From sequence record KP869106: a stretch of DNA of 64,000 nucleotides, one strand, 5' to 3'. This document shows positions 1 through 64,000 of the stretch, one piece after another (positions within the stretch are counted from its first letter, which is position 1; each line of letters opens with the position of its first letter). The notes beneath the pieces are model-generated. The model was not told the DNA's origin, made no database searches, and was given only the letters and a program-made list of their open reading frames with translations. Both the position numbers and the translations under genes were made by a program. The stretch is from Escherichia coli O157 typing phage 8.

Positions 1-106
1 CCTACAGCATTGTCGAAAAAACCAACATCGCTGTTAAAGCCAACTGGATTTAATGCTGCTTCGTCAAGCTGCTGATTCTGGTTTACTGGATTAAGGCCAA
101 AGTAAC

Positions 107-502
107 TCATTGCGGAATATCTCCGGAGAATCTCTGACGCTTCTGTGTCAGATCAAGAACAACGGGAGAACCATCATCTTTTAGCAGATAACCAGTACCA
201 AGTTTCACCAGGTACTGACTATCGCCGTAACTTTGCAAACCATACTGACCAGGCGGTGTTTTTATCCCTGTGCCAACAACTTGTTCATTCCAAGCCTGAT
301 TAACCTGCTTATCGAATTGCTCTGCAGACATTCCCCACGGCAAAAGAACATTCCCCATTCCGTTATAGTCATGCACGCCACCTGTAGCTACGTTAACAGC
401 CTGTTTCCAGATATCATTGTCAATTTCGCCTGATACCACGCCTTTTTTCGCCATCACACCAGCGTAATAGTCCTTTGCGATCTCGTATGCCGTCTTCTGC
501 TT
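107..502 (-). CDS. hypothetical protein, C-terminal part; upstream portion lost in N-gap
   Basis: Minus-strand ORF 107..565 runs into the N-run at 503-512; no recognisable motif. Confidence 0.35.
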   Translation of the reverse strand, partial: KQKTAYEIAKDYYAGVMAKKGVVSGEIDNDIWKQAVNVATGGVHDYNGMGNVLLPWGMSAEQFDKQVNQAWNEQVVGTGIKTPPGQYGLQSYGDSQYLVKLGTGYLLKDDGSPVVLDLTQKRQRFSGDIPQ

Positions 503-512
503 NNNNNNNNNN

Positions 513-1059
513 AGAGGAAGTTTTATCTGAGCTATTGCGTCGTTGCAAACGCTACCAGTATGCACAAGTGAACGTCTGTCACGTTCGTAAGAGTGCAGGT
601 GGTCAGAAGGCTAACTCTGAAGGTGGGGATATCTCTGAAGAGGATATTAAAGGCTCTGGTGCGTATTTCCAGATTTCTATGAACAACATTCTGTTAATGC
701 GTAACAAGGTTGACCCAGACCCTGTTAAGAAAAACTTGACAAAAATCAAACTAACTAAATGTCGTCGTCATGGTAAGTCAACGGGTATTGCTGGTCATAC
801 TTGGTACAATCCAGATACAGGACGCCTCATCAAAGCATCTGGTTGCGGAGTTGACATTGATGGTGCAGCAGAAAATATTCGCCAACAGTTTGGTATTGGT
901 GAAGCTGAAGACCATTACGATGACTCTTTGCCACATTATGAGGATGAAGTGTTTGACCGTGAGACTGGTGAAGTCTATACTGAAGAGCAGCGTCAAAGCT
1001 CAACGATTCCACCTGTATTAAGTGAGGATGCAGATGACTGCCCATTCGAAACTGAGTGA
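513..1059 (+). CDS. hypothetical protein, start interrupted by assembly gap
   Basis: ORF 475..1059 spans the N-run; acidic C-terminus; no motif recognised. Confidence 0.35.
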
Positions 1060-1311
1060 TAGTTATAAAAGAGAGGGGTTCACACCCTTCTTTGAAGAAA
1101 AAAGTTTAAATAAATTTCAGGAAGAGTGTTTGACAAAGATTGATAGGTTCTATAGAATGCTCTACATGAAATGTGATGGAGGTGTTGAGGTAGAAGAAAA
1201 GTTCCATCACAGCATAATCACAGTCACTATTACTATACCTGAACATAATATTGGTTGGCTGTTTGTAATAAAAGAAAATGTGTTTGAATATCAAGTATAT
1301 CGGAGAATATC

Positions 1312-1461
1312 ATGAAACACTCTAAAGCATTTGAAAAAGTTTTTGGGGATTCCTTAAAAGCCACTGCTGGAAAACCAGCAAAATACTATGAAGAAAAACG
1401 TGTAAGAACTGGAAAAACTGCACGTAAAGCAGCTTCTAAAGATAAGCACAACTTCCAGTAA
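1312..1461 (+). CDS. small basic hypothetical protein (49 aa)
   Basis: ATG preceded by GGAGA RBS; below the ORF-track size cutoff; lies between promoter-like sites. Confidence 0.3.
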   Translation: MKHSKAFEKVFGDSLKATAGKPAKYYEEKRVRTGKTARKAASKDKHNFQ

Positions 1462-1468
1462 TTAGTAT

Positions 1469-1497
1469 TTGACAAGAGAGTATCAACAAACTAGAAT
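1469..1497 (+). promoter_or_regulatory. sigma70-like promoter TTGACA-17-TAGAAT
   Basis: Consensus -35 and near-consensus -10 with 17 bp spacer, about 40 nt upstream of the 1534 ORF. Confidence 0.5.
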
Positions 1498-1533
1498 TGG
1501 TACTCTTCATAAATTGAGATAGAGGTTTAAATA

Positions 1534-2391
1534 ATGTCTAAAGTTGTTAAAATGAAAGCTCCGGTAGAGAAGTACAACGGTACTGAACGTCAAACTCTGC
1601 GTTACCTGCTGAAAGATGTCTGGTTTTATTACCTGAACACTTCACCACGTCCGGGAAAAGGTAAGTCTATTGATAAGAAATTCCCAGGCAAAGACTGTAA
1701 CTACAGCGTATCAATTCTGGCAGAAGACGGTAACAAACTGTTTAAAGAGTTTACTAAGTCTAAGAAAAATCCAGAAGGCTGGGATAAAGTCACTACTGAA
1801 GCAGTTGATGCAGATGACTTCGAAGAGAAGTTTGGTTGTAAACCACCTTTTGAAGCAGACACTTACTACATCTTGAAAGTAAGTCGTGCAGCAGCTTATA
1901 AAGATGGTGCTGTATGGACAGCTAAACAGTCATTCCCTGTAATGCTGATTGAAGAAGTAAATGGTAAGCGTGTAGCTGTTAAGCAGCCGATGAAGAAAAT
2001 CAAAGCTCAAGCATCTGATAAACATGAAGATGACAAGAACTATGATGTAATTCATCCAGATATTGCAGTTGGTAACGGTTCTTTTGGTAGTGTGATTCTT
2101 TCTACTCACTTCTACACTTTTGAGAACAATGTTCTGACAAAACCTATTCAGGAACAGTTTATCATTGATACTCTTGTACCTTACACTGGTGGTAACGGTG
2201 CTAACGGTGAACCTGAACTGGATGAAGATGAATTGGCTATGCTTGGTCTTGATGGTGTTGAAGATAACGGTGAAATCACTGAAGAAGACGCAACAGACCA
2301 CAAACCTTCGAACGATTCTGATGATGGCGATGATGAAGACTTGCCGGACCCAGATGACGAAGAAGATGAAGACTTCGATACAGAAGACTAA
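1534..2391 (+). CDS. ssDNA-binding protein-like (T7 gp2.5-type) with acidic C-terminal tail
   Basis: 285 aa; C-terminal ~55 residues almost entirely D/E with Phe near the end, the SSB partner-binding tail pattern. Confidence 0.45.
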   Translation: MSKVVKMKAPVEKYNGTERQTLRYLLKDVWFYYLNTSPRPGKGKSIDKKFPGKDCNYSVSILAEDGNKLFKEFTKSKKNPEGWDKVTTEAVDADDFEEKFGCKPPFEADTYYILKVSRAAAYKDGAVWTAKQSFPVMLIEEVNGKRVAVKQPMKKIKAQASDKHEDDKNYDVIHPDIAVGNGSFGSVILSTHFYTFENNVLTKPIQEQFIIDTLVPYTGGNGANGEPELDEDELAMLGLDGVEDNGEITEEDATDHKPSNDSDDGDDEDLPDPDDEEDEDFDTED

Positions 2392-2409
2392 TCTCTAAAA
2401 GTTACTTTA

Positions 2410-2440
2410 AAGCCCTGTACTTAGTATGGGGCTTTTTCAT
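2410..2440 (+). terminator. putative intrinsic terminator
   Basis: AGCCC...GGGGCT hairpin followed by TTTTT after the 1534 ORF stop. Confidence 0.4.
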
Positions 2441-2453
2441 ATGGAGAGTCATA

Positions 2454-3500
2454 ATGGAGAAGTACACATTAACAAAGCTTCCCGATTCAGTTACACATGT
2501 CTTTATTGACTCTGACAGCATTGCCTATAAAGGTGCTTGTGTAGTTGAGAAAGCAAAGTATAAATACGTTAATAAACTCACAGCAGAAGAATCTGAACCA
2601 TTTGATAATGCGAAAGATGCTGCAAGATGGTTAGCAGACCAGAGAATCCTTGTGGAAGAGCTTGGCCTGACATTTGAGGAAGATGAATGGGAAAGACAAA
2701 CTTGGAAAGAAGCTAAGAGTGAAAAAGAAGCTATCATGGCTACTCAACAGGTGCTTCAGGAATGGCTTAAGATTGTTGGTAAAGAAAGAACTTGGGTAGG
2801 TTATTTAACAGAGAAGGGTGTGCATAAACATAAAGACATTAAAGGTCTTGAGCACCAATATCAAGGTAATCGTAAAGATGCTGTCACACCAACACACTTA
2901 GTCGCTTGTCGTGAATACCTTTTATCCAGACCAGAGTTCAAGCTCTTAAAGGGGGGCTTCGAAGCCGATTCCATCGTAATTGCTAAAGCTGAAAAGATGG
3001 GTAAGAAGGCTGCTCTTATGAGTATTGACAAAGACCTTCGACAAGCTGAAGGGACTTATTGTATTGATATGACTTATGAAAAGTCACCACTAATTTTTAT
3101 TGCTGATAATAATGTTGGTGATATCTGGGATTGCCCTATCAAATCAAAACCAAAAGCTGCAAAAACAGTTGGTGTAGGTTTTAAATTTTTGTGTTATCAG
3201 GCTGTTGCTGGAGATAATGCAGACAACTACTTCGGCCTTAAAGGTGCTGGTAAAGTAGCTGTGATGAATGCTTTAGATGGTAAAGAGACCTATAAAGAGT
3301 GTCTTGATGCTATCTATGAACTCTATGCTAAAAAAGAGTCTTACACCTATGTGTCATGGGATGGACAGACTGTTACCAAAACACCATTAGAGTTAATGGA
3401 ACAGCATTTCTTCCTAGCTTATCAAGAGCGAAATAAATCAGATATTTTTTCATTTGAAAAGTATGGTTGGACTCCAAATGTTGACTCAGCAGATACTTAA
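2454..3500 (+). CDS. 5'-3' exonuclease / flap endonuclease (FEN, RNase H-like)
   Basis: Asp-rich N-terminal site (FIDSDSIAYKG) and H3TH-like GDNADNYFGLKGAGKV motif. Confidence 0.6.
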   Translation: MEKYTLTKLPDSVTHVFIDSDSIAYKGACVVEKAKYKYVNKLTAEESEPFDNAKDAARWLADQRILVEELGLTFEEDEWERQTWKEAKSEKEAIMATQQVLQEWLKIVGKERTWVGYLTEKGVHKHKDIKGLEHQYQGNRKDAVTPTHLVACREYLLSRPEFKLLKGGFEADSIVIAKAEKMGKKAALMSIDKDLRQAEGTYCIDMTYEKSPLIFIADNNVGDIWDCPIKSKPKAAKTVGVGFKFLCYQAVAGDNADNYFGLKGAGKVAVMNALDGKETYKECLDAIYELYAKKESYTYVSWDGQTVTKTPLELMEQHFFLAYQERNKSDIFSFEKYGWTPNVDSADT

Positions 3501-3978
3501 AGAATATCTACACTATGACCCCGAAACAGGGGTCTTTACGTGGATAAAGAAAGCAGCTAACAGAACAGTTATAGGTTCCATTGCGGGTACACCACATAAG
3601 CGGGGCTATATTAGGATAAAAATTAAAAGAAAATCCTATATGGCTCATGATTTAGCAATCCTGTACACAGATGGTTTCCTGCCTAACAGGGTAGACCACC
3701 GCAACGGTATTACTAATGATAATCGGAGATTAAATCTAAGGGTTTGCACACAAGCTGAAAACTCTTGGAACAGAAGAACGCACTCCAACAACACATCTGG
3801 AGTTAAGGGTGTATCTTTCTATAAGGCTAACCAAAAATGGAAGGCCAGAATTATGACACACGGGGTATCTCATTTTCTGGGGTATTTTGACAGTATTGAA
3901 GATGCCAAAGATGCAGTCACAAAGAAAAGAGAAGAACTACATAAAGAGTTTTCAAATCACGGAGAAGCTTATGAATGA
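3454..3978 (+). CDS. HNH homing endonuclease with AP2 DNA-binding domain
   Basis: VDHRNGITNDNRRLNLRVCTQAEN HNH motif plus AP2-like GVKGVSFYKANQKWKARI; true start probably an internal ATG near 3469-3478. Confidence 0.7.
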   Translation: MKSMVGLQMLTQQILKEYLHYDPETGVFTWIKKAANRTVIGSIAGTPHKRGYIRIKIKRKSYMAHDLAILYTDGFLPNRVDHRNGITNDNRRLNLRVCTQAENSWNRRTHSNNTSGVKGVSFYKANQKWKARIMTHGVSHFLGYFDSIEDAKDAVTKKREELHKEFSNHGEAYE

Positions 3979-4472
3979 AGATTAAAGGATTTGGCAATTG
4001 TCCCACCTACGGCCATTGGGTATCTTTGTGTGGGGAAGTTGACCCCACTAAACATTTTGGTTTTGTCTATTTAGTACACTGTAAGAAAACCGGACAATAT
4101 TATATCGGAAAGAAACAGCTTAATAGTGTGACTAAAAGAAAAGTTGCTGGCAAGACTCGGAAGAAGGTAGTCACTAAGGAGAGTGATTGGATGACTTATG
4201 AAACTTCTTCTGAGTATATTAAAAAAGATATTGAGAGCTTTGGAAAAGAATTTTTTGACTTTTACATTATTCAGACCTACTACACAAAAGGTGGCCTAGT
4301 CTATGGTGAAGCAAACCTTCAACATAAATTCGATGTAATGACAAAAAGGATTGACTCTAAGCTCAGACTCTTCTACAATGCCAATATTGCAGCAATTAAG
4401 TTTATTACTAAAGAAACTTATGAAGATGCTGAAAAAAGAATCCATAAGGTAATGAAAGCAAACTGTGCTTGA
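3975..4472 (+). CDS. GIY-YIG family endonuclease
   Basis: GFVYLV-x9-YYIGKK matches the GIY-x10-YIG spacing. Confidence 0.5.
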   Translation: MKIKGFGNCPTYGHWVSLCGEVDPTKHFGFVYLVHCKKTGQYYIGKKQLNSVTKRKVAGKTRKKVVTKESDWMTYETSSEYIKKDIESFGKEFFDFYIIQTYYTKGGLVYGEANLQHKFDVMTKRIDSKLRLFYNANIAAIKFITKETYEDAEKRIHKVMKANCA

Positions 4473-4478
4473 TAACTA

Positions 4479-4742
4479 TTGAGAGAGAATAAAATGTTTA
4501 ATAAAAGCAAAGCTGTGAGTCATGTAGCAAAAGTTGACAGTAAGATTGAAGAACTTGAGCGCATTCTTGCAAATGCTAGAGAGTCGATAATTAAAGAGGT
4601 TGAAGCTGTTGAATCTCAAATGCAGCACCTAATGCTTAAACGCCAAGAGCTACGTGAACATCTGGAATATATTGAAACACGAGAGCTAAAGGTTAACAGA
4701 TATTTTAAGGAGTCCGAATGTTTAACTCAAGAGAATCAGTAA
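4479..4742 (+). CDS. hypothetical coiled-coil protein
   Basis: 87 aa, helical heptad-like sequence. Confidence 0.4.
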   Translation: MRENKMFNKSKAVSHVAKVDSKIEELERILANARESIIKEVEAVESQMQHLMLKRQELREHLEYIETRELKVNRYFKESECLTQENQ

Positions 4743-5473
4743 AAAACTGGAATCTTCGTTGCGGAAAAACTCAAAAACAACCATACAGTAATGAGTATTG
4801 GGAGTCTTTGAAATCTCAATCTCTGTGTATGCTTGAAGAAGCAAAAGAGCTTGTAAAAGCAATTGAAGAGAAAGACCCCATTGAGACACTGGATGCTCAG
4901 GCAGATTTGCAATATGTTCTTGACGGTTTGATTTACCTGTCACAACATGACCATAACGGTGCTATGAAAGCTGTTTGCCACAATAATGACCTGAAGTACA
5001 CAGACGACTATGAAGAAGCTTTAAAGCGTCTTGCAGATATTGAGAAGCGTACTGGTCAAGAGTGTATCATCAGAATGTCAGTAGTTGATGGTAAAGAGTG
5101 GTATGCGATTGTTCGTGCAGCCGATGGGAAGATTATGAAGCAATCAAATCTCCCTAAAGTTCAGCTTGGTGAATACATTGTAGAACTTGAAAGCCAAGAA
5201 CTTTTTGTGGTAGTATCTGACACATGCGTTATCTGCAAAGGTATTGTATGTAGCTTAAAGGATTTGGGTGTAGATGGTTTTGTAGAAGTTAATCCAATTA
5301 CCTCTAAAGCAGATAAAGATTTCTGTAAAGAGAATGGACTATGGATTGCAGATATTGTCTACTATGATGGTGAGCAGTTCCATGTAACCTCATACCCGAA
5401 ACTGAATTATGATGCTAATAACCTGAAGTGCTGGTTAAAAGGGGTTGGTTATAATGGATTCACAGAACATTAA
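4718..5473 (+). CDS. MazG-like nucleotide pyrophosphohydrolase domain protein (tentative)
   Basis: EEAKELVKAIEE...DAQADLQYVLDGL resembles the MazG EExxE...D pattern. Confidence 0.35.
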   Translation: MFNSRESVKNWNLRCGKTQKQPYSNEYWESLKSQSLCMLEEAKELVKAIEEKDPIETLDAQADLQYVLDGLIYLSQHDHNGAMKAVCHNNDLKYTDDYEEALKRLADIEKRTGQECIIRMSVVDGKEWYAIVRAADGKIMKQSNLPKVQLGEYIVELESQELFVVVSDTCVICKGIVCSLKDLGVDGFVEVNPITSKADKDFCKENGLWIADIVYYDGEQFHVTSYPKLNYDANNLKCWLKGVGYNGFTEH

Positions 5474-5777
5474 TAAAGAAGGTGTGGCTCAGAAGAGCCA
5501 CTTCTCAAACTACAATATCTCTATGACGGTGTTTATGAATGACCCGTTACTTGAGAAGTATGGTGAGACTCCAGATACACTTCTGGATAATGAACAAGTT
5601 TTAAAAGCAGTCCTGTACAAATACGGGATTGATATTGAGAAAGAGTATTCTTTTGAAATCTGTCAACACAGGAATACTTTTGGTAAAGTTGTAATGGCTC
5701 CACTCTTCATGGGTGTAGAAAGAACTGACTATGGTTGGTTATATCTAAAAAGAAACTTGGAGAAATACCGTGTCTAA
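5445..5777 (+). CDS. hypothetical protein
   Basis: ORF in co-directional gene string, no motif recognised. Confidence 0.4.
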   Translation: MVIMDSQNINKEGVAQKSHFSNYNISMTVFMNDPLLEKYGETPDTLLDNEQVLKAVLYKYGIDIEKEYSFEICQHRNTFGKVVMAPLFMGVERTDYGWLYLKRNLEKYRV

Positions 5778-6102
5778 AGCAAAAAAGTTATCTTATGATG
5801 ACATTATCTCAGGTGCTAAATTAGGTGTTGATAGTATCGGACAAGATGTTAAGCACGGAGACACAGTTATGTACTGTGATGACCGAAGAGGCAGAAGTGC
5901 AATCTTGTTTGGAAGAGTTGTTTGCAAGACGCGAGGCAATTACGTTGTTGAAGACATGAATGTGGATGTCACAAAACAGCTTGAAATAATTATGAATAGT
6001 AATATATCATGGTTCGTCAATTGTATGCACACTTCGTCAGTCACAAAGGTAAGTGATAAGTTTTACGATATGTGGCAGAATGAGCAAATTTTCAAGATTT
6101 AA
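5770..6102 (+). CDS. hypothetical protein
   Basis: ORF in co-directional gene string. Confidence 0.4.
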   Translation: MSKAKKLSYDDIISGAKLGVDSIGQDVKHGDTVMYCDDRRGRSAILFGRVVCKTRGNYVVEDMNVDVTKQLEIIMNSNISWFVNCMHTSSVTKVSDKFYDMWQNEQIFKI

Positions 6103-6106
6103 ACTA

Positions 6107-6133
6107 GGGAGCCTCTTCGGAGGCTCTTCTCAT
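6107..6133 (+). terminator. putative terminator with TTCG tetraloop
   Basis: GAGCCTC-TTCG-GAGGCTC hairpin followed by T-rich tract. Confidence 0.45.
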
Positions 6134-6148
6134 CTGTAGGATTCAAAA

Positions 6149-8383
6149 ATGATTAAGACAATTAAAAAATCAAACGGTACAGTGGTAAGTTTTGACCCAG
6201 AAAGACTGAATAAGTGGGCATCATGGGCAGATAAGCGTGGAATCATCTGGTCAGAAGTCACTATGGAAGCCATGAAACGTGTCTATGAAGGTTGCACCAC
6301 AAAAGAGATGCACCAAGCCATGATTGATGTTTGTGTTGATAAACAAACTCAAGAGTACTCAGACATGGCTGGACGGCTACTTCTGGGGATTATCTACAAA
6401 GAAGCCTTTGGAGGCTTTACTAAGGTTCCTACGCTGGTTACCTTCGTTAAAAATATGGAGAGAGCAGGACTTTGGGAGAAGATGGACTATTCTCAGGAAG
6501 AGCTTGAATATCTGCAAGGGTACATTGTGCACTCAAAAGATATCTCTTACGGCTATGCAGTGTTGAAACAGTTCAGAGATAAATATGGTATCCGTGATAT
6601 TAAAACGGGAAGACTTTTTGAATCACCACAATTTATGTTTATGGGTATGGCTATGAAAGCCTTTGAGAAGCAACCAAAGCACCGTAGACTGCAAGATGTG
6701 ATTAAACTGTACACTTACCTATCTGACCTGAAGATTAATGCTCCTACGCCTTATCTGAATGGTTTACGTGCTACTAAGTCAGGTTATGCGTCATGCTGTT
6801 TGATTAAGGCAAATGATACTGCTGAGTCACTTGGTATTGCTGCAAAGGTTGCTTATGACATGACTACAAAGCAAGCTGGTATTGGTATGCTGATGGAGAC
6901 TCGCACTATTGGTGATGGTATCCGTCAAAATACTATTGAGCACATGGGTAAGCTACCTTATTACAAGCTTGTACGTTCATCTGTAGAGGCAAACAAACAG
7001 AAGAGTCGTGGTGGTTCAGCTAATAACTTCTACACTGCTCTAGACCCGCAGATTGAAGATTTACTGCGTTTGAAGCACCCTACAACGGTTCCTTCTAAAC
7101 GTATTAATGAGATGGACTACTCATTCGGTACAAACGATTATTTCTGGCAGTGTGTTCAGTATGATACAGATTGGTTGCTATTCTCTTACAAAGATGCACC
7201 AAAACTCTATGACATGTTCTACACAGCATCTGCTGATGAGTTTGCTATGGCAGTTGGTCATGCAGTACATTCAGGTGTTAAACACAGACGAGTCAAGGCT
7301 CGTGAAATTGCTAAGCTGTTTATTCAACAGCGTTATGCTACAGGTCGTGTGTATCCATTCTTCACTAACAATGCAAACACACATACACCATTTAAAGAAC
7401 CATTGAAGATGTCAAATCTTTGTATGGAAATTGTATTGCCAGTGTATGGTTTTGAGAAAGAGACAGACCTTTACAGAGACGATGCTGTGAAAGAGGATGG
7501 TGAGGTAGCTCTTTGCTTCCTAGCTAGTTTGGTTGCAGGGAGAATTTCAGAAGATGAATACGCTGACGTTGCTTATTATGCTCTTGCAATGGTTGACTCC
7601 GTTATTGACCTTATGGATTATCCGTATCCGTCGATGCGTAACCATGTTCAGAAGCGTCGTTCTGTTGGGATTGGCCTTACAAATGTGGCTCATTACCTTG
7701 CGAAGAACTACGTGAACTATTCTTCAAGAGCAGGTAAGACGAAGCTTCATGAGCTTGCTGAAATGCACTCTTACTACTTACACGAAGCTTCTTTGAGACT
7801 TGCTAAAGAACGTGGTGTACCTGAGTATATGAAGTTCACTAAGTATCCTGAAGGGTGGGTTCCTCCAAAGACAGCTAACAAGAAGATTGATGAAAAGCAT
7901 GATGCGAAACTACGATATGATTGGGATGACTTAGCACAACGTATCAAAGAGAATGGTGGAATCCGAAACTCTGTATTAGAAGCTTACATGCCTAATGAGA
8001 GTTCTTCACTAGCAACTAATACGACAAATGGCTTGTACCCAATTCGTGACTTTATTTTAACTAAAAAGTCTGCAACTGGTAACGTACTGTTTATTGTTCC
8101 AGATTATGAAGAGTTGAAGTATGTCTATGAAATTGCTTGGGATATTGACACCTTTGATATGATTGATTGTTATGCAATTGCTCAAAAGTTCACTGGTCAA
8201 GCTATCTCTTCAGACTTCTATGTTGACTATGCAAAGTCTAAGAAGGTATCATTGGCTCAAGCTCTGAAGTACATGATTTATGCCAACTCGGTAGGTATGA
8301 AAACCATGTACTACCTTAACAGTCGCATTGGTGTAGGTAAATCTGCACTGCAAGATGCTTATTGCGAGGGCTGCGGTGTTTAG
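6149..8383 (+). CDS. nrdA: ribonucleotide reductase class Ia large subunit
   Basis: 744 aa; N-terminal ATP-cone; NLCMEI active-site motif; C-terminal Cys pair. Confidence 0.9.
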   Translation: MIKTIKKSNGTVVSFDPERLNKWASWADKRGIIWSEVTMEAMKRVYEGCTTKEMHQAMIDVCVDKQTQEYSDMAGRLLLGIIYKEAFGGFTKVPTLVTFVKNMERAGLWEKMDYSQEELEYLQGYIVHSKDISYGYAVLKQFRDKYGIRDIKTGRLFESPQFMFMGMAMKAFEKQPKHRRLQDVIKLYTYLSDLKINAPTPYLNGLRATKSGYASCCLIKANDTAESLGIAAKVAYDMTTKQAGIGMLMETRTIGDGIRQNTIEHMGKLPYYKLVRSSVEANKQKSRGGSANNFYTALDPQIEDLLRLKHPTTVPSKRINEMDYSFGTNDYFWQCVQYDTDWLLFSYKDAPKLYDMFYTASADEFAMAVGHAVHSGVKHRRVKAREIAKLFIQQRYATGRVYPFFTNNANTHTPFKEPLKMSNLCMEIVLPVYGFEKETDLYRDDAVKEDGEVALCFLASLVAGRISEDEYADVAYYALAMVDSVIDLMDYPYPSMRNHVQKRRSVGIGLTNVAHYLAKNYVNYSSRAGKTKLHELAEMHSYYLHEASLRLAKERGVPEYMKFTKYPEGWVPPKTANKKIDEKHDAKLRYDWDDLAQRIKENGGIRNSVLEAYMPNESSSLATNTTNGLYPIRDFILTKKSATGNVLFIVPDYEELKYVYEIAWDIDTFDMIDCYAIAQKFTGQAISSDFYVDYAKSKKVSLAQALKYMIYANSVGMKTMYYLNSRIGVGKSALQDAYCEGCGV

Positions 8384-8438
8384 TTTTAACAACTATGAGG
8401 GTCGTAAAAGACCCTCTAAAAATAACTTTGGAGAGAGT

Positions 8439-8696
8439 ATGAAGGACTTAATAGCAAATCATGAGTGGCCAATTTATCTGCTCTACAAACCTCGGAAAAC
8501 GTTGTACTATGTAAGTAGCACAGATATGATGATAAAACAAAATGATGACTCATGGGTTGATGGTGTGTCATACATCTCTACAGCAGATGGTAAAATCTAT
8601 GCAAGACCATATGAAATGTTCAATGAAGAAAATTGGGAAGTTCTAGACCGAAAACAAGCCTTAGAAATGATAAAGAAAGGAGAAATCACACTATGA
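8439..8696 (+). CDS. hypothetical protein between nrdA and nrdB
   Basis: Internal ATG with GGAGAGAG RBS within ORF 8355..8696. Confidence 0.4.
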   Translation: MKDLIANHEWPIYLLYKPRKTLYYVSSTDMMIKQNDDSWVDGVSYISTADGKIYARPYEMFNEENWEVLDRKQALEMIKKGEITL

Positions 8697-9766
8697 TTAA
8701 CCAACACCCAATCTTTTTAGGTGGTGAGAGAAAGACATTTGACTCACTTAATAAGCACTACCCAAAAATCTTTGAGCTATATAAACAACAAAAAGCGCAA
8801 GACTGGTCAGAAGATGAGTTTCCTTTTGAACAATCACGTCTTGATTTTGAGAGTGTGCCAGCATCAATGTCAGGTGTAATGCTTGAGATTCTTAAGTGGC
8901 AGTGGGAAGCAGATACCCAAGTTGCTAAGAGCTTGGCATTCGCCTTTGCACCATTCATCTCTGATGACATCTATGCAACTGCAATTATGAAGCAGTCTGA
9001 GATTGAAAACCTACATGCTCTTACTTACTCAGAGATTGTAAGGCAATGTATTAAAAACCCTGAAACAATCTTAGATGAGATTAACCAGAATGTTGCTGTA
9101 CAAGACCGATTAAAAACTGTGAATCGTGTTCTTGAAGAATTACTGGATGAAGGTATAAACTATCGCCTGAGTTATGTCCGTGATTCACTTCTTGACAAAG
9201 ACCCTTTACACTTCCATAAAGTGATTCTGAAAGGGCTGTTTGCAGTGACTGCACTTGAAGGTATATCTTTTATGGCATCCTTTGCATGTACTTTTGCACT
9301 TGATGCTCAAGATAAATTTCAGGGTATTGCTCAAGCTGTCCAGAAAATTATGCTTGACGAAATCCTTCACACTAAAATTGATATTGAAGTTTTAAAAGAA
9401 ACTTTAAGAGATGATGAGTGGCAGAAAGCTTTTCAACAAATTCTTCCAGAGATTAAAGTAATCTTAGATGAAGTAGTTGAAAGTGAAGAGAAATGGTCGT
9501 ATTATATCTTCTCTGAAGGACGTGCTGTAGTTGGGTTAAATACAAAACTTCTTCATGAGTGGGTTTACTATAATGCTGCCCCACTGTATGATATGTTTGG
9601 TATTCCCAGAGATTTTGTAGCTCCTAAAGAACCACCTTTGAAGTATATGATTAAGAAGATGGAAATTGATAAAGAGCAGAATGCTAATCAGGAGCAACAG
9701 AACGGTGCGTACCTGTTGAATACTGTTGTAGATGATTTGAATAGTGGATTTTTAGAGGTTCCTTAA
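8693..9766 (+). CDS. nrdB: ribonucleotide reductase class Ia small subunit
   Basis: ExxH iron-ligand motifs (IENLHA, DEILHT); ATG at 8693 behind AGGAG RBS; follows nrdA. Confidence 0.8.
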   Translation: MINQHPIFLGGERKTFDSLNKHYPKIFELYKQQKAQDWSEDEFPFEQSRLDFESVPASMSGVMLEILKWQWEADTQVAKSLAFAFAPFISDDIYATAIMKQSEIENLHALTYSEIVRQCIKNPETILDEINQNVAVQDRLKTVNRVLEELLDEGINYRLSYVRDSLLDKDPLHFHKVILKGLFAVTALEGISFMASFACTFALDAQDKFQGIAQAVQKIMLDEILHTKIDIEVLKETLRDDEWQKAFQQILPEIKVILDEVVESEEKWSYYIFSEGRAVVGLNTKLLHEWVYYNAAPLYDMFGIPRDFVAPKEPPLKYMIKKMEIDKEQNANQEQQNGAYLLNTVVDDLNSGFLEVP

Positions 9767-10008
9767 TGACTTATGTGATTTACTCCAAAACTGGATGCCC
9801 TCAGTGTGAGACTGCAAAGAATTTTGCAAAAACTCGTGGTATTGACCATGTTGTGAGAATGTTAGGGCAGGATTATGAACTGTCAGACCTGATGGATATT
9901 GCACAGATGCCAGTTCGTCAGATGCCATTCATCATGAAAACTGATGGACAAAACCTAAAGCCTGTTGGGACGCTACAGAATTTTATGGCAGAGGTGAATA
10001 ATGCTTAA
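9766..10008 (+). CDS. nrdC: glutaredoxin (T4 NrdC-like)
   Basis: 80 aa with CPQC active site. Confidence 0.8.
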   Translation: MTYVIYSKTGCPQCETAKNFAKTRGIDHVVRMLGQDYELSDLMDIAQMPVRQMPFIMKTDGQNLKPVGTLQNFMAEVNNA

Positions 10009-10207
10009 ACGCATTTGGGAAGGTTTGGTTGTTGATGCACCAGCTATTGTGATTGGTATGCTGATTGTTAACCTATTTACTGATTTTGAACAAGGTTCAT
10101 TGTTTGGGGCCATGTTACTATGGGTTATCTTTGAAATATTAGAGATACAGTTAGGCATCACTGAAAAACTTAGAAAACTCGTTTCTAAGTTTTCTAAAAA
10201 GATTTAA
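10001..10207 (+). CDS. small hydrophobic membrane protein
   Basis: 68 aa with a long hydrophobic core. Confidence 0.4.
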   Translation: MLKRIWEGLVVDAPAIVIGMLIVNLFTDFEQGSLFGAMLLWVIFEILEIQLGITEKLRKLVSKFSKKI

Positions 10208-10214
10208 AATGAAA

Positions 10215-10236
10215 GGGTCTCTTCGGAGACCTTTTT
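10215..10236 (+). terminator. intrinsic terminator with TTCG tetraloop
   Basis: GGTCTC-TTCG-GAGACC followed by TTTTT. Confidence 0.6.
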
Positions 10237-10255
10237 AGCATGTAAAGGGGCAATA

Positions 10256-12400
10256 ATGAACAAAGTACAGATTATTAAAAAGAACGGCTCACTTGAAGAA
10301 CCCGATATCAAAAAAGTTTTAGCAGCAGTAGCTAAGTCAGCTAACAGGGTTGGATATAAAGAACTTCCACCAGATGTTACCCAAGCTCTTGAGTCAGCAT
10401 TTATGAGGATTTTGGTAAAGTCCACTAAGCAGAATAATTTGCTTATCTCGGTAAATGATATTCACAGTATTGTTGAAGGTGCTTTGGCAGAGGTCAATCA
10501 CGAGATTTATGAGTCTTACTCAACATACAGAAATTACCGTAAAGAGGTTGCTCAAAATTGGGACGAACTCTACCAGAAGACTAAAGATACACTCTTCTTA
10601 GGTGACCGTGAAAATGCTAACTTTGACAGCAGTTTAATTTCTACGAAAGGTTCAATTATCCGTGGTTACCTGACTAAAGAAATCTTTAAACAGTATCATC
10701 TAACACCAGAGGAACTTGAAGCCATTGAGAAAGGCTTTATCTATATCCACGATTTGAGAGACCTGATTTTTGGTGGTATTAACTGTTGCCTGTTTGACAT
10801 TGGTAAAGTACTAAAAGGTGGCTTTGAAATGTCCGGCATTGAGTACTGTGAACCTAAATCTGTACTGTCAGCGTTGCAGGTTATTGGTGACGTAGTACTT
10901 TCAGCAACTGCACAGCAATTTGGTGGTTTTACTTTAGCAGAGATTGATAAGGTACTTGTACCGTATGCTAAGAAGTCTCTACGCTATCATGCTGAGAAAG
11001 CATCATCTTATGGTATTCCTAAAGAGCATTACCACAATTATGTAATGGAGCAGTTACAAATTGAACTGACTCAAGGTTTTCAGTCACTTGAGATGAAACT
11101 AAATACCGTACCTTGTAGCCGTGGTGATTTTGCATTCACAACTTTAACATTTGGTTTACTTGACTCAGATATGTCTAATGAGGATAATCGACTACAATAC
11201 ATGATTGCAAGTACTCTCCTAGATGTTCGTATGAATGGACAAGGCAAGAGTAAAAAACCTGTTGTATTCCCTAAACTGGTCTATATTTATGACCAGAAGA
11301 GACATGATGAGAATATCTGTCAAGGTCACCTGTACAGTAAAGCTATTGAGTGTTGCTCTAAAGCAATGTACCCAGATTTCTTAAGTGTGTCTGGTCATGG
11401 TGCTGTAGCAGAGGCTTTTGAGCGTTCTGGTAAGGTAATTTCACCGATGGGTTGCAGAGCCTTCTTATCTCCATATTTTAATGAGGATGGGGAAGAGTTT
11501 TACGTTGGTCGTGCTAACATTGGTGCTGTATCTTTGAACTTGCCAATGATTTACCAGTACTCTAAAGAGAATGGTTTAGATTTCTGGAAAGAGCTTGATA
11601 AGTACCTAGAGATGATTCGCAACTTCCACAAGAAACGCTACGAAATGATTGCTAATATGCCAGCAAGTTCTAACCCTCTTGCGTTCACACAAGGTGGTCT
11701 GTACAAAGGAACTAAGAAACCTACTGACAAGGTTGGTTGGGATATTGTGAAGTCCTTCACAGCTTCTTTTGGTGTTACTGCGCTTGATGAGTTGTCTGTT
11801 CTTGCTGAAGGTAAACGACTTCATGAAGTTGGAAGCTATAGTTTTACATATGATGTTCTGGCATACATTAACATGAAAACCGAAGAGTTTAAAAATGAAG
11901 ATGGCTTCTTATATGCCGTCTATGGTACTCCAGCAGAATCACTATGTGGGACTCAGCTAAAACAGTTCAGAGATATGTTTGGGGTTATCAAAGGTGTTTC
12001 CGATAAGGAATACTTTACAAACAGTTTCCATATGAATGTTGCAGCAGACATCTCACCATTTGAGAAGCAGGACTTAGAAGAGCCATTCTTCCATATCTGT
12101 AGAGGCGGTAGAATCCAGTATGTAAGAGTAGCTAACCCAGAAAACTTATCAGCACTTAAGAGCTGTATTACAAGAGGGATGTTGAAAGGTTTCTATCAGG
12201 GACTTAACTTTGACTTAGCAATCTGTGAACATTGTGGTAACAGGCCAAAGGCTGATGTTGAAGAATGTGAAGTTTGTCACTCACATGATATCTCTGTGAT
12301 TAACAGGGTGTGTGGGTATCTTGGATGGACTAAGATTAAAGGTGAATCCCGAATGAACGATGCAAAAATCGCTGAGATTCGTGACAGAGTTTCTATGTAA
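10256..12400 (+). CDS. nrdD: anaerobic ribonucleotide reductase class III
   Basis: 714 aa; C-terminal glycyl-radical motif RVCGYLG and Cys zinc cluster. Confidence 0.9.
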   Translation: MNKVQIIKKNGSLEEPDIKKVLAAVAKSANRVGYKELPPDVTQALESAFMRILVKSTKQNNLLISVNDIHSIVEGALAEVNHEIYESYSTYRNYRKEVAQNWDELYQKTKDTLFLGDRENANFDSSLISTKGSIIRGYLTKEIFKQYHLTPEELEAIEKGFIYIHDLRDLIFGGINCCLFDIGKVLKGGFEMSGIEYCEPKSVLSALQVIGDVVLSATAQQFGGFTLAEIDKVLVPYAKKSLRYHAEKASSYGIPKEHYHNYVMEQLQIELTQGFQSLEMKLNTVPCSRGDFAFTTLTFGLLDSDMSNEDNRLQYMIASTLLDVRMNGQGKSKKPVVFPKLVYIYDQKRHDENICQGHLYSKAIECCSKAMYPDFLSVSGHGAVAEAFERSGKVISPMGCRAFLSPYFNEDGEEFYVGRANIGAVSLNLPMIYQYSKENGLDFWKELDKYLEMIRNFHKKRYEMIANMPASSNPLAFTQGGLYKGTKKPTDKVGWDIVKSFTASFGVTALDELSVLAEGKRLHEVGSYSFTYDVLAYINMKTEEFKNEDGFLYAVYGTPAESLCGTQLKQFRDMFGVIKGVSDKEYFTNSFHMNVAADISPFEKQDLEEPFFHICRGGRIQYVRVANPENLSALKSCITRGMLKGFYQGLNFDLAICEHCGNRPKADVEECEVCHSHDISVINRVCGYLGWTKIKGESRMNDAKIAEIRDRVSM

Positions 12401-12554
12401 AACTTGACATGGTGGTGTGAGTCTTGATAGGCTTACATCACCTTTTTTATTGGATGTTAGATATGGCAGAGAGTATTATTGGGTTGTTCATAGGTTCTGT
12501 CTTACTAGGGTTCTTTTTAGAACTCTCTTATTGTGAATTAAGAGGCAAGTTAAA

Positions 12555-12755
12555 ATGTTTAAAATATCAAAAGCGTTGATATACATTCTCCACATTCTAA
12601 TCTTCTTCTTTGGGGTTAGTGTTATGGTATGGGGTTTTTCAGACCCACAATGGAGTTTCGCATATCAGGGTCAGATGGATTTATGGTCATGCTTCAAACC
12701 ATTTTTAGGGTTAGTCATAGCATTCAGTGCATTGCCAACTAAGGTGAAATTATGA
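12555..12755 (+). CDS. small membrane protein
   Basis: 66 aa, two hydrophobic segments. Confidence 0.35.
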   Translation: MFKISKALIYILHILIFFFGVSVMVWGFSDPQWSFAYQGQMDLWSCFKPFLGLVIAFSALPTKVKL

Positions 12756-13147
12756 TTAAGTTGAACAAAAAACAGTTAGAGTGGATTAAAGATTATGCCT
12801 CAGAGTGTGGCTCTTGCGAAAAGAATCACGTAAGATATTCAACATTCCATACGACCTTCACATTGTACATCAGCGACAACGTTCTAAGTGATTCCGTAGA
12901 AGATGGCGTAGCGTTACCTAATGAATTGCTTGACAAATTAGCTGTAGTCTCTGGAACTTGGTCTGAAGAAGACGGTCATGAATTATCTAACGATGTTGTC
13001 TTCTACACTCTTGAAAACATTATGAATCCAGAGTACATTATACTAATGACTTGTGCACAAGATTGTGTGCCATTACAAAACTTCATTAAAGAACACTGCG
13101 AAGAATTTATTACTAAACAGGTTCCTTGTCAGGTGGTGTTTGAATGA
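12752..13147 (+). CDS. hypothetical protein
   Basis: ORF with overlapping stop/start to neighbours. Confidence 0.45.
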   Translation: MIKLNKKQLEWIKDYASECGSCEKNHVRYSTFHTTFTLYISDNVLSDSVEDGVALPNELLDKLAVVSGTWSEEDGHELSNDVVFYTLENIMNPEYIILMTCAQDCVPLQNFIKEHCEEFITKQVPCQVVFE

Positions 13148-13443
13148 GTAAAACAATTCGAAGAAAAGGTTTAAAGAACGTTCATGGACTCTATGAGTGG
13201 AGAAATGAGGTACGTAACAGAGAAAATGCTTCAGATGTCTACTTCCATTCTGATATGATGTCCAGAAAAGGTGGCTCTTACGACTTCACAAGCCAGCCTT
13301 GTAGAGAGATTAAGAAGGCCACTAAACGTCTTACAAGAACACAAATAAGGCAGCTTTCTAAGACATCCTTCTTAGATGAAGATTTTGATATTGATAGCAA
13401 GTCTCCAAAGAAAGCCGCTAAGAACACTTATATGTATTGGTGA
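13144..13443 (+). CDS. hypothetical protein
   Basis: ORF with overlapping stop/start. Confidence 0.45.
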   Translation: MSKTIRRKGLKNVHGLYEWRNEVRNRENASDVYFHSDMMSRKGGSYDFTSQPCREIKKATKRLTRTQIRQLSKTSFLDEDFDIDSKSPKKAAKNTYMYW

Positions 13444-13452
13444 GGTAACTAG

Positions 13453-13938
13453 ATGAATTACATGGAGATTCGACCATTTGACACAGCTAATGGTGAAGGG
13501 GTTCGTGTAAGCCTCTTCGTAGCTGGTTGTAAGCATCACTGTGAAGGTTGCTTTAATAAGGAATCTTGGAAGTTTAATGCTGGTAAAGAGTTCACTTATG
13601 CAAACCTTTATGGCATCATTAAGTTAATGGATGATAATGCCATCAGTGGGCTGTCAATACTTGGTGGAGAACCTCTAGATGATAGAAATATTCAAGAGGT
13701 TACCAACATATGCAAACGTATTAAAACCGTTTACCCAGAAAAATCTATCTGGCTCTGGACAGGTTTTCAGTTACATGAAAAAATTCACCTTGATGTGATG
13801 AAATATGTTGACGTGGTGATTGATGGTAAGTATGATTCATCTAAACCAACAGTTAAACCGTATCGTGGTTCAGATAACCAAAACCTCTGGAGAAAAGAGT
13901 ACGGATGGCAAGGTGATTGTCAGTGGAGAGCAGAGTAA
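13453..13938 (+). CDS. nrdG: anaerobic RNR activating enzyme (radical SAM)
   Basis: 161 aa; CxxxCxxC motif CKHHCEGC; partner of nrdD. Confidence 0.85.
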   Translation: MNYMEIRPFDTANGEGVRVSLFVAGCKHHCEGCFNKESWKFNAGKEFTYANLYGIIKLMDDNAISGLSILGGEPLDDRNIQEVTNICKRIKTVYPEKSIWLWTGFQLHEKIHLDVMKYVDVVIDGKYDSSKPTVKPYRGSDNQNLWRKEYGWQGDCQWRAE

Positions 13939-14062
13939 ATCTCGTTATAAAGTAGGTTATCGGTAAAAGCCACTTTACAATGTTCTACAGAACAAACTTA
14001 ACCGTTGGTATCACTGAAGAAGAACTTAAAACATTTTGTGAAAAGATTGAGAGAGATATGAA

Positions 14063-14320
14063 ATGGGACTCTGGAATAGTTTTAAATCAAAAGTGAAAGC
14101 AGCACTAGCTTCATTAGGTATGCTCACTGGTGTTGATGTGACTCATCTTATGCAGAACTTCAAGATGGATGAGAAACTGGCTAATGAGATTATGAAAAGC
14201 ATCTATGTAGGCCGTGGCAAAGGTGGTAAGAAGCAAGCCCATCGTCCGACTGGTGCAGCAGCAATTAAACGCGCAGCTAAGAAAGCTCGTAACCGTAAAC
14301 GTAATAAGAAGGCTAAATAA
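14063..14320 (+). CDS. hypothetical protein with basic C-terminus
   Basis: 85 aa ending in K/R-rich tail. Confidence 0.4.
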   Translation: MGLWNSFKSKVKAALASLGMLTGVDVTHLMQNFKMDEKLANEIMKSIYVGRGKGGKKQAHRPTGAAAIKRAAKKARNRKRNKKAK

Positions 14321-14322
14321 TC

Positions 14323-14643
14323 ATGAGCAAAGTTTATAACACTCGTAAATTACAGATTTTCTTACTGTGCCAGTTTATGGCTAGAGAACATAACTCCTAC
14401 TATTGTGGTACAGGATTCATTAGTGATAATGATGGCTCATATCTCCCATTCAAAGAGGCTGTAAAACTCTTCAATGAAGAGAAAAGCTCTGAGAAAGGTA
14501 TTGAAAAGGTTAAATTAACCTATAGTAAGAAAGATAAGAAGATTATCTGCCTAGATAACTTTGTGAAAGTTACCAAAGAAACTAAAGAGTTAATGGAAGA
14601 AAGTGAAATTCCATTCACAAGAATCTTGAAAGTAGCTCAGTAA
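14323..14643 (+). CDS. hypothetical protein
   Basis: ORF. Confidence 0.45.
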   Translation: MSKVYNTRKLQIFLLCQFMAREHNSYYCGTGFISDNDGSYLPFKEAVKLFNEEKSSEKGIEKVKLTYSKKDKKIICLDNFVKVTKETKELMEESEIPFTRILKVAQ

Positions 14644-14655
14644 ACAGATACTATA

Positions 14656-14680
14656 AGGGGACTGTAAAGGTTCCCTTTTT
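14656..14680 (+). terminator. putative terminator
   Basis: GGGGAC...GTTCCC hairpin plus TTTTT. Confidence 0.4.
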
Positions 14681-14694
14681 ATTTTGGAGGTAAA

Positions 14695-15210
14695 ATGTAT
14701 CTGTCAAACCTGAAACGTTCGGTTGCAATGTCAGTTCTAAGACTCAGCTTTGATGAGCGTCAAGAGTTTATAGACTCCCACAAATATGACCCTTCAAATT
14801 CTAATCACATGGTTCTTTGGAATCGTGGTAACTTACGTGAAAGAGCACTTGTCCGTTATTACCCACACTACACAATAGATAACCTGTATGAATGGTGTGT
14901 TGTGAAGAACACCATTGCAACACTGAACAATCTTTGCAGGTATACGGGTAAGCAAATATTTACATTAGGTCATCACAAACCTGTTACAAAAGGTGGTGAA
15001 CATCACTGTGCAAACTGGTTTATCCAAACTAAAGCTGATAACCAGAAGCAAGGAGATAGCCTCCTAAGTATCCCTAAGATGACCTATGAAGAGCAAGAGA
15101 AATATATCAAAAATAATATGCCAGATGTGCTTGACAACAACTATACAGATTTGGCAATATCTCTCCTGTTGAAGTTCGAGACAGTTTATAGGGCAACTTA
15201 TAATGACTAA
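14695..15210 (+). CDS. putative HNH-family nuclease
   Basis: LGHHKPVTKGGEHHCANWFIQTKADN resembles an HNH core. Confidence 0.35.
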   Translation: MYLSNLKRSVAMSVLRLSFDERQEFIDSHKYDPSNSNHMVLWNRGNLRERALVRYYPHYTIDNLYEWCVVKNTIATLNNLCRYTGKQIFTLGHHKPVTKGGEHHCANWFIQTKADNQKQGDSLLSIPKMTYEEQEKYIKNNMPDVLDNNYTDLAISLLLKFETVYRATYND

Positions 15211-15481
15211 AGAAAAGTGGGAGATTTTACCATTAGTCAGTGAAGGAGGTAATGGTTGTGAAATGTACATGATACGTGGTCATGTTCCAGAGCCAATTGC
15301 ACTTGAGATGGTAAACAACTTTACAGATGGTTCTTACAAAGACTTAGGCGAACCAACTGTCAAGCAACAATGGGTTAAACCTGTACCAGACAGCACAGGT
15401 AACTGTAGTGTACTTTATCACGTTGTAGACCCTGCAAAATGCAAATCTGCAATGGCAGTAACAAACGTAACTTTTGATTGA
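15203..15481 (+). CDS. hypothetical protein
   Basis: ORF. Confidence 0.4.
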   Translation: MTKEKWEILPLVSEGGNGCEMYMIRGHVPEPIALEMVNNFTDGSYKDLGEPTVKQQWVKPVPDSTGNCSVLYHVVDPAKCKSAMAVTNVTFD

Positions 15482-16374
15482 GAGAGAAAACTATGAAAAC
15501 ATCTATCCGTGTTACAGTTCATTCACCAACTAAAGGGACTCATGAAGAAGAGTTTAACATCGTCCAATTCCCTTCTGGTGAGATTGGTGGACACTTTTCG
15601 CCAGAGTTTGTTGATTTTACTGCTTATGCAGCATCATCCATCAACAATGTGATTATGATTGTAAAAGGTTATGACAAGGACACATTGTTTGCTGTGGCAC
15701 TTGCTAAAGAAGCAATTGATGATTTAATTCCTCATGATTATGCTTTAAAGACTGTCATCTTTTACTACTTACCAAATGCACGATATGACCGTCACATGTT
15801 TAAAGGTGACGCAGCAGCTTTAAAGGTTTTTGCTAAACAGATTAATGCAATGGGATTTGGCGCAGTCTGTGCAGTTGACCCTCACAGCTATGTACCAGAT
15901 AACCTGTTTAACTGCTTCCAGAGTATTCCTCAAAAGGAGATTGCAGTCCACTATGCAAATGACCCACTGGTTGATTACTTAGTAGCCCCAGATGCAGGTG
16001 CTGCTAAGAAGGTTGCAGAGACCGCTAAAGAGGTGGATAAACCATATATCACAATGTCTAAGGTGCGTAACCTTAAGACTGGTGAAATTACTGGTATGCG
16101 AATCCTTGATGATGTTGATTTGACAGATAAAACCGTCATGATTCTGGATGATATCTGTGATGGTGGTCGAACCTTCATAGAAGCAGCTAAGCATCTCCGT
16201 GAAGCAGGTGCAAAACGTGTGGAACTCTATGTAACACATGGTATCTTCTCTAAAGATGTTGAAAACCTTCTTGACAATGGTATTGACCATATCTACACTA
16301 CAAACTCTTTAGGGGAAGCTAAAGACCGTGGCTTAACACATTATGGTCAAGTTACTGTAGCAAACCTTGATTGA
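15478..16374 (+). CDS. ribose-phosphate pyrophosphokinase (PRPP synthetase)-like; candidate ADPR-PP synthetase (Adps) of NARP1
   Basis: Type I phosphoribosyltransferase motif VMILDDICDGGRTF; immediately upstream of NAMPT-like gene. Confidence 0.7.
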   Translation: MREKTMKTSIRVTVHSPTKGTHEEEFNIVQFPSGEIGGHFSPEFVDFTAYAASSINNVIMIVKGYDKDTLFAVALAKEAIDDLIPHDYALKTVIFYYLPNARYDRHMFKGDAAALKVFAKQINAMGFGAVCAVDPHSYVPDNLFNCFQSIPQKEIAVHYANDPLVDYLVAPDAGAAKKVAETAKEVDKPYITMSKVRNLKTGEITGMRILDDVDLTDKTVMILDDICDGGRTFIEAAKHLREAGAKRVELYVTHGIFSKDVENLLDNGIDHIYTTNSLGEAKDRGLTHYGQVTVANLD

Positions 16375-16383
16375 AACTTTATA

Positions 16384-16405
16384 GGGGCTTAAAAGCCCCA
16401 TTTTG
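16384..16405 (+). terminator. putative terminator / attenuator
   Basis: GGGGCTT-AAA-AGCCCC hairpin followed by ATTTT. Confidence 0.4.
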
Positions 16406-16419
16406 AGAGAGATTAAAAG

Positions 16420-18201
16420 ATGACTAAATCACTTTATGCAGTACCAGCAGGTTTAAATGCAGATGCTTACAAATCTGGTCATGTTTACCAGTATCCTAGT
16501 GCAACAGAATACTTGATGTTCAACCTGACACCACGTAGTGATAAATGGTTTAACAGCCCTTTAGCAATTGACGGTGTAGTGGCTTTTGGTATTCAACGTT
16601 TTGTTAAAGATTACTTGATAGACCACTGGAACGCCACTTTCTTTGAACGTGATAAAAAAGAAGCCATTGATGAAATCTTAGAAGTCATGAATGGTGTTCT
16701 GGGTAAAGATGCTATCGGTCGAGAGCATTGGGAAGCACTTCACGACTTAGGTTATCTACCAGTTGAAGTATACGCTGTAGAAGAAGGTACAGTTGTCCCT
16801 ATGCGTGTCCCAATGATTGTCTTCCAGAACACTGTTTCAGGTTTCCATTGGGTAGCGGGATATCTGGAAGATGCTTTCTCTGCTGAGATTTGGAAGGCTT
16901 GTACCATTGCAACTATTGCATTGCATTATAAACGCATCTGTAAGAAGTGGGCTGACCTTACTTGCGACAATGACTTACATTTACCTTATCAGTGCCATGA
17001 CTTTGCTATGCGTGGTATGTCCGGCTTTACTGATGACGCATTTAACGCTGTAGGCCACTTAACCAGCTTTAAAGGGACTGATAGCTTCCCTGCTGTATAT
17101 ACAGCTAAACGCATCTACGGACAGTCTTACCCAGTCTCTGATATTGGTGGTTCTGTACCAGCCACTGAACACTCTGTAATGTGTGCAAACATTGCTTGGG
17201 AAGGTGGTAATGAGTTGGTTGAAGAAGAAAGACGCTTTAAAGGTGAGTTGCAAACCTTCCGTCGCTTCTTAACAGAAACTTATCCAACTGGTATTGCAAG
17301 TATTGTTTCAGATACTTATAACTTCTGGAGAACTGTGTCAGAAATCTTACCAGCACTCCGTAAAGAAATTATGGAACGTGACGGTAAACTGGTGATTCGT
17401 CCTGATTCTGGAGACCCTGTACATATTGTCACAGGTTATAAAGCAATCCACTTAGAATGTGCTAAGAAGGCTTATTACGAGCACCTAAGCAAGCTGGAAG
17501 CCAGTGACACAATGCTGAATGCTGTTCTGAACATGAAGCTTGAAAATATCAGCTATGGTATTGCTGGATGGCTACTGTCAGAAGGCTACGAAATGGTTGT
17601 TGACAGAGAAGACTTTGAAGTTGCTGACACAGTGATGTTGAAAAATGCTTATATGGTTGGTTCTGCAAACGTTGTAACACGTCCTGTAGCTGAGATTGAT
17701 GGAGCTATTAAGACTCTGTATAACATCTTTGGAGGAACTATTAACTCTAAAGGTTTTAAGGTACTGGATGAGCACATTGGACTTATCTATGGCGACTCTA
17801 TCACGTTGGAACGTGCAAACGAAATCCTGAAGCGTCTGTATGAAATGGGGTTTGCAAGCTCTAACGTGGTGTTTGGTGTAGGCTCTTACACTTACCAGTA
17901 CATGACTCGTGACACCTTTGCATTTGCTGTCAAAGCAACTCTTGCAAGCATTGGTGGCAAAGAGATTATGCTTGCAAAAGACCCTAAAACAGATAGTGGT
18001 GTTAAGAAATCTGCCTTTGGTGGTGTAGCACCTATGTGGGATGGTGAGAATTTGAAAGCTGTAGATGGCTATGGATTCCAGAGCTTTGCAGATGCACTTG
18101 AACATCCAGCTTGTGCTTTACGTTTAGTCTTTAGCGACTCTGAGCAGTACGGTTACACAACTCTTGGTGATATTCGAAATAATATTGACAAGCAGCTTTA
18201 A
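16420..18201 (+). CDS. nicotinamide phosphoribosyltransferase (NAMPT)-family protein; candidate Namat of NARP1
   Basis: 593 aa; N-terminal YKSGHVYQYP resembles the NAMPT N-terminus; adjacent to Prs-like gene. Confidence 0.75.
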   Translation: MTKSLYAVPAGLNADAYKSGHVYQYPSATEYLMFNLTPRSDKWFNSPLAIDGVVAFGIQRFVKDYLIDHWNATFFERDKKEAIDEILEVMNGVLGKDAIGREHWEALHDLGYLPVEVYAVEEGTVVPMRVPMIVFQNTVSGFHWVAGYLEDAFSAEIWKACTIATIALHYKRICKKWADLTCDNDLHLPYQCHDFAMRGMSGFTDDAFNAVGHLTSFKGTDSFPAVYTAKRIYGQSYPVSDIGGSVPATEHSVMCANIAWEGGNELVEEERRFKGELQTFRRFLTETYPTGIASIVSDTYNFWRTVSEILPALRKEIMERDGKLVIRPDSGDPVHIVTGYKAIHLECAKKAYYEHLSKLEASDTMLNAVLNMKLENISYGIAGWLLSEGYEMVVDREDFEVADTVMLKNAYMVGSANVVTRPVAEIDGAIKTLYNIFGGTINSKGFKVLDEHIGLIYGDSITLERANEILKRLYEMGFASSNVVFGVGSYTYQYMTRDTFAFAVKATLASIGGKEIMLAKDPKTDSGVKKSAFGGVAPMWDGENLKAVDGYGFQSFADALEHPACALRLVFSDSEQYGYTTLGDIRNNIDKQL

Positions 18202-18214
18202 AAGTATATGATAA

Positions 18215-18238
18215 GAGGCTCCTACGGGAGCCTTTTTA
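18215..18238 (+). terminator. intrinsic terminator
   Basis: AGGCTCC-TACG-GGAGCCT followed by TTTTT. Confidence 0.6.
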
Positions 18239-18254
18239 ATTTCTGGAGAAGATT

Positions 18255-18590
18255 ATGAAAATCAAAGAGATGAACATCAACATTGTCTTAGAAGAACGTT
18301 GGGAGAATATTAAGAAACCTGAAGATGGTAAAAAGTTCCTTAACAAAATTTTAGTAGCAGCTAAAGAAGAACTGAATGGCAAGATTGCAGCAGCAGTCAC
18401 AATAAAAGTTTGTGTAAAAGGTCTTCCAGACAACCACCAATTTGCGCTTGACGAGTTTAAAAAAAGCTTCTACAATCCAAACAAACAGATGCTTGAAAGT
18501 AACTTTGCAGTATCTACAAGTATCGTCCATGACAGAAGCTTTATCCTTTACAAAAATATGAGAGGTGAGTCATGCAAGCATATTGGATAG
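18255..18590 (+). CDS. hypothetical protein
   Basis: ORF. Confidence 0.45.
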   Translation: MKIKEMNINIVLEERWENIKKPEDGKKFLNKILVAAKEELNGKIAAAVTIKVCVKGLPDNHQFALDEFKKSFYNPNKQMLESNFAVSTSIVHDRSFILYKNMRGESCKHIG

Positions 18591-18748
18591 AAATTTTACT
18601 GTCACTTGGTAGCGTAGCAGTATTTGTTTACCTTCTTTGCAAGTACTATGCAGAGTACAAGAAGTGTGATTACTGCAATGGGGAAGGGTATACAAGAGCA
18701 GGTTGTTGCCCTATGTGTGGTGGTTCTGGTAAAATGTTTAATAAGTAA
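18572..18748 (+). CDS. small membrane-anchored zinc-ribbon protein (58 aa)
   Basis: Hydrophobic N-terminus then CDYCNGEG...CCPMCGGSG; below ORF-track cutoff. Confidence 0.3.
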   Translation: MQAYWIEILLSLGSVAVFVYLLCKYYAEYKKCDYCNGEGYTRAGCCPMCGGSGKMFNK

Positions 18749-18776
18749 TTTAACAGTAAACTAAGAGGAAAGTATT

Positions 18777-21143
18777 ATGCGCATGGTAAATGACCACGCA
18801 GAAGTGATTAAGAGTTCAACTTCTTTAGAGACGTCTCAAGCACAGATTACAATGACACCTGAGATGTTCAGCCTTTTGAGTTCTGGTGTATATACCTTTA
18901 AAGAAAGGGCAGTGATTCGTGAACTGTCATGTAACGCAGTAGATGCTCAGAAAGAAGCTGGAAAAGAGAACATTCCGTTCCATGTGCATTTACCTACTCG
19001 TTTTGAGCCTTACTTTGAAGTTCGTGATTTTGGAACTGGATTGACTCATGATAAAGTTATGAGTTTGTACCTAAACTACGGGGCTTCTACGAAGAATGAC
19101 TCTAATGACTACATTGGTGCAATGGGTATCGGCTCAAAATCCCCATTTGCAATTGCTCAGTCATTCACAGTATCTAGCTATGTTGATGGTGTTGTTAATA
19201 AGTACTCTGTTTATCTTGAGAATGGTATCCCTCAAGTAACTAAGCTGACCACTAACCCAACAAAAGAACCTAATGGTTTAGCTGTACGTGTGGCAGTTGC
19301 TGACCACCGTATCTCAAAGTTCTTTGAAGAAGCTGGAAATGTGTACTCATACTTCACTGTAAAACCAGAAAGTAATATTGAGTACGACGATGTATTAGCA
19401 GATATGAACGTCATTGCCCGTGAAGAAGGTGTTTATGATGCCATGATTCATAAGCAAAGCTGGCGTTCTAGTGGTAACAGGACAGAGTTTAATGTGGTGA
19501 TGGGTAATATTGCCTATCCAGTGAACATGGAAGCATTACTTGGTGATGATTTCTTCAAAGTCTTGCCAGAGTTTTTCCGTAGGAGCGTAGACCTTGTAAA
19601 CATCTACATGCCTATTGGTTCAGTTGCTATAGCAGCTTCTCGTGAAGCATTGCAGATGAATGATACGACAAAAAATGTTATCATCGAGGCTACCAAAAAG
19701 ATAACTGAAGCAATTACAAAGGATGTTATCAAGAAAGTTAATAGCCAACCTACACTCATGGATGCTGCACAGGCTTATGCAGAGCTACGTTTGAACTCAC
19801 GAGAGATGTTTAATGCTGTGTGTCCAAAGCTAGAGTGGGGAGGCATTAAGCTTGATTCTCTGGAAGAAGAATTGTTAAACATTCGTCGTGGAATTATCTA
19901 CGCAGAAGACGGCTCAGTCATTTATGAACGTGACGGTAAAGGCAATATTAAGGTTGATAGGAACGGGAACAATATCCCTAAAGTAGATTATCTTTATGAC
20001 CCAGTTGCTTATGTCAAGTTCAACTCTTTAGAGAGTAAGATTCGTGCAACAGCACTTTCCTACACTCAAGAGGCAAGCATGTTCAATATCTTTGGTGCAA
20101 TGCGTAAAAGCCAAATTGAACAGTTTTTGTTCGTGATTAATGACCGTCGCAATAAAAACGGTACTGAGAAGACTGTAGGACGCAATCAAATTTTGCGTGG
20201 TGCATGTCGAGACTACGCCAGTGAGTCAAATCTGTTTCACAGATACAATGGTATTGTCTTTGTATTCTCGACTGAAAAAGAGTTAGATGATTTAATCAAT
20301 CTACACAAACTTGATAAAAGCTTGTTAAAGATTGTGAAGATGTCTGATAAGGAACACCACTATCAGCGTAAAGAAGCTGTAAGGGGTGTTGTAAAACTCT
20401 GGAAAGCTGTTCCAGCAGAAACTAAAGCTTCATACAAAGAGGTGTCAGAAGACTTAGACACAATTGAAGAGCCTCAGCTTTATATTAAGGCAGTAGGTGA
20501 CACAGTTGATGGTAGATGTTTTTGCTCATCTCCAGAGGATGTAGCTAAGTCAGTTGCTAATGTTACAGGCAAGACAGTCTATGTTTTCCGAAAAGCAAAT
20601 TGGAAAAAGATACCAGAAGACTGGATTGAAGTAGATGAGAAGCTCTTGAACGACAGCTTAACTGATGTTCATTGGATTAACCATAACAGGTATATGACAC
20701 GCATCTACATGGATGGTGTCCTCGACCTTACAAGCAGTTGGATTATTGCCAGAAACTTTACGTTCAATAACAGGAAGATTTCTCGCGGGTATTGTTATTC
20801 AAGGGATACTATTAAGACAATCTTCTTAGAAGGGAATGAAGATGCTGTTGAGGCAATGTTCGGTAAGATTCAGTATGTGGCTGCACCGTTTGCATACACT
20901 TACACTATCAGTGTTCTTCAGGATTTGAAGTCATGCCTTGATAATGACACAAAACTGTACAAAAAGATTAAAAAAGCAGGTGACCGCATGGTTATCAAGC
21001 TGACAAACTATCTTTCAAAAAGAAAACAAGAAAACTTCTTGCTTTCACACTTAGATTGGAATAAAGTATCACCTATCGAAGTGAGTAAGTTTTTAGGCTT
21101 TAATGTGAAATGTGTTCCAGAAGGTACAACAATTTACGATTAA
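18777..21143 (+). CDS. rIIA: rIIA-like protein (GHKL ATPase fold)
   Basis: N-terminal Bergerat-fold motifs RELSCNAVDA, RDFGTGL, SNDYIGAMGIGSKSPF, close to the T4 rIIA N-terminus from memory. Confidence 0.8.
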   Translation: MRMVNDHAEVIKSSTSLETSQAQITMTPEMFSLLSSGVYTFKERAVIRELSCNAVDAQKEAGKENIPFHVHLPTRFEPYFEVRDFGTGLTHDKVMSLYLNYGASTKNDSNDYIGAMGIGSKSPFAIAQSFTVSSYVDGVVNKYSVYLENGIPQVTKLTTNPTKEPNGLAVRVAVADHRISKFFEEAGNVYSYFTVKPESNIEYDDVLADMNVIAREEGVYDAMIHKQSWRSSGNRTEFNVVMGNIAYPVNMEALLGDDFFKVLPEFFRRSVDLVNIYMPIGSVAIAASREALQMNDTTKNVIIEATKKITEAITKDVIKKVNSQPTLMDAAQAYAELRLNSREMFNAVCPKLEWGGIKLDSLEEELLNIRRGIIYAEDGSVIYERDGKGNIKVDRNGNNIPKVDYLYDPVAYVKFNSLESKIRATALSYTQEASMFNIFGAMRKSQIEQFLFVINDRRNKNGTEKTVGRNQILRGACRDYASESNLFHRYNGIVFVFSTEKELDDLINLHKLDKSLLKIVKMSDKEHHYQRKEAVRGVVKLWKAVPAETKASYKEVSEDLDTIEEPQLYIKAVGDTVDGRCFCSSPEDVAKSVANVTGKTVYVFRKANWKKIPEDWIEVDEKLLNDSLTDVHWINHNRYMTRIYMDGVLDLTSSWIIARNFTFNNRKISRGYCYSRDTIKTIFLEGNEDAVEAMFGKIQYVAAPFAYTYTISVLQDLKSCLDNDTKLYKKIKKAGDRMVIKLTNYLSKRKQENFLLSHLDWNKVSPIEVSKFLGFNVKCVPEGTTIYD

Positions 21144-21222
21144 AGTGTTTGACAAGGGGCTTTGAAGCCCCTTAGAATAGCCTCACAAATTGATTGATTA
21201 ACTAACAAGAGAGAGTAATAAG

Positions 21223-22332
21223 ATGACTACTAAAACTAAAGCACAGATTGACGCAGAAATTTACAAACTGGTTAAAGAAGGTAAGCTGACTAAAACAGCT
21301 ATTGCACAGAAGTTCAATACTTCAACCCGTTCAGTTGGTCGTGCTGTAGAGCGTCATGAAGCAACCTTAAAAGGCAAGAAGAAGGCAACTTCTACACCAG
21401 CTACGAAGACTTTGAAACAAGTTGCTAAGACTTTTAAAAAGAAAGCTGGCAAACCAGTTGAAAAGGTCGTTAAAGACACTGTACAGAAAGCTCCAGTAAA
21501 TAAACTGCACGAAGCTATGCAGAAAGATGACAAGATTGAGTACATGATTACTGGTGATTCTGTAATTATGACTTATGGTTCAGAATCTGAAATTGTTGAG
21601 TCTACTCATCCGAACTATCAAGAGATTGTAGTTCATGTTGTGAAAGGTGAGTTCAAGAAAGCATTTGAACTGATGAACATTCGTAAGTCTATCGAAAACT
21701 TCACTCAGGGTGCTATCACAATCAAAGGCGACAAGCTATTCTACGGTGCTGTTGAGATGCGTTCTACTCTGGTTGACCGTATTCTTCACATGATGAAAAC
21801 TGGCGATAAAGGTTTTGAACGACTTGTAATGTTCTTCGAAAAACTGATGGAAAACCCATCTAAAGATTCTGTAGAACAACTTTGGGGATTTGTATCTCAC
21901 CTTGATGTTGAAATTGATGAAGAAGGCTACATCATTGGTTGGAAGAAAGTCTCTACTCGTGAAGGCAAGCTGGTTGACTCTCACACCTACAAAGTGCCTA
22001 ATGATTTGGGTAACATTGTAGAAATGCCACGTTGGATGGTTGATAATAACCGTAACGTAACTTGCTCTCAAGGTCTTCATGTTGGTGCTTGGGATTATGT
22101 TCGTTGCTTCTCAGGTGATACAATCCTGAAGGTTCGCGTACATCCACGAGATGTTGTATCTGTTCCAACTGATTACAATGATATGAAGATGCGTTCCTCT
22201 CGTTATGAAGTTGCAGCAATCGTTGATAATCAACGTAAAGTGCTGGAAGCATGGGACGGTAAGACTGAAGCTTTGCATGTCATCGTTGGCACTGCTGGTG
22301 AACTCATCTCTCAACGTAAACGTGAAATCTAA
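21223..22332 (+). CDS. rIIB: rIIB-like protein (by position)
   Basis: 369 aa directly downstream of rIIA, the conserved rIIA-rIIB arrangement. Confidence 0.45.
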   Translation: MTTKTKAQIDAEIYKLVKEGKLTKTAIAQKFNTSTRSVGRAVERHEATLKGKKKATSTPATKTLKQVAKTFKKKAGKPVEKVVKDTVQKAPVNKLHEAMQKDDKIEYMITGDSVIMTYGSESEIVESTHPNYQEIVVHVVKGEFKKAFELMNIRKSIENFTQGAITIKGDKLFYGAVEMRSTLVDRILHMMKTGDKGFERLVMFFEKLMENPSKDSVEQLWGFVSHLDVEIDEEGYIIGWKKVSTREGKLVDSHTYKVPNDLGNIVEMPRWMVDNNRNVTCSQGLHVGAWDYVRCFSGDTILKVRVHPRDVVSVPTDYNDMKMRSSRYEVAAIVDNQRKVLEAWDGKTEALHVIVGTAGELISQRKREI

Positions 22333-22349
22333 TAAGTAATTTCTTAAAA

Positions 22350-22371
22350 GGCTGCTTCGGCGGCCTTTTTT
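22350..22371 (+). terminator. intrinsic terminator with TTCG tetraloop
   Basis: GGCTGC-TTCG-GCGGCC followed by TTTTTT. Confidence 0.55.
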
Positions 22372-22432
22372 ATTTGTATTTTGTGCAGAGTGCTGTATAA
22401 TTGATGTCACGATAAACTAAACAGGAGAACCA

Positions 22433-22981
22433 ATGAAGAAATTGATTCTAGGTTTGTGCTTAATGTTTACAGCACACTTATCTTATGCAGTTGACTGCCC
22501 AGAACTATCAATTAGCCAAAAAGTGAACATGTTAAAAGCTTACCAGTATGGTGAGAATAACATGGGTAAAGGTTGGGGTATCACTCTAGCAGCTATAGCC
22601 TTACAAGAGTCAGAGTTAGGTCTGAAGGTAGAAAATAAAAAGACCCATGACTATGGTATCTTCCAGAATCACTTGAAGACTGTTGTAAAGCGTAACAAAA
22701 TTAGTCCTAATGTTGCTAAAAAGAAACTCTTAAAAGATTTTGACTATGCCGCAAAAGAAACACATAAAGAGCTTGAGTTTTGGACGAAGGTGCATGGTCA
22801 CCCAAAGTCAAAGAAGACTTTACAAAAAGTTTTAGCATCATATAATGCTGGGTATTCGTACAGAATCCCTAAAGCTAAGAAATATTCTCAAGATGTCTAT
22901 AACAACATGAAAGTTATTGCTCAATGTGAATTTGCAACAAACATTTCTAAGGTAAACCATGAAAAAATTAAAAAAGTCTGA
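22433..22981 (+). CDS. secreted lytic transglycosylase (SLT domain)
   Basis: Signal peptide MKKLILGLCLMFTAHLSYA; QESE catalytic region, GIFQ and YNAG motifs. Confidence 0.55.
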   Translation: MKKLILGLCLMFTAHLSYAVDCPELSISQKVNMLKAYQYGENNMGKGWGITLAAIALQESELGLKVENKKTHDYGIFQNHLKTVVKRNKISPNVAKKKLLKDFDYAAKETHKELEFWTKVHGHPKSKKTLQKVLASYNAGYSYRIPKAKKYSQDVYNNMKVIAQCEFATNISKVNHEKIKKV

Positions 22982-23654
22982 TGAAGTCCTGTGCCACGCT
23001 TATGACTTACATCCTCATGAGTTAGGTCTTGATTCCTGTGTATGGACTCCAGAACAGTGTAGGGATTTTGAAGACACTGCAAGAGAAGTTGTATGTTCAC
23101 TGGAAGAGTTCCACACATCAGAACCAATTGTGAACGTTGTGGACAAAGAGACTGGACAAACTATAGGTGTAAGGCGCGATAGTTTAGTCATAGTCAATAA
23201 AGACCTTGTAGAAAAAGGTAACCTCATCTTAGCAGATATTGATGGTGTTCTTACAAATTTTAATCACGAAGATTGCTCAACGGAATTGACTGATGGGTCA
23301 TTCTCACAGTACACTAATCTTCTTGATTCTGTAAGAGCAAAGCCAACATATGTTTTCAACATTATTGATGCAATTGCAAATCATGCAGCAGTTGGACTCT
23401 TGACAGCAAGAGGTGAATCTCAGAGAATACCTACTGAGATGTTTTTAAGGCACAATATAGAGCATGATTACTTGCTTTTTATGCGTGGTTTTGGAACTAA
23501 CTCTATAAGTGCAGAAAGTTTGAAAGTGAGGATGATTCAGTCTTGCATTCTTCCTTACTTTAATATAGTATGCTTTATAGAAGATACAGAGAATAATGTT
23601 CAGAAGGTAAACAGAATCCTTCCACACATTAAAACTATGTTAGTTAAACATTGA
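22959..23654 (+). CDS. HAD-family phosphatase / nucleotidase-like (tentative)
   Basis: LILADIDGVL (HAD motif I DxDG) and IEDTENN (motif IV-like). Confidence 0.4.
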   Translation: MKKLKKSDEVLCHAYDLHPHELGLDSCVWTPEQCRDFEDTAREVVCSLEEFHTSEPIVNVVDKETGQTIGVRRDSLVIVNKDLVEKGNLILADIDGVLTNFNHEDCSTELTDGSFSQYTNLLDSVRAKPTYVFNIIDAIANHAAVGLLTARGESQRIPTEMFLRHNIEHDYLLFMRGFGTNSISAESLKVRMIQSCILPYFNIVCFIEDTENNVQKVNRILPHIKTMLVKH

Positions 23655-24130
23655 GAGAAGAACTTATGAACAATATCATTACGGTAGCACTGGACGATAC
23701 GGCAAACAAATCTGAAGTAGTTCGTAAAATGATTCAAGGTAACTTTGAAGGTAAAATTTTCCGTGCTGTTAATGTAAAAGCTGATGGTAGCATTCGCGAA
23801 TATCGTGCATTGTTGAACGTTAAGAAGCACGTAAAAGGTGTTGGTTCAACGACTGCACACAAAGAAAACCTGATGACTATCTATGATATGGGTAAGGCTT
23901 CAGAGTTAGGTGCTGAGGGTATCGTTAAAGAAGGTGCTCCGTATCGCTCTTTCAATCTGGAAACTACTCTTATGCTTTCCTTTACAAGTGGTTCCAAAAC
24001 AATCACTTATCTCTTTACTGATGCTGCAACGGTATCTGCTATTAAGGATAGCACTGTCAAAGCTGGCGTAGTTGCTGCTGCAAAAGCTTCTTCGATGGCT
24101 GCGAATATCCTTGCTAAAGTCCTCGGTTAA
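23651..24130 (+). CDS. hypothetical protein
   Basis: ORF. Confidence 0.45.
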   Translation: MREELMNNIITVALDDTANKSEVVRKMIQGNFEGKIFRAVNVKADGSIREYRALLNVKKHVKGVGSTTAHKENLMTIYDMGKASELGAEGIVKEGAPYRSFNLETTLMLSFTSGSKTITYLFTDAATVSAIKDSTVKAGVVAAAKASSMAANILAKVLG

Positions 24131-24142
24131 GGTTAAGATACA

Positions 24143-24163
24143 GGCTCCTTCGGGAGCCTTTTT
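24143..24163 (+). terminator. intrinsic terminator with TTCG tetraloop
   Basis: GGCTCC-TTCG-GGAGCC followed by TTTTT. Confidence 0.6.
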
Positions 24164-24182
24164 CATTTCAGGAGATTGTTAA

Positions 24183-24530
24183 ATGACATTTAAAGAGTTC
24201 TGTCAAGCTACTTTCATAGTTGTTTTCTTAGTTGGGGCAGGTGTCTGGGGAGGATACTCTTACAGAGACTACCAAGTTGCTGAAACTGAGCTAAACAATG
24301 AGAAGCTGATAAGTGTTGCTAAAGATGCTTATCAGGAAGGATTAGCTACACTGAGCACCAATTACAAAAATGATTTGAAAGATGTGCTTGCTAAGAATAA
24401 GCACACAAAAGAGGTACTAACGTATGAAAAAACTAAGCCAGAGTTTTATAATGTTTGTGTTACTGATAATTATGTCAGGGTGTTCAACGAACAAAGTGAA
24501 CAGTACATTCAAAAACTCCCAAGTAAGTGA
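24183..24530 (+). CDS. i-spanin-like protein (Rz-like)
   Basis: N-terminal TM helix then predicted coiled coil; overlapped by downstream lipoprotein ORF. Confidence 0.4.
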   Translation: MTFKEFCQATFIVVFLVGAGVWGGYSYRDYQVAETELNNEKLISVAKDAYQEGLATLSTNYKNDLKDVLAKNKHTKEVLTYEKTKPEFYNVCVTDNYVRVFNEQSEQYIQKLPSK

Positions 24531-24693
24531 GGGTGACAAGTACACTCAAGAAGAATCACGGTATATCATCAAAGGTAACACAGGCAGTGATGTAGCAGCA
24601 GCACTTGAGTTCTACCGTGACGGCTTTTACCAGTGTACAATTAAAGCTAATAACCTTATTGACATGATTTTATTAGGGAATAAGCAGCAATGA
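24424..24693 (+). CDS. o-spanin-like lipoprotein (Rz1-like)
   Basis: Signal peptide with lipobox IIMSGC; starts inside 3' end of preceding ORF in another frame. Confidence 0.4.
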   Translation: MKKLSQSFIMFVLLIIMSGCSTNKVNSTFKNSQVSEGDKYTQEESRYIIKGNTGSDVAAALEFYRDGFYQCTIKANNLIDMILLGNKQQ

Positions 24694-24959
24694 CAGAGAA
24701 TCAAGACACTTTCTATGTAGAAGGTTACTTACTGTTGCCACGACCAAAAGAAACTTATATGCGAATTGATTTCTTACCAACCATTATGGATAATGTGATG
24801 TGTCATATCTTTATGCAAGGTGTCACAGCACAGCTTAAGCATGTTGGTAAAGATTGCAAAATAAAGGTTGACACTCATCCAGAAATCAAAGAGAATCACT
24901 ACACATGGTTCTTACCAGATTCTAAAGAAATCTTAGCAGTTCTTAAAACGAGGAAGTAA
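24690..24959 (+). CDS. hypothetical protein
   Basis: ORF. Confidence 0.45.
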   Translation: MTENQDTFYVEGYLLLPRPKETYMRIDFLPTIMDNVMCHIFMQGVTAQLKHVGKDCKIKVDTHPEIKENHYTWFLPDSKEILAVLKTRK

Positions 24960-24961
24960 CT

Positions 24962-25285
24962 ATGCAGATTAATGGAAGAGACTTTGTAGCCGTTTACTAC
25001 GAGAAAGATAAAGAAGTTGGCGTAGCGCAAGTATCTTATGGCAATGGTGGGTGGCTATATGGAACAATCGCAGTAGTTGGAACGAGAAGTGATACAAAAA
25101 CTTTTAAAGATTGTGTTGACCTTCTTGAAGAATCCATTCAGAATCATTGGTGTCTGATATGGATGACTGACAACGAAGTGATAGAACGCTTCAAAAAGGT
25201 TGATATCAACATTGATAGTATTGAGCATGTTGATTTATATGAGCTAACTGAGAAGGTAAATTATGAAAGCTCTAGAGGTAATTGA
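24962..25285 (+). CDS. hypothetical protein
   Basis: ORF. Confidence 0.45.
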   Translation: MQINGRDFVAVYYEKDKEVGVAQVSYGNGGWLYGTIAVVGTRSDTKTFKDCVDLLEESIQNHWCLIWMTDNEVIERFKKVDINIDSIEHVDLYELTEKVNYESSRGN

Positions 25286-25490
25286 TAAAGATACTGGAGA
25301 AGTCGTATCTGCATGTGTTTTCATGAGCGATGACACAGTAATACCGTTTTACAATCTTGATGGTTTTAGTTTTACAGGGATAACTCCAGAAGAATACTTT
25401 GAAGACCTTACCTTTGCCAGAATTTCTATAGATACATTCTATAAATGCTTCTATGATGAAGGTAAAGAATTACGAGAAACTGAACTATAA
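25263..25490 (+). CDS. hypothetical protein
   Basis: ORF. Confidence 0.4.
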   Translation: MKALEVIDKDTGEVVSACVFMSDDTVIPFYNLDGFSFTGITPEEYFEDLTFARISIDTFYKCFYDEGKELRETEL

Positions 25491-25502
25491 GGTGTATGTT
25501 AT

Positions 25503-25703
25503 ATGGCTGACTTCTGCAAAGACTGTTCTATAGAAATGTTTGGACGTGATACAGGTGACTTAAAAGGTCTTATCACTGAAGATGACTTTAAAGCTGGCTA
25601 TGCAATGCCAGTAATCTGTGAAGGTTGTGGATGTATCTGGGTAGACCATGAGGGGCAACGTGTAAAACCTTCAGAAGATAAAGAATCTTGGGAGAGATGT
25701 TAA
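25503..25703 (+). CDS. small Cys-rich hypothetical protein
   Basis: 66 aa with CxxC...CEGCGC. Confidence 0.4.
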   Translation: MADFCKDCSIEMFGRDTGDLKGLITEDDFKAGYAMPVICEGCGCIWVDHEGQRVKPSEDKESWERC

Positions 25704-26489
25704 ATGGGTATTGTAAAAATAATCAATGGTGATATCTTTGCCGCATTTGATAAAGGTAAGTTTGACATCATCGGTCACGGTTGCAACTGTATGAATTTAA
25801 TGGGTGCAGGTATCGCTGACAAGATTTCTAAACTTTACCCAAAAGCATATGAGACCGATACAGAAGTTTATCTATATGCAGGTGGTATAGGACACAAACC
25901 CTGTGAAAATTTACTGGGTAATTTCTCTGTAGCACGTTTAAAACAAGGTCGTATAGCTAACCTTTACACTCAGCTTAAGACTGGTAAAGATGCCCGATAC
26001 AGTGCTTTAGAGTCATCTTTGAAACAGCTTAACAGATACTGTGAAGTTAATCAGTTGAGGAAAGTTGGTTTACCTATGATTGGTGCAGGTATCGGTGGGT
26101 TGGACCCTCAAGCCGTCACAGTTATCATCAATCAGGTGATGAAGAGTGTAGATGTTTATCTATATGTCTATGAAGGAGAGATGTACCACAAGTTACGCTC
26201 AGGTTGGAATAACTACTGTGAACCAGAATACTTTGCAGGTGTAGTAACGTTCAAAGATGATACAGTTACCCTCTTCAGACGAAGAAAAGGTAAGATACAT
26301 CAAAGTAACCCTCCGGTTGAGAAGATGTCTCTAAGTAACGCTCTAGTTACCCACCTGTCGAAGAGCAATCACAGGATAGCCGTAACATTTGGCAGTGATG
26401 CAGATACATATATTTATGCAAGAACTGATGAGGATATCGAGACGGTCTTCTCTTCACCGGAAGTTACCTTCTTAGACGCAAAGAACTAA
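25704..26489 (+). CDS. macro-domain protein (ADP-ribose binding / ADP-ribosyl hydrolase-like)
   Basis: GDIF...DIIGHGCNCMNLMGAGIA and GLPMIGAGIGGL match macro-domain glycine-rich ADPR-binding loops; extra ~90 aa C-terminal extension. Confidence 0.6.
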   Translation: MGIVKIINGDIFAAFDKGKFDIIGHGCNCMNLMGAGIADKISKLYPKAYETDTEVYLYAGGIGHKPCENLLGNFSVARLKQGRIANLYTQLKTGKDARYSALESSLKQLNRYCEVNQLRKVGLPMIGAGIGGLDPQAVTVIINQVMKSVDVYLYVYEGEMYHKLRSGWNNYCEPEYFAGVVTFKDDTVTLFRRRKGKIHQSNPPVEKMSLSNALVTHLSKSNHRIAVTFGSDADTYIYARTDEDIETVFSSPEVTFLDAKN

Positions 26490-26559
26490 GAAACTCTGTA
26501 TAATATTCACAATAGACTAAGCCTTCCTTATCTGGTAAATTTTTCAGGTAAGGAGGGCT

Positions 26560-26760
26560 TTTTCATTTCAGGATTGTGCAGGTAGAGTTCTGTAGAGAAA
26601 TCTGTAGAGAGAATTTTGAACTCCAAAGAGAAAATTCATTTTCAAACTGTGCAGGTAATCTCCAAAGAGCTTTTTCATTTTCAAAAAGTGCACCCCGCTC
26701 AGGTCGGGCAAGAAAAATCATTTTAGAATTGTGCAGGTAGGTTTTTATGGAGAGCCATAC
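26560..26760. repeat. four spaced copies of a CATTTTCA...TGTGCAGGTA motif, followed by a polypyrimidine C-rich tract
   Basis: Direct repeats near 26574, 26650, 26690, 26732; CCCCTCTCCCCCTATTACCCCCTCTCTCCCC at about 26762-26792; gene-free. Confidence 0.45.
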
Positions 26761-26915
26761 CAACCCCTCTCCCCCTATTACCCCCTCTCTCCCCAAAAGT
26801 CAAGAGAAAAATTTGTAGCGGATTGAAAAATAATTCTTGATTTGTGTTCTGTTTTGTGGTAGTCGTGTGCGCACGTTTCATTACAGTTTTTCCAAAAATA
26901 TTTTTAAAATTTTTC

Positions 26916-26944
26916 TTGACTCTTTGAACGGGGTTATCTAGTAT
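26916..26944 (+). promoter_or_regulatory. sigma70-like promoter TTGACT-17-TAGTAT heading the early-gene array
   Basis: Consensus-like hexamers with 17 bp spacer upstream of type-A leader. Confidence 0.45.
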
Positions 26945-26950
26945 TTGCAT

Positions 26951-27007
26951 CAACGGGGAGGGAATGACCTTCCCCACTAAATAAAGTCCTAAACTGGAGA
27001 TTCAAAA
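26951..27007 (+). promoter_or_regulatory. type-A conserved leader: hairpin GGGGAGGG-AATGA-CCTTCCCC, then RBS GGAG
   Basis: Near-identical 55-60 nt cassette repeated 7 times before small ORFs. Confidence 0.5.
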
Positions 27008-27388
27008 ATGGCATACCGTGCACCTAAATTCATCAACAAAGACAACTTTCGCAACGCACTGGAGAAGTCACTTGATGAGAATTTTAAAGGTAACGTTATT
27101 GTTGTTCACTCGTTCAATTTCAAGTATGATATTAACGGGAATAAAATCAACCATTACACGGCGACAATGCTAGATGGTACTCTTTCAAGTGAAAAAGCCA
27201 TTTTACATGCACTTGCTGGACGTGGTAAAAACCTGATAAGATGCGATAAGAGACGTTATCAGGGTGGCGCATATGGTTACGATGATGCTGTTTATCATCT
27301 TGAAAATATGGGCTATCAAGTAGAAAAAGCTGGAGTGTCTCAAATAATCGGTAGTGATGGTTATGTAACAATCTTCAAAATTAACTGA
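27008..27388 (+). CDS. early-array small protein (unknown function)
   Basis: ORF directly behind type-A cassette. Confidence 0.5.
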   Translation: MAYRAPKFINKDNFRNALEKSLDENFKGNVIVVHSFNFKYDINGNKINHYTATMLDGTLSSEKAILHALAGRGKNLIRCDKRRYQGGAYGYDDAVYHLENMGYQVEKAGVSQIIGSDGYVTIFKIN

Positions 27389-27406
27389 TAAAGTACTTTA
27401 CAAGGG

Positions 27407-27476
27407 GCTTATAGTTCGATAAAGTAAGCCCCAGATAAAGAGCTTTACCACTAAATCCTAAATTGGAGATTCAAAA
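27407..27476 (+). promoter_or_regulatory. type-B cassette: TTTACA, palindrome GGGGCTTA-N13-TAAGCCCC with -10-like hexamer inside, then RBS
   Basis: Cassette repeated 5 times (27407, 27776, 28846, 29642, 30913). Confidence 0.45.
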
Positions 27477-27767
27477 ATGGCTACTATCAAAAACGTTGTA
27501 ATTCCTGTAAAAACTCGTGATGACGCTCGCATCATGGCGAAAAAGTTAGGCGGGAAAGTGGTTGACAACGGAAAACAATCTGCTGTAAGATGGGGTGTGA
27601 AGGCTGATAAACAGTTGAAGTTAAAAAATTCACCAATAAATCTTTTTACATGTGTAAACACTATCGGAAAGACAAATGTATACACGAAAAAGGCATATAT
27701 TAGACGCGTAGCCTTAACATCTCCAATTCGTACAATGAGAGGTTATGCAAAGCTGAAAATTAGCTGA
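27477..27767 (+). CDS. early-array small protein (unknown function)
   Basis: ORF behind type-B cassette. Confidence 0.5.
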   Translation: MATIKNVVIPVKTRDDARIMAKKLGGKVVDNGKQSAVRWGVKADKQLKLKNSPINLFTCVNTIGKTNVYTKKAYIRRVALTSPIRTMRGYAKLKIS

Positions 27768-27775
27768 TAAAGTAC

Positions 27776-27855
27776 TTTACAAGGGGCTTAAAAGTTGGTA
27801 TCTTAAGCCCCAGATAAAGAGCTTTACCACTCAATCCTAAACTGGAGATTCAAAA
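27776..27855 (+). promoter_or_regulatory. type-B cassette
   Basis: TTTACA + GGGGCTTA...TAAGCCCC palindrome + conserved RBS region. Confidence 0.45.
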
Positions 27856-37535: not shown

Positions 37536-38117
37536 TCAAGAGTATTTTTTAGGCAGTAATGCACTGCGCTTGTTGCTCTCTTCACTCAGCAGTGCAATAA
37601 ATTCATCACCTTTACCCTTCCACGGACTAAATGTAGGGATATGTTCTCTGATAGCATCAATCACTGTTTTCAGGGCGTTATTTTTTAACCACCAATCAGA
37701 CACTGCTGAGGCTACAATATAATAAGCACCATCATCTGTGAAGATTGGCTCAGAGATACATGGTGAAATCATAGTGGTGATGATAGAGCCGTTATTCATG
37801 TAATATGTTCTTTTTTCAACCTTATCAAGAAGTTTATGAAGGTCTGCAAAGAGACTCACAACCTCTTTATGGTCAATATCTTTTTCAAGATTTGCTCTAT
37901 ATTTCAGCAGTGCAGCATCAACCTCTTTATCATTGAATTTGAAGTATTGGACTTCTTCATTCACACATACACTGATATTGTTGGTGTTTATCGTCAATTT
38001 GCACAGTTTGACTGGAGAATTGATGTTGGTCTGAAAAAGTGCTACACAGCCTTCTACATTTCCGAAATGTTTTACTAATGTAACTTCTGGTTGGATATGC
38101 TCATGTTCTTCTGACAT
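37536..38117 (-). CDS. hypothetical protein
   Basis: ORF. Confidence 0.45.
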   Translation of the reverse strand: MSEEHEHIQPEVTLVKHFGNVEGCVALFQTNINSPVKLCKLTINTNNISVCVNEEVQYFKFNDKEVDAALLKYRANLEKDIDHKEVVSLFADLHKLLDKVEKRTYYMNNGSIITTMISPCISEPIFTDDGAYYIVASAVSDWWLKNNALKTVIDAIREHIPTFSPWKGKGDEFIALLSEESNKRSALLPKKYS

Positions 38118-38461
38118 TACAGTTTCCTCATTAAATACTTTTTAAGTTGTGTGTTAGGTTTCTCAAAAACTTCTATAGAAGATATCTTAACAGATTCACC
38201 ACGCATACCAGTATGTTTGAATATGTAGTACTCTAACATCCCTATGTACTTTGCTGGTAAGTCATGCTTGACATATACCGTCACAGAATCTTCAAATTCA
38301 ACGACCTTTGTACCATCTTTGTAGTTGAACTCTTTAGGATGGTTGTAGTTGTCAATGTCATACATTAAAAAGAGTCTTTTACGTTGTAAGTCAAGCTTAT
38401 TTGTTAAAGACTCTTTAATATCTGAGAAGTTTTTGTACACTGTGACATGGAGCTTACTCAT
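38117..38461 (-). CDS. hypothetical protein
   Basis: ORF. Confidence 0.45.
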   Translation of the reverse strand: MSKLHVTVYKNFSDIKESLTNKLDLQRKRLFLMYDIDNYNHPKEFNYKDGTKVVEFEDSVTVYVKHDLPAKYIGMLEYYIFKHTGMRGESVKISSIEVFEKPNTQLKKYLMRKL

Positions 38462-38747
38462 CGTTAAACTCTCTGACGAAGAAATAGTTGACTTTGTTAT
38501 TACCTACCATAAGGTCAAAGCAGGTATTTTCAAAAGGTTTGTTGTAGGCATCGTATGAAATATATGGGTCAGCTACTTGCTTAGTGCTTAACTTCTTACT
38601 TGATGGATTTAAGAGGCCACCATACAGCTTCTTGATAGCCTCTTCTACAACAGACCAGATAATTTCGTCAGTAATTTCTTCGTACAGGTCAAGTTCACGC
38701 TCTAGTGAGAAGTCACAAATAGGGAAAACAACCTGTACTTTACTCAT
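38454..38747 (-). CDS. hypothetical protein
   Basis: ORF. Confidence 0.45.
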   Translation of the reverse strand: MSKVQVVFPICDFSLERELDLYEEITDEIIWSVVEEAIKKLYGGLLNPSSKKLSTKQVADPYISYDAYNKPFENTCFDLMVGNNKVNYFFVREFNDE

Positions 38748-39136
38748 TAACGAATAACCTGTGAGACTTGAATTGCTTCAGTTACTGACAAGTCACCTAC
38801 TTTCTCTTCTTTGATAAAAGTGAAGGTGAGTTCAACAGGTTCTTGCTCTTCTTGCTCAACTGGAATGCCATTAAGCTCATCGCGGATTGATTGGGTTGTC
38901 CAATCCTCCCCACCATCTGGATAATGGATGGCGTAAAGAGGGAACTCCATATCATACCAGCCAAATACAGGGCAACCATCTGCATCATCTCGCATTCTGC
39001 GAAGGGTGCTACCTGAGCCTGTAAAGCGAAGACTAATATTTCCATTACACTCAAAAATCACTGCGTCAGCAAGTCCAGCATCTTCTCGACCATCATGGCC
39101 AAAGGTGTCAACTTTTACTTGAATCTCTTTATTCAT
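38747..39136 (-). CDS. hypothetical protein
   Basis: ORF. Confidence 0.45.
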   Translation of the reverse strand: MNKEIQVKVDTFGHDGREDAGLADAVIFECNGNISLRFTGSGSTLRRMRDDADGCPVFGWYDMEFPLYAIHYPDGGEDWTTQSIRDELNGIPVEQEEQEPVELTFTFIKEEKVGDLSVTEAIQVSQVIR

Positions 39137-39527
39137 AAAAACCTCTCTCTGCTTGTTCTATTTTTGCTCTTAAAGTTTCGCAATGCTGTAGATGGTAGTT
39201 AGCTTCTTGTTCATGTGTTGCTAACTGCCTTTCCAGAACAGATTTATAGTAACCTGCAAGTTGCTCTTTTGTCAATGGGTGCTCTGAAATAATATCAAGT
39301 CCACTTTCACCGAGAGGGTTGAATTGTCCATGTTCGTTGACATTGTAAGTCTCAAACTTGAACAGGCCATTGTTCACAGACTCAATAGGTGACAGTTCAA
39401 CAAGCTCTACAGTAAACCGTGTATATACCTTGTCACCTCTTGAAACCACATTGTTCCCGACAATGCGTACAAGCGAGCCATTACGAGTGTACTTAAAAGT
39501 CCCAAAGTCACTAGCCCAAAGTTTCAT
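39129..39527 (-). CDS. hypothetical protein
   Basis: ORF. Confidence 0.45.
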   Translation of the reverse strand: MKLWASDFGTFKYTRNGSLVRIVGNNVVSRGDKVYTRFTVELVELSPIESVNNGLFKFETYNVNEHGQFNPLGESGLDIISEHPLTKEQLAGYYKSVLERQLATHEQEANYHLQHCETLRAKIEQAERGFYE

Positions 39528-39540
39528 AGTTTTCTCCTTA

Positions 39541-39568
39541 GAAAATAAAAAAGGCTCCCGAAGGAGCC
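39541..39568 (-). terminator. intrinsic terminator for leftward transcription
   Basis: On the minus strand GGCTCC-TTCG-GGAGCC followed by TTTTTTATTTTC. Confidence 0.55.
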
Positions 39569-39578
39569 TATGAAGATA

Positions 39579-40043
39579 TTACTTTGGGTATACACTGTCA
39601 AGATAAATGTCAGCTTCCATTCTACGTCTGTTTTTCAGTCCGTTTGAAGTGACCTTCTTACCTTTGACTGTAACCTTGTTCCACCACTGCATAGCTTCTG
39701 CACAACCCACCTTATTACCAGCATTGTGGCGCTTGATAAATGTGGAATCCTGCATAGCTGTGATACCAATGTTGTATGTTTCACTTACAAGTGCGTCAAA
39801 CTCATTCTGAGAAGTTGGAACATTGACGGCTTTGTTCACTGCTGCAACAAACTTTTCAACATCTGCGAGAAGATACTGTTCAGCTTGTTCAGCGGTAATC
39901 TTCATACCCATCTTAACAGGTTTTCCGTCAATACGGATTGTCCCATACCCGATTGTTGGGATTCCGGCAGAATCTTCGTAAGCCTCTAACTCCAGACCTT
40001 CGAAGAACTTAATAGCATCTAAACCTTTTCTTGAGAGTTGCAT
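39579..40043 (-). CDS. T4-type lysozyme (glycoside hydrolase family 24)
   Basis: N-terminal FEGLELEAYEDSAGIPTIGYGT matches the GH24 catalytic Glu/Asp/Thr region. Confidence 0.75.
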   Translation of the reverse strand: MQLSRKGLDAIKFFEGLELEAYEDSAGIPTIGYGTIRIDGKPVKMGMKITAEQAEQYLLADVEKFVAAVNKAVNVPTSQNEFDALVSETYNIGITAMQDSTFIKRHNAGNKVGCAEAMQWWNKVTVKGKKVTSNGLKNRRRMEADIYLDSVYPK

Positions 40044-41176
40044 TACGCCTCCCCTGCTGGGTTAACTGTAACTGTTGCTGCATTAGATGTTACAGAGCCA
40101 CCTGCACCAGTAACTACACAGGTGTAGCTTCCTGCATCAGCAGCGGTCGCACCTTCTTTGGTGTAAGTTGCAGTAGTTGCATCGAGGATGTCTTCCTCAC
40201 CTTTCTTCCACTGGTAACCTGTCGCACCTGTTGCCACAACATTCAGCGTTAAGGTCTCACCTTCATTGATTTCTTGATTGGTTGGCTGTTGAGTAATTAC
40301 TGGAAGTGCGTTCACAGTTACTACAGCAGCATTAGATGTCACTGCACCACCCGCACCTGTTACAACGCAAGTATATGAGCCTGCATCTGCTGGCAGAGCA
40401 CCAGACTTGCTATAGGTAGCATTTGTAGCTGAAGGAATGTCAGAGCCATCTTTCTTCCACTGGTAACCTGTCGCACCTGTTGCAGTCACTTCCAAGTTAA
40501 TGCTTCCACCCTCATTGACAGTCTGACCAGAAGGCTGCTGTGTAATCACAGGCAGTGCATTAACAGCAACTGTTGCCGCATCTGAGGTAACACTTGTTCC
40601 AGCCTCTCCAGATACAACACAAGTGTATGAGCCAGCATCAGAAGGTACTACAGACTGTTTTGTATAAGTTGCAGAGGTGGCACTAGGAATATCCTCTCCA
40701 TCCTTTTTCCATTGATATCCAGTGGCATTCGTTGCAATAACACTTAGGGTAAGCGTACCACCTTCATTTACTGTTTGATTGGTTGGTTGCTGAGTGATTG
40801 CTGGTGGCTTGATAGCATCCTTCAACTTAGCATTCAACATTGAGAATGGTTTAACTCTTGCCAGCCATTCACAATAAATTGTGTCAACGTCTTTACCATT
40901 GATAATTGCATATTGTAAGTCCATGAAGAAGTCAGAAGTTCTCATTTGAGCACCAATGCTGTAAAGCAACTCATCACTAAATGGAACTTTGTAGTCTGGT
41001 TTGTAGTCAAACTCATCGACTTCTGCAATATCAGCTTCAGGCCAATACGAACTGTAGGTAAGCGGTAAAATAGCCTCTTGATATGTTCTAAAATCATATC
41101 TCTTACCAGCCTTTACGTTTGCAATGAAGCCCTTCACAAACTCTTTGAAGTCTGGGTAAGTCTTTGCTTTAATCAT
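40043..41176 (-). CDS. protein with three tandem Ig-like domains
   Basis: Three ~90 aa repeats each with ITQQP...GATGYQWKKDG...ADAGSYTCVV. Confidence 0.6.
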   Translation of the reverse strand: MIKAKTYPDFKEFVKGFIANVKAGKRYDFRTYQEAILPLTYSSYWPEADIAEVDEFDYKPDYKVPFSDELLYSIGAQMRTSDFFMDLQYAIINGKDVDTIYCEWLARVKPFSMLNAKLKDAIKPPAITQQPTNQTVNEGGTLTLSVIATNATGYQWKKDGEDIPSATSATYTKQSVVPSDAGSYTCVVSGEAGTSVTSDAATVAVNALPVITQQPSGQTVNEGGSINLEVTATGATGYQWKKDGSDIPSATNATYSKSGALPADAGSYTCVVTGAGGAVTSNAAVVTVNALPVITQQPTNQEINEGETLTLNVVATGATGYQWKKGEEDILDATTATYTKEGATAADAGSYTCVVTGAGGSVTSNAATVTVNPAGEA

Positions 41177-41544
41177 TTCTTTTCAGCCTCTAAATGTGCG
41201 TTTAGTCTAAAATAACCTTTGTGATTCGGAGATACATCACCAACGACAATACCTTTAACCTTATAGCCTTTACCAATTACATACTGGATATCCATAAGGA
41301 ATCTTCCAAGACCAACAATATGGAACATTGGGTATAATAGATTCTCAGAGTCTGGAATATTGATTTCAGGTTTGTAGGTACGCTGTTCGCTTGTTGGTGT
41401 AATATCTTCTTCAGGCCATTTACTGAGTCTCCATGTCAAAGGTGTTGGGATAACATCATTAAGGTTGTACCTTTCACCATTTTGCACGGAATTGATATAG
41501 GATTGTAGGAAGCAATAAAAGTCTTTTGCACTCTTAGCTTTCAT
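41173..41544 (-). CDS. paralog of the N-terminal domain of the Ig-like protein
   Basis: Shares KAK..DF..F...YIN..V..G.RY and FMD(L/I)QY(A/V)I with the 40043..41176 N-terminus. Confidence 0.5.
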   Translation of the reverse strand: MKAKSAKDFYCFLQSYINSVQNGERYNLNDVIPTPLTWRLSKWPEEDITPTSEQRTYKPEINIPDSENLLYPMFHIVGLGRFLMDIQYVIGKGYKVKGIVVGDVSPNHKGYFRLNAHLEAEKK

Positions 41545-41591
41545 TAAATATCCTTATAAATAGTTAAAGGGGCATAAGCCCCTATTCACAC

Positions 41592-42182
41592 TTAAGCTTT
41601 GGTCTTAAGTAGGTTCTTAAGTTTTTTAAGATTCATACTCTCATCAAACTTAAAACCAAATCCATTGACATAATCAATGAACTCGGATTTCTTACTGAGT
41701 GACAATGCGTAACTCATATCAAAGTTCTTACTTGTTTCTGCGTCTGGACTAGAGTTCACATCAAATGAAATTTCCGTAGGCTCTTGCTTACTTTTTCTCA
41801 TATTATCAACCAACAAACATGTATAGTTTGCTGGATAGAAATTTACACTACCATCAACGTAGCTGTACTTATTATTATGGATAAGGTTGGAAAATACCTT
41901 AAGGAATGTTTCTGAGTCGTGGCAAACAAGTTTGAATTGGCTGCTCTCTCCAAGCGCAACTAATGAATACGGACTTTCACTATCAAAGTCATAATTTGGA
42001 TTCGATGCCGTTACTGTTACACGCATCAAGTTATTAGCAATAGTCTTCTGTTTAAAAGAATTTTGAACATAGTGAAGACCTCTATCACACTGATTGACTA
42101 GCTCTTTAAGTAGGTCATTTGCATATGGTGAATTAATTGATACAGAGCCATCACTATTGTAATTAAAACTTACTGTTAACAT
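41592..42182 (-). CDS. hypothetical protein
   Basis: ORF. Confidence 0.45.
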   Translation of the reverse strand: MLTVSFNYNSDGSVSINSPYANDLLKELVNQCDRGLHYVQNSFKQKTIANNLMRVTVTASNPNYDFDSESPYSLVALGESSQFKLVCHDSETFLKVFSNLIHNNKYSYVDGSVNFYPANYTCLLVDNMRKSKQEPTEISFDVNSSPDAETSKNFDMSYALSLSKKSEFIDYVNGFGFKFDESMNLKKLKNLLKTKA

Positions 42183-42409
42183 TTTTCAGTTCTCCTGCGA
42201 TTTATAATTTTGCTGCAATAGAGAAACGAAGTAAACTCACTGGAAGAAACCATTAAGTGTTGTTCACTAGATTGAGCCATTGCCCTGAAATACATTCCAG
42301 TCAAAGCATCATAGTGACTATTCTTTCCAATTGAGGTTATATAGCCATGACTCTTTGCAGTTTGATATAAATCTATAATATCTGCGATTTCTAATTGGGA
42401 ACTACACAT
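42176..42409 (-). CDS. hypothetical protein
   Basis: ORF. Confidence 0.35.
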   Translation of the reverse strand: MCSSQLEIADIIDLYQTAKSHGYITSIGKNSHYDALTGMYFRAMAQSSEQHLMVSSSEFTSFLYCSKIINRRRTEKC

Positions 42410-42573
42410 AGATAATCCTCTTGTCTTCTGTAATTTTGAAAGAACAGGTACAGACCAATTTCAGAGGATGAATAGTAGATTAACTCTACCCTTTTTGATT
42501 CCTTACAGTGATTGGTATTCTTACCTTTCTTCGGTTTATTTGATTTTCTCATTAAGTCTCCTTTGTAGAACAA
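42391..42573 (-). CDS. hypothetical protein
   Basis: Small ORF at head of leftward block. Confidence 0.3.
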   Translation of the reverse strand: MFYKGDLMRKSNKPKKGKNTNHCKESKRVELIYYSSSEIGLYLFFQNYRRQEDYLCVVPN

Positions 42574-42801
42574 GGCAGACCTACAGCTTTAACTAAGATG
42601 GTACAGTAATCCATACAACAAGTCAAGAACTATTGCAAGTTAAAAAAGTTGTTGACAAAGTACTTGACAAGGTGTAGGCTTATAAATACTTAGAAGATAA
42701 CTTAAAAGGTTCCTCTAAAAAGGCTATTTAAACAGATATCTTTCTGGATATCTATCTTTTATCTTAAAAGCCTTTTAAGAGGTCTTATAAGAGGCATACC
42801 A

Positions 42802-43173
42802 ATGAAAAACAGAACAAACAAAGGCCAGTTTAAAAAAGGCCAATCTGGAAACCCATCTGGAAGACCAAAAGGCTCTCGCAACAAAAGCTCACTTGTAAAA
42901 GCTCAACTGACCATTGATAATTCTGCTGAGTTTGCTGCAAAGTTGTTTGAAGCGATTGTTACAAGGGATGCTGCTAAGCTTGCAGAGTTCGGGTTAAACA
43001 CAGACGATGTAACCATCAAGAGCATGATTGAAGTCGGTAAAACTATCATGACCCACTCAGCAGGTGAGATGAAAGCAATTGCAGCAGACACTAAGAAGAC
43101 TCCTGATAACGGCGGTCAGTCTCAGACAGATAACAAACCAACGTTCTCTGCTGTTGCAACCCTTAAAAAATAA
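42802..43173 (+). CDS. hypothetical protein with N-terminal GNPSGRPKG motif
   Basis: Motif recurrent in small phage proteins of unknown function. Confidence 0.45.
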   Translation: MKNRTNKGQFKKGQSGNPSGRPKGSRNKSSLVKAQLTIDNSAEFAAKLFEAIVTRDAAKLAEFGLNTDDVTIKSMIEVGKTIMTHSAGEMKAIAADTKKTPDNGGQSQTDNKPTFSAVATLKK

Positions 43174-43254
43174 TTTTAAAAGATGTTGACAGACTCTATA
43201 AAGTTGCTCTAAAGTCTGTCACATCAAACAACAAATGAGAGAAGAGAGTAAAAT

Positions 43255-44670
43255 ATGAGCGAATTATTTAAACATGCGCACCTTCATGCAGGTCGAACTG
43301 AAAATGGTGCTGTAAACCATACTTCATCAATGTCTGCTCTTGTAGACTTTTACAAAGCTGCTGGTTCAAGCCGTAGCAATGTAGAAATCTTACCAGACCT
43401 GTTCTACAAAGCTTTGCGTGAGGATGTTGATGTTGCAGTTCGTATTTTACTGCATATGCGAGATGTACGAGAAGGTATGGGTGAGCGTAAAGCCTTCAGA
43501 ACTGTTTTACTTCAAGCGATTGAAGACAAAGTTTTAGAGTCTACGCAGGTTCTTCGCATTATGGATAAGATTGCAGAACTTGGTCGTTTTGATGACTTCA
43601 AAATCTTCGTAGGTACTCGTTTCGAGACAGATGCCTTCAAACACTTAGAAGCAGCATTACTAGACCCTGCAACAGCAGGTTTGGCGGCTAAGTGGTTACC
43701 ACGAGTCAAACCACGTCATAAGCAGTTTGTAAAACGTTTCTGCAAGTTTGCCAACTTGAGTGAGAAAGAGTACCGCACACTGTTGTCTGCACTATCTGAT
43801 ACAGTTGAGCAAAAAATCTCTGCTAATGAGTTTGGTAAGATTGACTACAGTAAGATTCCTTCACTTGCTGCTGCACGTTACCAAAAACTGTTTAACCGTA
43901 AAGATGGAGAGCGTTACAAAGCTTACATCGAGTCCTTATCAAAAGGTGAGACTAAGATTAACGCTGGTGCTGTTTACCCATACGATGTGATTAAATCTGT
44001 CAAGTATGGTAATGCAGATGTTGCTAATGAGCAGTGGAAAGCACTACCAAACTGGATGGCAGAAGGTGAAAACATCTTGTGTATGTCTGATGTATCAAGT
44101 TCAATGTCTTGGGTGAATTTTGGCTCCATTACTGCTCTGGATATTGGTGTATCACTTGCCTTGTATGTAGCAGAACGCAATACAGGTTGCTTTAAGAATG
44201 AGTTGATGGTTTATTCGACAAACCCTCACTTCATCGAACTGAGTGGTGATTTACGAAACCGTCATCGTCAGGTGATGCGACACGTTGAATATGGCTCAAC
44301 TAACTTACAAGCAGCTTTTGACCGCATTCTTGAAACAGGTAAAAGAAACAACTTGACTCAGAAAGATATGCCAAGTAAGCTTATCATCTTCTCCGATATG
44401 GAGTTTAATCAGGTTGATGGAGCTAACGGTCGTACAAACTTTGAAGCAATTCAGAGTAAGTACAAAAAAGCTGGATATGAGATGCCACAACTGGTATTCT
44501 GGTACTTAGCAAACCGTAATGGTACTTGCGAAGTATCTGTTAAGGATAACGGTGTAGCAATGGTATCAGGGTTCTCTCCAGCCACTTTAAAAGCTCTGCT
44601 TGGTGGTGAGAAGTTTGACCCAATCAGTGTAATGCTCAAAGCAGTAATGATTGACCGTTATATCTGGTAA
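43255..44670 (+). CDS. vWA-domain protein, Ro60/TROVE-like (tentative)
   Basis: MIDAS-like CMSDVSSSMS, then IIFSDMEFNQ and VAMVSGFSPATLKAL, resembling the Ro60 C-terminal vWA region as recalled; directly upstream of the tRNA cluster. Confidence 0.45.
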   Translation: MSELFKHAHLHAGRTENGAVNHTSSMSALVDFYKAAGSSRSNVEILPDLFYKALREDVDVAVRILLHMRDVREGMGERKAFRTVLLQAIEDKVLESTQVLRIMDKIAELGRFDDFKIFVGTRFETDAFKHLEAALLDPATAGLAAKWLPRVKPRHKQFVKRFCKFANLSEKEYRTLLSALSDTVEQKISANEFGKIDYSKIPSLAAARYQKLFNRKDGERYKAYIESLSKGETKINAGAVYPYDVIKSVKYGNADVANEQWKALPNWMAEGENILCMSDVSSSMSWVNFGSITALDIGVSLALYVAERNTGCFKNELMVYSTNPHFIELSGDLRNRHRQVMRHVEYGSTNLQAAFDRILETGKRNNLTQKDMPSKLIIFSDMEFNQVDGANGRTNFEAIQSKYKKAGYEMPQLVFWYLANRNGTCEVSVKDNGVAMVSGFSPATLKALLGGEKFDPISVMLKAVMIDRYIW

Positions 44671-44688
44671 AAAGTTTTAAAAAGGGTA

Positions 44689-44717
44689 TTGACAATGTGT
44701 TTAATACCCTTTAATAT
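44689..44717 (+). promoter_or_regulatory. sigma70-like promoter TTGACA-17-TAATAT upstream of tRNA cluster
   Basis: Consensus -35 with 17 bp spacer. Confidence 0.5.
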
Positions 44718-44835
44718 GTTCTACATAGAAACGAAATGAGAGCTTTTCTAAGATGCTGAAAAATATTTTAAAAAAGTTCTTGACAACCACTAAAAAATAA
44801 TGTTAAAGTGGTTACATAGAGTTTGAAAAGTTTAT

Positions 44836-44912
44836 CTCTGTTTAGCTCAGCTTGGTAGAGCGTTCCGTTTGGGGCGGTAAGGCCGGAGGTTCAAGTCCTC
44901 CAACAGAGACCA
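44836..44912 (+). tRNA. tRNA-Pro (anticodon UGG)
   Basis: Cloverleaf by eye: acceptor CTCTGTT/AACAGAG, anticodon loop TTTGGGG, T-loop TTCAAGT, CCA encoded. Confidence 0.7.
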
Positions 44913-44919
44913 AATTAAT

Positions 44920-44997
44920 GTTCCAGTAGACAAAATGGTAAAGTCACCACTCTTTCAAAGTGGATATCTGAGGGTTCAAATCCCTTCTGGAACGCCA
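44920..44997 (+). tRNA. tRNA-Glu (anticodon UUC)
   Basis: Acceptor GTTCCAG/CTGGAAC, anticodon stem CCACT/AGTGG, loop CTTTCAA, CCA encoded. Confidence 0.65.
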
Positions 44998-45004
44998 GTT
45001 TTGA

Positions 45005-45076
45005 CAGAAGACCAATTACAGCAAACTTAATCTACTCATCTGAAAGTTAATCGGACAAAGAAGATATTTGGTCTGG
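45005..45076 (+). repeat. inter-tRNA repeat element: CAGAAGACC-N-TTACAGCAA ... GGTCTGG
   Basis: One of 5 related copies; may contain a TTGACA promoter or be a small RNA / processing hairpin. Confidence 0.4.
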
Positions 45077-45087
45077 TCATTAAGAAT

Positions 45088-45164
45088 TGCGGGTATAGAG
45101 AAAGGGCGTCTCACATGTCTCATTAGCATGGTATCGGCAGGTTCGACTCCTGCACCCGCCTCCA
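45088..45164 (+). tRNA. tRNA-Met-like (anticodon CAU), atypical
   Basis: Anticodon stem CATGT/GCATG, loop CTCATTA, T-arm GCAGG-TTCGACT-CCTGC, CCA encoded; 1-72 mismatch and odd D-arm. Confidence 0.45.
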
Positions 45165-45170
45165 AATTTA

Positions 45171-45245
45171 CAGAAGACCGTTTACAGCAATATTTATTAA
45201 ATTTTTAGCGGAAAAAATTGAAAGATACGGTCTGGTAATACTAAA
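45171..45245 (+). repeat. inter-tRNA repeat element (copy 2)
   Basis: TTACAGAAGACCGTTTACAGCAA nearly identical to the copy at 45650. Confidence 0.4.
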
Positions 45246-45248
45246 CAT

Positions 45249-45325
45249 GGTTAGGAAGCACATAAGGTATGTGCGGTCGCCTGTTAAGCGAATGGCACAG
45301 GGTTCGAATCCCTGACTAACCGCCA
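45249..45325 (+). tRNA. tRNA-Asn (anticodon GUU)
   Basis: T-arm CAGGG-TTCGAAT-CCCTG, anticodon loop CTGTTAA, CCA encoded. Confidence 0.6.
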
Positions 45326-45334
45326 AATTTAAAT

Positions 45335-45422
45335 GTGTCGTTATCCCGTAGATGGTAGCGGTGGGGACTGTAAATCCCTTGTCATTGAGACTCGGTAGGT
45401 TCGACTCCTACACGGCACACCA
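45335..45422 (+). tRNA. tRNA-Tyr (anticodon GUA), long variable arm
   Basis: Acceptor GTGTCGT/ACGGCAC, anticodon loop CTGTAAA, T-arm GTAGG-TTCGACT-CCTAC, 88 nt. Confidence 0.6.
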
Positions 45423-45427
45423 ATAAA

Positions 45428-45505
45428 GGTTATGTAGTTTAATCTGGTTAAAATACTCCCCTGTCACGGGAGATGATGAGGGTTCGAATCCCTTCGTAAC
45501 CGCCA
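45428..45505 (+). tRNA. tRNA-Asp (anticodon GUC)
   Basis: Anticodon stem CTCCC/GGGAG, loop CTGTCAC, T-loop TTCGAAT, CCA encoded. Confidence 0.65.
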
Positions 45506-45566
45506 ATTTTGATAGGGCTATTTAGCCCCTCCCTTAAAGGGTTCTTACGAGTATTCTTTAAAGGAG

Positions 45567-45640
45567 CAGAAGACCAAATTCAGCAAGTTACTTAAAATTT
45601 CAAGCCAATTTAATTTTGAAAAATTTAAAACTTGGTCTGG
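45567..45640 (+). repeat. inter-tRNA repeat element (copy 3)
   Basis: GCAGAAGACCAAATTCAGCAA ... GGTCTGG. Confidence 0.4.
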
Positions 45641-45653
45641 CTCAACAAATTTA

Positions 45654-45785
45654 CAGAAGACCGTTTACAGCAAAACTTAAACAATCTATTTCTCCGGTAA
45701 AGAAAAGGCGAAGGTTCGATTCCTTCACTCGGCAGATGTCGAGTTGGTGTAATGGTAGCACTTAAGATGATAAACAACGGTCTGG
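45654..45785 (+). repeat. inter-tRNA repeat element (copy 4) enclosing an isolated T-arm-like hairpin
   Basis: CAGAAGACCGTTTACAGCAA ... GAAGG-TTCGATT-CCTTC then ACTCGGC-AGAT-GTCGAGT hairpin ... GGTCTGG; no complete cloverleaf. Confidence 0.35.
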
Positions 45786-45934
45786 TAATTACCTTTGTAG
45801 ATAAGTTATTAAGCTTACTTGTGAGTATGCGACCACAAAGGGTGAATGGGTAAATTCTAGATTTAAACCCAAAAAGGCACATCGCTACAGACCTTAAGCA
45901 AGTCTGGGTAGCTTATCTACAAAGATAATTTAAT

Positions 45935-46010
45935 GGAAGTGTAGCAGAATGGTGATGCGGCAGACTTTTAATCTGACAGGCGATGGGTTCGAATCCCTCC
46001 ACTTCTACCA
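45935..46010 (+). tRNA. tRNA-Lys-like (anticodon UUU), non-canonical T-stem
   Basis: Acceptor GGAAGTG/CACTTCT, anticodon loop CTTTTAA, T-loop TTCGAAT with only about 3 bp T-stem, CCA encoded. Confidence 0.45.
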
Positions 46011-46014
46011 ATAT

Positions 46015-46091
46015 GGTTCAGTCGCAGATAAGGTAATGCAAGGGTCTCATAAGCCCTATGAATGTGGGTTCGATTCCCATCTGAACCTCCA
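46015..46091 (+). tRNA. tRNA with anticodon CAU (Met or Ile2)
   Basis: Acceptor GGTTCAG/CTGAACC, anticodon stem AGGGT/GCCCT, loop CTCATAA, T-loop TTCGATT, CCA encoded. Confidence 0.6.
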
Positions 46092-46092
46092 A

Positions 46093-46168
46093 GCTGGTAT
46101 AGTTAAGAAGGTTATAACACTCCCCTGATAAGGGAACATCGGTGGTTCGATTCCACCTACCAGTACCA
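46093..46168 (+). tRNA. tRNA-Ile (anticodon GAU)
   Basis: Anticodon loop CTGATAA, T-arm GGTGG-TTCGATT-CCACC, CCA encoded. Confidence 0.65.
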
Positions 46169-46183
46169 ATTTCAATAAAGTTG

Positions 46184-46212
46184 TTGACATTGAGATGTGA
46201 CTACTTTATAGT
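46184..46212 (+). promoter_or_regulatory. sigma70-like promoter TTGACA-17-TATAGT inside tRNA cluster
   Basis: Consensus -35 and near-consensus -10 with 17 bp spacer. Confidence 0.55.
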
Positions 46213-46426
46213 AACCTTAGTTTTCGTTGCGTAGCGTCTATTTTGCAAATTTAAAATAAATGCAAACGACAATGTTTTTCTGGCAGTAGCTTGATAGGCT
46301 AAACACCAGTGAGGTCTTCCAATCCCTCATCAAAGAATTTGGCGTACTAGCCCACGGTATGATTAATAAGGTGGGCATCTTTAAGGGCTTTCTAAGAGAG
46401 TCTTTAAAGATAATTACGGGGCGTAT

Positions 46427-46508
46427 CTCAGCGGTCTTCTAAACCGCCGTTAACCGAGTAAGTGGAGTATGCGGGTTCGAGTCCTGCCGCCTCGACCAAT
46501 TTAGTTAG
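46427..46508 (+). ncRNA. tRNA-like RNA with aberrant architecture (pseudo-tRNA or Y-RNA-like candidate)
   Basis: Acceptor CGGGGCG/CGCCTCG, T-arm GCGGG-TTCGAGT-CCTGC, CCA encoded, hairpin GCGGT-CTTCTAA-ACCGC, but no D-arm and a 23 nt extra region. Confidence 0.4.
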
Positions 46509-46647
46509 CAGATTACTTAGACGACCTAAACGGGTCTTCCTGTAGGGAGGTGGTCTGTATCTCATGTTTTCCAGAACATGTAAATAATCTGAGAAGGGGC
46601 TTTACAGTGTTGAGATAATACGGTAAGCTTTGAATTATAGTTTTAAT

Positions 46648-46718
46648 AGGGGTGAGCTATGGCAGCAATAGAGTCTCCAAAATTCTTGATTAGAGTTCGA
46701 ATCTCTACACCCCTGCCA
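46648..46718 (+). ncRNA. tRNA-like RNA with degenerate anticodon arm
   Basis: Acceptor AGGGGTG/CACCCCT, D-arm CTAT...ATAG, T-arm TAGAG-TTCGAAT-CTCTA, but only about 19 nt with no good helix where the anticodon arm should be. Confidence 0.4.
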
Positions 46719-46732
46719 GAACAGGTGCTTGT

Positions 46733-47137
46733 ATGAAACTTTGTAGAAAATGTTCTCAAGAAAAGCCTTTAAGCTGCTTTCATAAAAGAGGTAATGGCTA
46801 TCAGTCTGCTTGTAAAGATTGTAAAGCTAAGTACTCAGCAAAGAGATACAAAGAAGACCCTACTTATAAAGCAAAAAGAAAAGTTAGGGCAAAATATGAC
46901 AAAAAGAGGAACAGAGAGTTCCTTAGTAGATATAAAAAGTTTTGCAAATGCAGAATATGTGGCGAATCTGAGCCAGTAGCTTTGGATTTTCATCACTTAG
47001 ACCCTAAAGAGAAAGATTTTGCTCCAAGCAATCTTAAAACTTACTCTAGAGGCACTATTAAGCGTGAAGTCCGTAAGTGTGTTGTGCTTTGTTCAAACTG
47101 TCATAGGAAAGTTCATGCAGGACTGTTAAGTATTTAA
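46733..47137 (+). CDS. HNH homing endonuclease embedded in tRNA cluster
   Basis: Cys-rich N-terminal zinc-finger-like region; HNH core FHHLDPKEKDF...CVVLCSNCHRKVH. Confidence 0.75.
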   Translation: MKLCRKCSQEKPLSCFHKRGNGYQSACKDCKAKYSAKRYKEDPTYKAKRKVRAKYDKKRNREFLSRYKKFCKCRICGESEPVALDFHHLDPKEKDFAPSNLKTYSRGTIKREVRKCVVLCSNCHRKVHAGLLSI

Positions 47138-47150
47138 CAGTCTTATTAGG

Positions 47151-47238
47151 GGTAGGTAGCGGCTAATGGCAGCCAAACAGTCTTGAAAACTGTTGCCACT
47201 GTAGAGATACGGTGAGGGTTCGACTCCTTTACTTACCG
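47151..47238 (+). tRNA. tRNA-Ser (anticodon UGA), long variable arm, CCA not encoded
   Basis: Acceptor GGTAGGT/ACTTACC, anticodon stem ACAGT/ACTGT, loop CTTGAAA, T-loop TTCGACT. Confidence 0.55.
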
Positions 47239-47394
47239 CCTAATAAGATTTACTCCGTCCATGCTTGTTCGCATTGTCGGTTTATCCCTCGTGTATTGTC
47301 GTACACTGTCAAAGCACCTAGTAGGTGTCACGGAGAAGAGATAATATCAAGCTCTCCAAAGGTTCTAGTCACCGGATTAAACAAGACTATGCAA

Positions 47395-47415
47395 AGACCT
47401 ATTTAGGTCTTTTTA
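47395..47415 (+). terminator. intrinsic terminator
   Basis: AGACCT-ATTT-AGGTCT followed by TTTTT. Confidence 0.5.
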
Positions 47416-47494
47416 GAGGGCTTCTAAGGTTATTAGTCGCTTGTTGTGGAACCTTGTTGCTCAGGTTCTTAGAAGTTCTCTAAAAAGATTTAAT

Positions 47495-47571
47495 GCACCT
47501 ATAGCCCAACTGGTAGAGGCAGCAGACTTAGAATCTGCTCAGTGTGAGTTCGAATCTCTCTAGGTGTACCA
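47495..47571 (+). tRNA. tRNA with anticodon UAG (Leu by anticodon) but class-I length
   Basis: Acceptor GCACCTA/TAGGTGT, anticodon stem GCAGA/TCTGC, loop CTTAGAA, A73, CCA encoded. Confidence 0.5.
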
Positions 47572-47578
47572 AATTAAT

Positions 47579-47654
47579 GCAGGTGTAGCAAAATGGTTAT
47601 GCGGCTGACTCTTAATCAGTAAGACGATGGGTTCAATTCCCTCCACCTGTACCA
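47579..47654 (+). tRNA. tRNA-Lys-like (anticodon CUU), non-canonical T-stem
   Basis: Acceptor GCAGGTG/CACCTGT, anticodon stem GCTGA/TCAGT, loop CTCTTAA, T-loop TTCAATT, CCA encoded. Confidence 0.5.
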
Positions 47655-47660
47655 AACAAT

Positions 47661-47736
47661 GGGGTCATAGTTTATATGGTTAAAATTCGAGTTTTGCAAA
47701 CTTGGGAACTGAGTTCAATTCTCAGTGACTCCACCA
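47661..47736 (+). tRNA. tRNA-Ala (anticodon UGC)
   Basis: Acceptor GGGGTCA/TGACTCC, anticodon loop TTTGCAA, T-arm CTGAG-TTCAATT-CTCAG, CCA encoded. Confidence 0.65.
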
Positions 47737-47742
47737 ATTAGT

Positions 47743-47817
47743 GCATCCATAGTTTAAACGGGAAAATTACAGTCTTCCAAACTGAGGTTGAGGGTTCGAT
47801 TCCCTCTGGATGCTCCA
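47743..47817 (+). tRNA. tRNA-Gly (anticodon UCC)
   Basis: Acceptor GCATCCA/TGGATGC, anticodon loop CTTCCAA, T-arm GAGGG-TTCGATT-CCCTC, CCA encoded. Confidence 0.65.
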
Positions 47818-47824
47818 AATTAAT

Positions 47825-47900
47825 GCTCCTATCGTATAATTGGTTATTACGGTTGCCTTGTAAGCAACTTATCAGGGTTCGAGTCCTTGTGGGAGCACCA
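47825..47900 (+). tRNA. tRNA-Thr (anticodon UGU)
   Basis: Anticodon stem GTTGC/GCAAC, loop CTTGTAA, T-loop TTCGAGT, CCA encoded. Confidence 0.65.
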
Positions 47901-47904
47901 ATTC

Positions 47905-47990
47905 GGAGGTCAAGTGAAAGACCGCTTTGAGTCAACTGAAGACCGTAACAAATTCCACGAAGTTGAGTTAGCGGCACAACTTCAGACCTC
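47905..47990 (+). repeat. inter-tRNA repeat element (copy 5), long imperfect hairpin
   Basis: GGAGGTC...CTGAAGACCGTAACAAATTCC...CTTCAGACCTC. Confidence 0.4.
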
Positions 47991-47996
47991 TTTCAT

Positions 47997-48071
47997 ACTC
48001 GCTTAGTTTATATGGTAAAACATCACCCTTACAAGATGAAGAAAAAGGTTCAAGTCCTTTAGTGAGTACCA
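47997..48071 (+). tRNA. tRNA-Val (anticodon UAC)
   Basis: Acceptor ACTCGCT/AGTGAGT, D-stem GTTT/AAAC, anticodon loop CTTACAA, T-arm AAAGG-TTCAAGT-CCTTT, CCA encoded. Confidence 0.6.
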
Positions 48072-48072
48072 T

Positions 48073-48150
48073 GTTCCAGTATCCCAATTGGCAGAGGATG
48101 CAAGCTCAAACCTTGTATTAGTGACGGTTCGAATCCGTCTTGGAACACCA
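48073..48150 (+). tRNA. tRNA with anticodon CAA (Leu by anticodon) but class-I length
   Basis: Acceptor GTTCCAG/TTGGAAC, anticodon stem GCAAG/CTTGT, loop CTCAAAC, A73, CCA encoded. Confidence 0.5.
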
Positions 48151-48155
48151 ATTTT

Positions 48156-48231
48156 GCAGGATTAGTTCAAATGGAAAGAGCAACAGTCTACGAAGCTGTT
48201 AATAGGGGTTCGAATCCCTTATCCTGCGCCA
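48156..48231 (+). tRNA. tRNA-Arg (anticodon ACG)
   Basis: Acceptor GCAGGAT/ATCCTGC, anticodon stem ACAGT/GCTGT, loop CTACGAA, T-arm AGGGG-TTCGAAT-CCCTT, CCA encoded. Confidence 0.65.
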
Positions 48232-48248
48232 GATAAAAAGGTGATACT

Positions 48249-48491
48249 ATGCAAACATTAACAGTAGTTGAACATGAAAACTGTGAGAGTATTGAGTTTG
48301 TCAGGGTCATTGGTGTTGAACACCACATTTTCTTAAAAGTGGGATACTTATGTGACCCCACTAGAGTAGAAAGATTTATACGTGATTGTTTTGGTGGTAG
48401 ACATCTGAAGAGTGTTATTTTTGAGACAGTTTTACCAGAAGGTTTAGAAACGAATAATAACATTTACCTCCTTACGAGGATTAGACAATGA
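48249..48491 (+). CDS. hypothetical protein embedded in tRNA cluster
   Basis: 80 aa ORF in-line with downstream ORF. Confidence 0.35.
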   Translation: MQTLTVVEHENCESIEFVRVIGVEHHIFLKVGYLCDPTRVERFIRDCFGGRHLKSVIFETVLPEGLETNNNIYLLTRIRQ

Positions 48492-49045
48492 GATACTTAA
48501 AGTATGCTTCATGGATTTTCTTAGCTTTGTTAGAGCCATTTGCAGCAATCTTAGCAGTTATCTTAGCACCTTTTGTAGTTCCATTCTACAGTGAGAAGAA
48601 AGGACACTTGCCTTTCGGGTTCAGATGGATGGAGACTTATGACAACCCAATTGATGGTGATGCAGGTCATATCAAACGATGGGCTAAGATTAGAAAGATT
48701 GGTAAGCTTGGTGTCTACATGCAGAGAGTTGGATGGCTCTGGAGAAACAAAGCTTATAACTTCTCTTACCATGTATTAGGAAGAGATGTAAAAGATGTTA
48801 CTAAGTGGAAAGGTAATATCAACGTAAGTTCTAACCCTGAAGATAATCAGACTGGTTATCTCCTAATGTGGAACAGTAATGCTTGGGGGTTATTCGCTTT
48901 TGTGCCGTCAATCAAAATCTTTGGTAAACAATTTTACTGGAGAATTTATATTGGGTGGAAACTTAAAAGCGTTGTCCCAGAAGAAAGAGCATTTTCAAGG
49001 GAAAGAGTTATGTTGGCATTCTTTATTCATCCACTAAGAAAGTAA
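48488..49045 (+). CDS. hypothetical membrane protein embedded in tRNA cluster
   Basis: 185 aa, N-terminal hydrophobic helix, Trp/aromatic-rich. Confidence 0.45.
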   Translation: MRYLKYASWIFLALLEPFAAILAVILAPFVVPFYSEKKGHLPFGFRWMETYDNPIDGDAGHIKRWAKIRKIGKLGVYMQRVGWLWRNKAYNFSYHVLGRDVKDVTKWKGNINVSSNPEDNQTGYLLMWNSNAWGLFAFVPSIKIFGKQFYWRIYIGWKLKSVVPEERAFSRERVMLAFFIHPLRK

Positions 49046-49053
49046 AGATTTAA

Positions 49054-49129
49054 AGGGGATTAGTTTACAAGGTTAAAACCTCGGTCTTTGAAATCGAAGA
49101 AGTTGGTTCAATTCCAACATCCCCCGCCA
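49054..49129 (+). tRNA. tRNA-Gln (anticodon UUG)
   Basis: Acceptor AGGGGAT/ATCCCCC with weak 1-72 pair, anticodon loop CTTTGAA, T-arm GTTGG-TTCAATT-CCAAC, CCA encoded. Confidence 0.6.
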
Positions 49130-49131
49130 AT

Positions 49132-49210
49132 GCTCCATTACTCCAATTGGCAGAGAGGCCAGACTTAAAATCTGTGTTATGTATCGGTTCGAATCCGATA
49201 TGGAGTACCA
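49132..49210 (+). tRNA. tRNA with anticodon UAA (Leu by anticodon), short variable region
   Basis: Acceptor GCTCCAT/ATGGAGT, anticodon loop CTTAAAA, T-arm ATCGG-TTCGAAT-CCGAT, A73, CCA encoded. Confidence 0.5.
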
Positions 49211-49215
49211 AATTT

Positions 49216-49291
49216 AGCGGTATAGCATAACTGGCAATGCAGCAGTCTCTGAAGCTGTCCTATTAAGGTTCAAATCCTTATGCCGCTGCCA
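49216..49291 (+). tRNA. tRNA-Gln (anticodon CUG)
   Basis: Acceptor AGCGGTA/TGCCGCT, D-stem GCAT/ATGC, anticodon loop CTCTGAA, T-arm TAAGG-TTCAAAT-CCTTA, CCA encoded. Confidence 0.6.
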
Positions 49292-49322
49292 CTTCTAAGG
49301 ATTCTTACGAGAGTCCTTAAAT

Positions 49323-49398
49323 GTGGCCTTATCATAAATGGTAATGACCCATGCTGTGAACATGGTCTATACGGGTTCAAATCCCGTAGGTCACCCCA
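49323..49398 (+). tRNA. tRNA-His (anticodon GUG)
   Basis: D-stem TCAT/ATGA, anticodon stem CCATG/CATGG, loop CTGTGAA, C73, CCA encoded. Confidence 0.65.
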
Positions 49399-49403
49399 AT
49401 TTA

Positions 49404-49479
49404 TAGTCCAAGTAGCTTATATGGTTAAAGCGCGTGTCTGAAAAACATGAGAAGAGGGTTCAAATCCCACTGGACTACC
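49404..49479 (+). tRNA. tRNA-Phe (anticodon GAA)
   Basis: Anticodon stem CGTGT/ACATG, loop CTGAAAA, T-loop TTCAAAT; acceptor register ambiguous. Confidence 0.5.
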
Positions 49480-50231
49480 AATTTCAAAGGTGCTTAATGA
49501 AAGAGATGACAGAACAAGGTAAGGAGATTTTCAATCTCTTAAAAACCGGTAAAGGGTTTTCTAACCCCCTTATTACTGGTGCAGCAGTTCTCGGTGGAAC
49601 CGTAGCTGCCTCTACATCACTTGTAAGCTCTATTAGCTCTGTATCAGACCCTACAGTAAAGGATAAGCTTGTTGCTGCTGGACTTACAACAGTTCTGCTT
49701 AACAGCTTTACCACGAGTCTGACAAGCACTACATCAACTACCAAAACACTAACAGATTACGGTCAAAAGTCCATTGATGAGTTTTCATCACGTATGCAGG
49801 TAGCAAAAGGTTACTCAAATGTTATGGGTGCAGCAGGTGAACAAGTTGGCTGTACACCATTTAGTGGTATTATGGGTGTTGCTACAGAGTATGGTCAAAA
49901 AGCTATTGATACGATTAACAGTGCACTAGATAGTGTTAATGGTGTGTTAAGTGACTTACAAGATGCTATTGACAAAGGTCTTGATACTATTTCTGATTTA
50001 GCTGAGCAAGCTGTTAGTAAGATTAATGAAGGTATTTCAAAAATTACAGCTTATGCAGATGAAGTTGTGCAGATGATTGAAGAAGAAGCTGCTCTTATTG
50101 CAGAGTACCTTAAAACGAATATCAATGGGTTCTTAGCAGGTATCTTACCAGACTGGTTTGATGATGCTTGTAAAACTGGTGTAATTGACACTATTGCAAC
50201 ACCAGAAATGAAGAACGCATTACAGAAATAA
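49434..50231 (+). CDS. hypothetical protein (Ser/Thr/Ala-rich)
   Basis: ORF-track 5' end overlaps tRNA-Phe; true start probably the ATG near 49497 (MKEMTEQ...). Confidence 0.45.
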   Translation: MSEKHEKRVQIPLDYQFQRCLMKEMTEQGKEIFNLLKTGKGFSNPLITGAAVLGGTVAASTSLVSSISSVSDPTVKDKLVAAGLTTVLLNSFTTSLTSTTSTTKTLTDYGQKSIDEFSSRMQVAKGYSNVMGAAGEQVGCTPFSGIMGVATEYGQKAIDTINSALDSVNGVLSDLQDAIDKGLDTISDLAEQAVSKINEGISKITAYADEVVQMIEEEAALIAEYLKTNINGFLAGILPDWFDDACKTGVIDTIATPEMKNALQK

Positions 50232-50234
50232 ATG

Positions 50235-50326
50235 GAAGATTAACCCTAAAAGGTAAGGGAGCAGTTTGCTAAACTGCCAGTAGCTGAGAAATCGGTGTAC
50301 CAGTTCAAGTCTGGTATCTTCCTCCA
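50235..50326 (+). tRNA. tRNA-Ser (anticodon GCU), long variable arm
   Basis: Acceptor GGAAGAT/ATCTTCC, anticodon stem GCAGT/ACTGC, loop TTGCTAA, ~21 nt variable arm, T-arm ACCAG-TTCAAGT-CTGGT, CCA encoded. Confidence 0.6.
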
Positions 50327-50330
50327 ATTT

Positions 50331-50406
50331 GAATCCGTGACAGAAACGGCTATGTGCCTGTCTGCAAAACAGGTTTATAAGGGTTCGAGTCCCTTCGGAT
50401 TCTCCA
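50331..50406 (+). tRNA. tRNA-Cys (anticodon GCA)
   Basis: Acceptor GAATCCG/CGGATTC, anticodon stem CCTGT/ACAGG, loop CTGCAAA, T-arm AAGGG-TTCGAGT-CCCTT, CCA encoded. Confidence 0.6.
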
Positions 50407-50443
50407 AGTTATTTTACTCTCTCTCAATTAAAATAATAATAAT

Positions 50444-50504
50444 GCCCTGCTATAAGTATTCTTCCTTTCGCTACCGAAGAGTATTTTTAGACAGGGCTTT
50501 TTTA
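50444..50504 (+). terminator. long-stem intrinsic terminator closing the tRNA cluster
   Basis: GCCCTGCTA...TAGACAGGGC extended hairpin followed by TTTTTT. Confidence 0.55.
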
Positions 50505-50628
50505 CAGAGTTATACTTTATAGGAAGACTTATACAGTATGTCTCTGACGTACATTGTGGTTTCTCCTTGACGGTCTCTGTGCCGTCTTTTTTAAGGGGAA
50601 ACATGGTTAACTATTTGGAGAAAACATA

Positions 50629-50829
50629 ATGAGCGAGACCGTTTATAAAGAACTTTATGAAGCTAATAAAAAGCTAGAATTTATGCAGAATACTATCATG
50701 GCAATTGCAGACAGATTGTCTGTAGCAACAGGTATTGATATTAAAGAAGCATCTATGGATGCACTTCTTGATGCTGTTGATGCAAAGTTCGAAGTTAAGA
50801 AAGAAGAGACTGCTACAGACTCTGAATAA
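50629..50829 (+). CDS. hypothetical small protein upstream of terminase
   Basis: 66 aa ORF in-line with terminase gene. Confidence 0.4.
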   Translation: MSETVYKELYEANKKLEFMQNTIMAIADRLSVATGIDIKEASMDALLDAVDAKFEVKKEETATDSE

Positions 50830-50850
50830 TTCTATTTGCGGAGGTGCTTA

Positions 50851-52452
50851 ATGGACTTAAATGCTGTTAAGCAGAAGCGAGTGGAAGATGTTAGGAAAGT
50901 CCTAGCTGGAGAGTTGGGGCTTTCTGATGAAGTAAAAGAAATTATCAAATCATTCGGTAAAGACCCCTCTAAATTCCTTCCAACTCAAATTCTGACTTTA
51001 TTAAGATACACACCAGACCAAGTTAGACTTATCTTCAAATTGATGACTGATAAGAATTATGTAGCCCCTCAGCCGGGTTCTCAAGAGGTCTTTTTAAATA
51101 CTAATGCTGACTTGGTTCTCTATGGTGGTGCTGCTGGTGCTGGTAAAACTGCTGCATTGTTAATGGATTCTTTAAGGTTTATTGAAGACCCTAACTATAA
51201 TGCTGTATATTTCCGTCGAAATACAACACAGCTACAAGGTGGTTTATGGCCTGCTGCAAAGAAACTATTTGGTAAGTTTGGTGGGGTTCCTCACGAGCAG
51301 AAAATGACCATCACATTCCCTTCTGGGGCAACTATCAAGTTTACCTACCTAGAACTTGAAAAGCACGCTGAAGGTCATCAGGGTATTGAATACTCAGCTA
51401 TTTACTTTGACGAAGGTACACACTTCTCTGCTTCACAGATTTCATACCTACAAACCCGTCTACGTTCTGGTGCTGAAGGTGATTCATACATGAAGATTTC
51501 CATGAACCCAGACAGAGACCACTTTATTTACGATTGGGTAGAGCCATTCTTAGATGAAGAAGGCTATCCAGACCCTGAAAAATGTGGTCGTATTCGTTGG
51601 TATGTAATGAACGATGGTGTGATGGTTTCTGATTGGGAGAGAGACAAGATTCTTGAAATGTTCCCTCTTGAGATTCCTCAAACATACACCTTTATCTCTG
51701 GTACGATTGATGATAACCCAATCCTTGACTTCTTAGAGCCTAAGTACCGTGGTAAGTTGGAAAACAACACCCCTGTAAACGTTGCAAGACTTCGTTTCGG
51801 TAACTGGAAGGCTCGTGCAGAAGGTTCAAACTATTGGCAAAGGCAATGGTGTGAGATTGTTGATTCACTCCCAGAAGATGTATTTGATGTTAGAGCATGG
51901 GACTTAGCAGCAACTTTACCATCTGAGATTAACCCTAATCCAGACTGGACAGCAGGTGTTAAGATGGGTAAATCTAAAAAAGACGGTTGCTATTATATCA
52001 TTGATGTAGTAAGATTTAGAGATAGACCCTCTGGAGTCGAAACACAAATTAATTTGACTGCTGAAAGTGACGGTAAGCGAACTGGTATTTTTATCCCTCA
52101 AGACCCAGGCGCTGCTGGTAAATCCTACGCAACATCCCTCATCAGGAAACTTGCCGAGAAAGGTTATCGAGCAAGAGCCAAACCAACAAATAAAGATAAA
52201 GTTACCCGCTTTGCGGGATTTTCTGCTGCTTCTGAAGCTGGACTTGTAAAAGTCTTGAGAGGTAGTTGGAATGAAGCTTACTTTCAAGAACTTGAAGGCT
52301 TTTGTGGTGACGGCAAAACTAAAGATGACCAAGTGGATGCTACCAGTGATGCTTTCAACAGTCTTAACGAAGTTAAATTATTCAAGCCACCATCAATGGG
52401 TGCTCACACAGATTTAGTGAGAGGAAACCCGTATGAGGGGCTTAGACGTTGA
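50851..52452 (+). CDS. terminase large subunit
   Basis: Walker A GGAAGAGKT; start set at ATG 50851 behind GGAGG RBS (ORF opens at 50836); followed by portal gene. Confidence 0.85.
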   Translation: MDLNAVKQKRVEDVRKVLAGELGLSDEVKEIIKSFGKDPSKFLPTQILTLLRYTPDQVRLIFKLMTDKNYVAPQPGSQEVFLNTNADLVLYGGAAGAGKTAALLMDSLRFIEDPNYNAVYFRRNTTQLQGGLWPAAKKLFGKFGGVPHEQKMTITFPSGATIKFTYLELEKHAEGHQGIEYSAIYFDEGTHFSASQISYLQTRLRSGAEGDSYMKISMNPDRDHFIYDWVEPFLDEEGYPDPEKCGRIRWYVMNDGVMVSDWERDKILEMFPLEIPQTYTFISGTIDDNPILDFLEPKYRGKLENNTPVNVARLRFGNWKARAEGSNYWQRQWCEIVDSLPEDVFDVRAWDLAATLPSEINPNPDWTAGVKMGKSKKDGCYYIIDVVRFRDRPSGVETQINLTAESDGKRTGIFIPQDPGAAGKSYATSLIRKLAEKGYRARAKPTNKDKVTRFAGFSAASEAGLVKVLRGSWNEAYFQELEGFCGDGKTKDDQVDATSDAFNSLNEVKLFKPPSMGAHTDLVRGNPYEGLRR

Positions 52453-52468
52453 TAGCTAGGTGAGAAGA

Positions 52469-53935
52469 ATGGCAGATATTACAGAAACACAAGAAAGCTT
52501 ACCACCATTTAGAATGGGTGAAGTAGGTTCTTTGGGTCTGAAGGTTAAGAATGGAAGAATCTATGAAGAACCTCGTCAGGCACTAAGGTTCCCTGAAAGT
52601 ATTAAAACTTTCCAATTAATGATGCGTGACCCTGCTGTAGCAGCATCTGTAAATATTATTAAGATGTTTGTCAGAAAAGTCAACTGGAGATTCGTACCTC
52701 CAAAGGGAAAAGAGCAAGACCCTAAAATGCTTGAAAGAGCAGACTTCTTTAATTCTTTAATGGATGACATGGAGCATGATTGGGCAGATTTTATTAATTC
52801 TGTAATGTCATTCTGCACTTATGGGTTCTGTGTTAACGAGAAAGTTTATAAGAAGCGTCAGGGTAAAAAAGGAAAGTACCAGTCTAAATTTGATGATGGT
52901 CTAATTGGATGGGCTAAATTACCAATCAGAAACCAATCAACACTTGATAAGTGGTATTTTGACGAAGACTTTAGAAAAGTTACAGGTGTTAGGCAGAATC
53001 TGAGAAATGTTTCACATATTGCTGGAGCAATTAATCTCGGAGAAAGACCACTAACAAGAAAACTTCCACGAGCTAAATTCATGCTGTTCAAGTATGACGA
53101 TGAATATGGAAATCCAGAAGGTCGTTCACCATTACTTAATGCTTATGTACCGTGGAAGTATAAAGTACAGATTGAAGAGTATGAAGCTGTTGGTGTTTCA
53201 AGAGACTTGGTAGGTATGCCAAAGATTGGTTTACCACCAGATTATCTGGATGAAAATGCAGAACCTGAAAAGAAAGCTTTCGTACAATACTGCAAAACTG
53301 TTGTCAACGATATGATTGCTAATGACAGAGCAGGTTTAATCTGGCCTAGATATATCGACCCAGATACTAAAGAGGATATTTTCGAGTTCTCATTAGTTTC
53401 TAGACAGGGTGCTAAAGCATACGATACAGGTTCTATTATTGACAGATATTCCAAGCAGATTATGATGGCATTTATGTCAGATGTTCTTGCTATGGGTCAG
53501 TCAAAATACGGTTCATTCTCTCTTGCAGATTCTAAGACAAGCTTATTAGCGATGTCAGTAGATATTCTGCTGAAGCAAATTAAGAACGTAATTAACCGTG
53601 ACTTAGTTGCACAGACTTATGCTCTTAATATGTGGGATGATGAAGAACATGTACAAATCACATATGATGATATCGAAACTCCAGACCTTGAAGCAATTGG
53701 TTCTTATATCCAGAAGACTGTTGCAGTAGGTGCTTTGGAAGTTGACAAAGAGCTATCTAACAAACTTAGAGAGCATATTGGTCTTCCTCCTGCTGATGAG
53801 TCTCAGCCAGTATCTGAAAAGCTTTCTCCAAATAGCCAAAGCCGTTCAGGAGATGGTTATAAGACCGCTGGAGAAGGTACTGCAAAGACACCTTCAGCGA
53901 AAGACCCAAGCACAGCAAATAAGGCAAATAAATAA
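52469..53935 (+). CDS. portal protein
   Basis: About 490 aa ORF immediately downstream of terminase; acidic/basic C-terminal tail. Confidence 0.65.
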   Translation: MADITETQESLPPFRMGEVGSLGLKVKNGRIYEEPRQALRFPESIKTFQLMMRDPAVAASVNIIKMFVRKVNWRFVPPKGKEQDPKMLERADFFNSLMDDMEHDWADFINSVMSFCTYGFCVNEKVYKKRQGKKGKYQSKFDDGLIGWAKLPIRNQSTLDKWYFDEDFRKVTGVRQNLRNVSHIAGAINLGERPLTRKLPRAKFMLFKYDDEYGNPEGRSPLLNAYVPWKYKVQIEEYEAVGVSRDLVGMPKIGLPPDYLDENAEPEKKAFVQYCKTVVNDMIANDRAGLIWPRYIDPDTKEDIFEFSLVSRQGAKAYDTGSIIDRYSKQIMMAFMSDVLAMGQSKYGSFSLADSKTSLLAMSVDILLKQIKNVINRDLVAQTYALNMWDDEEHVQITYDDIETPDLEAIGSYIQKTVAVGALEVDKELSNKLREHIGLPPADESQPVSEKLSPNSQSRSGDGYKTAGEGTAKTPSAKDPSTANKANK

Positions 53936-54435
53936 TGGCTGAAGTTATCTCTATTTCAAATGCTACACGAGTGCATTCGTATAGAGGTGTTCTTATTATC
54001 ACTGACAAATTATCTGTAGAGGCTGGTTCAAGGGTCAGCCTTTCAGGTTATGTAAGTGATGGTGAAACCTCTGACGTTTTCACTATTTGCAGGTTACTTG
54101 ATGCTCCAATGAGTGGAAAACCGTTTATTTCAGGAAATTGTAGTGAAATTGTTAAAATTCCATTTGACAGTTCATGCCTTTTGGGTGTAAAGTTATATAA
54201 CTGCGAGAATAAACGTATCAATGTTAATAGCATTGAAGCCGCTTTCATTACCCTCGACACTGCATTTCAATCTCCAATGACAGTTAATAAAGAAACAAAC
54301 AGACTTGAATACATTTTTTCACAAAATGATTACAAAGTACTTGTCAAAGGCAAAGTATATGATATGATTGTAAATGTGGTAGATGAATCTGGTAACCATT
54401 CAACAGTCCTTAAACAAAAAGTAAGGTTTAATTAA
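53935..54435 (+). CDS. hypothetical structural-module protein
   Basis: ORF with overlapping start/stop. Confidence 0.45.
   Translation: MAEVISISNATRVHSYRGVLIITDKLSVEAGSRVSLSGYVSDGETSDVFTICRLLDAPMSGKPFISGNCSEIVKIPFDSSCLLGVKLYNCENKRINVNSIEAAFITLDTAFQSPMTVNKETNRLEYIFSQNDYKVLVKGKVYDMIVNVVDESGNHSTVLKQKVRFN

Positions 54436-64000: not shown

What the first reader, a model, noticed from the sequence alone, without database searches (positions are those of the whole stretch)
45001..47990. Five-member repeat family interspersed among tRNA genes
Five loci (about 45005, 45171, 45567, 45654, 47936) share (C/T)(A/T)GAAGACC followed within a few nt by TTACAGCAA-like sequence, then an AT-rich segment, ending in GGTCTGG or GGTCTC that can pair back to the AGACC core. 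Two copies share a 27 nt near-identical stretch. Several begin with TTGACA or TTTACA spaced for a promoter. They may be promoters, RNase processing hairpins separating tRNA precursors, or small stable RNAs like the unexplained species in the T4 tRNA region. A second conserved word, TTCTTACGAG, occurs at about 45545 and 49300.
Basis: seen in the sequence. Interest (0 to 1): 0.5.

Follow-up and report, generated by a model that had tools for sequence, protein, structure and literature searches.

The report
Y-like RNAs beside phage Ro gene
Four of the five repeats are small structured RNAs, one carrying a rearranged tRNA-like domain; they lie just downstream of a phage gene for a Ro60-like RNA-binding protein, and the same RNA-gene pairing recurs in many unrelated phages and bacteria, so they are most likely that protein's "Y RNA" partners.

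Summary
The window is a Felixounavirus (100% identical to E. coli O157 typing phage 11). Four of the five reported loci form a real family: 45003-45078, 45169-45237, 45565-45642 and 45652-45787, all on the + strand. The fifth (about 47936) is not a member.

Each member has a 3-bp outer helix, an AGA/G internal loop, a 7-8-bp helix AGACCNN/NNGGUCU and the invariant word CAGCAA. The interior is variable.

Copy 4's interior is a circularly permuted tRNA-like domain (V hairpin, T arm, closed acceptor-like hairpin, D arm). This is the architecture of bacterial YrlA Y RNAs.

The gene directly upstream (43255-44670, Pfam DUF2828+DUF7788) is predicted to have a Ro60 fold.

The module 'AGR-stem + CAGCAA + complementary strand' recurs beside homologues of this gene:
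- 85 hits on the gene strand against 2 on the other strand in 80 viral loci;
- 101 against 7 in 80 bacterial contigs.

A covariance model built only from this genus pair finds full-length matches in unrelated phages, and all six helices covary. No Rfam family covers these elements. They lack the canonical Y-RNA CGAA motif.

Best reading: Y-RNA-like partners of a divergent Ro protein, released from the tRNA precursor. Protein binding is inferred, not shown.

The parts
43255..44670 (+). Gene for a Ro60-like RNA-binding protein (wV8 gp047 orthologue, 471 aa): N-terminal helical-repeat part plus C-terminal vWA-like part
   Evidence: Pfam DUF2828 (3.9e-29) and DUF7788 (1.7e-43), with no TROVE hit. 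PHROG 850 'RNA-binding protein'. 33% identity to mycobacteriophage 'Ro-like RNA binding protein'. AlphaFold model with alignment, pLDDT 91. Top Foldseek PDB hits are Ro60 (2i91, 1yvp, 1yvr), Rsr (2nvo) and phage TROVE (9kop), E about 1e-7, TM 0.43-0.65 (query-normalised), spanning the whole protein.
44689..44809 (+). Two sigma-70-like promoters (44689-44717 and 44780-44809) ahead of the first tRNA; likely start of the transcript that carries copies 1-4
   Evidence: Consensus scan gives TTGACA-17-TAATAT and TTGACA-18-TAAAGT, 10 of 12 each. No + strand terminator-like site lies between 44836 and 46170. Function is inferred.
45003..45078 (+). Y-like RNA 1 (short form). Outer helix GAC/GUC; inner helix 45009-45015 with 45068-45074; CAGCAA at 45019-45024; AU-rich interior
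   Evidence: Model R1: 36.0 bits, E 1.2e-6. Termini are invariant and the interior is replaced in orthologues.
45169..45237 (+). Y-like RNA 2 (short form). Outer helix UAC/GUA; inner helix 45175-45181 with 45227-45233; CAGCAA at 45185-45190
   Evidence: R1: 44.2 bits, E 1.7e-8.
45565..45642 (+). Y-like RNA 3 (short form). Outer helix AGC/GCU; inner helix 45571-45577 with 45632-45638; CAGCAA at 45581-45586
   Evidence: R1: 23.8 bits, E 6e-4 with filters off.
45652..45787 (+). Y-like RNA 4 (YrlA-like form). Outer helix 45652-54 with 45785-87; inner helix 45658-65 with 45776-83; CAGCAA 45668-73; V hairpin 45689-45705; T arm 45710-26; closed acceptor-like hairpin 45727-44; D arm 45747-61
   Evidence: The minimum-energy fold gives exactly this architecture. 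A descriptor for T arm + hairpin + D arm hits only here in the window. The acceptor-like stem shows compensatory changes in Mooglevirus. All six helices covary across 21 family members.
47934..47996 (+). It shares only GAAGACCGT; its local hairpin is CUGAAG/CUUCAG
45884..45912 (+). Possible fifth, minimal binding module (GCUA-CAGAC-CUUAAGCAA-GUCUG-GG-UAGC) inside a larger structured RNA at 45786-45934
   Evidence: Fold z-score -5.0. Mooglevirus has AAACC-CUUUAGCAA-GGUUU at the same place, and the long closing stem covaries. Tentative.

Best explanation
Copies 1-4 are genes for small non-coding RNAs that work like Y RNAs, the RNA partners of Ro60-type proteins. The likely partner is the Ro60-fold protein encoded immediately upstream.

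Shown by computation:
- The 5' and 3' ends of each RNA pair into a bipartite helix: 3 bp, an AGA/G internal loop, then 7-8 bp of AGACCNN/NNGGUCU.
- The invariant single-stranded word CAGCAA follows the helix 2-3 nt later.
- This terminal module is conserved, while the interior is free to vary.
- In copy 4 the interior is a permuted tRNA-like domain, as in bacterial YrlA.
- The same module sits next to homologues of the protein, on the same strand and often in arrays, in many unrelated phages and bacteria.

Inferred:
(i) The terminal module is the docking site of the Ro-like protein.
(ii) The variable interiors (AU-rich loops, tRNA mimic) recruit or occlude other factors. Examples would be host exoribonucleases such as PNPase, or tRNA-binding enzymes.
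(iii) The RNAs are cut out of the polycistronic tRNA precursor, which starts at the promoters near 44700-44810. RNase P and the 3'-end processing of the flanking tRNAs would do the cutting, and the terminal helix would protect the ends.
(iv) The resulting particle reshapes RNA decay, repair or quality control during infection. It may underlie the anti-defence (anti-Ppl) phenotype reported for what appears to be the homologous gene of the Felixounavirus Bas63.
For: Family and structure:
- Searches show repeats beyond chance.
- One search gives the folds.
- One search shows all four copies kept in place in Felixounavirus and Mooglevirus, with invariant termini, diverged or replaced interiors, and AGACC->AGGCC (a G.U pair).
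- One search shows compensatory changes in the acceptor-like stem.

Protein:
- Searches give the family assignments.
- Searches give a confident model whose best structural matches are Ro60, Rsr and a phage TROVE protein, spanning the whole protein.
- Two papers independently call homologues Ro60/Rsr-like by structure or HHpred.

Association:
- The strict descriptor gives 85 hits on the gene strand, 2 on the opposite strand and 2-3 in shuffles, in 80 viral loci. More than half lie within 500 nt of the gene.
- In 80 bacterial contigs it gives 101 against 7.
- In the 64-kb window it hits only the four copies, on either strand.
- Model R1, built only from this genus pair, finds full-length matches in unrelated loci: L030 at 2.8e-10, L073 at 9e-9, L017 at 4e-8 and others. 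Of 33 matches, 32 are on the gene strand.
- Covariation: 93% of cells paired against 59% when shuffled and about 40% when slid. 27 of 32 pairs carry double changes.

Link to YrlA:
- The architecture matches the published description.
- Rfam YrlA gives sub-threshold but significant hits to the tRNA-like members in other loci: L021 at 4e-5, L073 at 5e-5 and LeBron at 5.5e-6.

Not tRNA-dependent: 14 of 33 element-bearing loci have no tRNA nearby.
Against: - There is no experimental evidence here for discrete RNA species or for protein binding.
- The protein does not hit Pfam TROVE and has no sequence-level PDB match.
- The RNAs lack the GNCGAAN0-1G / CGAA motif that defines bacterial Y RNAs.
- Rfam YrlA does not match the window even at E<=10.
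- About a quarter to a third of the loci with the gene show no element under the relaxed descriptor; under the strict one it is about half of the viral loci.
- The covariation alignment was fitted to the model, which inflates the pairing counts somewhat.
- The link to the Bas63 phenotype assumes that gp130 is the orthologue. I inferred this from its described position and did not check it by sequence.
Confidence: 0.72

Rival explanations
1. They are internal sigma-70 promoters of the tRNA cluster, with TTGACA/TTTACA as the -35 element.
For: TTGACA lies at 45001-45006 and TTTACA lies before copies 2 and 4. The scan lists 45167-45194 as a 9-of-12 match.
Against: - Promoter-like matches in the region are not above chance: 16 found against 12.3 expected.
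- Copy 3 has GGAGCA instead.
- The presumed -10 positions are not conserved among orthologues.
- The 'ACA' letters pair with the 3' tail, and the outer helix they belong to covaries among the copies (GAC/GUC, UAC/GUA, AGC/GCU).
- A transcript starting downstream of such a promoter would lack the 5' strand of a helix that covaries across phyla.
- Family members in other hosts start UAAAGR.
Confidence: 0.05
2. They are protein-independent processing or insulator hairpins. They would guide RNase E, RNase III or RNase P cleavage between tRNAs and then be degraded.
For: In this phage every copy lies between tRNA genes, 5-90 nt from a tRNA end. Other spacers in the cluster are also strongly structured.
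Against: - The same module occurs in loci without any tRNA within 5 kb (14 of 33 viral loci), and only 8 of 65 elements lie within 50 nt of a tRNA.
- The elements track the Ro-like gene and its strand.
- The invariant single-stranded CAGCAA and the permuted tRNA-like domain are not expected of a simple cleavage hairpin.
Confidence: 0.12
3. They are selfish DNA repeats (MITE-like elements with inverted termini, or homing-endonuclease targets). Copy 4 would be a scrambled tRNA pseudogene.
For: The termini are inverted repeats (AGACC...GGTCT) around variable interiors. An HNH endonuclease gene lies in the cluster at 46733-47137.
Against: - There is a strong strand bias relative to a protein gene in hundreds of cases.
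- The helices keep pairing through G.U and compensatory changes, which matter only in RNA.
- The four copies stay at fixed positions across two genera.
- The permuted tRNA-like arrangement recurs independently in unrelated loci.
Confidence: 0.03
4. They are structured RNAs of this conserved family, but the family's partner is not the Ro-like protein. For example, they could be decoys or regulators acting on a host enzyme, merely co-inherited with the gene.
For: Binding is not shown. The canonical Ro-binding motif is absent. Some family members enclose complete tRNAs, which hints at a role in tRNA metabolism.
Against: Tight linkage, shared orientation and multi-copy arrays next to the gene span Proteobacteria, Firmicutes, Actinobacteria phages and marine contigs. 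Mini versions overlap the gene's own ribosome-binding region in six of the fetched viral loci. This is what one expects of a protein and its RNA ligand.
Confidence: 0.08

Closest known systems
Bacterial Y RNAs YrlA and YrlB of Salmonella Typhimurium (Rfam RF02553; Chen et al. 2014, PMC4201824)
   Same: - Encoded next to a Ro60-type gene and on the same strand.
- The 5' and 3' ends pair into a stem.
- One long form has a permuted tRNA-like domain (V, T, closed acceptor stem, D), and shorter forms lack it.
- A short conserved single-stranded motif lies near the 5' strand.
   Different: - The conserved motif is CAGCAA, not GNCGAAN0-1G.
- The Rfam model does not match the window and matches relatives only below threshold.
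- The partner protein is Pfam DUF2828/DUF7788, not TROVE.
- There are four copies, embedded in a tRNA operon.
Thermus phage phiLo Ro60 with Yrl1/Yrl2 (PMC12135203)
   Same: A phage-encoded Ro60-fold protein with several Y-like RNAs encoded beside it. The protein structure (9kop) is among the best fold matches.
   Different: phiLo's protein is a sequence-recognisable TROVE protein, and its RNAs carry the CGAA motif. Here both the protein and the RNA motif are divergent.
Metazoan Y RNAs bound by Ro60
   Same: A terminal helix interrupted by a bulge or internal loop serves as the protein-binding module, next to a variable loop domain. The Ro60 fold matches.
   Different: There is no sequence similarity to the GGUCCGA helix. 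The tRNA-like domain is absent in animals.
Bas63 (Felixounavirus) gp130, reported as Ro60-like and as a counter of the Ppl defence (PMC11482910)
   Same: Same genus and the same position directly upstream of the tRNA stretch. The authors predicted that Y RNAs hide among the tRNA genes.
   Different: They did not identify any RNA. The elements found here lie between the tRNAs and are not tRNA genes. I did not verify orthology by sequence.
T4 stable RNAs 'species 1 and 2' in the tRNA region (from my own knowledge, not tested)
   Same: Small stable RNAs of unknown function encoded within a phage tRNA cluster.
   Different: No sequence or structure comparison was made. T4 is not known to encode a Ro-like protein.

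Membership tests
Bacterial Y RNA, YrlA type (Rfam RF02553) | Encoded within a few kb of a Ro60 orthologue, on the same strand | tested here: met
   Copies lie 333-982 nt downstream of the Ro60-fold gene, on the same strand. The protein is Ro60-like by fold only.
Bacterial Y RNA, YrlA type (Rfam RF02553) | 5' and 3' ends pair into a stem that closes the molecule | tested here: met
Bacterial Y RNA, YrlA type (Rfam RF02553) | tRNA-like domain in the order V, T arm, closed acceptor-like stem-loop, D arm | tested here: met
   Copy 4 only. Copies 1-3 lack it, as YrlB does.
Bacterial Y RNA, YrlA type (Rfam RF02553) | GNCGAAN0-1G motif near the 5' end | tested here: not met
   The sequence has (U/A)U(U/A)CAGCAA instead.
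Bacterial Y RNA, YrlA type (Rfam RF02553) | Reaches the Rfam gathering score (69 bits) | tested here: not met
   No YrlA match in the window at E<=10. Relatives in other loci score 29-40 bits.
Bacterial Y RNA, YrlA type (Rfam RF02553) | Bound by the Ro protein; carries tRNA-type modifications (pseudouridine 55, dihydrouridine) | not testable with these tools
   Needs immunoprecipitation and modification mapping.
Ro60 / TROVE proteins (for the 43255-44670 product) | Pfam TROVE domain detectable by sequence | tested here: not met
   Only DUF2828 and DUF7788 are hit. A profile search of PDB sequences gives TROVE at E 2.2, which is not significant.
Ro60 / TROVE proteins (for the 43255-44670 product) | Helical-repeat ring plus C-terminal vWA domain fold | tested here: met
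   Model pLDDT 91. Ro60, Rsr and phage TROVE structures are the top ten matches, with alignments spanning the whole protein (TM 0.43-0.65, query-normalised). vWA domains follow.
DUF2828-associated 'CAGCAA' RNAs (family defined here) | Helix starting (A)AGR, then 0-4 nt, then CAGCAA, a variable interior, and a complementary strand ending YCU(U) followed by G | tested here: met
   Copies 1-4 are the only strict hits in the window on either strand. The consensus comes from 203 distinct elements.
DUF2828-associated 'CAGCAA' RNAs (family defined here) | Matched by a covariance model across unrelated loci | tested here: met
   R1 was built from this genus pair only and gives significant full-length hits in L030, L073, L017, L025, L021, L057, L080, L013, L035 and LeBron/Lolly9.
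Sigma-70 promoter | Conserved -35 and -10 hexamers with 16-18 nt spacing | tested here: not met
   Only copy 2 reaches 9 of 12. The -10 positions vary among orthologues.

The most novel reading that the evidence does not exclude
DUF2828 proteins and their 'CAGCAA-stem' RNAs form a large, so far undescribed branch of the Ro/Y-RNA world, spread through phages of many hosts and through bacterial genomes. It would have its own protein-binding module and a modular cargo: AU-rich loops, permuted tRNA mimics, even whole tRNAs. Mini copies of the module in the protein's own 5' leader would act as autoregulatory operators. In Felixounaviruses this particle would be the agent behind the reported escape from the Ppl defence system.
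Probability: 0.45. Interest if true: 0.78.

Novelty: new variant of a known kind. Interest (0 to 1): 0.62.

Why it matters
Ro60-Y RNA particles are conserved from bacteria to humans, but their RNA partners are known for only one sequence-recognisable protein family. This finding turns an unexplained repeat in a well-studied phage genus into four concrete candidate RNA partners for a gene that has been called Ro60-like. One preprint links a gene described as Ro60-like, at the same position in another Felixounavirus, to anti-defence activity and explicitly predicted hidden Y RNAs.

The finding also gives a simple signature (AGR-stem, CAGCAA, complementary strand). That signature picks out about 200 distinct elements next to homologous genes in 110 of 155 phage and bacterial loci examined. 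None of them is covered by Rfam.

The questions 'what do phage Ro proteins bind, and what do they do?' become directly testable with binding assays, deletion mutants and small-RNA sequencing.

Tried and rejected
- Rfam at gathering and at permissive thresholds found only tRNAs in the window. There was no YrlA or other family at the repeats.
- Structure prediction of the protein without an alignment was useless, pLDDT 44. It was repeated with 61 homologues.
- Sequence searches of the PDB with the single protein and with a profile gave nothing significant.
- NCBIfam gave nothing.
- MAFFT alignments of tRNA-like members from unrelated loci (A2, A3) misaligned the acceptor-like and D arms. RNAalifold recovered only the closing stem and the T arm. 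I therefore built the model from the well-aligned genus-level set and used it outward.
- A mini operator upstream of the window's own Ro-like gene, as seen in other loci, is not present. Only a promoter-overlapping hairpin at 43188-43222 is there.
- The Chen 2014 supplement listing phages is not held, and the 2020 Annual Review is not held. I therefore could not check whether any DUF2828-type phage was in their set.
- Literature searches for DUF2828, Ro-like plus phage, Felixounavirus plus ncRNA, and Ro60 plus Bas63 found no description of these RNAs.
- I considered and rejected promoters, terminators (no U tract), small ORFs (only spurious overlapping ORFs) and tRNA pseudogene debris.

Full report
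WHAT THE WINDOW IS. The region is 100% identical to E. coli O157 typing phage 11 and 99.9% identical to phage wV8 (Felixounavirus, Ounavirinae). Positions 44836-50406 hold 26 tRNA genes, all on the + strand. Rfam adds one more weak tRNA at 46417-46495.

CHECK OF THE OBSERVATION. Four of the five loci are a real family.
- The repeat finder groups 45005, 45171, 45567 and 45654 (D14/D15).
- The pattern GAAGACC-N2-6-ACARCAA has 3 exact matches against 0.01 expected.
- Copies 2 and 4 share 28 identical bases.
- Each copy ends in NNGGTCTGG, complementary to AGACCNN.
- The fifth locus (47934-47996) shares only GAAGACCGT. It has no CAGCAA and no GGTCT, folds as an unrelated CUGAAG/CUUCAG hairpin, and is not matched by the family model at E<=10.
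- The second word, TTCTTACGAG, is exact at 45542 and 49302. Its core occurs 4 times against 0.86 expected. It caps hairpins with a UACG tetraloop and is a separate, minor feature.

ANATOMY. Each true copy has the following parts, in order:
- a 3-bp outer helix that differs between copies but always pairs: GAC/GUC in copy 1, UAC/GUA in copies 2 and 4, AGC/GCU in copy 3;
- an asymmetric internal loop, AGA opposite G;
- a 7-8-bp inner helix, AGACC+NN with NN+GGUCU, where NN is AA/UU or GU/AC;
- 2-3 nt and then the invariant CAGCAA;
- a variable interior.

Copies 1-3 (76, 69 and 78 nt) have AU-rich, weakly structured interiors. Copy 4 (136 nt) folds at minimum energy into a small hairpin, a T arm (GAAGG-UUCGAUU-CCUUC), a closed 7-bp acceptor-like hairpin (ACUCGGC-AGAU-GUCGAGU) and a D arm (GUGU-AAUGGUA-GCAC). 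This is a tRNA whose acceptor stem is closed by a loop and which opens where the anticodon stem would be. It is exactly the architecture published for the bacterial Y RNA YrlA.

THE NEIGHBOUR. The gene ending 333 nt upstream (43255-44670) matches Pfam DUF2828 and DUF7788, not TROVE. It is 33% identical to proteins that mycobacteriophage annotators call 'Ro-like RNA binding protein'. With an alignment of 61 homologues the predicted structure is confident (pLDDT 91). Its ten best PDB matches are Ro60, bacterial Rsr and a phage TROVE protein, with alignments spanning the whole protein (E about 1e-7, TM 0.43-0.65, query-normalised). vWA domains follow. Two papers reached the same view for homologues:
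- Bas63 gp130, a Felixounavirus gene 'directly upstream of a stretch of tRNAs'. It is Ro60-like by structure and is required to overcome the Ppl defence. The authors speculated that some tRNA genes might be Y RNAs.
- Listeria phage CKA15_055, which is Rsr-like by HHpred and has very abundant unannotated transcripts upstream.

CONSERVATION IN CLOSE RELATIVES. In ten Felixounavirus and Mooglevirus genomes all four copies sit at the same positions. The termini are invariant, apart from AGACC->AGGCC, which keeps a G.U pair. The interiors are diverged or wholly replaced. Copy 4's acceptor-like stem changes from ACUCGGC/GUCGAGU to ACACGU/GCGUGU with pairing kept. This is the pattern expected of a constant docking module joined to a variable module.

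THE SAME MODULE ELSEWHERE. I fetched 80 viral contigs and 80 bacterial contigs encoding homologues of the protein.
- A descriptor for 'T arm + closed hairpin + D arm' hit ten of the non-Felixounavirus viral loci, always on the gene strand.
- Looking at their flanks showed the same closing helix and the same word CAGCAA.
- A strict descriptor requires a helix of at least 6 bp starting AGR, then 0-4 nt, then CAGCAA, then 8-220 nt, then the complementary strand.
- In the viral loci this descriptor gives 85 hits on the gene strand, 2 on the other strand and 2-3 in shuffled sequence.
- More than half of the viral hits lie within 500 nt of the gene. Sizes range from 32 to 248 nt, and 19 hits carry a T loop.
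- In the bacterial contigs the count is 101 against 7, mostly in arrays just upstream of the gene, with up to seven in a row.
- With a relaxed descriptor, 51 of 75 viral and 59 of 80 bacterial loci carry at least one element. There are 203 distinct elements in all.
- In the whole 64-kb window, on both strands, the strict descriptor hits only the four copies.
- Mycobacteriophage LeBron has three such elements in the gap after its Ro-like gene, and the middle one is a sub-threshold Rfam YrlA hit.
- Listeria phage List-36 has three in the gap before its gene, with an RtcB-type ligase nearby.

FORMAL TEST. A covariance model (R1) was built only from copy 4 and its Felixounavirus and Mooglevirus orthologues.
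- It finds full-length matches in unrelated loci: L030 at 2.8e-10, L073 at 9e-9, L017 at 4e-8, L025 at 2e-5 and more. Of 33 matches with E<1, 32 are on the gene strand.
- On the model-fitted alignment of 21 members, 93% of cells pair, against 59% in shuffles and about 40% when partners are slid. 27 of 32 pairs carry compensatory changes, and all six helices covary. The fitting favours the structure somewhat, but the margin is large.
- With filters off, R1 scores copies 4, 2, 1 and 3 at 155.8, 44.2, 36.0 and 23.8 bits.

NOT A tRNA-SPACER DEVICE. Fourteen of 33 element-bearing viral loci have no tRNA within 5 kb, and only 8 of 65 elements lie within 50 nt of a tRNA. The common denominator is the Ro-like gene.

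HOW IT MOST LIKELY WORKS.
- Shown: the structural family, its conservation and its linkage to a Ro60-fold gene.
- Inferred by analogy with Ro60 and Y RNAs: the terminal helix plus CAGCAA is the protein's docking site, and the interiors engage other factors.
- Inferred from context: the copies have no strong promoter or terminator of their own, so they ride on the tRNA precursor from the promoters at 44689-44809. They would be freed when the flanking tRNAs are processed.
- The biological role is open. It could be RNA decay or quality control, tRNA protection or repair, or anti-defence.

COMPARISON WITH THE KNOWN. The elements work like YrlA/YrlB but are not members of that family as defined. 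The CGAA-type motif is replaced by CAGCAA. The Rfam model misses the window and reaches relatives only below threshold. The partner protein is not a sequence-detectable TROVE protein. No Rfam family matches the short forms in any locus I scanned. No paper in the held library describes them. I therefore rate this a new variant of a known kind. The idea of phage Ro proteins with Y RNAs is established, and the presence of Y RNAs in this genus was predicted. The actual elements, their distinct signature and their breadth appear to be new.

LIMITS. There are no expression or binding data. The library of papers is incomplete. Orthology with Bas63 gp130 was not verified by sequence. The descriptor misses elements with variant motifs, so the prevalence figures are lower bounds.

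Noticed in passing
window 45786-45934 (+): A 149-nt strongly structured RNA (z -5.0) lies between copy 4 and tRNA-Lys. Its closing stem of about 28 bp keeps pairing through at least four double changes between Felixounavirus and Mooglevirus, while the interior differs. It contains a mini hairpin (45884-45912) with an AGCAA loop that resembles the family's docking module.
   Followed up: partly
window 45529-45566, 48467-48480, 49296-49319 (+): Hairpins are capped by a UACG (UNCG-type) tetraloop and share the word CTTACGAG. Their role is unknown.
   Followed up: partly
window 46417-46495 (+): A tRNA-like gene is found by Rfam only (31.7 bits). ARAGORN misses it and wV8 does not annotate it.
   Followed up: no
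window 46377-46411 and 47403-47493 (+): Long near-perfect hairpins (17 and 26 bp) lie immediately 5' of tRNA genes. The spacers 46170-46416 and 47241-47494 fold far better than shuffles (z -3.9 and -3.4). They may be RNase III sites or further non-coding RNAs.
   Followed up: no
window 46733-47137 (+): An HNH endonuclease ORF (134 aa, weak Pfam HNH hits) is embedded in the tRNA cluster.
   Followed up: no
window 45625-45882 (-): The 85-aa ORF annotated in wV8 as gp048 lies antisense over copy 4 and the structured RNA. It is probably a spurious call.
   Followed up: no
L008 4954-4986, L013 1764-1795, L014 2859-2890, L030 4950-4985, L035 4903-4937, L053 4906-4944: 32-39-nt minimal CAGCAA hairpins end 12-64 nt before the start codon of the Ro-like gene (12-17 nt in four of the six loci), and their 3' tails run into the Shine-Dalgarno sequence. 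This suggests translational autoregulation. No such element precedes the gene in this window.
   Followed up: partly
L164 2665-2773, L163 2827-2922, L050 4734-4833: In some loci the CAGCAA closing helix encloses a complete, non-permuted tRNA or tRNA-like sequence; Rfam calls a tRNA at 43-46 bits in L163 and L164. The docking module can therefore carry whole tRNAs.
   Followed up: no
L169 (Listeria phage List-36) 3119-3385, 3459-4979, 6310-7521: Three tandem CAGCAA elements lie directly upstream of the Ro-like gene, with an RtcB-type 'tRNA splicing ligase' 1.3 kb downstream. This echoes the bacterial rsr-yrlBA-rtcBA arrangement. The CKA15 paper reports the homologous protein in purified virions.
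   Followed up: partly
L017 190-657; L021 10696-10922: Near the Ro-like gene in other phage contigs there is a GOLLD-like RNA match (117 bits, below the 150-bit threshold) and a group I intron (71.5 bits).
   Followed up: no
window 43188-43222 (+): An 8-bp hairpin GACAGACU...AGUCUGUC overlaps a TTGACA promoter-like site just upstream of the Ro-like gene. Its stem resembles the AGAC/GUCU core of the repeats but lacks CAGCAA.
   Followed up: no
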